Virus record (IMG/VR): IMGVR_UViG_2541047952_000005
Location: 1 to 10,972 of that record
Length of the DNA stretch: 10,972 bases
Source: a virus
Lineage: Duplodnaviria; Heunggongvirae; Uroviricota; Caudoviricetes
Reading direction: 5' to 3' (one strand)
Shown: piece by piece, positions 1 through 10,972 of the stretch
Layout of the letters: every line of letters starts with the position of its first letter
Position numbering within the stretch: the stretch's first letter is position 1
Notes under the pieces: generated by a model
Seen by the model: the letters and a program-made list of their open reading frames with translations, nothing else
The model's database searches: none
Told to the model about the DNA's origin: nothing
Made by a program: the position numbers and the translations under genes

Positions 1-834
1 ATGTCATCTTCCATCAAACAACAGATTAGAGATCGCAGCGAGTACATTGGTTTTATCGAAAAATGTTTTGCAAATGCGCATCAATGCTACGTTGTCCATT
101 ATTCATGTGAATCTTTTTATGATGCTGTGGGCGGTAAATCCACAAGGATCACCTCTATTGCTGTCAGAAATTTAGGCAGTGGGCAAACAGATCATTGGGC
201 TCTTAATAGATCCGCAGAATTATTAGGTCTTGATGTTTCAGATGAAAAAAATCTCGATATCCTTGAGCATCATCTATTAGATAACTACTTTACATTCCTG
301 AAAAGATACGCACAATGCACATTTCTGCATTGGAACATGCGAGATAACAATTACGGATTTCAGGCCTTACAGCATAGATTTTCAGTCCTAGGTGGCGAGC
401 CCTTTATACTTACTGATGACAGAAAACTCGATTTAGCGAGAGCTGCCGTTTCTATATATGGACGAAGCTATATTGGGCATACCGCCAAAAGTGGCCGTGC
501 AGGTAGAATGTTAGCTCTTGTTGAAAAAAATGGTATCGCTGATAAAGATGTCTTAGCCGGCGCTGAGGAAGCCGAGGCATATGTCAAAGGTAAGTATAGA
601 GAGCTAGAAATGTCTACATTACGAAAGGTCGACATACTCTGTAATATTGCTGAGCGGATTCATGATCGTACTCTCAAAACTAACAATAAATGGTTTTGGC
701 CAAGAAGCTGGCATCCATATTGGTTAACGATGAGGCTCAAAGAACACCCATTAGTGACTGGATTAATAGTTTTAGGGATTTTCTTAGGTGTAATTACCAA
801 AGGTCTAGATCTATATGCTTGGTGGCAGCAGTAA
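1..834 (+). CDS. hypothetical protein, 277 aa, with one predicted C-terminal transmembrane helix; function unknown
   Basis: ORF open from position 1 (ATG at 1-3; the true start could lie upstream of the window) to TAA at 832-834. C-terminal hydrophobic stretch LVTGLIVLGIFLGVITKGL suggests a membrane anchor. No family recognised by eye. Confidence 0.5.
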   Translation: MSSSIKQQIRDRSEYIGFIEKCFANAHQCYVVHYSCESFYDAVGGKSTRITSIAVRNLGSGQTDHWALNRSAELLGLDVSDEKNLDILEHHLLDNYFTFLKRYAQCTFLHWNMRDNNYGFQALQHRFSVLGGEPFILTDDRKLDLARAAVSIYGRSYIGHTAKSGRAGRMLALVEKNGIADKDVLAGAEEAEAYVKGKYRELEMSTLRKVDILCNIAERIHDRTLKTNNKWFWPRSWHPYWLTMRLKEHPLVTGLIVLGIFLGVITKGLDLYAWWQQ

Positions 835-1078
835 AATGGGGTGTCAGGTCTTTATCGGGACACTGATACGGGGAAAGTTACAATACTGAGGCTGGTTCAC
901 GCTCAGAGCGTCAAAATTGTCCGTCACAGACTCGTCGCATCTGCACTTAATCCATATGACACGGATTGGACAGATTATATCCGATCCCGAACCACGCGTC
1001 TGACTGCACCTGCCGCATCATTTCACAGTGGTGTTTGATAAGGCTTGAGCCGTGTGAGCTGGAAACTCTCACGCACGG

Positions 1079-1104
1079 TGAATCGCCACGGATAATCTAG
1101 ACAC
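1079..1104. repeat. IS terminal inverted repeat (end distal to orfA)
   Basis: TGAATCGCCACGG... matches the reverse complement of the other terminus at 2282-2307. Confidence 0.8.
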
Positions 1105-2005
1105 TTCCGAGCCGTTGATAATACTGGTTTTCATATTCTGTCGGTGACATCTGATCGCTGGAACCATGCCGACGCTTACTGTTATAAAACATTTCGATGT
1201 AATCAAAAATATCGCTGCGGGCTTCTTCCCGCGTTCCGTAGATCTTTTTCTTTATCCGTTCGCGTTTCAACAACTGGAAAAAGCTTTCTGCAACCGCATT
1301 ATCATGGCAGTTACCGCGACGGCTCATGCTGCCCTCCAGGCCGTGTGATTTCAGGAACGACTGCCACTCATGGCTTGTGTACTGACTGCCCTGATCCGAA
1401 TGAACCAGCACCTGTTTTTGGGGATTACGGCGCCATACAGCCATCAGCAGTGCGTTCAGGACAATGTCCTTTGTCATCCGGGATTGCATGGACCAGCCGA
1501 TAATTTTGCGTGAGAACAGATCAACAACCACGGCAAGATACAGCCAGCCTTCGTGGGTCCTGATGTAGGTTATGTCCGTTACCCAACGCTTATCCGGAGC
1601 ATCCGGATTGAACTGTCGCTGGAGCCTGTTGGGCGACACGATACTGGCCTCGCCTTTACGTGCCCGCGGGCTCCGGTATCCGACCTGAGCCTTTATCCCG
1701 ACACGTTTCATCAGTCGCCAGACTCTGTTCACTCCGCACTGTTGCCCGCTGTCCCGCAGATCCAGATGGATTTTGCGATAACCATAGACGCATCCCGATT
1801 CCAGCCAGAACTGTTTAATCTGCCCTGTCAGCCTCAGGTCTGCCTGATGGCGTTGTGAATGCGGCTGCTGAAGCCAGGCGTAAAAACCACTGGGATGAAC
1901 ATCCAGCACCCGACAGAGCAGGCGAACAGGCCAGCAACAGGTGTTGTCACGGATAAAGGCGTACCTCAGTCGGACAGCTTTGCGAAGTACGCCGCGGCTT
2001 TTTTT
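1097..2005 (-). CDS. IS3-family transposase OrfB (DDE catalytic domain), expressed as an OrfAB fusion by programmed -1 frameshift
   Basis: DDE motifs in the translation: WVTDITYI, VLVHSDQGSQYTS, NAVAESFF. The orfB frame has no ATG of its own and stays open upstream through the minus-strand heptamer A AAA AAA G (plus-strand T-run 1999-2005) near the end of orfA. The track's 1097..1909 start is an internal GTG. Confidence 0.85.
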   Translation of the reverse strand, partial: KKSRGVLRKAVRLRYAFIRDNTCCWPVRLLCRVLDVHPSGFYAWLQQPHSQRHQADLRLTGQIKQFWLESGCVYGYRKIHLDLRDSGQQCGVNRVWRLMKRVGIKAQVGYRSPRARKGEASIVSPNRLQRQFNPDAPDKRWVTDITYIRTHEGWLYLAVVVDLFSRKIIGWSMQSRMTKDIVLNALLMAVWRRNPQKQVLVHSDQGSQYTSHEWQSFLKSHGLEGSMSRRGNCHDNAVAESFFQLLKRERIKKKIYGTREEARSDIFDYIEMFYNSKRRHGSSDQMSPTEYENQYYQRLGSV

Positions 2006-2244
2006 AATATGTCCCGTTCGTCGGTAACCCGCTTCAGCTCTTTCTGGAGACGGCGGATCTCGGCCTGAGCATCTGACTGTTCTTTATTAGCGGAAGAATC
2101 CGGACCGTACTTCTTTATCCAGGCGTAAAGGCTGTGGGTGGTGATATCGAGACGTGTTGCAACGCTGGCAACAGAATAACCGCGATCAACAACCTGTTTG
2201 ACTGCTTCAATTTTAAACTCTTCGGGATAACGCTTACCGCTCAT
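1966..2244 (-). CDS. IS3-family transposase OrfA (helix-turn-helix DNA-binding subunit)
   Basis: Track ORF 1966..2250 begins at a GTG; an ATG at 2244-2242 preceded by GAGAGGTG is the more likely start (MSGKRYPEEFKIEAVKQVVDRGYSVASVATRLDITTHSLYAWIKKY...). Typical OrfA with HTH and a C-terminal leucine-zipper-like region ending just past the slippery site. Confidence 0.85.
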   Translation of the reverse strand: MSGKRYPEEFKIEAVKQVVDRGYSVASVATRLDITTHSLYAWIKKYGPDSSANKEQSDAQAEIRRLQKELKRVTDERDILKKAAAYFAKLSD

Positions 2245-2281
2245 GGGCACCTCTCTTTAAGCCATCTTAAATGACTCTGAG

Positions 2282-2307
2282 GTGTCTGTTAAACCCGTGG
2301 CGATTCA
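2282..2307. repeat. IS terminal inverted repeat (end proximal to orfA)
   Basis: ...CCGTGGCGATTCA; its reverse complement matches 1079-1091 exactly and 1092-1104 partially. Confidence 0.8.
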
Positions 2308-2361
2308 CGGTTCTTAGAGGGGGCGTTGAAGGTAACTTCGGTGCCCTACTCGACAAGACCG

Positions 2362-2708
2362 AAGATAGCAAAAAAACAACCCTACTTCATTCACCGAACT
2401 GATGGGTAGCCAATATTCATGGCGGCAATCGGCAGCGCCCCTTCGAACGTAGTGACGAGGCCGAAGGTTTTTTAATAGTGACGTCTGCGGCCGATGAAGG
2501 CTTGGTTGATATACACGACCGACAGCCACTTGTATTGTCACCGGAGGCAGCCCGGGAATGGGATGCGCCAAGACGCCGAGGCAAGGAAGCAGAAGCGATT
2601 ACCGACTACGGTGCCGTGCAAGCTGACAAGTTTATCTGGCATGCAGTTACGCGAGCGATGGGTAATGCGAAAAATCAAGGTGAATATCTTATTGTTTCAA
2701 TTGAATAA
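2362..2708 (+). pseudogene. SRAP / YedK-like (SOS-response-associated peptidase) gene remnant: 5'-truncated, one in-frame TAG, one frameshift
   Basis: Frame 1 from about 2362 reads ...KKQPYFIHRTDG*PIFMAAIGS with TAG at 2407-2409. After the C-run near 2438-2441 the similarity continues in frame 0: PFERSDEAEGFLIVTSAADEGLVDIHDRQPLVLSPEAAREW... to TAA at 2706-2708. This resembles my recollection of the C-terminal half of E. coli YedK, including the His-containing HDR motif. The N-terminal half with the catalytic Cys2 is absent. From memory, not searched. Confidence 0.55.
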
Positions 2709-2733
2709 TAATGTTTTTACCTCAAATTAGCAT

Positions 2734-2739
2734 TATACT
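2734..2739 (+). promoter_or_regulatory. possible -10 element (TATACT) for the AT-rich ORF at 2786
   Basis: TATACT lies 47 nt upstream of the ATG in an AT-rich leader; no good -35 at 17-bp spacing. AGGA at 2771-2774 is a plausible ribosome-binding site. Weak call, since AT-rich DNA gives many chance matches. Confidence 0.25.
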
Positions 2740-2785
2740 ATTTCATGCTTTATTTACACCTCTTTAAATTAGGATAACAATTATA

Positions 2786-4534
2786 ATGGAAAACTCTAAT
2801 AGCAATTTGATTGTAAAAATAGTTCATCTTCTACAATCCGAAAGAGATGGACTTATTTTTATTGATGGAAAATGGGGAACAGGTAAAACTTTTTTTATTA
2901 AAAATGTATTTCCTCGTTTTTATGATCTTAATGTGTTTTATTATATTTCATTACTAGGCGTTAAGTCTCTTGCAGATTTCAAAGCAAAGATTATTGACTG
3001 CTACTATCTTCAAGATATAGACACTCTTAAGTCTGGGTTAGATACTATTTCTGGTTTGGGTAGTGTAAGCAGTGGTTCTCCCGCTAGTGCCAATGTGCTT
3101 AATGGTGTGTTCAGTTCCATTGGTTCAAGTGTAAGAGAGAACATACTCTCCAAACTCAGTGGCATATTTATATTAGATGACATTGAGCGATTAAGCACTC
3201 CCTCACTGGCCAATGAAATACTAACTTATTGTCATTCGTTATATTCAACCTCAAAAATCTCTAGTTTGGATTTTATTGTTATATCTAATACATCTGCCGA
3301 ATCCCACCTGTCATTAGAACATAAAGAAAAAATTATTTCTGATTCACTTCATTACAACCCAAACCCTCGCGACATATTAGATATGAGAATAATTGAAGAA
3401 AAACTACAGTACTTCCCCACTGAAGACAAAATGATTTTCGAAGAAATAATATCATACCATAACATAGTTAACATAAGAATTTTAATGAGGTGTTTAAATA
3501 CTGCACTTCCATTATATTTACACGCAGAAAACCACCCTGAACTAGAGTGGAAAATCGCCTCTAAAACCATACTAAGCTCAATTTTGTCATATTTTATCTT
3601 GTTATTTATCCATAACAAATCCATGGACGAACTGATCATTGACAGCATCCAGCATATCCCACCCCAAAATTCCAGCAGCGATGAAAATCCACATGAACCG
3701 AGACTTTTGTCTACATTACACAATTATAAAATTAATATTCACCTTAAAAATTACTACAGTGGTCATGTTTCTCTTTATGATATATTGGACGATGTTTTTT
3801 ATGTGCCAACACCTTTAAGTACAATTGATATTGCAGTTTCAACTCGACCAGAACTACAGGAGACAGATGAAAAAGAATTTTTCCCCACGATTATTGGTTT
3901 AATTTCTAGAACAATACCATGTGATTTGCACCAATGGCTTAGGGCGGTTCAGAACTATGAATATTTGACTTATCATAAATATCTTCCAAAATCATCATTA
4001 CTAACATTGCAGTTCATGAGTTCTAAATCACTCGAATTTAGTGACGAGGACATTATTACTTACTTTGAATTTCATAACAACAATCCAATCAGTAGTTGGA
4101 CTAGTGGCTTTGATGATGGGAAACTTATATTTTCAATATTATCAGGCCGTCATAATAATATTGAAAAGAGAAAAAACTTAAAGACAATTAAGGAAATTAT
4201 TGAAACTGATGGTTGGGCTTTATTTGATGTTAACTTATTACTCAAATTAGATCCCATGGGAAACTATAAAACGCTAGAAGTACTTGGCGCACCATTTTTG
4301 ACCAAGTGCATTTTAAAAGAATGGAGCATTAAAGATATAGAGCAATTCAACGCTTTTTTAAGAAGTAATTATAGAATTAGTAACATATCTCAGTTTGCCA
4401 CAAATGAAAAGCAGCGCCTTATATACCTCAATCAAAAACTTGACATTTATTTCATAGGTAAGCAAGAAAGTTTTAAATATGGCGCGATATATGATTTAAA
4501 CAATACAGTAAGACACGCAATTTCTTGCCTATAA
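2786..4534 (+). CDS. KAP-family-like P-loop NTPase, 582 aa, AT-rich, horizontally acquired; candidate phage-exclusion/defence protein
   Basis: ATG at 2786 with AGGA upstream; TAA at 4532-4534. Walker A GKWGTGKT (aa 28-35) has the G-x-W-G-x-G-K-[ST] form typical of KAP NTPases; Walker B-like GIFILDDIERL about 100 aa later. The C-terminal roughly 430 aa are unrecognised and rich in N/I/K/S/Y. Composition visibly more AT-rich than all neighbours. Confidence 0.6.
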   Translation: MENSNSNLIVKIVHLLQSERDGLIFIDGKWGTGKTFFIKNVFPRFYDLNVFYYISLLGVKSLADFKAKIIDCYYLQDIDTLKSGLDTISGLGSVSSGSPASANVLNGVFSSIGSSVRENILSKLSGIFILDDIERLSTPSLANEILTYCHSLYSTSKISSLDFIVISNTSAESHLSLEHKEKIISDSLHYNPNPRDILDMRIIEEKLQYFPTEDKMIFEEIISYHNIVNIRILMRCLNTALPLYLHAENHPELEWKIASKTILSSILSYFILLFIHNKSMDELIIDSIQHIPPQNSSSDENPHEPRLLSTLHNYKINIHLKNYYSGHVSLYDILDDVFYVPTPLSTIDIAVSTRPELQETDEKEFFPTIIGLISRTIPCDLHQWLRAVQNYEYLTYHKYLPKSSLLTLQFMSSKSLEFSDEDIITYFEFHNNNPISSWTSGFDDGKLIFSILSGRHNNIEKRKNLKTIKEIIETDGWALFDVNLLLKLDPMGNYKTLEVLGAPFLTKCILKEWSIKDIEQFNAFLRSNYRISNISQFATNEKQRLIYLNQKLDIYFIGKQESFKYGAIYDLNNTVRHAISCL

Positions 4535-4541
4535 ATTGGCA

Positions 4542-4580
4542 TACTAAGTCTCAGCCGAATTGTATAACTGAGACTTAGTA
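4542..4580. terminator. stem-loop between convergent genes (13-bp stem, 13-nt loop); putative bidirectional terminator
   Basis: TACTAAGTCTCAG (4542-4554), loop CCGAATTGTATAA, then CTGAGACTTAGTA (4568-4580), a perfect inverted repeat. Lies between the end of the AT-rich ORF (4534) and the end of umuC (4658). No clean U-tract, so efficiency is uncertain. Confidence 0.45.
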
Positions 4581-4657
4581 ATCAAAAATAAGAACATTTG
4601 ATTTATCGTTTCTAATAAACTCATCCACCGTTTTCCGAAGAATCTGTCACCGGAAAA

Positions 4658-5926
4658 TCACCTGACAACGGGTAGATCAGAGAATCGGGTGGTGTAACGT
4701 GGAGAAAGTATTTCCCGTTTCATCTGCCACTGCTGCTGGATACCCTGTCCTGCAAAATACAGCGTCCCCCTCCCGCCTTTGGCATTGAGGTGATCCAGCA
4801 CTTCCATCAGTTTCTCACTGCCCGGGCGCGGCGCGTTATCATCGAACAAGTTGAGCTGAGCCACGCCCTGACTGAAGAAATCACCCAACATCACCCCGGC
4901 TTTCTGATACCGATATCCGTCTTGCCATATGGCGTCCAGACAGCGGATGGCTGCACTGATGATATCCCGACTGTCCTGCGTAGGCGTCAGAAGCTTCACG
5001 GAGGCATTATTGCCATAATAGGGCTCGTTCAGTGCGAACGGGCTGGTCTTCACAAACGCCGAGATAAAACGGCAATACTGGTGCTCGCCACGCAGTTTCT
5101 CTGCCGCCCGCGAGGCATAGCTGCAGATCGCCTGGCGCATCTCTTCATACTCCGTGATACGACCGCTAAAAGAGCGGGAACAGATAATTTCCTGTTTCAC
5201 TGGCGCGAATTCTTCCAGTGCCAGGCAGGGTTCTCCGCGTAACTCACGCACCGTTCGCTCCAGCACGACATTAAAATGTTTACGGATAAAACGGATGTCC
5301 GTATCAGCGAGTTGCAGTACGGTCTTGATCCCCATCGCCTCCAGTTTTTTCGAAATACGCCGACCGATGCCCCAGACTTCATCAACCGGCAGCGCGGCCA
5401 TCAGTTTGCGCTGGCGATCGACACTGGACAGGTCTACCACCCCGCCCGTCTGCCGCTGCCATTGTTTGGCCGCGTGGTTGGCCAGCTTGGCCAGCGTCTT
5501 GGTCTGGGCAATGCCAACACCCACTGTCAGATGCGTTCGCTGCAGAACAGTAGCACGGATTTCACGGCCAAAATCAGTCAGATCACGACAGTTACGTACA
5601 CCAGTGAGGTCACAAAATGCCTCGTCTATCGAGTAAATTTCACAGCGCGGCGACATTTCTTCCAGCGTGGTCATCACCCGGTTAGACATATCCGCATACA
5701 GCTCATAGTTGCTGCTGAAGCACACCACCCCATGGCGCCGGAAAAAGTCCTTCTGCCTGAAGTACGGCTCACCCATTTTGATACCCAGTTTCTTTGCCTC
5801 TGTGCTGCGGGCAATAACACAACCGTCATTGTTGGAAAGCACCACAACCGGCCTACCTTTGAGATCCGGGCGAAATACAGTTTCACAGGAGGCATAGAAC
5901 GAGTTCACATCACACAACGCGTACAT
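4658..5926 (-). CDS. umuC: UmuC, error-prone translesion DNA polymerase V catalytic subunit (Y-family)
   Basis: Near-full-length similarity to E. coli UmuC as recalled ([22 protein letters not shown]...[11 protein letters not shown]...[19 protein letters not shown]...[11 protein letters not shown]...). The track start at 5932 is a TTG; ATG at 5926-5924 matches the UmuC N-terminus and lies 2 nt after the umuD stop. Confidence 0.93.
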
Positions 5927-5928
5927 GA

Positions 5929-6348
5929 TCAACCCGTCGATTTCACGATGAACGTCACCACACCAAAAACATCGAGCGTTTCTTCGCTCCCGATGATGAT
6001 AGGCGACCAGGCGCGGTTTTCAGGGTTAAGCTGGACAGTTGGCCATAACTGTAGGCGCTTAACGGTAAATTCCCCGTCCACCGCAGCAATAACGATATCG
6101 CCGTGCTCTGCCTTGCGTGAACTGTCCACTACCAGTAAATCGCCTTCGCCGATCCCGGCATCAATCATCGAGTCACCAGATGCCTTAACGAAGTACGTGG
6201 CGCTGGGGTGTTGTATCAGTAGCTCGTTAAGATCGATACGCTGTTCAACGTAGTCCTGAGCAGGGCTTGGGAAACCACAGGGTACAAGATCGCCATAGAG
6301 TGGAAGCGGCTGCACTGCACGCAACCCGGAGGGAGTGAAAAACTGCAT
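5929..6348 (-). CDS. umuD: UmuD, LexA-like S24 self-cleaving accessory subunit of Pol V
   Basis: Cleavage-site context VPCGFPSPA, active-site FVKASGDSM and TVKRL lysine region are all present, resembling E. coli UmuD. The track start at 6363 is a TTG; ATG at 6348 (MQFFTPSGL...) aligns with the UmuD N-terminus and has GGTGA 5 nt upstream. ATG at 6351 is an alternative. Confidence 0.93.
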
Positions 6349-6367
6349 CATAATCACCGTCAATTAA

Positions 6368-6387
6368 TACTGATATTATATACAGTA
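6368..6387. promoter_or_regulatory. LexA (SOS) box upstream of umuD
   Basis: TACTGATATTATATACAGTA, i.e. CTG-N10-CAG with an AT-rich centre, close to the consensus TACTGTATATATATACAGTA; 20 bp upstream of the umuD start. Confidence 0.8.
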
Positions 6388-6455
6388 GTTTTTATTTAAA
6401 CGGAGATCAATGGCATTAGCCACCATCAGTCATCATCGTCGCATAACTCAATGAT

Positions 6456-7007
6456 TTACCTGGTTGCCGGAAATTTTTTATATAGCGTCGATATCCCAAC
6501 ATCGTAAATTAATGCCACACGCTGTCGTGATTCACCTGCTGCAACCAACCTTCCTGCCTGCGCCCACTGTTCATCAGTTAGCTTTGATCGACGCCCACCT
6601 ATTCGCCCTTCTTCACGAGCCGCAGCCAATCCCGCCCTGGTACGTTCGACTATCAGCTCCCTTTCCATTTCGGCAAGTGCGCCCATGACATGGAAGAAAA
6701 AGCGTCCCATTGGTGAAGACGTATCTATGCTGTCGGTCAGGCTGCGAAAGTTAATACCCTTTTCCCGAAGCTCCTCCACCAAAACGACAAGATGCCGCAT
6801 GCTGCGACCGAGTCGATCCAGTTTCCAGACCACCAGCGTATCGCCTTCAGACAGAGTCCTGAGTACTTTCTTCAACCCCGGTCGGTCAGACGTTCTGCCG
6901 CTGATCTTATCCTCGAATATCAGTTCACATCCTGCGCACTCCAGTGCGTTTCGTTGCAATGCGGTGTTCTGGTCATTTGTTGACACACGTACATAACCGA
7001 TGAGCAT
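6456..7007 (-). CDS. serine-recombinase DNA invertase (Pin/Gin/Hin/Cin family)
   Basis: MLIGYVRVSTNDQNT... (catalytic Ser in VRVST), ...DTLVVWKLDRLGRS..., ...SPMGRFFFHVMGALAEMERELI..., C-terminal HTH ...ALIYDVGISTLYKK; close to E. coli e14 PinE as recalled. ATG at 7007 with AGGGG upstream. Lies immediately outside the invertible segment. Confidence 0.93.
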   Translation of the reverse strand: MLIGYVRVSTNDQNTALQRNALECAGCELIFEDKISGRTSDRPGLKKVLRTLSEGDTLVVWKLDRLGRSMRHLVVLVEELREKGINFRSLTDSIDTSSPMGRFFFHVMGALAEMERELIVERTRAGLAAAREEGRIGGRRSKLTDEQWAQAGRLVAAGESRQRVALIYDVGISTLYKKFPATR

Positions 7008-7073
7008 GAGAAATACCCCTGTAAAAAGCCGGGATCATGCCATCTGAGCGGAATAACTGCATTTTCTAAAAGG

Positions 7074-7094
7074 TTGGTTTGGGAGAAGCCAGAT
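7074..7094. repeat. inverted repeat / recombination crossover site, invertase-proximal
   Basis: TTGGTTTGGGAGAAGCCAGAT is the exact reverse complement of 8510-8530 (21/21). Embedded in a 26-bp imperfectly palindromic site 7062-7087, TTTTCTAAAAGG TT GGTTTGGGAGAA, resembling gix/hix-type sites. Confidence 0.8.
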
Positions 7095-7417
7095 ATGTCA
7101 TTCAGCGAGGAGCTAATGTCAATGGAGCATGGATACGCTGGTCAGATGGTGCAATAGAAGTATTTGGAACTGGTGGTTCCAATGATAATGGGCTGGCTAA
7201 AGTCGTTTATCCAATTGCACTACCTAAGCTTTCACGTTTTATCAGCATAGCGGAAAGAATAAGAACAGATTACGAGGCCACACCTAATAACGTTCACGTT
7301 TCAATGATCGTGGATGACCAGGTCAGTAATACAGGTTTTTATGTCCGCTGCCAGATGTACGACGGAAGACCATCAACAAGTGCTTTTTCCTGGAGAGTTT
7401 ATTGTGCGCCTGTTTAA
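7076..7417 (+). CDS. silent alternative tail-fibre C-terminal cassette (about 113 codons), no start of its own
   Basis: Reading from the crossover core: GLGEARYVIQRGANVNGAWIRWSDGAIEVFGTGG...RVYCAPV, TAA at 7415-7417. Its first codons (GLGEAR) duplicate, in inverted orientation, the fibre sequence at the other crossover site, so inversion would give an in-frame fibre of about 210 aa. The track's 7079 start is a TTG inside the repeat. Confidence 0.6.
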   Translation, partial: GLGEARYVIQRGANVNGAWIRWSDGAIEVFGTGGSNDNGLAKVVYPIALPKLSRFISIAERIRTDYEATPNNVHVSMIVDDQVSNTGFYVRCQMYDGRPSTSAFSWRVYCAPV

Positions 7418-7601
7418 TCCTGTTACTTTGACTGAAGTAATCCCCGGTCTTCATGACGTGACCGGGGCTGTGGAATTACCAGAAGATAACTGGTTTTTTA
7501 CTGCATCTGAAATCCCTGAAGGAATGGAAATATCTGTTAACGAGAAGGGCGAACCCATTCTGATTGAGATTAAACCATCTCAGGTGGAACTGGCCAGATA
7601 A
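7404..7601 (+). CDS. small ORF (65 aa) paired with the silent cassette; possible alternative fibre chaperone, unverified
   Basis: GTG at 7404 with GGAGAG 6 nt upstream; TAA at 7599-7601. Its position immediately after the silent cassette mirrors the tfa position after the active cassette. No recognisable Tfa motif. Confidence 0.35.
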   Translation: MRLFNPVTLTEVIPGLHDVTGAVELPEDNWFFTASEIPEGMEISVNEKGEPILIEIKPSQVELAR

Positions 7602-7836
7602 CCCCCGGCGCGGTGCTGGTATCTGCTTCCATCACCGCGTCGATATTACCAACATCATATTCAGTCATTTCCGGTTCCGGTGGTGCTATAAACTCTCCGT
7701 CAGAATAGAACCAACCGACGCCTGCATCTATATGATCAACATTTATAATTTCGCAATTAGAGAATAAATCACCCTCTCCATCCCAGATAATAATATTTTT
7801 CACCACGCCATGTTCAATCAGAGCAAAATTACTCAT
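7570..7836 (-). CDS. tail-fibre assembly protein (Tfa-like chaperone), 88 aa
   Basis: C-terminus ...EADTSTAPGVIWPVPPEMV resembles the conserved C-terminal motif of lambda-type Tfa proteins as recalled. Start ATG overlaps the fibre stop (TGATG). Shorter than typical Tfa, so possibly internally deleted. Confidence 0.65.
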   Translation of the reverse strand: MSNFALIEHGVVKNIIIWDGEGDLFSNCEIINVDHIDAGVGWFYSDGEFIAPPEPEMTEYDVGNIDAVMEADTSTAPGVIWPVPPEMV

Positions 7837-8819
7837 CAGGCATACTCCTCAACAATAACTATTCCCGGGGCACCGTCACCTCCCGATTGAGCCTCACTTC
7901 CAGCAGGTGCGCAGGCTCCGCCTCCGCCAGCACCAAAGCCCTCAGCTTTACCACCACCACGTCCTCTGAATGATGAAGAACTTGCACCACCTATACCGCC
8001 TGAACCTAATGGTGTATCCCCCCCGGTACCACCTGCTACAGCTTTAACAGAGATAACCATTGCTCCTGGTGTTTTTGCACTACAGCGAAATGCTCTTAGT
8101 ACAGTGCCGGACGATGTCGGACTGGCACCCCATGAAATACCCTGAATATATGATGTGTTTGCAGATGCTCCCCCCGCGCCACCGCCTGTACCACCAGGTG
8201 CAGTTATCATGGAACCGAAATAAGTTGTGCCACCTTCACTACCTGAATTTCTTCCGGCTCCCCCCCCTTTACCTGCAGCACCGATAATAACGTTGACTTC
8301 GAAATCATTATCAACCTCGAAAAATGCTTCAATAAATGCGCCGCTCAATCCAGCTCCGGCTGTTGCCTGCTGATTTTCTGTTGTTTCAGGAACCCCACCG
8401 CCGCCGCCGCCACCACCAGAGGCAATGACCCTTATCTTTTTTGTCCCTGGTGTTGGGATATATTTTCCAGAGCTTTTAAAAATATTCGTGTTTAACAAAC
8501 GACCAGAGAATCTGGCTTCTCCCAAACCAAGGTTTTCGAGAGCCGTTTTCACCGTGCCGTCCGATTTGATATCGCCAAACGGATTCTTGCGGCTTAACAG
8601 CAGCGCACGAAGCGCGGTAAGCAGCTGGTCATGCCGCCCCTTCTCCAGGCTGGCACCGGACGCCTCCACCACGCTACAAAGTTCTTCCTGCAACATATCA
8701 AAATAGTCATCATCCAGATCGGTGGCAGGTGTGCCGGTCTGGGGGTTACCACGGGTAAAACCGTTCTTACCCGCGCCGAACTTATCCTTCTGCGCGGTTT
8801 TCGTGTCTATGCGATGCAT
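7836..8819 (-). CDS. phage tail-fibre protein, 327 aa: conserved N-terminal about 97 aa plus glycine-rich C-terminal domain in the current orientation
   Basis: ATG at 8819-8817 with GGAG upstream. N-terminus [21 protein letters not shown]... is of the e14/Mu-like side-tail-fibre type. The C-terminal 230 aa lie inside the invertible segment and are Gly-rich (GGGGGGGG, GGTGGGAGG, GAGGGGA). Confidence 0.88.
8510..8530. repeat. inverted repeat / recombination crossover site inside the tail-fibre gene
   Basis: ATCTGGCTTCTCCCAAACCAA, partner of 7074-7094. The 26-bp site 8517-8542, TTCTCCCAAACC AA GGTTTTCGAGAG, has palindromic half-sites and lies at fibre codons about 94-102 (ENLGLGEA). Confidence 0.8.
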
Positions 8820-8822
8820 GGA

Positions 8823-9407
8823 TTACTCCGGATATTTAAAAATTACGTAGGTATGCGACGGGCAGAGTTTGTTAAGCACACATTCGACGACGGTGTCGCC
8901 CCAGATACGCAGTGCGGAATCACAGGGAGCACCACATGTCATCCAGGTGGTGTTGGTGGCGGATGGCATGTTGACCTGCCAGTAATACCGCCATTCCGGC
9001 GCATTCACCGCGTCAGTACAGGCCGATGAGCAGGTGAACGTGCTTTTGTCGTATCGCGTGATGGTGGCGTCTGGTCTGCCCAGGGCAGCAAGCTGTGCAA
9101 GGTAAAAATCCTCATTGATGCCGCCCGCCAGGTTAACCTTCGCATCCAGCCGTTGCTGACGCTGGCGAAGGGTCTGCGTCCCTGCGGGAATACATTCATC
9201 CGGCAGGCCGCACAGACGCTCCCAGCGATTTATCAGTTCAGTGGTGGTACGCGGATCCAGCTCCCGCATCAGGGCATCCGCACGCTGATGAACACGGGTT
9301 AATGACGGTGCCGCACCGGCAATCGCCGGATCGCTGGCTGACCATGCCGGACCGGGCGGCAACAGTGCCGATAACAGGCGGATGTAATCATCGTTTGTCA
9401 CGTCCAT
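8823..9407 (-). CDS. phage tail/baseplate protein (Mu gp48 / P2 gpI-like, DUF2313-type)
   Basis: 194 aa. Assigned by position between the baseplate-J-like gene and the tail fibre and by the N-terminal [15 protein letters not shown]-type motif. Overlaps the upstream gene by 10 nt. Confidence 0.7.
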
Positions 9408-10456
9408 GAAATCGTCCCCAGAACCGCCAGTTCATTTTTCGCAATGGAGATATTGTCTGCCGGTGCAAGCAACTGATGGCTGTATTCCCCGTTCGCACCG
9501 GAAATCGCTTCACTGATACGCGATACCTTCAGTTCTCCCTGCGGATAACCATCACGCAGCAGGAACGAACGCAACTCTGCGGTGATGGCAGCCCGTATTT
9601 CCGGTGTGTCCGGCGTCACGCGGATATGAAAATCCACCGTATGCGCCACCGGCCTGAACACATACAAATCAGAACCTGCCACCGGGGCCAGTGGCTCGAT
9701 GTGTTGTCGTACTGCCGTTTCCGTTGACTCTTCCGGAATGGGATTAATCAGGTCACTGCCGGCAATCATCACACCGACAGTTCCCGTTCCCATCCAGTGG
9801 CGGTATGTCCATGCGCGGGTAATGCCGGGCACTTCTTTAGCCCAGACGACATAGTCCCCGTCAGCCCCGCCCTGCGGCGTCCAGTAATACCGCTCAATGA
9901 CGCGGGCGCGCCACGTTTCCAGCTCTTCAGTATCAAATCCGCCTGTCAGAGTGTCAGCCACACCGGAAGACGGCAGACCATTCACCGGCGTGACCAGGAT
10001 TAATGCCGTACCGTCGTCAGCGTTACCGACCGCGCCTGCACTTGAGCAGGCGATCGGCACGCGCAGGACACCACCGGAGCTGGTTGCATCGGCAGTTGCC
10101 GTGTACTGAACCAGGTCATCGCGCTGAATAACACTCCCGGCAGTCACTTTCAGGCCATCGCTGACACCTTCCCAGCGCATATACCCGCTGGCAGCCGTGG
10201 CCCCCTTGCGCGGACACCGTTTCATCGCAGCATGTCGCGCCAGCCAGGACTCATCGCACAGGTCAGGAAGCATGTTCATTGCCAGATAATCGATGTAACC
10301 GTAAACCGTATGCAGCGCCGCCGCATACACCTTTGCCCGCACGTCTTCATCCATGCGCCGGAGCGTGTCGCTGACGTCCAGCCTGGCGAATAAATCGTTA
10401 CGGAGCATACTGATATTTTCTGCCAGCGTCGGGCGCTGAAATTCACTGTCCGCCAT
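9398..10456 (-). CDS. baseplate J-like protein (Mu gp47 / P2 gpJ family)
   Basis: 352 aa, GC-rich, translationally coupled to both neighbours. Assigned by size and conserved order (gp46-like, J-like, gp48-like, fibre, tfa, invertase). Confidence 0.75.
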
Positions 10457-10871
10457 GCGTTATCGCACTCCACAGATCATCAAAAGAAATCATTACCGGT
10501 CCGTCACGACGCCAGAGAGTGATACTGTTACCCAGTTCATTAATCCCGGTGCGGCGGATATCCAGATCAATACGGGACACCACGCCGTCATCAATCATCC
10601 ATTGCAGGCATTCGCGGATATACCCCCTTACCGTCAGCACCAGCTGATTGGTCAGTTTGCTGCGCTGAAGCAGCCACAGCCGGGAGCCGTAACGGTCATT
10701 CTGTACCGCAGGCCAGGTATCCCCCCACCATCCCATCGGGACGTCGGCGTTGTCATCAGGCTCCGCCCGCCGCCAGGTAAACAGGGAAATCACCACGGCG
10801 CGGGTCAGCGGATCCAGCGGTGCGCTGGCGCAGGTGCGTTTACCGTTCACCGTCAGCCACAGTTCCATCAT
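10443..10871 (-). CDS. baseplate protein (Mu gp46 / P2 gpW-like)
   Basis: 142 aa; start ATGATG at 10871 overlaps the upstream stop (ATGA); 14-nt overlap with the J-like gene. Assigned by synteny and size. Confidence 0.65.
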   Translation of the reverse strand: MMELWLTVNGKRTCASAPLDPLTRAVVISLFTWRRAEPDDNADVPMGWWGDTWPAVQNDRYGSRLWLLQRSKLTNQLVLTVRGYIRECLQWMIDDGVVSRIDLDIRRTGINELGNSITLWRRDGPVMISFDDLWSAITHGGQ

Positions 10872-10972
10872 GCCTCCATCGCTTTATCAGGTTTGTCGGT
10901 GTTACTGCCCTGACCGTTCTCTCTGTGACGATGCCCGTTATAGGCAAGCCGCATCGCTGACATGGTGGTGCC
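10868..10972 (-). CDS. 3' end of an upstream tail/baseplate gene (possibly baseplate assembly V / Mu gp45-like); partial, runs off the window
   Basis: Minus-strand frame open from the window edge, ending ...NTDKPDKAMEA with TGA at 10870-10868 overlapping the next start. Not in the ORF track because no start is in the window. Confidence 0.4.
   Translation of the reverse strand, partial: GTTMSAMRLAYNGHRHRENGQGSNTDKPDKAMEA

Follow-up and report, generated by a model that had tools for sequence, protein, structure and literature searches.

The ORF277 locus

The window, i.e. the whole 10,972-nucleotide stretch of prophage DNA analysed here, opens on the gene of a 277-residue protein, ORF277, which is followed by an insertion sequence, a peptidase remnant, a KAP-like NTPase and an umuDC pair:

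1..834, plus strand: coding sequence of the 277-aa protein WP_021574711.1 (ORF277), stop codon included (ORF list and sequence; identical annotation in three E. coli genomes; 2,609 homologous clusters)
1079..2307, minus strand: IS3-family insertion sequence of 1,229 bp with a 3-bp target duplication, CGG (inverted repeats; IS3 family transposase annotation)
2371..2708, plus strand: SRAP (SOS-response-associated peptidase) pseudogene (Pfam SRAP, 1.7e-07; annotation)
2786..4534, plus strand: KAP-like P-loop NTPase (Pfam KAP_NTPase, 8.6e-07; PADLOC PDC-S49, 7.8e-14)
4658..6363, minus strand: umuC-umuD, umuD being preceded by an SOS box (annotation; box TACTGTATATAATATCAGTA at 6368-6387)

The ORF277 coding sequence runs on the plus strand from an ATG at window position 1 to a TAA at 832-834, and the protein ends in ...GLDLYAWWQQ. 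The edge of the window coincides with the annotated start codon; WP_021574711.1 carries the same start in three complete E. coli genomes, in which a GAGG ribosome-binding site lies 5' of the gene, and the true start, which the preliminary description had proposed to look for upstream, is placed at position 1. Homologous clusters are numerous and full-length, hence ORF277 is a real gene rather than a chance reading frame, and a spurious ORF or a wrong start is ruled out by the conserved N-terminus and by conservation over the full length. The GC content of ORF277 is 0.40, against 0.50-0.54 in most other named features of the window (KAP, 0.326). In E. coli, a prophage lies at ssrA and ORF277 is its first gene, 172 bp past ssrA and 13 nt past the strong ssrA terminator. 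What had been described as possibly part of an accessory island is, on its GC content and its position at ssrA, accessory cargo of a mobile element.

The layout given previously, with ORF277 and the KAP-like ORF on the same strand and the IS and SRAP remnant between them, is correct. The IS3-family element is a recent insertion lying outside ORF277: two of the three E. coli genomes lack it, the empty site being present in CP173996 and CP053731. Intact SRAP genes are recurrent downstream neighbours among the relatives of ORF277, at a distance of 133-186 bp from the homologue in Serratia (L151/L087) and in L090. A link with the KAP-like gene, on the other hand, fared poorly once co-occurrence was checked: a KAP homologue lies within 8 kb of an ORF277 homologue in 4 of 149 loci, all of them copies of one E. 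coli element, and the two genes differ in GC content (0.40 versus 0.33). Other genes occupy the KAP slot in the equivalent Klebsiella island, and KAP is absent from the vicinity of the homologue in Klebsiella, Serratia, Yersinia and Pseudomonas relatives. As this neighbour is confined to the E. coli element, a link between ORF277 and KAP is unsupported and a two-gene system of the two is ruled out.

A widely distributed gene family

Clustered at 90% identity, the homologues of ORF277 make up 2,609 clusters (E<=1e-3) and are 41-77% identical to it from end to end; a library of 1.84 billion representatives contains 1,121 matching clusters at 50% identity. Members are present in 497 species genomes across many phyla, their length is uniform throughout, and about 40 positions, many of them Arg, Lys, His, Ser or Asp, are at least 95% conserved across phyla. 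The protein belongs to PHROG 8766, a family of unknown function annotated as "hypothetical protein". Pfam and NCBIfam returned no family at E<=1, PADLOC-DB v2 returned none of its defence-system HMM families at the same threshold, sequence and profile searches of the PDB were empty, and nothing on the family was found in the literature by accession, PHROG identifier or keywords. The family is thus widely conserved and uncharacterised, and it is found in prophages, on plasmids and in defence islands. Its hosts include pathogens of humans and animals, with members in the prophages of Streptococcus pyogenes, S. agalactiae, S. equi, Klebsiella and Yersinia, as well as on conjugative plasmids of Bacillus.

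A predicted tail-anchored, exonuclease-like protein

Within ORF277, the following features can be placed, the topology being predicted and the motif positions being mapped by the order of secondary-structure elements:

79..666, plus strand: DnaQ/PolB-type 3'-5' exonuclease-like (RNase H-like) domain, residues ~27-222, with a predicted cytoplasmic location
97..117, plus strand: motif H33-Y-S35-C36-E37-S38-F39 at the end of strand beta1, at the putative Exo I 'DxE' position
328..360, plus strand: motif H110-W-N-M-R-D115-x-x-Y-G119-F120 after strand beta4, at the putative Exo II position (at least 95% conserved in 145 non-redundant members)
424..441, plus strand: K142-L-D144-L-A-R147 in strand beta5 and a helix, apparently like the 'D-x-L-x-L-A-R' of DnaQ-like exonucleases (K142 and D144 at least 95% conserved)
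559..633, plus strand: helices with G187-x-x-E190-A191 and S205-T206-x-x-K209-x-D211, candidate Exo III equivalent (AlphaFold2 helix order)
748..798, plus strand: C-terminal transmembrane (tail-anchor) helix, residues 250-266 (hydropathy 2.16; AlphaFold2 helix 250-276; 135 of 145 members)
799..831, plus strand: 11-residue tail (TKGLDLYAWWQQ region), predicted to be periplasmic

The single hydrophobic C-terminal helix and short tail noted earlier are borne out by both hydropathy and the AlphaFold2 model. The sole hydrophobic segment, LVTGLIVLGIFLGVIT, spans residues 250-266 (Kyte-Doolittle 19-mer mean 2.16) and is followed by 11 residues; in the model, residues 250-276 form one long helix. A strict C-terminal hydropathy threshold is passed by 135 of the 145 non-redundant members, and most of the others fall just below it. 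Beyond hydrophobicity, the sequence of the helix is not conserved in the family; small residues are frequent in the ORF277 helix (G253, G258, G262). The tail is predicted to be periplasmic because an N-terminal signal sequence is absent and R244 and K246 lie on the N-terminal side of the helix, and the exonuclease-like domain accordingly has a predicted position in the cytoplasm, with the C-terminal helix holding it to the inner membrane. The suggestion of a membrane-depolarising toxin is a poor fit to a protein in which some 220 of 277 residues make up a strongly conserved, enzyme-like domain with a predicted cytoplasmic location.

The AlphaFold2 model of ORF277 has a pLDDT of 86. Foldseek searches with it against the PDB and BFVD returned the same DnaQ/PolB-type fold class both times, and a test for the RNase H-like alpha/beta fold found the strand and helix order of the DnaQ type. 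As modelled, the fold is clearly that of a DnaQ/PolB-type exonuclease domain. The previous statement that no motif could be placed therefore stands at the level of sequence and fails at the level of fold. Sequence-based comparisons with this superfamily are faint: hhalign alignments of the family with E. coli DnaQ (epsilon) and Pol II were all statistically insignificant, and only one of 30 relatives matched DNA_pol_B_exo1, weakly (0.009).

In the DEDD superfamily, four acidic residues are invariant, namely the Asp and Glu of Exo I, the Asp of Exo II and the Asp of Exo III; a fifth catalytic residue, either His (DEDDh) or Tyr (DEDDy), precedes the last Asp by four to five residues. By secondary-structure mapping, Exo I reads S35-C36-E37 in ORF277, the position of the Asp being apparently taken by Ser35 (or His33). 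Among the 145 non-redundant members, H33, Y34, S35, C36, S38 and F39 are at least 95% conserved and E37 is 85-95% conserved, being Q in some. The canonical first Asp of the tetrad hence looks unfilled in the mapped model. Candidates for Exo II are D115, which is invariant, or G119; the non-significant alignments, to be taken as a rough guide only, put W-N on the 'GWNVVQFD' of Pol II and D115 on D103 of epsilon. K142-L-D144-L-A-R147 may correspond to 'VTDSLAVAR' of epsilon. For Exo III, the candidates are the invariant E190 or D211 (85-95% conserved in the 145 members, with G187, E190, A191, S205, T206 and K209 at 95% or more), and the alignment with epsilon, again non-significant, agrees in this region only to within one residue. 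The positions of the general base would fall on L185/A186 before E190 or on T206 before D211, where neither His nor Tyr can be placed; conserved His residues lie elsewhere (H33, H110, H125, H160). Together with C36, H33 and H110 might make up a metal site. Since the canonical DEDD tetrad is unrecognisable, the domain may bind nucleic acid rather than cut it. The motifs with the highest conservation fall on segments which, by secondary-structure order, map to the exonuclease pocket.

Genomic contexts and expression

The homologues take up cargo positions. They adjoin ssrA in Klebsiella and Yersinia too, and a tmRNA or tRNA gene on the same strand ends about 60-650 bp upstream in 9 of 60 genome loci. 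Among 57 viral contigs, 42 carry the homologue within 4 kb of a contig end, and it is the terminal prophage gene in contigs of the Burkholderiaceae type. In the Javan prophages of Streptococcus, the homologue sits between cI and cro/xis, and Streptococcus prophages have it divergent from a cro-like gene 50 bp away. Others are carried on conjugative plasmids.

The homologue neighbours match PADLOC models for pAgo, type I restriction, AbiJ, ThsA and PDC-S06, and the immediate ones include type I REase, pAgo, AbiJ, ThsA (Thoeris-type), PDC-S06, Stk2 and Mrr-like genes. Relative to control positions 5.5-8 kb away, the enrichment of defence genes is modest, this being a rough count from aggregated PADLOC tables. 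The preliminary description had considered the case in which the gene never accompanies mobile or defence genes; such is not the case, because the relatives co-occur with both, in prophage ends, lysogeny modules and conjugative plasmids. The 106 ORFs adjacent to homologues represent 99 different Pfam families, none in more than two of them, so that ORF277 acts as a unit of one gene, and a conserved partner in an operon, of whatever kind, is ruled out. It is best read as an accessory protein of the moron type, encoded by one gene and carried by temperate phages, plasmids and genomic islands. Being small and single, the gene lends itself readily to experiment.

In two rare fusions, the membrane helix has given way to another domain. 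In P0163, a single protein on a single metagenomic contig, a CAP12/Pycsar-type TIR domain (PF10137, 9.3e-20) takes its place; in the other, an ORF277-like domain is joined to an OLD/AbiEii-like AAA_15/21 ATPase. A search for further examples of either found none, and the fusions are therefore weak evidence.

No sigma-70 promoter is visible between the ssrA terminator and the ORF277 ATG in E. coli. Temperate elements place the homologue directly downstream of the tRNA or tmRNA gene into which they integrate, and it could then be switched on only after integration, via read-through from the strong promoter of the host RNA gene; expression of ORF277 in lysogens is putative. The E. coli region upstream of ORF277 has no SOS box. 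Across 137 loci, over a span reaching from 300 nt 5' of the ORF to 150 nt into it, a search for the LexA box (CTGT-N8-ACAG) or GAAC-N4-GTTC yielded a single match at chance level, which rules out LexA control of ORF277; the umuD of the window does carry a box.

Proposed role and alternative explanations

As a barrier, made by one gene, to phage or plasmid DNA entering the cell, ORF277 is a good candidate. The C-terminal tail-anchor helix would fix the protein to the inner membrane, the first ~225 residues staying in the cytoplasm; the tethered domain would engage free nucleic acid ends entering from a superinfecting phage or a conjugative plasmid, and degrade or block them, while the tether would keep the domain off the chromosome. 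The cell that carries the element would gain defence or superinfection exclusion from it. A defence or exclusion role of whatever kind is a serious possibility that falls somewhat short of probable; its version as a membrane-tethered nuclease is a good deal more tentative, and what is left of it falls to the abortive-infection version below. In favour are the modelled fold, the conserved C-terminal helix, the cargo positions, the defence neighbours, the fusions and the precedent of SNIPE; against weigh the unrecognisable DEDD tetrad, the insignificant alignments, the modest enrichment, the lack of a PADLOC match and, in E. coli, of a visible sigma-70 promoter. The nuclease activity, the substrate and the protective phenotype are all putative. 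It is likewise on the doubtful side that ORF277 founds a widespread, unrecognised family of single-gene immunity proteins, in which a tail-anchored, remodelled exonuclease domain recognises or destroys DNA at entry and is wired to TIR or ABC-ATPase modules in rare relatives.

The same architecture might instead serve abortive infection, with a non-catalytic domain sensing a phage nucleic acid or nucleotide signal and the helices oligomerising to permeabilise the inner membrane and kill the cell. This explanation, which is the closest to the idea of the preliminary description, draws on P0163, in which a TIR effector stands in for the membrane helix. Pycsar and CBASS use TM and TIR interchangeably as effector modules, and the swap leaves an effector role in abortive infection possible for the ORF277 helix. 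The small residues of this helix (G253, G258, G262), the AbiJ, ThsA and pAgo-type neighbours, and non-canonical acidic residues that fit binding better than cutting point in the same direction. Yet the TIR fusion is one protein on one contig, a single TM helix with an 11-residue tail makes a minimal effector, the helix sequence is unconserved apart from its hydrophobicity, and the conservation of the pocket is at a level more typical of an enzyme; on balance, an abortive-infection sensor-effector is unlikely. A catalytically dead pseudo-exonuclease working for its own element, whether as a scaffold or as a regulator at the membrane (e.g. to maintain the prophage, control induction or exclude entry through protein-protein contact), would account for the unconserved Asp of Exo I, for the variable E37 and for the regulator-type position in Streptococcus prophages, divergent from a cro-like gene 50 bp off. 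Inactive EXO-like domains do exist in Maelstrom, Exuperantia and Pol alpha. However, some 40 positions at least 95% conserved across phyla, with many Arg, Lys, His, Ser and Asp residues on segments mapped to the pocket among them, suggest that what is conserved is a chemistry or a small substrate and not a partner peculiar to one lineage, and members are also found away from prophages, on plasmids and in defence islands; such a role is quite improbable.

The SOS-related neighbours raise a further alternative, in which ORF277 belongs to a mobile cargo module for DNA-damage tolerance and acts with SRAP, UmuD'2C, DinI or YolD-type proteins, e.g. in 3' end processing for, or after, translesion synthesis. 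SRAP, umuDC or DinI recur beside the homologue in Enterobacterales; UmuC is 4-3,824 bp away in 11 loci, recurring in Enterobacterales and Pseudomonas relatives, and in several prophages of these two groups SRAP, UmuD or UmuC lie within 4-190 bp, although they are absent from most loci. There are about nine separate contexts of this kind: the homologue is followed by SRAP and umuCD in Serratia, by umuC (4 bp apart), umuD and SRAP in Pseudomonas, by SRAP in L090, by umuD-like and DinI-like genes in K. spallanzanii, by umuC in Raoultella (L004), and by an 86-aa ORF and DinI in Yersinia; E. coli and Klebsiella have an SRAP remnant and umuCD, and on Bacillus pAW63 a YolD-like gene lies two genes away. 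The occurrence of SRAP in prophages has been noted previously (PMC3765255). An exonuclease fold next to a proofreading-deficient Y-family polymerase is suggestive. Against this stand the counts over 149 loci (UmuC in 11, UmuD in 13 and SRAP in 11), which overlap to a large extent and count some elements more than once; moreover, these genes share an att-proximal cargo slot, so their adjacency may reflect position only. The homologue has no LexA or Cheo box in 137 loci bar the chance-level match, a membrane anchor is hard to square with action at the replication fork, and E. coli has an intact ORF277 but a decayed SRAP. A repair module of this sort is quite improbable as well.

If the family does protect cells, it would be a compact one-gene system built on a fold that is new as a membrane-tethered defence module; if it is tied to the SRAP/UmuDC cargo instead, it would point to an accessory factor, so far unrecognised, in mobile modules for error-prone repair. 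Either way, the "hypothetical protein" of PHROG 8766 gains a defined fold, a topology and candidate catalytic residues.

Comparison with known systems

With the DnaQ-like/DEDD superfamily (Pol III epsilon, RNase T, ExoI, TREX1, the proofreading domains of PolB/PolA, YprB-like RNase H-like domains), ORF277 shares the order of strands and helices and, as mapped by that order, the putative placement of conserved motifs at the Exo I, II and III positions, and its 'K-x-D-L-A-R' resembles the DEDDh 'D-x-L-x-L-A-R'. It differs in going undetected by the Pfam models RNase_T, DNA_pol_B_exo1 and RNase_H_2 and by the NCBIfam exonuclease models, in reading H-Y-S-C-E-S rather than D-x-E at Exo I with no clear His/Tyr general base, and in having one more helix at the N-terminus, further helices at the C-terminus and a transmembrane tail anchor. 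The inactive EXO-like domains of Maelstrom (MAEL), Exuperantia and Pol alpha, which are among the structural matches of ORF277, have a DnaQ-like fold with non-canonical catalytic positions as well, but they are eukaryotic and soluble and occur in unrelated contexts.

The prophage genes for superinfection exclusion, such as Sie2009, Ltp and SieA/SieB, lie in lysogeny modules or att-proximal regions, and their products are for the most part lipoproteins or small membrane proteins that have no enzyme fold. ORF277 is like them in its predicted membrane association and in its position by att sites, at prophage ends or in the gap between repressor and early genes, with transcription running counter to the lytic operons; it is unlike them in that a conserved enzyme-like domain of predicted cytoplasmic location dominates the protein and that the family also extends outside prophages. 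As to Pycsar and CBASS, one relative has a CAP12/Pycsar-type TIR domain at the position of the membrane helix, yet this fusion is a singleton, no cyclase or other signal-generating partner is adjacent, and no cyclic-nucleotide-binding domain was detected.

The nearest parallel in concept is SNIPE (PD-lambda-1; Saxton et al. 2026), a membrane-bound nuclease by which phage DNA is cut as it is injected, with a tether that protects the chromosome and prevents self-cleavage (PMC13190303). SNIPE consists of an N-terminal TM helix, DUF4041 and a GIY-YIG nuclease (PMC13190303), whereas ORF277 combines a C-terminal TM helix with a DnaQ-like fold and has no Pfam match to DUF4041 or GIY-YIG and no PADLOC match. 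The likeness is one of concept only: a single protein of the accessory genome, with one membrane helix and a nuclease-type domain in the cytoplasm, as predicted for ORF277. Function has been demonstrated for SNIPE and is conjectural for ORF277; if the family does protect cells, ORF277 would represent a second, independent case of SNIPE-type spatial discrimination between self and non-self.

Gene and family

ORF277, the 277-aa protein WP_021574711.1 ("hypothetical protein"), is a genuine gene of a large uncharacterised family. By megablast the first 1.1 kb of the window finds matches in 3 of 5,426 complete E. coli genomes and, because all three annotate the protein with an identical start, the window edge is the true start codon; the preliminary description had proposed an upstream extension to find it, and it proves to be position 1 itself, with a GAGG ribosome-binding site 8 nt 5' of the ATG.

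Features of the window
1 (ATG) to 832-834 (TAA), plus strand: ORF277 coding sequence, 277 aa, C-terminus ...GLDLYAWWQQ
1079-2307, minus strand: IS3-family insertion sequence, 1,229 bp, TG...CA ends, 42-nt imperfect inverted repeats
2371-2708, plus strand: SRAP pseudogene, frameshifted and N-terminally truncated in E. coli
2786-4534, plus strand: KAP-like P-loop NTPase, 582 aa, matching PADLOC PDC-S49 (7.8e-14) and PHROG 4740
6368-6387, minus strand: SOS box TACTGTATATAATATCAGTA 5' of umuD, CTGT-N8-TCAG, one mismatch against the LexA consensus core

The membrane helix noticed earlier ahead of the ...GLDLYAWWQQ end is borne out by hydropathy: residues 250-266 form the sole hydrophobic stretch (Kyte-Doolittle 19-mer mean 2.16), with 11 residues after it.

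A search of 5.8 billion clustered proteins returned 2,609 clusters matching ORF277 at E<=1e-3; among the best 120 of these (246-372 aa, full-length coverage, 41-77% identity) none has a Pfam domain or a telling name. Against 1.84 billion representatives clustered at 50% identity, a profile search gave 1,121 matches, 339 of them at <=1e-30, and most of the matches listed are 255-280 aa long, some being shorter and apparently partial. Scanning one genome per species found 497 relatives, the best 80 including Gamma-, Beta- and Alphaproteobacteria, Desulfobacterota, Cyanobacteria, Bacillota, Acidobacteriota, Chloroflexota, Bacteroidota and Planctomycetota. ORF277 has no model in Pfam, NCBIfam or PADLOC; PHROG 8766, of unknown function, matches it at 2e-54. 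Some 40 positions, among them H33-Y-S-C36, S38, R49, R56, Q62, H110-W-N-M-R-D115, G119-F120, R126, K142, D144, Y157, N177, G187, E190, S205-T206 and K209, are conserved in at least 95% of 145 non-redundant members; the C-terminal segment is variable in sequence and hydrophobic in 135 of them. As far as literature searches show, neither the family nor its tail-anchored architecture, non-canonical pocket and distribution has been described before; the DnaQ/PolB-type fold itself is well known.

Fold and putative active site

A 30-sequence alignment gave a confident AlphaFold2 model of ORF277 (mean pLDDT 86.2, pTM 0.79), in which an N-terminal helix is followed by an alpha/beta domain (strands 29-36, 50-57, 63-67, 107-110 and 142-144, with helices between) and a long C-terminal helix, 250-276. 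Foldseek matches in the PDB and the viral BFVD agree, namely RNase T, PolB, T7 polymerase, MAEL, and YprB-like and DnaQ-like phage proteins. ORF277 is thus modelled as a DnaQ/PolB-type exonuclease-like domain with a tail anchor, an assignment that supersedes the earlier remark that no motif could be placed.

Judging from secondary-structure order and statistically insignificant alignments, the best-conserved motifs probably map onto the segments of the DEDD pocket, the acidic catalytic site of such exonucleases: the end of beta1, the loop and helix that follow beta4, beta5 and its helix, and later helices. Where DEDD exonucleases have D-x-E at Exo I, ORF277 has H33-Y-S35-C36-E37-S38 at the end of beta1, E37 being conserved in only 85-95% of members and replaced by Gln in some. 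After beta4, H-W-N-M-R-D115-x-x-Y-G119-F is the probable counterpart of the exonuclease H-N-x-x-F-D; in non-significant hhalign alignments its W-N falls opposite "GWNVVQFD" of Pol II, and D115 opposite D103 of epsilon, the Pol III proofreading subunit. For Exo III the candidates are E190, invariant within G-x-x-E-A, and D211, within S-T-x-x-K-x-D; no His/Tyr general base can be placed by this mapping. The canonical DEDD residues are therefore incompletely present; it is safe to state that the putative pocket is under strong purifying selection and that its chemistry is non-canonical. The domain may act as a nuclease of unusual type, as some other hydrolase or as a ligand-binding pseudo-enzyme, for which the EXO-like domains of MAEL, Exuperantia and Pol alpha, also among its structural matches, offer the comparison.

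The E. coli locus

All three E. coli genomes share the order smpB, ssrA (tmRNA), 172 bp, ORF277, SRAP pseudogene and KAP-like NTPase, followed by umuC-umuD on the opposite strand, a pin-type invertase and tail-fibre genes; Mu-like baseplate genes come next in two of them, while the third, SZQ1, carries a truncated remnant with an integrase at its end. From the order smpB-ssrA-172 bp-ORF277 it follows that ORF277 is the first gene inside a tmRNA-integrated prophage. In the stretch directly 5' of window position 1 (14829-15000 of L001, the ORF277 locus), a strong intrinsic terminator, AAAAAGCCCGCACTTTGCGGGTTTTTTTTT, ends 13 nt before the ATG and 130 nt after ssrA. Nothing resembling a sigma-70 promoter is seen from ssrA to the ATG; the gene may be expressed by read-through or in an integration-dependent manner.

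The IS3-family element, flanked by a 3-bp CGG target duplication (1076-1078 and 2308-2310), occurs in one of the three genomes, and its insertion is recent and strain-specific because the empty site is preserved in CP173996 and CP053731. Between ORF277 and the element lies a putative 65-aa ORF (841-1038, plus strand) that matched no Pfam family (best E 0.15); the 245-bp spacer around it, like ORF277, occurs in just three E. coli genomes. In segment 6456-7836 a pin/hin-type invertase (6456-7007, minus strand) is followed, on both strands, by short ORFs for tail fibres and tail-fibre assembly. This segment differs among the three genomes, as would fit a host-range cassette that can be inverted or exchanged.

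Where the relatives sit

Nine of 60 genome loci have a tmRNA or tRNA gene that shares the strand of the homologue and ends about 60-650 bp 5' of it (Raoultella, Klebsiella, three tmRNA genes in Pseudomonas, and tRNA-Leu, -Ala and -Arg in other phyla), which by a rough estimate is well above chance for a randomly picked gene; Klebsiella pneumoniae and Yersinia loci also adjoin ssrA. On viral contigs the homologue lies within 4 kb of the contig end in 42 of 57 cases and within 1.2 kb in 18, and Burkholderiaceae-type prophages have it as their last gene, convergent with lysis and tail genes. In 17 Streptococcus prophages (Javan and related) it stands between a cI-type repressor and cro-like/excisionase genes, transcribed toward the integrase and divergent from the cro-like gene 50 bp off; in two Javan prophages (L142 2581-3807, L143 2861-4087) the gene beginning 50 bp 5' encodes a 63-aa HTH protein. 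In 29 viral-contig loci (L108-L141) the last 50 nt or so of the homologue are shared with a small convergent ORF that encodes about 80 aa, a layout also seen in the Streptococcus prophages. Because of this overlapping ORF and the divergent cro-like neighbour, the homologue looks as if it sat in a second genetic-switch unit. Of twelve plasmid matches, half are on conjugative plasmids, B. thuringiensis pAW63 among them.

Closer relatives have a recurrent SOS neighbourhood.

SOS-related gene orders around homologues
Serratia: homologue-SRAP-umuC-umuD
Pseudomonas: homologue-umuC (4 bp gap)-umuD-SRAP
Locus L090: homologue-SRAP
Raoultella: homologue-umuC
K. spallanzanii: homologue-umuD-like-DinI-like
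Yersinia: homologue-86-aa ORF-DinI
pAW63: homologue with YolD-like gene two genes off

SRAP is intact directly 3' of the homologue in Serratia prophage L151 (8958-9665)/L087 and in L090, and is a 77-aa remnant in Klebsiella, which suggests an ancestral homologue-SRAP-umuCD cargo block now decaying in E. coli. Prophages are known carriers of SRAP and error-prone polymerases (PMC3765255).

No partner gene is conserved, since the 106 directly adjacent ORFs of 55 diverse genome loci match 99 Pfam families, none more than twice. The link with the KAP-like gene that the preliminary description had entertained was rejected on co-occurrence and composition: of 149 loci, 4 have a KAP-like NTPase within 8 kb of the homologue, and these are copies of a single E. 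coli element, a BLUF-EAL gene and another ORF occupy its slot in the homologous Klebsiella island, and GC is 0.40 in ORF277, 0.33 in the KAP-like gene and 0.50-0.54 in most other named window features. I conclude that the two are independent cargo; the KAP-like gene, which in its own right matches PDC-S49, a PADLOC candidate single-gene defence family, looks like separate defence-type cargo inserted between the SRAP remnant and umuC.

Defence neighbours and domain fusions

Neighbours of homologues include two each of type I restriction R subunits, AbiJ/Abi_C, Mrr-like and Stk2-like proteins, besides PDC-S06, PDC-S19, ThsA and a short pAgo with SIR2 partners; control ORFs 5.5-8 kb away (n=75) gave fewer (one type I S subunit, one methylase, QatD, WYL). 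The enrichment, roughly 11% against 5%, counts models rather than proteins and is only indicative.

Two proteins among the top profile matches have a non-standard architecture. In P0163 (815 aa, from a single metagenomic contig) the family domain spans residues 30-250, the membrane helix is missing, and the C-terminus is a CAP12/Pycsar-type TIR domain (PF10137, 9.3e-20). P0271, a 587-aa protein on five contigs of at least three samples, joins the family domain (residues 16-221) to an AAA_15/AAA_21 ATPase of a very abundant, normally stand-alone family (about 360 aa) with the source names "OLD family endonuclease" and "AbiEii toxin". On metagenomic contig L163 (8001-10654) P0271 has a dnaE-type Pol III alpha gene directly 5' and an overlapping 296-aa ORF next, the latter with no Pfam match; the two may form a two-gene defence-type system of their own. 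TIR and OLD/AbiEii-like ATPase partners are typical of anti-phage proteins, yet no further examples of either fusion were found, and hence the fusions are supportive of an anti-phage role but thin.

Interpretation

The evidence supports ORF277 as a conserved, mobile accessory gene with no fixed partner, in cargo, lysogeny and defence-island-like positions; its exonuclease-like domain is predicted to be cytoplasmic and its tail anchor conserved. That it is a one-gene defence or exclusion protein is put forward tentatively, at somewhat less than an even chance. Given the exchange of membrane helix for TIR domain in P0163, the helix may be an effector in its own right; ORF277 would then be an abortive-infection sensor with a pore-forming helix, although this is considered unlikely. 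A role as accessory factor of the SRAP/UmuDC cargo, to which the recurrent SRAP, umuC, umuD and DinI neighbours of closer relatives point, is kept as a minority rival of low probability: these genes are missing from most loci, no LexA-type box was found ahead of ORF277 or, apart from one match at chance level, ahead of its homologues in 137 loci, whereas one precedes umuD in the window, a membrane anchor is ill-suited to action at replication forks, and in E. coli SRAP has decayed but ORF277 is intact. Equally improbable is a dead exonuclease fold serving the mobile element's own regulation or maintenance.

In its preferred version, the defence or exclusion reading has a membrane-tethered nuclease-like enzyme that would act on nucleic acid at cell entry. 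ORF277 is a strong, easily testable candidate with an entirely inferred function. By analogy with SNIPE, a membrane-bound nuclease that cleaves phage DNA during injection, the tether might shield the chromosome; SNIPE is unrelated to ORF277, and the likeness lies in this protection, proposed here and demonstrated for SNIPE (PMC13190303).

Follow-up and report, generated by a model that had tools for sequence, protein, structure and literature searches.

A probable relic of an SRAP (YedK/HMCES-type) gene beside intact umuDC genes in an Escherichia coli prophage region

The window, the whole stretch of 10,972 nucleotides that was analyzed, is an E. coli chromosomal segment that begins just past ssrA (tmRNA). 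It is 100% identical to NZ_CP062811.1 (Res13-Sevr-PER07-33; L001, the record matched by the window) except for a 1.4-kb invertible tail-fibre segment, which lies in the opposite orientation. Its genes are ordered as follows: a gene encoding a 277-aa protein, an IS3-family element, the remnant of an SRAP gene, a KAP-like NTPase gene, umuC, umuD, an invertase gene, and tail-fibre and baseplate genes. GC content forms a mosaic along this order, with successive values of 0.40, 0.52 (the SRAP remnant), 0.32 and 0.54. The order of genes from ssrA onward therefore marks the window as the cargo end of a prophage, with ssrA as its integration site.

The first gene after ssrA (1–834, plus strand), which always precedes the SRAP remnant, encodes a 277-aa hypothetical protein (phrog_8766) with no match in Pfam or PADLOC. 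It lies in a block of GC ~0.40 that stands in place of the SRAP 5' half and promoter. Directly upstream of this gene are a P4-like satellite (AlpA, Ash, primase) in assemblies L011 and L014 and a phage integrase in L008. The IS3-family element that follows (1079–2307, minus strand; 1229 bp) has TG..CA ends, carries orfA (1966–2250) and orfB (1097–1909) with the Pfam domains HTH_Tnp_1 and rve, and is flanked by two copies of a 3-bp target-site duplication, CGG (1076–1078 and 2308–2310). Beyond the remnant, a KAP-like P-loop NTPase of 582 aa (2786–4534, plus strand), which matches the PADLOC candidate defence family PDC-S49 (E=8e-14), sits in a block of GC 0.32 (2709–4657) that fills the slot between the SRAP and umuC stops. 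At the far side of umuDC, a Hin/Gin-type DNA invertase (6456–7007, minus strand) adjoins the tail-fibre inverted repeats, a 30-nt pair (7065–7094 and 8510–8539; 90% complementary) that flanks the 1.4-kb segment and forms a tail-fibre host-range switch.

The two umu genes are intact. The product of umuC (4658–5932, minus strand), the Y-family catalytic subunit of DNA polymerase V, carries the Pfam domains IMS, IMS_HHH, IMS_C and DUF4113 at full length. That of umuD (5929–6351, minus strand; Peptidase_S24) retains the Cys-Gly cleavage site and the Ser/Lys dyad context and matches residues 1–137 of E. coli UmuD (chain 8gmt_B, E=9e-62). The consensus of the LexA box is CTG-N10-CAG. A strict scan of the window for CTGT-N8-ACAG was negative; read by eye, the CTG-N10-CAG form is present upstream of umuD as a near-consensus LexA (SOS) box, TACTGTATATAATATCAGTA (6368–6387, minus strand). 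With its domains, cleavage site, S24 fold and LexA box all in place, the pair is assigned as an SOS-regulated Pol V operon.

The remnant itself (2371–2708, plus strand) corresponds to residues ~112–222 of an intact SRAP/YedK-family gene of 222–224 aa. In three-frame translation, one frame gives 'KKQPYFIHRTDG*PIFMAAIGSAP' and a second gives 'FERSDEAEGFLIVTSAADEGLVDIHDRQPLVLSPEAAREW...'; the two were joined for SRAP matching. The repaired translation matches Pfam PF02586 (SRAP) at positions 115–213 of the 214-position profile (E=2e-17; score 63.9 bits, cutoff 27.1), and phmmer aligns it to YedK PDB chains over residues 111–219 (E=1.8e-50). Queries with the intact SRAPs of an E. coli D9 prophage and of phage PHB10 gave exactly two tblastn HSPs in the window: one covers residues 112/113–135 in frame 1 (2371/2374–2442) and the other residues 135–219/223 in frame 3 (2439–2705). 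The C-terminal SRAP similarity that the earlier note had recognized by reading the letters is thus significant by Pfam, YedK and tblastn matches alike. The relic is an ordinary pseudogene that RefSeq (PGAP) had annotated previously: the PGAP feature spans the identical interval (L001 9121–9458), and in three complete genomes it is labelled 'SOS response-associated peptidase family protein; frameshifted; internal stop; incomplete; missing N-terminus'. We put the probability that 2371–2708 is the dead relic of a prophage-borne SRAP (YedK/HMCES-type) gene at roughly 93%.

The DNA of the relic was aligned to intact SRAP genes in two alignments (A1, A2; four genes compared), from which five lesions were tallied: the 5' end is truncated, one codon has become a stop, and three indels of a single base each (−1, +1, −1) are present. 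Alignment to YedK/SRAP proteins, the check that had been proposed with the earlier note, upheld both the similarity and all three lesions listed there; the count in the earlier note was short, as it missed the last two of the indels described below. Both alignments place the in-frame TAG (2407–2409, plus strand) at the codon for Gln124 of intact homologs, which is CAG in D9, PHB10 and L096 and AAG in a relic carried by Gifsy-2; the stop is thus as real as had been claimed. A 1-nt deletion in GCGCCCCTTC (GCGC-CCCTTC; 2434–2443, plus strand) then shifts the reading from frame 1 to frame 3. Further on is a compensating pair, also on the plus strand: an extra G (TGG-G-ATG, that is, TGGGATG, where intact homologs read T-GGATG; 2560–2562), followed by a 1-nt deletion (GCCGA-GGC; 2577–2580) at 2578/2579 that restores the frame. 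Between them, six codons are scrambled into DAPRRR, so that the window reads REW-DAPRRR-GKEAE against REWMRQD(I/V)GGKEAE in intact homologs; the other window frame at this pair still reads 'MRQDAE'. In addition, the invariant motif HDRRP has become HDRQP (R to Q).

Two of the indels lie in short homopolymers (CCCC at 2438–2441 and GGG at 2560–2562), and the gene could on that account be supposed intact, with the stop and frameshifts arising as assembly or homopolymer sequencing errors. We give this reading next to no chance. The 413-nt stretch 2308–2720 is 100% identical in nine and differs by one base in two of 11 further independent assemblies (L002, L003, L007–L015), is 100% identical in L001 as well, and shows none of its differing bases at a lesion. 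These 12 other assemblies comprise three complete genomes and contigs from ENA, NCBI and Logan, several of them metagenome or Logan assemblies. Identical lesions in all 12 mean that the frameshifts are not sequencing errors; the C-run frameshift that the earlier note described is therefore real, and its suggestion that a homopolymer error might account for it falls. Homopolymer errors, moreover, cannot yield the TAG or the truncation, and the 5' half of SRAP is missing from the whole window. Homology is thus accompanied by real, fixed disabling lesions—five in number, in 13 assemblies, with a PGAP flag—as expected of a unitary pseudogene.

The truncation was likewise correctly read as removing the Cys2 region: codons 1–111 are absent, and the edge near 2371 is sharp. 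The anchored match fraction is 0.80 within the relic and at background level beyond it, a phage-database search with upstream sequence matched only from 2371 onward, and no tblastn HSP to N-terminal SRAP (residues 1–111) was found anywhere in the window. A continuation of SRAP homology upstream of 2371 by way of an extra frameshift in an A7 run was considered and rejected, with Smith-Waterman scores equal to those of shuffles and match fractions at background. A search of phage records for the 277-aa gene and its 3' flank, aimed at finding a donor for the 5' junction, gave matches to the SRAP part alone.

The IS3-family element, lying just 63 bp upstream of the start of homology, would be an obvious agent of this truncation. 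Yet the genomes in which its site is empty (L002, L003, L007–L015) carry the same truncated relic with the same 60-nt non-SRAP sequence upstream, which refutes the idea, and the clean 3-bp CGG duplication indicates a simple insertion with no adjacent deletion. That the insertion at 1079–2307 cut the SRAP gene is therefore hardly credible. The site is empty in L002, L003 and all other contigs examined, and the insertion is best read as recent and strain-specific. Many other genomes have copies 100% identical to the element, and so do five more places in the same chromosome and the accompanying plasmid; from these chromosomal and plasmid copies it is probably currently active.

As to residual function, YedK/HMCES react with the ring-opened abasic site through Cys2, whose amine and thiol become part of a thiazolidine. 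For cross-link formation Glu105 ranks next in importance after Cys2; His160 aids ring opening, and Asn75 positions Cys2 (PMC9436759). The relic lacks Cys2 (there is no Met-Cys start), Asn75 and Glu105, all of which are N-terminal to its start at residue 112; of the active-site residues, therefore, only His160 remains, within DIHDRQ (2508–2525), where the next invariant Arg has become Gln. Nor does the relic hold an uninterrupted reading frame, given the TAG at 2407–2409 and the three indels. Judged from its sequence, it cannot yield a working SRAP, and AP-site DNA-protein cross-linking by it is predicted to be absent because Cys2 is missing.

The relic might still be retained for some other function. 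Its 76-aa ORF (GTG at 2478 to 2708) might encode a small protein made of the C-terminal SRAP domain, such as a decoy that binds DNA, or the relic might act as a promoter, leader or recombination anchor for the KAP-like gene. This ORF is predicted by gene callers and widespread, being indexed in 383 blocks of an assembly collection; a 78-aa PHROGs family, phrog_20165, matches exactly the relic fragment; other enterobacterial genomes repeatedly carry truncated SRAP ORFs that begin at 'MAAIGS'; and SRAP and the KAP-like gene are co-oriented and ~85 bp apart in intact cassettes. Against this, only one of the four active-site residues is left in the fragment, which carries both the scrambled DAPRRR stretch and the R-to-Q change in HDRRP. 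Its conservation mirrors the at least 99.8% identity of the relic stretch and says nothing on selection, and frequent pseudogenization would give recurrent fragments too. Promoter and terminator scans around the relic gave matches at chance level only. We consider retention for a function very unlikely, and prefer to regard the relic as dead.

The proximity of the relic to umuDC has a precedent. The SRAP family takes its name from gene neighbourhoods shared with UmuCD, ImuAB-DnaE2 and DinB (Aravind, Anand & Iyer 2013, PMC3765255), which agrees with the association with SOS and mutagenesis genes that the earlier note had invoked; the distance of about 2 kb given there also holds, the umuC stop (4658) being 1.95 kb away. 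Among related elements, the E. coli D9 prophage carries an intact 223-aa SRAP gene as the first gene after the chromosomal flank, its stop overlapping that of a convergent umuC, and phage PHB10 is arranged as integrase, SRAP and a few small genes, then umuC-umuD and tail fibre. Two Logan loci found through KAP-like homologs, L096 and L099, have an intact 222-aa SRAP gene followed by the KAP-like NTPase gene, umuC and umuD, with tail genes beyond. Window positions 2374–6390 align collinearly with L096 at 74.9% nucleotide identity, and this alignment begins exactly at SRAP codon 113. Because L096 and L099 carry all four of these genes with SRAP intact, we conclude from gene content and order that the window cassette once existed with a working SRAP.

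We surveyed 80 related SRAP loci from species-representative (GTDB) genomes (SRAP lies at ~4668–5336 in loci L016–L095). A umuC gene is found within 5 kb of SRAP at 37 loci, convergent at 30 of them, divergent at five and co-oriented at two. Together with the intact collinear cassettes and the D9 pair, these loci support the proposal of a former damage-tolerance cluster; and the contrast drawn between a decaying SRAP gene and an intact umuDC stands, the relic's lesions being real, the UmuC domains full-length and UmuD matched end to end. The opposite decay, an intact SRAP gene beside a C-terminal umuC fragment, is seen at six loci (L048, L060, L068, L055, L073 and L019), suggesting that either partner of the pair can be lost. 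An intact full-length SRAP gene is absent at 10 of the 80 loci, and the protein database holds many SRAP fragments of 95–140 aa beginning 'MAAIGS'; SRAP decay on mobile elements thus appears to be common. In Citrobacter sp. NCU1 (L035), umuDC is 92.6% identical in nucleotide sequence to that of the window and SRAP only 70.5% identical to the relic; the module is mosaic, and its partners have partly separate histories.

SRAP and umuDC are convergent neighbours rather than an operon. No AT-rich LexA box of the CTG-N10-CAG form was found upstream of the relic or of 64 intact enterobacterial SRAP genes, in a search that covered 250 nt upstream of SRAP in L004, L006, L096, L099 and 60 further loci. 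Despite the family name, enterobacterial SRAP genes may not be LexA-regulated.

At the 30 loci with convergent genes, the SRAP stop lies −1 to 4853 nt from that of umuC; the interval has a GC content of 0.32–0.46 and contains unrelated ORFs. Its occupants include a DRT UG17 reverse transcriptase (L073), PIN_12 (L070), HEPN_Toprim_N (L060) and a serine recombinase (L023). Homologs of the KAP-like protein with 58–78% identity are encoded in SRAP/umuC slots as well as at unrelated sites in chromosomes. An insertion of the KAP-like gene as part of the erosion of SRAP was considered and rejected: the same gene sits in the intact-SRAP cassettes of L096 and L099, and its arrival predates the SRAP decay. 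The earlier note mentions neither this gene nor the IS3-family element. A tentative extension of these observations, which we regard as possible though doubtful, is that a hotspot of cargo exchange, holding conflict- or defence-like genes, lies between the convergent SRAP and umuC genes found at one end of many temperate phages of enterobacteria, and that the SRAP 3' half persists, even dead, as its left recombination anchor. A literature search for a described SRAP/umuC hotspot returned nothing relevant. As a variable cargo slot, the interval might be mined for defence genes.

We propose the following history for the locus. In related temperate phages, an intact SRAP gene of 222–224 aa lies first inside one prophage end, facing a convergent umuD-umuC (Pol V) operon, with its stop overlapping that of umuC or with a variable low-GC cargo gene in between. 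The lineage of the window had a cassette of SRAP and the KAP-like NTPase gene, with umuC and umuD facing them from the other strand. SRAP then lost its promoter and codons 1–111, probably on placement of the low-GC 277-aa block between the attachment site (ssrA) and SRAP. Circumstantially, SRAP follows the chromosomal flank in D9, L096 and L099, the integrase in PHB10 and the GC ~0.40 block in the window; on these grounds, arrival of the block probably caused the 5' deletion. The remaining half gained the CAG-to-TAG change and the three single-base indels, an order of lesions that we infer, and the IS3-family element landed 63 bp upstream later, in the matched strain only.

The timing of decay can be approached through the divergence of the relic. 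At highly conserved sites, it is changed at 3 of 59, compared with a mean of 1.07 in intact genes, a weak sign of relaxed constraint. By the NG86 method, dN is ~0.10 and dS is saturated to every homolog, which leaves dN/dS uninformative on the recent branch; saturated dS with dN at this level implies that most of the divergence accrued under purifying selection. From these two lines—few changes at conserved sites, and saturated dS with low dN—the decay is estimated to be recent relative to the divergence of the SRAP family. No intact ortholog closer than 82–84% amino acid or 78% nucleotide identity was found in a search of 5.8 billion proteins, GTDB species representatives, E. coli complete genomes, phages and plasmids. 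A Lelliottia locus (L087) with a '90% best segment' was rejected as the intact ortholog of the relic: it is a different SRAP gene with a single frameshift of its own. That gene (L087 4668–5340, Lelliottia wanjuensis V104_15) is frameshifted after '...SPEAA', which marks it as a pseudogene at an early stage or else reflects an assembly error.

Compared with known systems, the relic is a derivative of the SRAP family and not a functional member. It shares its domain family with E. coli YedK (PDB 6NUA, 6KBS, 2ICU) and the human homolog of YedK, HMCES, and retains DIHDR, the His160 motif; unlike YedK, it is without residues 1–111 and is interrupted by one stop and three indels. Chromosomal yedK is only 68–72% identical to it in nucleotide sequence, and the relic sits in a prophage rather than at the yedK locus. 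With the prophage SRAP-umuDC modules of D9 (WP_073503278.1), PHB10 (QBJ00785.1), L096 and L099 it shares its position and orientation to umuC-umuD, and with the latter two also the same KAP-like gene between SRAP and umuC; their SRAPs, however, are intact (222–225 aa, starting MCGRF), whereas the window copy is 5'-truncated, disabled and preceded by the unrelated 277-aa gene. The linkage of SRAP with UmuDC was already published in 2013 (PMC3765255), where the UmuCD neighbourhood is one of the three contexts that named the family. The window differs from that neighbourhood in that the SRAP partner is dead, and the enterobacterial pairs differ in being convergent rather than operonic.

The relic matters little alone, being one further case of an accessory gene decaying among the cargo of a prophage. 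It does offer an example of a phage keeping an SOS-inducible mutagenic polymerase while dropping a protein whose presumed role is to keep abasic sites from mutagenic bypass, and it fits the idea that polymerase and shielding functions are separable on mobile elements. Salmonella phage Gifsy-2 (NC_010393.1) likewise has an SRAP relic at a prophage end, 84% identical in amino acid sequence over the first 64 residues of the repaired relic. That copy spans residues ~79–175, truncated at both ends; unlike the window relic it is open, without an internal stop, and it lies beside sseI with no umuDC nearby. The Gifsy-2 relic is un-annotated and maps to L005 2045–2350, equivalent to ~43.5–43.8 kb of NC_010393.1.

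What the first reader, a model, noticed from the sequence alone, without database searches (positions are those of the whole stretch)
2786..4534. AT-rich orphan ORF with KAP-type P-loop NTPase motifs: candidate undescribed phage-exclusion gene
This 582-aa ORF is compositionally foreign to its GC-rich neighbours. Its N-terminus carries GKWGTGKT, the G-x-W-G-x-GK[ST] Walker A form that marks KAP-family NTPases, with a Walker B-like GIFILDDIERL about 100 aa later. The remaining roughly 430 aa match nothing I recognise. The KAP family includes F-plasmid PifA, which excludes phage T7, and the gene sits among prophage cargo, an IS element and SOS genes, the kind of locus where defence genes accumulate. 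The functional role is inference.
Basis: partly seen in the sequence, partly recalled or inferred. Interest (0 to 1): 0.78.

Follow-up and report, generated by a model that had tools for sequence, protein, structure and literature searches.

The report
KAP-like NTPase in prophage cargo slot
An intact, AT-rich single gene for a soluble KAP-like ATPase fused to a helical domain of unknown function sits in a swap-in cargo slot at the end of an E. coli prophage; it is most likely an untested anti-phage defence gene of a kind shown experimentally only recently.

The parts
2709..4657 (+). The whole cargo segment inserted between the SRAP stop codon and the umuC stop codon: leader, gene and terminator-like hairpin.
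   Evidence: In 30 related prophage loci the SRAP and umuC stop codons overlap in a single TTAA with nothing between them, and one more has an 11-bp gap. Here 1.95 kb of roughly 33% GC DNA separates them.
2709..2785 (+). AT-rich 77-bp leader with promoter-like hexamers (TTTACA-17-AACAAT at 2753-2781) and an AGGA about 11 nt before the ATG.
   Evidence: Consensus scan. The roughly 90-bp upstream region is alignable among alleles even in loci that lack SRAP, so it travels with the gene. Promoter function is not shown. There is no LexA box here.
2786..4534 (+). CDS for a 582-aa KAP-like P-loop NTPase with a helical C-terminal region. RefSeq WP_021574712.1, annotated 'P-loop NTPase fold protein'.
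   Evidence: Purifying selection, dN/dS 0.10-0.27.
2867..2890 (+). Walker A motif GKWGTGKT (aa 28-35), the KAP-type GxWGxGK[ST] form.
   Evidence: Invariant in 31 homologues. This is the only stretch matched by Pfam KAP_NTPase (aa 10-42, 28.9 bits).
3014..3112 (+). Gly/Ser-rich insert (aa 77-109) between Walker A and Walker B, predicted disordered.
   Evidence: pLDDT below 50. Maximum Kyte-Doolittle 19-residue hydropathy is 0.69, so it is not a transmembrane segment. By recalled knowledge of the family, many KAP NTPases carry TM helices at this topological position.
3164..3190 (+). Walker B motif IFILDDIER (aa 127-135), of the form hhhhDDx[DE]R as in PifA (IVVMDDLDR).
   Evidence: D131, D132, E134 and R135 are invariant. 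Motif comparison with PifA.
3470..3478 (+). Invariant N229-x-R231 at the start of the lid helix, a candidate sensor or arginine finger.
   Evidence: Invariant columns, helix 230-249 in the model. The role is inferred.
3536..4531 (+). C-terminal all-helical region (aa 251-582). aa 251-440 is the most variable part of the protein.
4542..4580 (+). Perfect 13-bp stem, 13-nt loop hairpin 8 nt after the stop codon, a likely transcription stop or stabiliser for the cargo gene.
   Evidence: The 141-nt region has MFE -33.2 kcal/mol and z -4.77. Most other alleles inspected carry their own, different hairpin at the same place, including a canonical terminator in L139. There is no T-run on the + strand here, so terminator function is inferred.
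2371..2708 (+). Left slot boundary: the 3' remnant of the SRAP (YedK/HMCES-type) gene, truncated by the IS3 element.
   Evidence: Pfam SRAP hit on the 76-aa ORF, RefSeq pseudogene annotation, 74% identity to the C-terminal 43% of intact prophage SRAP.
4658..6348 (-). Right slot boundary: the prophage umuC-like (4658-5926) and umuD-like (5929-6348) genes, with a LexA box at 6370-6385.
   Evidence: Pfam IMS/IMS_C/DUF4113 and Peptidase_S24, RefSeq annotation, LexA-like CTGATATTATATACAG, about 75% nucleotide identity to chromosomal umuDC.

Best explanation
The ORF is an autonomous, horizontally exchanged, single-gene anti-phage (or anti-mobile-element) defence module carried as prophage cargo. The N-terminal 250 residues form an NTP-driven switch: an ASCE/AAA+-like P-loop core with KAP-type Walker A and B motifs plus a helical lid carrying an invariant Asn-x-Arg. 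The C-terminal 330 residues form a non-catalytic, HEAT-like helical scaffold whose middle part is the fastest-evolving region. I infer that this scaffold recognises a phage-encoded trigger or target, and that NTP binding or hydrolysis converts recognition into an inhibitory state, by oligomerisation, by sequestering or remodelling the bound phage component, or by nucleotide consumption. No nuclease, protease, TIR, SIR2 or pore domain is present and no partner gene is conserved, so sensor and effector must lie in the one polypeptide. What is shown: the gene anatomy, the fold, motif conservation, purifying selection, cargo-slot behaviour and hotspot occupancy. What is inferred: the defence phenotype, the role of the C-terminal region and the effector step.
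For: (1) Cargo-slot behaviour. In 80 prophage loci with the same SRAP gene, the SRAP|umuC junction is empty in 31, holds about 30 different mostly AT-rich inserts in 34, and holds this NTPase in 1. Other cargoes include an AbiC-like protein, an FRG/PDC-S15 protein (E 5.6e-32), a VakA-like protein and an O-antigen-type acyltransferase.
(2) Validated hotspot. A 30%-identical full-length homologue lies between the integrase and psu of a P4-like satellite (L031). That is the hotspot in which 11 of 16 tested systems protected against phages (bioRxiv 10.1101/2021.01.21.427644). The Yersinia homologue follows an integrase at ssrA in a P4-like element.
(3) Autonomy. There is no conserved partner across prophages with four tail types, an ICE, a plasmid, a TA-adjacent site and solo islets. 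The gene carries its own leader and hairpin.
(4) Database relatives. PADLOC PDC-S49 matches at E 7.8e-14 over aa 24-314, and distant family members score up to 102 bits.
(5) Class precedent. KAP NTPases fused to a region of unknown function protect E. faecalis from phages, and protection needs both Walker B and the C-terminal region (PMC13552941).
(6) Evolution. dN/dS is 0.10-0.27 (functional), but dN is 4-12 times that of UmuC in the same locus pairs. Alleles only 36-59% identical sit between flanks that are 81-95% identical. GC is 0.30-0.33 in every host.
(7) Rarity. 3 of 5,426 complete E. coli genomes carry it.
Against: There is no experimental phenotype for this protein, for any member of its family, or for PDC-S49, which is a guilt-by-embedding candidate only (no paper mentions PDC-S49). 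The slot also carries cargo that is clearly not defence (an MFS transporter, a ParA-like ATPase), and most cargo is unknown, so slot occupancy is suggestive and not diagnostic. There is no recognisable effector domain. The match to canonical KAP proteins and to PifA is confined to the Walker A region. No phage-genome record carries the gene. Several copies are solo chromosomal genes away from any defence island.
Confidence: 0.6

Rival explanations
1. The NTPase is a functional partner of the SOS cassette it sits in (SRAP-NTPase-UmuC-UmuD-DinI). For example, it might load or regulate SRAP or polymerase V at damaged DNA, co-transcribed with SRAP.
For: The same five-gene arrangement recurs at 35-100% NTPase identity in prophages with Mu-like, lambda-like and P2-like tails and on an Enterobacter plasmid. 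The NTPase always lies 65-100 bp downstream of SRAP on the same strand. The fold resembles ORC/Cdc6/RFC-type DNA-associated AAA+ proteins.
Against: The SRAP|umuC junction is empty in 31 of 80 related cassettes and holds unrelated cargo in 33 others. Full-length homologues occur without SRAP or UmuDC in P4-like satellites, a P22-like prophage, an ICE, Vibrio elements and solo islets. The NTPase is about 32% GC and the cassette about 50% in every case, and it diverges far faster than its neighbours. The only LexA box is in the umuD/dinI intergenic region. In the window itself SRAP is a pseudogene while the NTPase is intact. The AAA+ structural matches are generic.
Confidence: 0.05
2. It is a prophage moron or accessory gene with a non-defence role. 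It might be a host-fitness factor, a factor in prophage or satellite competition other than phage exclusion, or a selfish or addictive NTPase that promotes its own retention.
For: The slot carries non-defence cargo as well, including an MFS transporter, an acyltransferase and a ParA-like ATPase. Some copies are solo chromosomal genes in metabolic neighbourhoods. One lies next to a RelE/MqsA-type TA pair. No effector domain is detectable. Sources annotate the family only as a generic ATPase.
Against: The N-terminal half matches a defence-candidate profile and nothing else. Homologues occupy the int|psu hotspot of P4-like satellites. The sporadic distribution, allele turnover and variable C-terminal region fit an arms race better than a housekeeping or fitness role. 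The closest experimentally tested architecture is antiviral.
Confidence: 0.22
3. It works specifically like F-plasmid PifA, as a membrane-associated abortive-infection KAP NTPase that kills the infected cell when it senses particular phage proteins.
For: It shares the GxWGxGK[ST] and hhhhDDx[DE]R motifs with PifA and passes the Pfam KAP_NTPase gathering score (28.9 against 20 bits). It has an insert at the position where many KAP proteins carry membrane helices.
Against: PifA aligns with the KAP profile over positions 2-290 of 293 (148.5 bits), but this protein aligns only over 9-41. hhalign against PifA gives 58.8% probability over 39 columns. In PADLOC, PifA hits PifA, QatA and PDC-S20, whereas this family hits PDC-S49. 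The insert is hydrophilic and disordered (KD maximum 0.69) and no convincing TM segment exists. The one KAP-plus-unknown-region protein tested for abortive infection (EF_KAP) was not abortive.
Confidence: 0.1
4. It is a decaying remnant or a spurious ORF with no function.
For: It has foreign composition and is rare in E. coli. It lies next to an IS element and a pseudogene. Some Yersinia intermedia copies are split into fragments.
Against: The reading frame is intact in all three E. coli genomes and in a 91-member cluster. Conservation is full-length across hundreds of representatives. dN/dS is 0.10-0.27. Catalytic motifs are invariant. The model is confident, with pLDDT 82-88.
Confidence: 0.03

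Closest known systems
[quoted passage not shown]
   Same: A single polypeptide with an N-terminal KAP-type NTPase followed by about 320-330 aa with no known domain or structural relative. The genes are mobile-element associated and a small serine recombinase gene lies nearby. In the tested proteins both Walker B and the C-terminal region are required for protection.
   Different: EF_KAP has two predicted transmembrane helices, one of them inside the NTPase domain, whereas this protein has a hydrophilic disordered insert and no convincing TM segment. Those proteins come from Firmicutes and gut metagenomes. The recombinase in this window is a tail-fibre invertase flanked by its own inverted repeats, so its proximity is probably coincidental.
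PADLOC candidate system PDC-S49 (Payne et al., bioRxiv 10.1101/2024.01.29.577857)
   Same: It is the best profile match: E 7.8e-14, aa 24-314 against profile positions 27-322 of 624. Overall length is similar (about 580 against about 620-630 aa) and it is a single-gene system. The same match is seen throughout the wider family.
   Different: Only the N-terminal half aligns and the C-terminal halves are not detectably related. PDC-S49 is itself an untested guilt-by-embedding candidate. This family is best described as a sister group sharing the NTPase and lid module.
PifA of the F plasmid (T7 exclusion), the canonical KAP family (Pfam PF07693), and QatA
   Same: KAP-type Walker A (GxWGxGK[ST]) and Walker B (hhhhDDx[DE]R) motifs, and carriage on a mobile element.
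   Different: There is no full-length KAP domain match, hhalign aligns only 39 columns, and the PADLOC family assignments differ. PifA is 741 aa and is encoded in an operon with pifC.
STAND/NLR-like antiviral ATPases (Avs/AVAST, bNACHT)
   Same: The general logic of a P-loop switch module followed by a variable helical-repeat-like C-terminal region that could serve as a sensor. NLRX1 and NRC2 appear among the weak structural hits.
   Different: There is no separate N-terminal effector domain, no NACHT or NB-ARC profile match above threshold, a much smaller size, and KAP-type rather than STAND-type motifs.
Prophage and satellite defence hotspots: P4 int|psu and the P2 Z/fun and old/tin loci (Rousset et al.)
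   Same: A fixed position flanked by conserved genes, in which many unrelated, mostly AT-rich cargoes alternate. A homologue of this gene occupies the P4 int|psu hotspot itself.
   Different: The slot here lies between the convergent SRAP and umuC genes of a prophage-borne SOS cassette. In four literature searches I found no description of it as a hotspot. Its cargo is mixed and not demonstrably defence-dominated.

Membership tests
KAP family P-loop NTPase (Pfam PF07693) | Walker A of the form GxWGxGK[ST] | tested here: met
   GKWGTGKT at aa 28-35, with G28, W30, G31, G33, K34 and T35 invariant in 31 homologues.
KAP family P-loop NTPase (Pfam PF07693) | Walker B of the form hhhhDDx[DE]R | tested here: met
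   IFILDDIER at aa 127-135, against IVVMDDLDR in PifA. D131, D132, E134 and R135 are invariant.
KAP family P-loop NTPase (Pfam PF07693) | Match to the whole KAP_NTPase domain profile (293 positions) | tested here: not met
   Only profile positions 9-41 align (aa 10-42). The score of 28.9 bits formally passes the 20-bit cut-off. The PifA control aligns over 2-290 at 148.5 bits. Two distant family members (P0090, P0120) reach profile position 195-198.
KAP family P-loop NTPase (Pfam PF07693) | Transmembrane helices inserted between Walker A and Walker B (present in many but not all prokaryotic members; from recalled knowledge of Aravind et al. 2004, and from EF_KAP in PMC13552941) | tested here: not met
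   The insert at aa 77-109 is Gly/Ser-rich with pLDDT below 50 and a maximum 19-residue hydropathy of 0.69. The only window above 1.6 (aa 257-275) is a helix inside the C-terminal helical region. By the same measure PifA has no TM segment either, so this feature is not strictly defining.
KAP family P-loop NTPase (Pfam PF07693) | Profile-level homology to PifA beyond the P-loop | tested here: inconclusive
   hhalign of the family alignment against PifA gives probability 58.8% and E 9.4e-5 over 39 aligned columns around Walker A only.
PADLOC PDC-S49 (candidate single-gene defence) | Significant match to a PDC-S49 HMM | tested here: met
   PDLC05031 at E 7.8e-14 and 49.4 bits. Two further PDC-S49 models match at E 1e-10 and 4e-10.
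PADLOC PDC-S49 (candidate single-gene defence) | Near full-length coverage of the profile (same protein family end to end) | tested here: not met
   Only profile positions 27-322 of 624 align. The same N-half-only pattern is seen in nine other family members.
PADLOC PDC-S49 (candidate single-gene defence) | Found embedded in BREX, DISARM or type I RM loci (the basis of the PDC definition) | not tested
   None of the roughly 25 neighbourhoods inspected showed such embedding, but no systematic search was run (definition).
AAA+/ASCE P-loop NTPase fold | P-loop alpha/beta core plus helical lid, structurally superposable on AAA+ proteins | tested here: met
KAP NTPase plus region-of-unknown-function antiphage class (PMC13552941) | C-terminal region of about 300 aa without a known domain or structural relative | tested here: met
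KAP NTPase plus region-of-unknown-function antiphage class (PMC13552941) | Walker-B-dependent and C-terminal-region-dependent reduction of phage plaquing | not testable with these tools
   This needs cloning and phage challenge.
Prophage/satellite defence-hotspot cargo | Occupies a position where many unrelated cargoes alternate between conserved flanks | tested here: met
   SRAP|umuC slot: 31 empty, 34 occupied by about 30 cargo types, among 80 loci. A homologue sits in the P4 int|psu hotspot.

The most novel reading that the evidence does not exclude
This family could define a mechanistically new kind of single-protein immunity. It would be a soluble KAP-like NTPase without a separate effector domain, whose rapidly evolving HEAT-like C-terminal scaffold binds a phage component and whose NTPase cycle neutralises it directly by sequestration or remodelling, without killing the cell. 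It would be delivered through a previously unrecognised cargo hotspot at the tail-to-tail junction of SRAP and umuC in prophage-borne SOS cassettes. That position could also place expression under read-through from DNA-damage or prophage-induction signals.
Probability: 0.2. Interest if true: 0.7.

Novelty: new member of a known kind. Interest (0 to 1): 0.45.

Why it matters
If the phenotype is confirmed, this adds a widespread family to the newly recognised class of KAP-type NTPase defences: 282 representatives at 50% identity with E<=1e-30, spread across Gammaproteobacteria. Its lack of membrane helices and of any recognisable effector domain makes it a clean system for asking how an NTPase plus a helical scaffold can stop a phage on its own. 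Independently of that, the SRAP|umuC junction of prophage SOS cassettes behaves as a diversity hotspot, with about 30 cargo types in 34 occupied sites, most of them unannotated. It can be anchored on two highly conserved genes, which gives a cheap new bait for mining accessory and defence genes in Enterobacteriaceae.

Tried and rejected
(1) SOS-cassette partner hypothesis. I raised it after finding conserved SRAP-NTPase-UmuCD-DinI synteny and rejected it after the slot census and the unlinked distant homologues.
(2) LexA control. The only good LexA box is in the umuD/dinI intergenic region and none precedes SRAP or the NTPase.
(3) Transmembrane insert. Hydropathy rules it out.
(4) Antisense or overlapping ORFs inside the gene (3352-3723 and 3010-3213, minus strand). 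They are not consistently conserved among homologues, and the recurrent open antisense frame over aa 74-151 coincides with the Gly/Ser-rich insert, so it is a composition by-product.
(5) Structured RNA. There are no Rfam matches in the window.
It should have been run with the alignment.
(8) Sequence-profile search of the PDB found nothing.
(9) Literature searches found no paper mentioning PDC-S49 and none describing the SRAP|umuC slot. One search failed on a term that was too short.
(10) Serine recombinase as a defence marker. The recombinase here is flanked by 30-nt inverted repeats around a tail-fibre segment, so it is a Gin/Cin/Pin-type host-range switch and not evidence for defence.
Full report
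**1. Observation**

The window contains an ATG-initiated ORF at 2786-4534 (+) encoding 582 aa. Its GC content is 0.326, against 0.54 and 0.53 for the adjacent umuC- and umuD-like genes. The sliding profile falls to 0.31-0.36 across 2600-4600.

GKWGTGKT occupies aa 28-35 and IFILDDIER aa 127-135. In an alignment of 31 homologues spanning 18-78% identity, the invariant columns are G28, W30, G31, G33, K34, T35, S55, G58, D131, D132, E134, R135, E181, K182, N229 and R231. So the motifs are real and conserved.

The gene is identical in three complete E. coli chromosomes out of 5,426, where RefSeq calls it 'P-loop NTPase fold protein' WP_021574712.1.

**2. Family size and naming**

The word-indexed search found 47 clusters (90% identity), nearly all 576-598 aa and aligned over 98-100% of the query. 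They come from Citrobacter, Enterobacter, Cronobacter, E. coli, Yersinia, Pectobacterium and Vibrio.

A profile search of 1.84 billion representatives found 282 proteins at E<=1e-30 and 4,652 at E<=1e-10. Most are 550-610 aa and match end to end. Sources name them only generically: 'P-loop NTPase fold protein', 'AAA family ATPase' or 'KAP family NTPase'. Hosts include Enterobacter, Leclercia, Shewanella, Vibrio, Pseudomonas and Rheinheimera.

**3. Domain and fold assignment**

- **Pfam.** KAP_NTPase matches only aa 10-42 (profile positions 9-41 of 293; 28.9 bits against a cut-off of 20). AAA_22 and ATPase_2 are below threshold. NCBIfam gives nothing meaningful.
- **PifA control.** PifA from the F plasmid (L055:7446-9671, minus strand) matches KAP_NTPase over positions 2-290 at 148.5 bits. 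hhalign of the family alignment against PifA aligns only 39 columns around Walker A, at 58.8% probability.
- **PADLOC.** The best PADLOC match is the candidate system PDC-S49 (E 7.8e-14; aa 24-314 against profile 27-322 of 624). Nine other family members show the same N-half-only pattern, with scores up to 102 bits. PifA instead hits PifA, QatA and PDC-S20.
- **PHROGs.** phrog_4740 (unknown function) matches aa 6-290.

The family therefore shares KAP-type motifs but is a divergent lineage, closest to PDC-S49 through the NTPase and lid module.

**4. Structure**

The AlphaFold2 model of the full protein has mean pLDDT 82.3. It shows a beta-alpha P-loop core (strands at 23-28, 51-55, 126-131, 161-167 and 184-190), a disordered insert at aa 77-109, a helical lid, and an all-helical C-terminal region.

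The insert between Walker A and Walker B is not hydrophobic (maximum 19-residue Kyte-Doolittle value 0.69). The single window above 1.6 (aa 257-275) is a helix inside the C-terminal helical region.

**5. Genomic context of the window**

The region lies directly downstream of ssrA in E. coli. The gene order is:

- a 277-aa hypothetical protein;
- an IS3-family element;
- a truncated SRAP pseudogene;
- the NTPase (+);
- umuC-like and umuD-like genes (−) with a LexA box at 6370-6385;
- a serine invertase;
- an invertible tail-fibre segment;
- Mu-like baseplate and tail genes and an HK97-type head.

The prophage umuDC is about 75% identical in DNA to the chromosomal umuDC present in nearly all E. 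coli genomes.

**6. Conserved synteny, and why it is not functional linkage**

Homologues at 58% identity (Citrobacter amalonaticus) and 37% identity (C. freundii), and a plasmid copy in Enterobacter cancerogenus, sit in the same arrangement: SRAP(+) - NTPase(+) - UmuC(−) - UmuD(−) - DinI(+). This cassette is found at the tail-fibre end of lambda-like and P2-like prophages. That first suggested a functional SOS partner.

Three tests argue against that.

First, more distant full-length homologues are unlinked from SRAP and UmuDC:
- Yersinia (32%): directly after an integrase at ssrA in a P4-like element.
- A viral contig (30%): between the integrase and psu of a P4-like satellite.
- Pectobacterium (30%) and Cronobacter (58%): solo islets.
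- Vibrio cidicii (22%): an integrative element next to toxin-antitoxin cassettes.
- An ICE, a site next to a RelE/MqsA-type pair, the tailspike end of a P22-like E. coli prophage, and a C. freundii island containing a second, canonical KAP NTPase.

Second, within the cassette the NTPase is the odd member. It is 36-59% identical between cassettes, whereas UmuC is 81-86%, UmuD 75-80%, SRAP 86% and DinI 95%. Its GC is 0.30-0.33 in every locus, against 0.40-0.55 for the flanks.

Third, a census of the slot gives the clearest result.

**7. The SRAP|umuC junction is a cargo hotspot**

The prophage SRAP has 465 relatives in IMG/VR, and the best 80 were fetched.

| Category | Loci (of 80) |
|---|---|
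| SRAP and umuC abut (2-bp gap in 30 loci, 11 bp in one) | 31 |
| 500-2,605 bp inserted (GC 0.31-0.52, mostly 0.32-0.44) | 34 |
| No complete umuC (none, or in one locus only a partial match) within 7 kb | 15 |

In the 2-bp-gap sites I inspected, the two stop codons overlap in a single TTAA. The 34 inserts comprise about 30 unrelated ORF sets, and only one contains this NTPase.

Of 20 cargo proteins scanned, the recognisable ones are:
- an AbiC-like protein (Pfam putAbiC, 38.8 bits);
- an FRG-domain protein matching PADLOC PDC-S15 (E 5.6e-32);
- a VakA-like protein (E 4.5e-7);
- weak capP and PDC-M28B hits;
- an O-antigen-type acyltransferase, an MFS transporter and a ParA-like ATPase.

About a dozen have no hit.

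Alleles only 36% identical to each other lie between nearly identical flanks. For example, L030 and L004 have SRAP 90% and UmuC 95% identical. The last ~10 SRAP codons co-vary with the cargo, which suggests exchange by recombination in the flanking genes.

Solo copies appear to derive from the slot. The ~90-bp leader, including the last SRAP codons and stop (…TTTGAT), is alignable in loci that lack SRAP. By eye, the sequence just downstream of the P22-like copy (L143) resembles the umuC 3' end seen in L004 and L018.

**8. A self-contained, functional gene**

Most alleles inspected have a hairpin immediately after the stop codon. In the window it is a perfect 13-bp stem at 4542-4580, and the 141-nt region folds with z = −4.77. 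In the solo Cronobacter locus (L139) the hairpin is followed by a T-run, as in a canonical intrinsic terminator.

No partner gene is conserved. dN/dS between allele pairs is 0.10-0.27, which shows purifying selection. In the same locus pairs UmuC has dN/dS of 0.02-0.07, and dN of the NTPase is 4-12 times higher.

By region, the NTPase core is the most conserved part, at 49-59% identity for the ~36% alleles P0027 and P0029. aa 251-440 is the least conserved, at 23-27% for the same alleles. This is the pattern expected for a conserved engine with a variable specificity region.

**9. Comparison with what is known**

Rousset et al. showed that the int|psu locus of P4-like satellites is a defence hotspot, with 11 of 16 tested systems protective (bioRxiv 10.1101/2021.01.21.427644). 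A homologue of this gene occupies that locus.

Payne et al. defined the PADLOC PDC candidates by embedding in BREX, DISARM or type I RM loci. PDC-S49 is not individually discussed or tested there, and no paper in the library mentions it.

Andersen et al. (PLoS Biol 2026, PMC13552941) showed that an E. faecalis KAP NTPase with two TM helices and a 322-aa region of unknown function protects against phages. So do three metagenomic KAP ORFs with different C-terminal regions. For EF_KAP, protection requires both Walker B and the C-terminal region, and it is not abortive.

The architecture found here is therefore a known kind. This particular family is soluble, only marginally KAP by profile, carries a unique C-terminal region, and is unnamed and untested.

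**10. Most likely mechanism**

I commit to an autonomous single-protein anti-phage (or anti-mobile-element) NTPase, with confidence 0.6.

Shown:
- an ASCE/AAA+-like NTP-binding module with invariant catalytic residues;
- a non-catalytic helical C-terminal region that is the fastest-evolving part;
- no effector domain and no partner gene;
- cargo-hotspot behaviour and purifying selection.

Inferred:
- the C-terminal scaffold recognises a phage component;
- the nucleotide cycle turns recognition into inhibition, by oligomerisation, sequestration or remodelling of the bound component, or nucleotide consumption.

Whether the outcome is abortive or direct cannot be decided here.

Rivals:
- non-defence moron or selfish NTPase (0.22);
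- PifA-like membrane abortive infection (0.10);
- SOS-cassette accessory factor (0.05);
- non-functional remnant (0.03).

**11. Verdict**

The gene is a good, experimentally tractable defence candidate, but it is a new member of a kind that is now known, and not an undescribed type of system.

The most useful by-product is the SRAP|umuC cargo slot. I found no description of it in the searchable literature. It contains many unannotated genes.

Interest: 0.45.

Noticed in passing
window 2709-4657, compared with loci L056-L135: The tail-to-tail junction of the SRAP and umuC genes in prophage-borne SOS cassettes is a diversity hotspot. Among 80 loci it is empty in 31 (stop codons overlapping in TTAA in the empty sites inspected) and carries about 30 unrelated, mostly AT-rich cargoes in 34. 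Most cargo proteins have no Pfam or PADLOC hit.
   Followed up: partly
window 7065-7094 and 8510-8539, with the invertase at 6456-7007 (-): 30-nt inverted repeats (90% complementary, with an AAACCAAGGTTT-like core) flank a 1.4-kb segment holding alternative tail-fibre C-terminal and assembly ORFs, next to a Gin/Cin/Pin-type serine invertase. This is an invertible host-range switch.
   Followed up: partly
window 1-834 (+): A 277-aa ORF of about 40% GC lies between ssrA and the IS element. It matches phrog_8766 (unknown function, E 2e-54) and has no Pfam or PADLOC hit. It is another low-GC accessory gene at the prophage/attachment edge.
   Followed up: partly
window about 1040-2310 (orfA 1966-2250 -, orfB 1097-1909 -) and 2371-2708 (+): An IS3-family element with a programmed frameshift has removed the N-terminal half of the SRAP gene. 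Only a C-terminal pseudogene remnant is left upstream of the intact NTPase.
   Followed up: partly
window 4658-6385: The prophage carries a second, foreign umuDC-like operon, about 75% identical in DNA to the chromosomal umuDC, with a near-consensus LexA box (CTGATATTATATACAG) at 6370-6385. The DinI gene found beside umuD in other cassettes is absent here, and the invertase takes its place (as also in L025, L030 and L147).
   Followed up: partly
L145 15659-15740 (C. freundii island): The 70%-identical allele lies about 7 kb from a second, canonical KAP_NTPase gene (746 aa) and next to an 885-aa CHP02642 protein. This may be a small defence island.
   Followed up: no
window 3007-3223 (antisense of aa 74-146) and homologous positions in L004, L007, L018, L139, L143, L145: An open antisense reading frame of 70-78 codons recurs opposite the Gly/Ser-rich insert in many alleles. 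It is probably a by-product of the locally higher GC and codon composition.
   Followed up: partly
Yersinia intermedia cluster of P0050: Several Y. intermedia genomes carry the homologue split into fragments of 201-299 aa, which indicates pseudogenisation in that lineage.
   Followed up: no

Follow-up and report, generated by a model that had tools for sequence, protein, structure and literature searches.

A umuDC operon inside an ssrA-integrated Escherichia coli prophage, very probably carried as a phage moron

Background

Does a umuDC operon that adjoins a prophage invertase gene travel with the phage, or is it the ordinary locus of a host in which a prophage integrated next door? The question is posed by a stretch of 10,972 nucleotides (positions 1 to 10,972 of the IMG/VR record IMGVR_UViG_2541047952_000005, here called the window), whose umuDC pair a preliminary description had taken for a horizontally carried mutagenesis cassette of the mucAB or rumAB kind, possibly prophage cargo. 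Mobile additional Pol V-type operons are familiar from mucAB (pKM101), impAB, samAB and rumAB of ICE R391, and can raise SOS mutagenesis in their hosts.

That error-prone polymerases are associated with mobile elements and prophages is documented (Permina et al. 2002, cited in PMC6511836; Hare et al. 2014, PMC3978071). In the inducible prophage CP5 of Acinetobacter baumannii ATCC 17978, a umuD-rumB moron lies between the tail genes and the integrase and is induced by DNA damage in a recA-dependent manner (Hare et al. 2014, PMC3978071). Here we report that the window operon is likewise enclosed in a prophage, and that prophage umuDC cargo, though real, is an arrangement common among enterobacterial prophages that has been documented before.

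Results and discussion

The operon and its control region

The stop codon of umuD and the ATG of umuC are 2 nt apart (Table 1); RefSeq starts umuD at 6348 rather than at the first ATG (6351). UmuD matches Peptidase_S24 (2.7e-29), and UmuC matches IMS (2.1e-42), IMS_C (2.1e-24), IMS_HHH (1.7e-07) and DUF4113 (5.2e-23), with both the Y-family polymerase domains and the UmuC-type C-terminal domain present by Pfam. Aligned with the canonical E. coli proteins, to which they are 86.5% (UmuC) and 72.7% (UmuD) identical, the window proteins keep every catalytic and processing residue checked, as the claim of intact catalytic motifs had it: the catalytic carboxylates D6, D101 and E102, F10, the steric gate Y11 and the beta-clamp motif QLNLF in UmuC, and in UmuD the cleavage site C25-G26 and the Ser/Lys dyad S61 and K98 (C24-G25, S60 and K97 of E. 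coli UmuD). Against the copy in Citrobacter Awk4, dN/dS is 0.09 for umuC and 0.18 for umuD. Both frames are intact and, by these ratios, under purifying selection, and the encoded Pol V is probably active. PADLOC returned no matches for UmuC, UmuD or ORF1, and hence no hint that the cassette is a catalogued defence system.

Table 1. Features of the window discussed in the text
Feature	Positions	Strand	Remarks
Att-nearest gene (ORF1)	1..834	+	277 aa; no Pfam or PADLOC match
IS3-family insertion sequence	1080..2305	-	RefSeq annotation
SRAP/YedK-like (SOS-response-associated peptidase) gene remnant	2374..2708	+	Pfam SRAP 1.7e-07
KAP-like P-loop NTPase gene, AT-rich	2786..4534	+	Pfam KAP_NTPase 8.6e-07
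15-bp perfect inverted repeat	4542..4580		between convergent umuC and KAP-like genes
umuC, Y-family DNA polymerase V catalytic subunit	4658..5926	-	422 aa
umuD, S24 self-cleaving subunit	5929..6351	-	140 aa from first ATG
Spacer, invertase stop codon to umuD start	6352..6455	-	104 bp
LexA operator TACTGTATATAATATCAGTA (predicted)	6368..6387	-	overlaps -10 element TACTGT (6382-6387)
-35 hexamer TTGATC (putative)	6405..6410	-	read from sequence; 17 nt upstream of TACTGT
Pin/Gin/Cin-type serine invertase, prophage tail-fibre switch	6456..7007	-	Resolvase 7e-51, HTH_7

The predicted operator differs from the K-12 umuDC operator at two positions of the 20-mer, and none of 200 shuffled sequences contained a match. 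A looser pattern, CTGT-N8-ACAG with one mismatch, was found 3 times against 3.3 expected; as it does not rise above chance we rejected it as evidence, and only the full 20-mer is informative. One of the two changes turns ACAG into TCAG, at a position that is well conserved in LexA boxes. The box had been called near-consensus, which is fair given two mismatches to K-12, but it is not perfect. With these two departures from the K-12 box, one of which falls on a conserved half-site position, the operator could give weaker LexA repression of the prophage operon. In all related umuDC copies examined, a LexA box occupies the equivalent relative position.

The umuDC promoter escaped a sigma-70 consensus scan and was identified through alignment with the canonical E. 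coli operon, whose promoter shows the same TTGATC/17-nt/TACTGT layout. TTGATC also stands upstream of umuDC in four related loci. The hexamer probably serves as a -35 element, and the prophage operon is probably regulated by LexA. The invertase stop codon (6456-6458) lies on the same strand at the distance in Table 1, close to the 110 bp first estimated. No intrinsic terminator was predicted by a terminator scan of this spacer, whose RNA fold (z = -1.3) contains no GC-rich hairpin with a U run after it; as far as the sequence goes, read-through from the invertase gene into umuD would be permitted.

Position within a prophage at ssrA

The window matches the chromosome of E. coli Res13-Sevr-PER07-33 (NZ_CP062811.1), where ssrA sits 173 bp to its left. 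The 3' end of ssrA forms attL, and attR lies past the integrase, beside ypjA, at record positions 1186702-1186890. This direct repeat of about 190 bp (91% identity, with a 47-nt perfect core) consists of the ssrA 3' end and its downstream flank, and it encloses umuDC, which the att comparison thus places 4.8 kb in from attL within a prophage of about 43 kb. IMG/VR delimits the same element, with the cargo arm included. From ssrA to the invertase gene, no further att copy was found and the annotation shows no integrase.

The prophage is of the e14/SfV-like type, with an HK97-type head, a Mu-type contractile tail and a Pin tail-fibre switch, and its annotations include a LexA-family repressor and a Q-family antiterminator. 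The invertible segment (7065-8539) has the opposite orientation in the otherwise identical RefSeq record. The operon is co-oriented with the late genes and occupies the arm between the tail-fibre invertase and attP.

Further along this arm, umuC converges on the AT-rich KAP-like gene, as first described, at a distance of 123 bp. The inverted repeat between the two genes (RNA fold of 4530-4665, z = -2.9) is a possible bidirectional terminator, although one without a clear U tract. The KAP-like gene has a GC content of 31-34% against about 53% in umuDC; its KAP_NTPase match covers the N-terminal P-loop only, and PADLOC lists it as candidate PDC-S49 (7.8e-14). Among all loci examined it occurs only in copies of the ssrA prophage, where it fills a variable slot from umuC to the SRAP remnant. 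This remnant is the C-terminal part of the gene (profile positions 152-213 of 214) and a pseudogene according to RefSeq. The IS3-family element, missing from three other copies of the prophage, is evidently a late insertion into the cargo arm, and ORF1 is limited to the three E. coli genomes with the ssrA prophage.

An additional and mobile copy

Elsewhere on this chromosome lies the canonical fadR-nhaB-dsbB-umuCD-hlyE locus. The prophage copy is flanked not by hlyE and dsbB, as was remarked early on, but by the invertase and KAP-like genes, and was found in 3 of 5,426 complete E. coli genomes, each time at ssrA. Synonymous sites are saturated between the window operon and the canonical gene. 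In a neighbour-joining tree of UmuC (one alignment, one distance model), the window protein grouped with that of Awk4, whose copy also follows an invertase gene, in 200/200 bootstraps, and the dsbB-linked Escherichia clade was recovered in 200/200 with the window excluded. Saturation and this exclusion rule out a recent duplication of the host umuDC. The idea of a horizontally carried cassette was borne out: the window holds an additional, horizontally carried Pol V copy, prophage-borne and outside the canonical clade.

The same invertase and flanking DNA recur, at 97-98% identity, in about 11 genomes, and in the two of these that were inspected the backbone sits at a tRNA-Pro gene. There the invertase is followed by the LexA box, ~90 nt from the start of umuD, a remnant of the UmuC C-terminus and an intact SRAP gene (76% identical in DNA to the window remnant), with the operator further decayed. 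A near-identical backbone that holds a deleted umuDC remnant at another site indicates that the cargo travels with the phage, in line with its description as prophage cargo. The cassette is not required for phage functions and varies among phages sharing the backbone, being only a deleted remnant in the tRNA-Pro relatives; because these sister lineages lost umuDC by deletion and the ssrA lineage lost SRAP, selection on the cargo appears patchy. In Awk4, 89.7% DNA identity extends from the umuC stop codon through the LexA box, where the match ends, and the invertase gene adjoining its umuDC is only 69% identical to that of the window.

Recurrence in other phages and comparison with known systems

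DNA searches of phage and plasmid collections returned umuDC at only ~75% identity, and protein-level searches were needed for closer relatives. The UmuC proteins of vB_SosS_Oslo (Salmonella), PHB10 (Escherichia), ENT39118 (Cronobacter), CobraSix (Enterobacter) and ST846-OXA48phi9.2 (Klebsiella) are 76-90% identical to that of the window, and the LexA box TACTGTATATAAAAACAGTA is present in the three of these phages checked for it (Oslo, PHB10 and ST846-OXA48phi9.2). In the four genomes inspected (Oslo, PHB10, ENT39118 and ST846-OXA48phi9.2), umuDC follows the tail-fibre genes on the same strand; it precedes the integrase in the first three and lies near the record end in the last. SRAP is also nearby in PHB10 and ST846-OXA48phi9.2. 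At least 599 IMG/VR contigs encode close umuDC relatives, mostly near a contig end; among the best 80 of these, a Pin-like gene lies upstream in 51, fewer than 6 kb remain beyond umuC in 73, and one is the same prophage as the window.

The backgrounds of these cassettes differ. Oslo, PHB10 and ENT39118 have lambda-like tail genes (a J-type tail-fibre protein, cor, or placement in Hendrixvirinae) and other integrases, whereas the window belongs to an e14/SfV-like myovirus backbone at ssrA; it further differs from the named phages in the invertase gene directly upstream, the inserted KAP-like gene and the degraded SRAP. Within its own phage type a parallel is e14, which is integrated at icd and carries pinE followed by mcrA adjoining its att site. 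Homologues of ymfK, ymfL, ymfQ, ymfR and ymfT are annotated in the ssrA prophage, and in both elements accessory cargo immediately follows the tail-fibre invertase, at the end close to att. The cargo itself is unlike, a restriction gene in e14 and umuDC, a KAP-like NTPase gene and an SRAP remnant here, as is the site (icd versus ssrA).

The likeness to mucAB and rumAB held in its functional and ecological part and failed as family membership. Most plasmid-borne homologues are only ~62-65% identical to the window UmuC, the best reaching 90% (a Klebsiella plasmid), in a comparison that covered the matches from a plasmid collection. The window UmuC is 85-95% identical to phage-linked and 86-87% to E. 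coli UmuC; by these identities it stands apart from the plasmid/ICE Pol V branch, and its location is chromosomal, in a prophage. By sequence, UmuDC of the window belongs to the enterobacterial chromosomal and phage group. Unlike mucAB, impAB, samAB and rumAB, its carrier is a temperate phage and not a conjugative element. With K-12 umuDC (dsbB-umuDC-hlyE) it shares the two-gene operon, the promoter layout and a LexA box over the -10 element, and it differs in lying in the ssrA prophage, additional to the canonical copy, and in the two operator changes. The umuD-rumB cassette of CP5 is comparable as an error-prone polymerase pair forming a prophage moron, but it belongs to a distant sequence group (UmuC homologues of Acinetobacter phages are ~35-41% identical to the window UmuC) and is regulated by UmuDAb rather than LexA. 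In the literature we found genome descriptions and the Acinetobacter work, and no functional studies of enterobacterial phage-borne umuDC.

Alternative explanations

Could the prophage simply have integrated beside the species' ordinary umuDC, with att sites that leave the operon outside? The identity of UmuC to the canonical E. coli protein and the shared promoter and operator layout are what one would then expect, yet the canonical dsbB-umuCD-hlyE locus is separate in the same genome, att repeats enclose the window copy, 5,423 of 5,426 genomes lack it, and synonymous saturation and the bootstrap exclusion from the canonical clade set it apart; the synteny comparison leaves this reading refuted and with practically no chance. 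Alternatively, the DNA from ORF1 to umuDC might lie outside the phage genome, as an independent integrative island, now decayed, that sits in tandem between ssrA and the prophage. Tandem elements are known to occur at ssrA, and the arm is a compositional mosaic, with its AT-rich KAP-like gene, and holds an IS element and a pseudogene. We nevertheless rejected this reading, which seems very improbable: ssrA to invertase gene contains neither an annotated integrase nor an extra att copy, the order invertase-umuD'-umuC'-SRAP accompanies the same backbone at tRNA-Pro, umuDC takes the equivalent position in sequenced phage genomes, and the IMG/VR boundaries take in the arm. A phage-carried operon is what these observations favour.

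Such an operon might still be a relic on its way to decay: its integrity would be fortuitous, its repression poor or its expression absent, and its contribution nil. The two operator changes, the deletion of most of the operon and further operator decay in the tRNA-Pro lineage and the SRAP pseudogene in the ssrA prophage all point that way; we consider it improbable, however, because both frames are intact with all checked functional residues, dN/dS is low on the branch to the nearest relative, and the -35/spacer/-10 layout is conserved. The phage could also be the main beneficiary, with read-through from the late operon or the invertase gene during lytic growth supplying translesion synthesis on damaged phage DNA, in effect a phage-encoded Weigle reactivation, more or less independently of LexA. 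Weigle reactivation of lambda requires host umuDC, and this possibility gains from the shared orientation of umuDC and the tail-fibre and late genes, seen in the window and in each of the four inspected phage genomes, from the same-strand invertase gene upstream in 51 of the best 80 of at least 599 IMG/VR loci, from the spacer without a predicted terminator and from the Q-family antiterminator of the prophage. All copies examined have retained the LexA box, which speaks for the importance of control by LexA, and a host that already has umuDC gains only dosage; we regard a mainly phage-directed role as rather unlikely.

A second Pol V operon as a phage moron

Taken together, the module of LexA operator, umuD and umuC (1.73 kb, ~4658-6390) is very probably a moron of a temperate phage of about 43 kb integrated in the ssrA 3' end, and gives the lysogen a second Pol V operon. 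The position within the element, the recurrent arrangement, the operator sequence, the integrity of the genes and purifying selection on them are shown by the DNA. In the module a promoter and operator are recognisable by sequence, and a 15-bp hairpin, without a U tract, is found downstream. By analogy with deposited phage genomes, which carry the cassette at the same position, it would be packaged with the virion.

The mechanism we infer is modelled on the known E. coli pathway. LexA bound to the operator over the -10 element would keep the operon off; upon DNA damage, activated RecA would bring about LexA self-cleavage and umuDC transcription, RecA-stimulated self-cleavage of UmuD at Cys25-Gly26 would yield UmuD', and UmuD'2C would perform error-prone translesion synthesis with the beta clamp. 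Since the prophage repressor is annotated as LexA-family, the same damage signal would also induce the phage. Who benefits from the prophage Pol V may be suggested from this model, in which the polymerase could serve the damaged host chromosome and replicating phage DNA alike.

A variable slot between umuC and SRAP

Between umuC and the SRAP gene lies a hypervariable slot in which anti-phage defence systems are often found. Across 20 related loci it measures 0.65-5.4 kb, and 32 of the 33 ORFs of at least 100 aa within it have no look-alike in another locus. Recognised occupants are Borvo, PD-T7-1, Shosta, DRT UG17 with SLATT, a type I-A retron, an Aga-like nuclease and MqsA. It seems to us an evenly balanced proposition that umuDC and a convergent SRAP gene are the conserved borders of an anti-phage defence hotspot, at the genome end between the tail-fibre genes and attP of many enterobacterial temperate phages, of which the KAP-like NTPase, possibly an uncharacterised defence gene, would be one occupant. 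A description of a defence hotspot bordered in this way was not found in the literature.

Conclusions

Because the association is already documented and the cassette annotated in several deposited phage genomes, the present finding adds an example rather than a principle. In the search for defence genes of enterobacterial prophages, the umuDC/SRAP pair may be a convenient anchor. A lysogen with two Pol V operons could have raised damage tolerance and SOS mutagenesis, for example when livestock-associated E. coli are exposed to fluoroquinolones or other DNA-damaging stress, and the phage could carry Pol V capacity from host to host.

A second umuDC operon inside a prophage

The umuDC operon in the window is a second copy, lying inside an integrated element. 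The window corresponds to part of the chromosome of E. coli Res13-Sevr-PER07-33 (NZ_CP062811.1; pig faeces, Quebec), and the sole difference between the two is an inverted tail-fibre segment; as they are otherwise identical, the Pin-type invertase is evidently functional in this strain background. To the left of the window, at a distance of 173 bp, is the end of the tmRNA gene ssrA, after which come a 277-aa ORF, an IS3-family element, the remnant of a gene for an SOS-response-associated peptidase (SRAP, YedK-type), a KAP-like gene, umuC, umuD, the invertase gene, the invertible tail-fibre segment, Mu-type baseplate and tail genes, an HK97-type head, a P27-family terminase, lysis genes, a Q antiterminator, replication genes, a LexA-family repressor (ymfK-like) and the integrase. 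A further KAP-family NTPase gene, the prophage's second, lies on the opposite strand in the interval from the Q antiterminator to the holin, which is likewise a typical place for a moron.

The att sites are direct repeats of ~190 bp, an unusual length, with 91% identity and a 47-nt perfect core. They comprise the last 38 nt of ssrA and the ~150 nt that follow it, terminator hairpin included, so the phage brings its own tmRNA 3' end and trailing sequence. The second repeat lies directly past the integrase, adjoining ypjA; each end has one copy of the core, and none was found between the ends. Together the repeats enclose ~43 kb, with umuDC beginning 4.8 kb in from the ssrA-proximal end, and the ordinary fadR-nhaB-dsbB-umuC-umuD-hlyE locus is present in the same chromosome ~1.6 Mb away. 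The preliminary description had proposed a horizontally carried prophage cassette, against the possibility of a conserved chromosomal locus left outside the att sites; the enclosing repeats, the separate canonical locus and the operon remnant in relatives at tRNA-Pro (see below) support the former.

Features of the window and of related loci (L-numbers denote extracted genomic loci, with coordinates internal to each; other coordinates are those of the window unless an accession is given)
Feature	Coordinates	Strand	Remarks
ORF closest to att site	1-834		277 aa
IS3-family element	1080-2305		inserted in cargo arm
SRAP/YedK-type gene remnant	2374-2708		att-side border of slot
KAP-like gene	2786-4534	+	AT-rich, 31-34% GC
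umuC	4658-5926	-	422-aa Y-family polymerase; Pfam IMS 2.1e-42, IMS_C 2.1e-24, IMS_HHH, DUF4113
umuD	5929-6351	-	140-aa S24 peptidase; Pfam Peptidase_S24 2.7e-29
LexA operator 20-mer	6368-6387	-	TACTGTATATAATATCAGTA
-10 element TACTGT		-	overlapped by LexA box; 17 nt after -35
-35 element TTGATC	6405-6410	-	17 nt before TACTGT
Pin-type invertase gene	6456-7007	-	Resolvase 7e-51
Invertible tail-fibre segment	7065-8539		inverted relative to NZ_CP062811.1
30-nt inverted repeats of segment	7065-7094 and 8510-8539
att repeats	L001 15392-15583 and L002 16703-16891		just outside window
Second KAP-family NTPase gene	NZ_CP062811.1 1199633-1200964 (L002 29634-30965)
Deleted umuDC remnants (tRNA-Pro prophages of E. 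coli AR_0128 and APEC20/16)	L091 8640-9060 and L092 7398-9060
Related slot loci	L018 9282-12582, L113 7512-9771, L135 8842-10065, L140 8728-10860, L146 7407-9306

Intact genes under a canonical promoter layout

Alignment with the canonical E. coli proteins gives 86.5% identity for UmuC, which retains D6, F10, Y11, D101, E102 and the beta-clamp motif QLNLF, and 72.7% for UmuD, which retains the Cys-Gly cleavage site and the Ser/Lys dyad; the catalytic motifs first read as intact are confirmed at these residues. The reported near-consensus LexA box has two changes relative to the K-12 umuDC operator, a level of match reached in 0 of 200 shuffles, and one of the changes (ACAG to TCAG in the right half-site) makes it a good box, not a perfect one. 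The arrangement of -35, 17-nt spacing, -10 and LexA box is identical to that 5' of the canonical operon. The neighbours are also as described: the invertase gene ends 104 bp before umuD on the same strand, and umuC converges on the AT-rich KAP-like gene across a 123-bp spacer containing a 15-bp perfect hairpin.

Descent and distribution

The closest relative of the operon is found on a contig of Citrobacter sp. Awk 4 (UmuC protein identity 94-95%), on which umuDC is immediately preceded by a Pin-like gene and accompanied by phage genes for baseplate and tail. At the DNA level the two copies agree at 89.7% over the stretch bounded by the umuC stop codon and the LexA box; past the LexA box the match ends, and the invertase genes are only 69% identical, so that the unit of exchange is operator, umuD and umuC. 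A neighbour-joining tree of 46 UmuC sequences, the phylogeny earlier proposed as a check, places the window copy with Awk4 in 200/200 bootstraps and never inside the dsbB-linked Escherichia clade (itself 200/200). Synonymous sites are saturated in every comparison but that with Awk4 and, marginally, that with canonical E. coli umuC (dS 2.8); dN/dS against Awk4 (0.09 for umuC, 0.18 for umuD) indicates purifying selection. The suggested likeness to plasmid mucAB and ICE rumAB holds functionally but not as family membership, since most plasmid-borne UmuC homologues are just 62-65% identical, the top match, on a Klebsiella plasmid, reaching 90%.

This umuDC copy occurs in 3 of 5,426 complete E. 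coli genomes, each time at ssrA. Strain SZQ1 has retained the cargo arm and lost most of the prophage, and the IMG/VR copy and those in SZQ1 and CP55_Sichuan lack the IS3 element. The ORF closest to the att site, which had no match in Pfam or PADLOC, occurs, the IMG/VR copy apart, only in the three E. coli genomes that harbour this prophage.

The same invertase gene and flanking DNA are present at 97-98% identity in ~11 further genomes. Two were inspected, E. coli AR_0128 and APEC20/16; in both, a tRNA-Pro gene is the integration site of a prophage with matching backbone. The match to the window spans the invertase gene, the spacer, the LexA box and the first ~90 nt of umuD, and resumes at the last ~150 nt of umuC, revealing an internal umuDC deletion; two small genes and an intact SRAP gene adjoining the tRNA follow. 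Decay has thus been opposite in the two branches, with umuDC intact and SRAP degraded in the window, and umuDC deleted and SRAP intact at tRNA-Pro. Based on this shared order, the arrangement invertase-umuD-umuC-(slot)-SRAP-att is ancestral to the phage lineage, regardless of integration site.

A variable slot between umuC and SRAP

In related loci, SRAP follows umuC at distances of 0 to 5.4 kb, and the interval is hypervariable: 32 of the 33 ORFs of at least 100 aa, from 20 loci, have no look-alike in another locus. Known defence systems are frequent there in related prophages, strong PADLOC or Pfam matches including a type I-A retron (RT, ATPase, HNH), Borvo, PD-T7-1, Shosta, a UG17 reverse transcriptase with SLATT, an Aga-like nuclease, MqsA and a PIN-domain protein. 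The occupant in the window, the KAP-like NTPase, matches the PADLOC candidate family PDC-S49 at 7.8e-14. With umuDC and SRAP as its borders, the slot resembles a defence hotspot, which we regard as a lead; no description of such a hotspot was found by literature search.

Regulation

The pathway regulating umuDC and DNA polymerase V is established in E. coli. By analogy, LexA would repress the window operon, RecA-stimulated cleavage of LexA would de-repress it, and UmuD would be converted to UmuD', allowing UmuD'2C to perform error-prone translesion synthesis. As annotation places the prophage repressor in the LexA family, the same signal would be expected to induce the phage as well. The sequence would also allow read-through from the invertase gene into umuDC; no terminator was predicted in the 104-bp spacer, umuDC is co-oriented with the late genes in all loci looked at, and the prophage encodes a Q antiterminator. 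The presence of the LexA box in every umuDC copy examined nevertheless argues that LexA control matters.

Phage-borne relatives

Close relatives of UmuC are encoded by Klebsiella phage ST846-OXA48phi9.2 (90% identity), Enterobacter phage CobraSix (86%), Salmonella phage vB_SosS_Oslo (85%), Escherichia phage PHB10 (85%) and Cronobacter phage ENT39118 (76%). In all four phage genomes inspected for gene order (Oslo, PHB10, ENT39118 and ST846-OXA48phi9.2), umuDC comes after the tail-fibre genes and shares their strand, as in the window; it precedes the integrase in the first three and lies close to the record end in the last, and SRAP is also nearby in PHB10 and ST846-OXA48phi9.2. At least 599 IMG/VR viral contigs carry close relatives. 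Among the best 80 of these, a Pin-like gene lies 5' of umuDC on the same strand in 51, and SRAP lies 3' of umuC in convergent orientation in 39; 73 end less than 6 kb past umuC, and one is the same prophage lacking the IS3 element.

A umuD-rumB moron between tail genes and integrase was described in an inducible Acinetobacter prophage, where its induction by DNA damage is recA-dependent (Hare et al. 2014, PMC3978071), and an Enterobacter phage satellite was noted to carry a umuDC cassette in a 2026 survey (PMC13612085). Permina et al. 2002, as cited in PMC6511836, treat error-prone polymerases together with mobile elements. Given these phages, contigs and published cases, phage-borne umuDC is an already known kind, to which the window adds one more member. 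The recurrence of SRAP beside umuDC, in many genome loci as well as in these viral contigs, suggests that the two form a recurrent two-part DNA-damage-tolerance module in temperate phages.

Follow-up and report, generated by a model that had tools for sequence, protein, structure and literature searches.

A probable invertase-driven switch between two unrelated tail-fibre tips in an e14-type invertible segment

INTRODUCTION

Among the described inversion systems, the one closest to the locus considered here is the P segment of prophage e14 of Escherichia coli K-12 (pinE, stfP/tfaP, stfE/tfaE). Inversion of this segment was shown experimentally; it is flipped by PinE and PinQ and locked in pin mutants. 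Our locus shares with it the sites, the invertase and the constant fibre region, the layout of two convergent units (each a cassette with a small ORF) that meet at a conserved central joint, and the upstream baseplate genes (ymfQ, gp47-like, gp46-like). The differences are in the contents: neither cassette shows sequence relationship to those of K-12; ORFs of 88 and 65 aa follow them, in place of the 200-aa TfaE and the 137-aa TfaP; the segment measures 1455 bp rather than 1797 bp; also, it resides in a complete-looking prophage next to ssrA, whereas K-12 e14 is a 15-kb remnant at icd. Since the cassettes are unlike those of K-12, and the small-ORF match is limited to 22 aa of the 88-aa ORF, we regard the segment as a different allele of the e14-type segment.

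The G segment of phage Mu (Gin, gix, S/U, S′/U′) follows the same logic: a constant fibre N-terminus is completed by one of two C-termini. As in our locus, each C-terminus has its own downstream assembly gene (a putative one in our case), and the invertase gene lies just outside the segment. The Mu segment is ∼3 kb long, its constant part is much longer and its alternative tips are alike in size and kind. The Hin/hix system of Salmonella flagellar phase variation likewise uses two 26-bp imperfectly palindromic sites and a small serine invertase; however, Hin flips a promoter, while in the present locus coding sequence is exchanged. The Hin invertase gene is inside its segment; ours is outside.

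The same segment, 98–100% identical and with the same inner half-sites, is found in P2-like E. coli prophages (e.g. EPEC E2348/69), where it sits between a gpH-like fibre gene and the tail sheath gene, next to an invertase 84–85% identical to ours; inversion in these prophages was demonstrated by sequencing. They differ in a much longer gpH-type constant N-terminus (fibres of 463 and 580 aa) and belong to another virion lineage. For cyanophage Pam3, with its tail fibre gp24 and chaperone gp25, the paper describes no inversion; the likeness lies in the gp24-type tip, while the 88-aa ORF of our locus shows a Tfa-type C-terminus.

A preliminary description made from the sequence had assigned the locus to the Mu G-segment/e14 P-segment mechanism, and the e14 sites, the intact Gin/Pin invertase and the in-frame swap bear this assignment out. 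The locus is the known e14/Mu-type switch; its mechanism is textbook knowledge, and the sole undescribed element is the pair of tips.

RESULTS

Inverted repeat and crossover sites

The window, i.e. the whole stretch of DNA analysed, comprises 10 972 nt of virus record IMGVR_UViG_2541047952_000005. An inverted-repeat finder reported arms at 7065–7094 and 8510–8539 (30 nt, 90% complementary); they contain a perfect 21-bp inverted repeat, with left arm 7074–7094 and right arm 8510–8530, which was read from the sequence and re-checked. By our own estimate, 11 kb of sequence would contain a perfect 21-bp inverted repeat by chance ∼1e-5 times. The 14-mer TTCTCCCAAACCAA has exactly two copies in the window, inverted and both at the repeat arms; no third copy of it was found in the window even with 3 mismatches allowed. 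A third crossover site, as in multi-segment switches such as Min or the three-repeat locus of EPEC, is thus absent from the window.

With the 26-bp site defined as in the literature on Hin/hix-type systems, the invertase-proximal crossover site occupies 7062–7087 (TTTTCTAAAAGG-TT-GGTTTGGGAGAA, central dinucleotide 7074–7075) and the fibre-internal one 8517–8542 (TTCTCCCAAACC-AA-GGTTTTCGAGAG, central dinucleotide 8529–8530). The half-sites match each other at 7/12 positions in the former and at 9/12 in the latter, thus both sites are imperfect palindromes; they are in inverted orientation and have the central AA/TT dinucleotide in common. The preliminary description, a 21-bp perfect inverted repeat inside 26-bp imperfectly palindromic hix-like sites, was correct to the base.

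The sites were compared with those known from e14, the reference being the K-12 genome itself together with the published e14 repeat, TTGGTTTGGGAGAAGG, as quoted in PMC12529663. The fibre-internal site is identical to the K-12 stfP site, taken as reverse complement, at 26/26 positions; the invertase-proximal site agrees with the K-12 e14 pin-proximal site at 23/26 and also conforms to the family consensus TTCYCCCAAACC-AA-SSTTTWAGAAAA. It is located 68 bp from the invertase start, the modal distance in the family, and site type and position are kept in at least 30 relatives. The fibre site had been placed at about codon 97, and its central dinucleotide does fall in codon 97 (Leu, CTT). The second site had been placed just downstream of the invertase start, which holds in plus-strand coordinates only; the site in fact lies in the intergenic region, upstream (5′) of the start codon (7007) by 55–80 bp.

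The invertible segment in both orientations

The invertible segment (7076–8528) measures 1455 bp between the centres of the two sites. After in silico inversion of 7074–8530, all 10 972 bases of the window match the chromosome of E. coli Res13-Sevr-PER07-33 (NZ_CP062811.1) with 0 mismatches. Furthermore, UC4315 and UC4316, laboratory derivatives of strain UC4224 that carry the segment in a P2-like prophage, differ over 9415 bases solely by inversion of this segment. Closed chromosomes thus show both orientations in otherwise identical DNA, among them two derivatives of one parent. The preliminary description had called for a search for the two orientations, and these public genomes supply them: inversion of the segment does happen. 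Any boundary chosen within the repeat gives 0 mismatches; therefore, the comparison does not show where in the 21-bp identity the crossover took place. Breaks at this crossover site are seen in many draft contigs.

Invertase gene, candidate enhancer and promoter

The minus-strand gene at 6456–7007 codes for a 183-aa serine DNA invertase of the Pin/Gin family (Pfam Resolvase, E 7e-51, and HTH_7, E 8e-13). The protein aligns over its full length with the Mu Gin structures 3UJ3/4M6F (E 1e-91), is 87% identical to K-12 PinE and ∼80% identical to Mu Gin over full length, and carries Ser9, R7 and the DRLGRS motif. It is intact and of the Gin/Pin type, as had been proposed. Fis-dependent invertases are marked by residues that contact Fis and the enhancer, in Hin R43, K47, K/R48, K/R51, Q151, R154 and L155; all equivalents are conserved in our invertase (R42, K46, K47, R50, Q150, R153 and L154).

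The Hin enhancer lies in the 5′ part of the invertase gene, at a distance of ∼100 bp from the closer of the two sites. A candidate recombinational enhancer is likewise placed in our locus, at 6913–6986 (minus strand), within ∼100 nt of the gene's beginning. Its two conserved blocks, 6966–6986 and 6913–6938, have centres ∼49 bp apart, the first block being ∼96 bp from the crossover core; this spacing agrees with the geometry of the Hin enhancer. Synonymous codon identity was 0.56 in invertase codons 2–35 as against 0.39 in the others (P = 1.5e-6); the 34-codon window with the highest synonymous conservation begins at codon 3. The extra synonymous constraint and the spacing are consistent with an enhancer in the 5′-end of the gene, to which Fis would bind by comparison with the family.

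Of 31 distinct pin-family loci, 18 have the motif TGGCATGATCCCGGC where it stands here, at 7028–7042 (minus strand), 35 nt upstream of the invertase start. A two-hexamer sigma-70 promoter scan upstream of the invertase gave nothing; the conserved TGGCAT motif was recovered solely through comparison of loci. It is probably the pin promoter, of the extended -10 type. A sigma-54 reading of TGGCAT-N7-GC is less likely, as the predicted transcript start would land in the ribosome-binding site.

The fibre gene: one constant part and two tips

The tail-fibre ORF (7836–8819, minus strand) codes in its present form for 327 aa, 97 + 230. The baseplate-proximal N-terminus, codons 1–97 (8529–8819, minus strand), is the constant part; it is identical to K-12 StfP at 100 of 101 residues (99%) and is 98–100% identical to the N-terminus of the ‘short tail fiber’ of Shigella phages SfIV, SfI, SfII and SfV. 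Cassette A (7836–8528, minus strand), currently expressed, codes for a 230-aa TNF-like and glycine-rich tip; cassette B (7076–7417, plus strand), currently silent, codes for a compact 113-aa beta-sandwich tip. After inversion the fibre frame runs on into 7076–7414, giving 97 + 113 = 210 aa, and both junctions encode N-L-G-L-G-E-A. The suggested in-frame swap of a 230-aa Gly-rich C-terminus for a compact 113-aa one can be read directly from the frames; moreover, the 210-aa form is an annotated CDS in the twin record NZ_CP062811.1. The silent cassette has no upstream extension, with an in-frame TAA at 7067–7069; it is left with a single candidate start, a TTG at 7079 that lies within the site and lacks an obvious ribosome-binding site.

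The models of both cassettes are confident and correspond to known receptor-binding fibre tips. Cassette A is predicted to have the TNF-like sandwich and the lattice of glycine-rich loops of Pam3 gp24-type tips (Pfam Gly_rich_2), and cassette B the C-terminal beta-sandwich tip domain of gp53 and R-type pyocin fibres (Pfam Gp53-like_C). The models support a role in host range, with host range itself reached by inference. Neither the fibre nor the cassettes nor the small ORFs had a match in NCBIfam. The compact cassette B had been expected to be the StfP tip; this was ruled out, as comparison of the cassettes with the C-termini of K-12 StfP and StfE gave no significant similarity.

The cassette pair had also been called unusually asymmetric. 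This view did not survive comparison: K-12 e14 itself pairs tips of ∼112 and 165 aa, and the pair described here recurs in 27 complete E. coli genomes. The difference in size simply reflects two unrelated folds.

Small downstream ORFs and the central joint

Each cassette is followed by a small ORF. The 88-aa ORF (7570–7836, minus strand) is coupled to cassette A via a TGATG stop/start overlap and accompanies it in other genomes. Its hit among the PHROG families is phrog_14370, and Pfam gave none; over the final 22 aa it shares 73% identity with the C-terminus of TfaE, and only this stretch resembles TfaE/TfaP. Judged by this similarity, it is probably a miniature tail-fibre assembly chaperone. 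The 65-aa ORF (7404–7601, plus strand) has a 14-nt overlap with cassette B, which it accompanies in other genomes, and is an annotated CDS in the NZ_CP062811.1 twin. It matches phrog_5400 (function not known) with E 5e-23 and, weakly, the tail-fibre-assembly family phrog_188; searches of Pfam and NCBIfam gave no match to it. It may be an assembly factor.

The overlap of these convergent ORFs, at 7592–7641, forms a conserved central joint, the boundary between the half-cassettes. It is 88% identical to the tfaP/tfaE overlap of K-12, and half-segment matches in other genomes begin or stop at it.

Distribution and host prophage

The same cassette pair is present in 27 of 5426 complete E. coli genomes, and in 26 of these 27 it is 98–100% identical. 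At least 12 more contigs encode the exact 327-aa fibre in the same gene neighbourhood. A tblastn search of 50 697 phage records with the Gly-rich fibre matched only the constant N-terminus; part of the cassette may be hidden by the low-complexity filter of BLAST, so a profile-type search was used instead.

In NZ_CP062811.1 the prophage adjoins ssrA and contains genes for integrase, regulation, lysis, terminase, head, tail and baseplate, and none of the structural ones is a pseudogene; from its gene content it looks complete, from integrase to tail. Its right end is heavy with cargo and also bears an IS3 element. Elsewhere, some genomes have these cassettes frameshifted or flagged as pseudogenes.

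DISCUSSION

An invertase-driven switch between two fibre tips is the best explanation overall, and we consider it very probable. The Pin/Gin-family invertase would recombine the two inverted 26-bp sites and turn over 1455 bp, while the first 97 fibre codons would stay put, read from the late operon. In the orientation of the window the constant part would continue into the TNF-like, glycine-rich tip, followed by the putative 88-aa mini-chaperone; in the other orientation it would continue into the gp53/pyocin-like tip, followed by the 65-aa ORF. As the tip depends on orientation, virions from different cells of one lysogenic culture would carry either tip, and the switch between two receptor-binding tips would act as bet-hedging in host range. 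In the Hin/Gin/Cin/Pin class, inversion depends on Fis and on a supercoiled substrate. By analogy with the family, the invertase would cut the sites at their central AA/TT dinucleotide, Fis bound to an enhancer in the 5′ part of its gene would stimulate the reaction, and host range would be affected.

One could argue that both orientations arose by RecA-dependent recombination between short repeats, or by assembly error, rather than by site-specific recombination. The crossover indeed lies somewhere within a 21-bp identity, and short inverted repeats can confuse assemblers, in line with the draft contigs breaking at this place. However, for homologous recombination a repeat of 21 bp is very short, and this one falls on two canonical invertase sites beside an intact invertase; the two orientations occur in closed chromosomes (the two derivatives of UC4224 included), and in experiments PinE and PinQ turn over the homologous e14 segment, which is locked in pin mutants. 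This origin is hardly credible. A different question is whether a genuine switch has any consequence. If no infectious particles were made, the alternation of tips would be a relic, as in the defective e14 of K-12. The cargo and IS3 element crowding the right prophage end, the damaged or pseudogene-flagged cassettes of some genomes and the lack of the Gly-rich cassette in any recorded free phage (tblastn, 50 697 records) point that way. Yet the twin record has its complete gene set with undamaged structural genes, the window keeps both cassettes, both small ORFs and the invertase intact, and the near identity of the pair in all but one of the carrier genomes also speaks against decay; we find a relic unlikely.

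The switch could also serve the lysogen and not the virion, one orientation yielding a cell-associated tip protein that blocks adsorption of other phages. Such a role was published for the homologous e14 segment with the same sites (StfE2, after inversion by PinQ), and gene callers report free-standing ORFs of the silent cassette in many genomes. In our locus, though, the silent cassette is blocked upstream by the TAA and is left with the TTG as its sole start candidate, and the cassettes are unrelated to those of K-12. That the switch works for the lysogen instead of the virion is therefore very doubtful, and alternation of tips on virions is the reading we retain.

The value of these results lies mainly in annotation and in a clean natural example; understanding of the mechanism is unchanged. 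The K-12 P segment would be a decayed copy of a switch still working in complete SfV-like prophages, and the same 1.45-kb module, sites included, is common to P2-like prophages. Its two alternating receptor-binding tips have unrelated predicted folds, one of them including the rare glycine-rich lattice otherwise known from Pam3, T-even gp38 adhesins and human ALK. The module explains ORFs labelled ‘hypothetical protein’ or ‘glycine-rich domain-containing protein’ beside invertases, as well as genes called ‘stfP pseudogene’ and the breaking of contigs in draft assemblies.

One could speculate further that, besides diversifying virions, the locus acts as a phase-variable shield of the lysogen and that the whole unit is portable between P2-like and SfV-like myovirus lineages; we regard this combination as quite improbable. 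Candidates for a shield would be the glycine-rich tip or a free-standing silent cassette, StfE2 of K-12 e14 being the precedent. A portable module would consist of the two half-cassettes, the sites and the invertase, moved by recombination at the conserved joints.

Both orientations of the segment in public genomes

We searched 5,426 complete E. coli genomes and saw one match that was 100% identical over the exact query length, yet just 69% of it was covered on one strand. This locus, in E. coli Res13-Sevr-PER07-33 (NZ_CP062811.1), was compared with the window base by base. After positions 7074-8530 were reverse-complemented, the two sequences were the same at all 10,972 positions; with this segment left unflipped, 1,013 fewer positions agreed. 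NZ_CP062811.1 is annotated with a fibre of 210 aa and, on the opposite strand, a separate ORF for the Gly-rich part. The exact 327-aa form of the fibre is encoded on at least 12 further public contigs, with shared neighbours (baseplate genes, the invertase, umuDC-like genes and the KAP NTPase).

An independent replicate came from UC4315 and UC4316, both described as mutants of UC4224, with the same segment in a P2-like prophage: over 9,415 bases, an exact inversion between the same sites is the sole difference. Furthermore, junction-specific searches found both arrangements repeatedly among segment-carrying genomes. The segment occurs in two orientations, as the preliminary description had proposed to verify in reads; its anatomy, the intact enzyme and the in-frame exchange were likewise observed.

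In draft assemblies (Citrobacter, Scandinavium, Kluyvera, Intestinirhabdus, Mixta and others; upstream ends of comparison loci L006, L007, L014, L017, L019, L020, L028, L030, L038 and others), contigs end within the invertase-proximal crossover site or directly at it. As assemblers break contigs when reads hold both orientations, activity is probable for many of these switches.

Crossover sites and invertase gene

A repeat finder returned one outstanding inverted repeat in the window (arms 7065-7094 and 8510-8539, 30 nt, 90% complementary). Reading of the sequence bore out its perfect 21-bp core (7074-7094 and 8510-8530), for which we estimate a chance expectation of ∼1e-5 in 11 kb, as well as the 26-bp sites described around it: the invertase-proximal site at 7062-7087, TTTTCTAAAAGG-TT-GGTTTGGGAGAA, and the fibre-internal site at 8517-8542, TTCTCCCAAACC-AA-GGTTTTCGAGAG. 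The 14-mer made of the inner half-site and core has exactly two copies in the window, with no third copy there even when three mismatches are allowed.

The published e14 repeat is TTGGTTTGGGAGAAGG (PMC12529663). Against the K-12 genome, the fibre-internal site is identical to the site within stfP at 26 of 26 positions and the invertase-proximal site matches the pin-proximal site at 23 of 26; the comparison with characterised sites thus favoured the original reading. Among pin relatives, gathered from one genome per species, the proximal-site consensus is TTCYCCCAAACC-AA-SSTTTWAGAAAA, and the distance from core to start codon is exactly 68 bp in most loci, the window included. The left-hand site had been placed just downstream of the invertase start; this was wrong, as it lies upstream of the start codon, 55 bp from it.

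The invertase ORF (183 aa; 6456-7007, minus strand) has Resolvase and HTH_7 domains and aligns over its whole length with solved Mu Gin structures (∼80% identity, Ser9 present); these domains, Ser9 and 87% identity to K-12 PinE confirm it as Pin-type. A study of Hin listed the residues separating Fis/enhancer-dependent invertases from resolvases (Hin R43, K47, K/R48, K/R51, Q151, R154 and L155); all have equivalents here (R42, K46, K47, R50, Q150, R153 and L154).

Across 31 distinct invertase genes, mean synonymous codon identity is 0.56 for codons 2-35 and 0.39 elsewhere (Mann-Whitney p = 1.5e-6), and the 34-codon window with the best synonymous conservation begins at codon 3. Gene nt 22-42 and nt 70-95 form two blocks in which conservation extends to the third codon position; they are spaced ∼49 bp centre to centre, with the first ∼96 bp away from the crossover core. 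This fits the Hin arrangement, where the proximal Fis site is ∼100 bp from hixL. The pattern is consistent with a candidate recombinational enhancer embedded in the 5′-end of the invertase gene.

Of 31 distinct pin-family loci, 18 carry the conserved motif TGGCATGATCCCGGC (7028-7042, minus strand, in the window) at a constant 35 nt before the invertase start. It could be either an extended -10 promoter or a sigma-54-like -24/-12 element; locus L038 carries the full TGGCAC-N5-TTGCT consensus at this motif. At two other comparison loci, L023 (E. coli) and L024 (Shigella flexneri), a 17-C run replaces the crossover site ∼60 nt upstream of the invertase match at 4001, and the pin homologue is cut short at 146 aa, which has the appearance of a decayed switch.

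Fibre gene and exchangeable cassettes

The ORF list has a 327-aa fibre ORF (7836-8819, minus strand) with the right-hand core inside codon 97, and a silent ORF within the segment (7076-7414, plus strand) that reads G-L-G-E-A-R-Y...; therefore the proposed position of the fibre-gene site, at about codon 97, and the in-frame swap of a 230-aa for a 113-aa C-terminus were both correct. Fibre residues 1-101 are 99% identical to StfP, and the N-terminus is 98-100% identical to that of the ‘short tail fiber’ of Shigella phages SfIV, SfI, SfII and SfV.

As judged from predicted folds, the switch alternates two receptor-binding tips of unrelated fold, which explains the difference in cassette size. A small ORF, translationally coupled, comes after each cassette. 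Of TfaE, the 88-aa ORF (7570-7836, minus strand) retains only the conserved final 22 residues (73% identity); the 65-aa ORF (7404-7601, plus strand) has a match to a PHROG of unknown function and a weak one to a Tfa PHROG. By position and by the precedents of Mu, e14 and Pam3, both may be chaperones.

The complete segment is present at 95-100% identity in 27 of the 5,426 genomes (at ≥98% in 26 of the 27). Since the pair recurs in these genomes and K-12 itself pairs cassettes of ∼112 and ∼165 aa, the view of this pair as unusually asymmetric did not hold. In most cases the copy belongs to a P2-like prophage, where it is flanked by the genes for the gpH-like fibre and the sheath; the invertase next to it shares 84-85% identity with that of the window.

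Each half-segment is also found without the other, in pairs with different cassettes that bear ordinary tail-fibre assembly genes. Half-segment matches in other genomes break exactly at segment positions ∼498-547 (window 7592-7641), the ∼50-bp overlap of the convergent small ORFs; this suggests a joint where recombination shuffles cassettes. This stretch is 88% identical to the K-12 tfaP/tfaE overlap (locus L004, 5536-5585), the cassettes themselves being unrelated. The segment is therefore built from two exchangeable halves, each with a conserved site outside and a conserved joint inside.

Several side-effects of the switch on annotation were seen (loci L002, 9051-9353; L003, 5560-7298; L001, 7680-8369): in ECE228, a fibre marked as an incomplete stfP pseudogene; in strain C21, a Gly-rich cassette that differs by 4 bp in length and has a truncated CDS; a silent cassette called a free-standing hypothetical or ‘glycine-rich domain-containing’ protein.

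Mechanism and relation to known systems

The classical invertase account is the best-supported explanation. The invertase would bind both sites and synapse them at a Fis-bound enhancer; after a cut at the central dinucleotide, one half of the complex would rotate, so that the constant fibre part becomes joined to the alternative cassette with its small ORF. The predicted cleavage position, Fis dependence and host-range change follow the family and the folds of the two tips. Homologous recombination or assembly error could be invoked for the two orientations, but closed genomes, canonical sites and the published locking of e14 orientation in pinE and pinE pinQ mutants make this unlikely.

A switch acting in the lysogen as an adsorption block has been published for e14 StfE2; we do not favour it for this locus, since an in-frame stop (7067-7069) closely precedes the silent cassette, which is without evident start signals. 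It is also possible that the window holds a relic switch in a non-productive prophage, a reading that we favour less than a classical invertase switch since the gene set is complete. The prophage of NZ_CP062811.1 is ∼42 kb and complete-looking, in the order integrase, regulation, lysis, terminase, head, sheath, tube, tape measure, baseplate, fibre and invertase.

The mechanism itself is long known. The preliminary description had named that of the Mu G and e14 P segments, and the e14-type sites, the invertase and both orientations bear this out; the switch operates in the manner of the Mu G, P1 C and e14 P inversions. By sites, invertase and constant region the locus belongs to the e14 P segment family, but its cassettes and genomic setting mark it as a different allele. 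A published survey detected prophage inversions of this kind systematically in E. coli; we found no description in the literature of this pair of cassettes, nor of its presence in both SfV-like and P2-like prophages.

Prophage setting and cargo

Upstream of the fibre lie Mu gp48-like (YmfQ), baseplate J and gp46 genes; after the fibre and invertase, NZ_CP062811.1 has cargo genes, then ssrA. The last gene before ssrA is a 277-aa ORF without Pfam match (window 1-834). An IS3-family element (1075-2311), with a two-ORF frameshifted transposase and imperfect 42-nt terminal inverted repeats (1075-1116 and 2270-2311), adjoins a remnant of an SOS-response-associated peptidase gene (∼2370-2710; a pseudogene in NZ_CP062811.1). 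A umuD/umuC-like operon (4658-6387) directly adjoins the invertase as prophage cargo: UmuC-like at 4658-5932 and UmuD-like at 5929-6348 or -6363, both on the minus strand, preceded by a canonical LexA box, TACTGTATATAATATCAGTA (6368-6387). A KAP-family P-loop NTPase gene (582 aa; 2786-4534) has 31-36% GC against 48-58% in the surrounding region, and a second KAP NTPase is found in the same prophage near the lysis genes (NZ_CP062811.1, 1199633-1200964).
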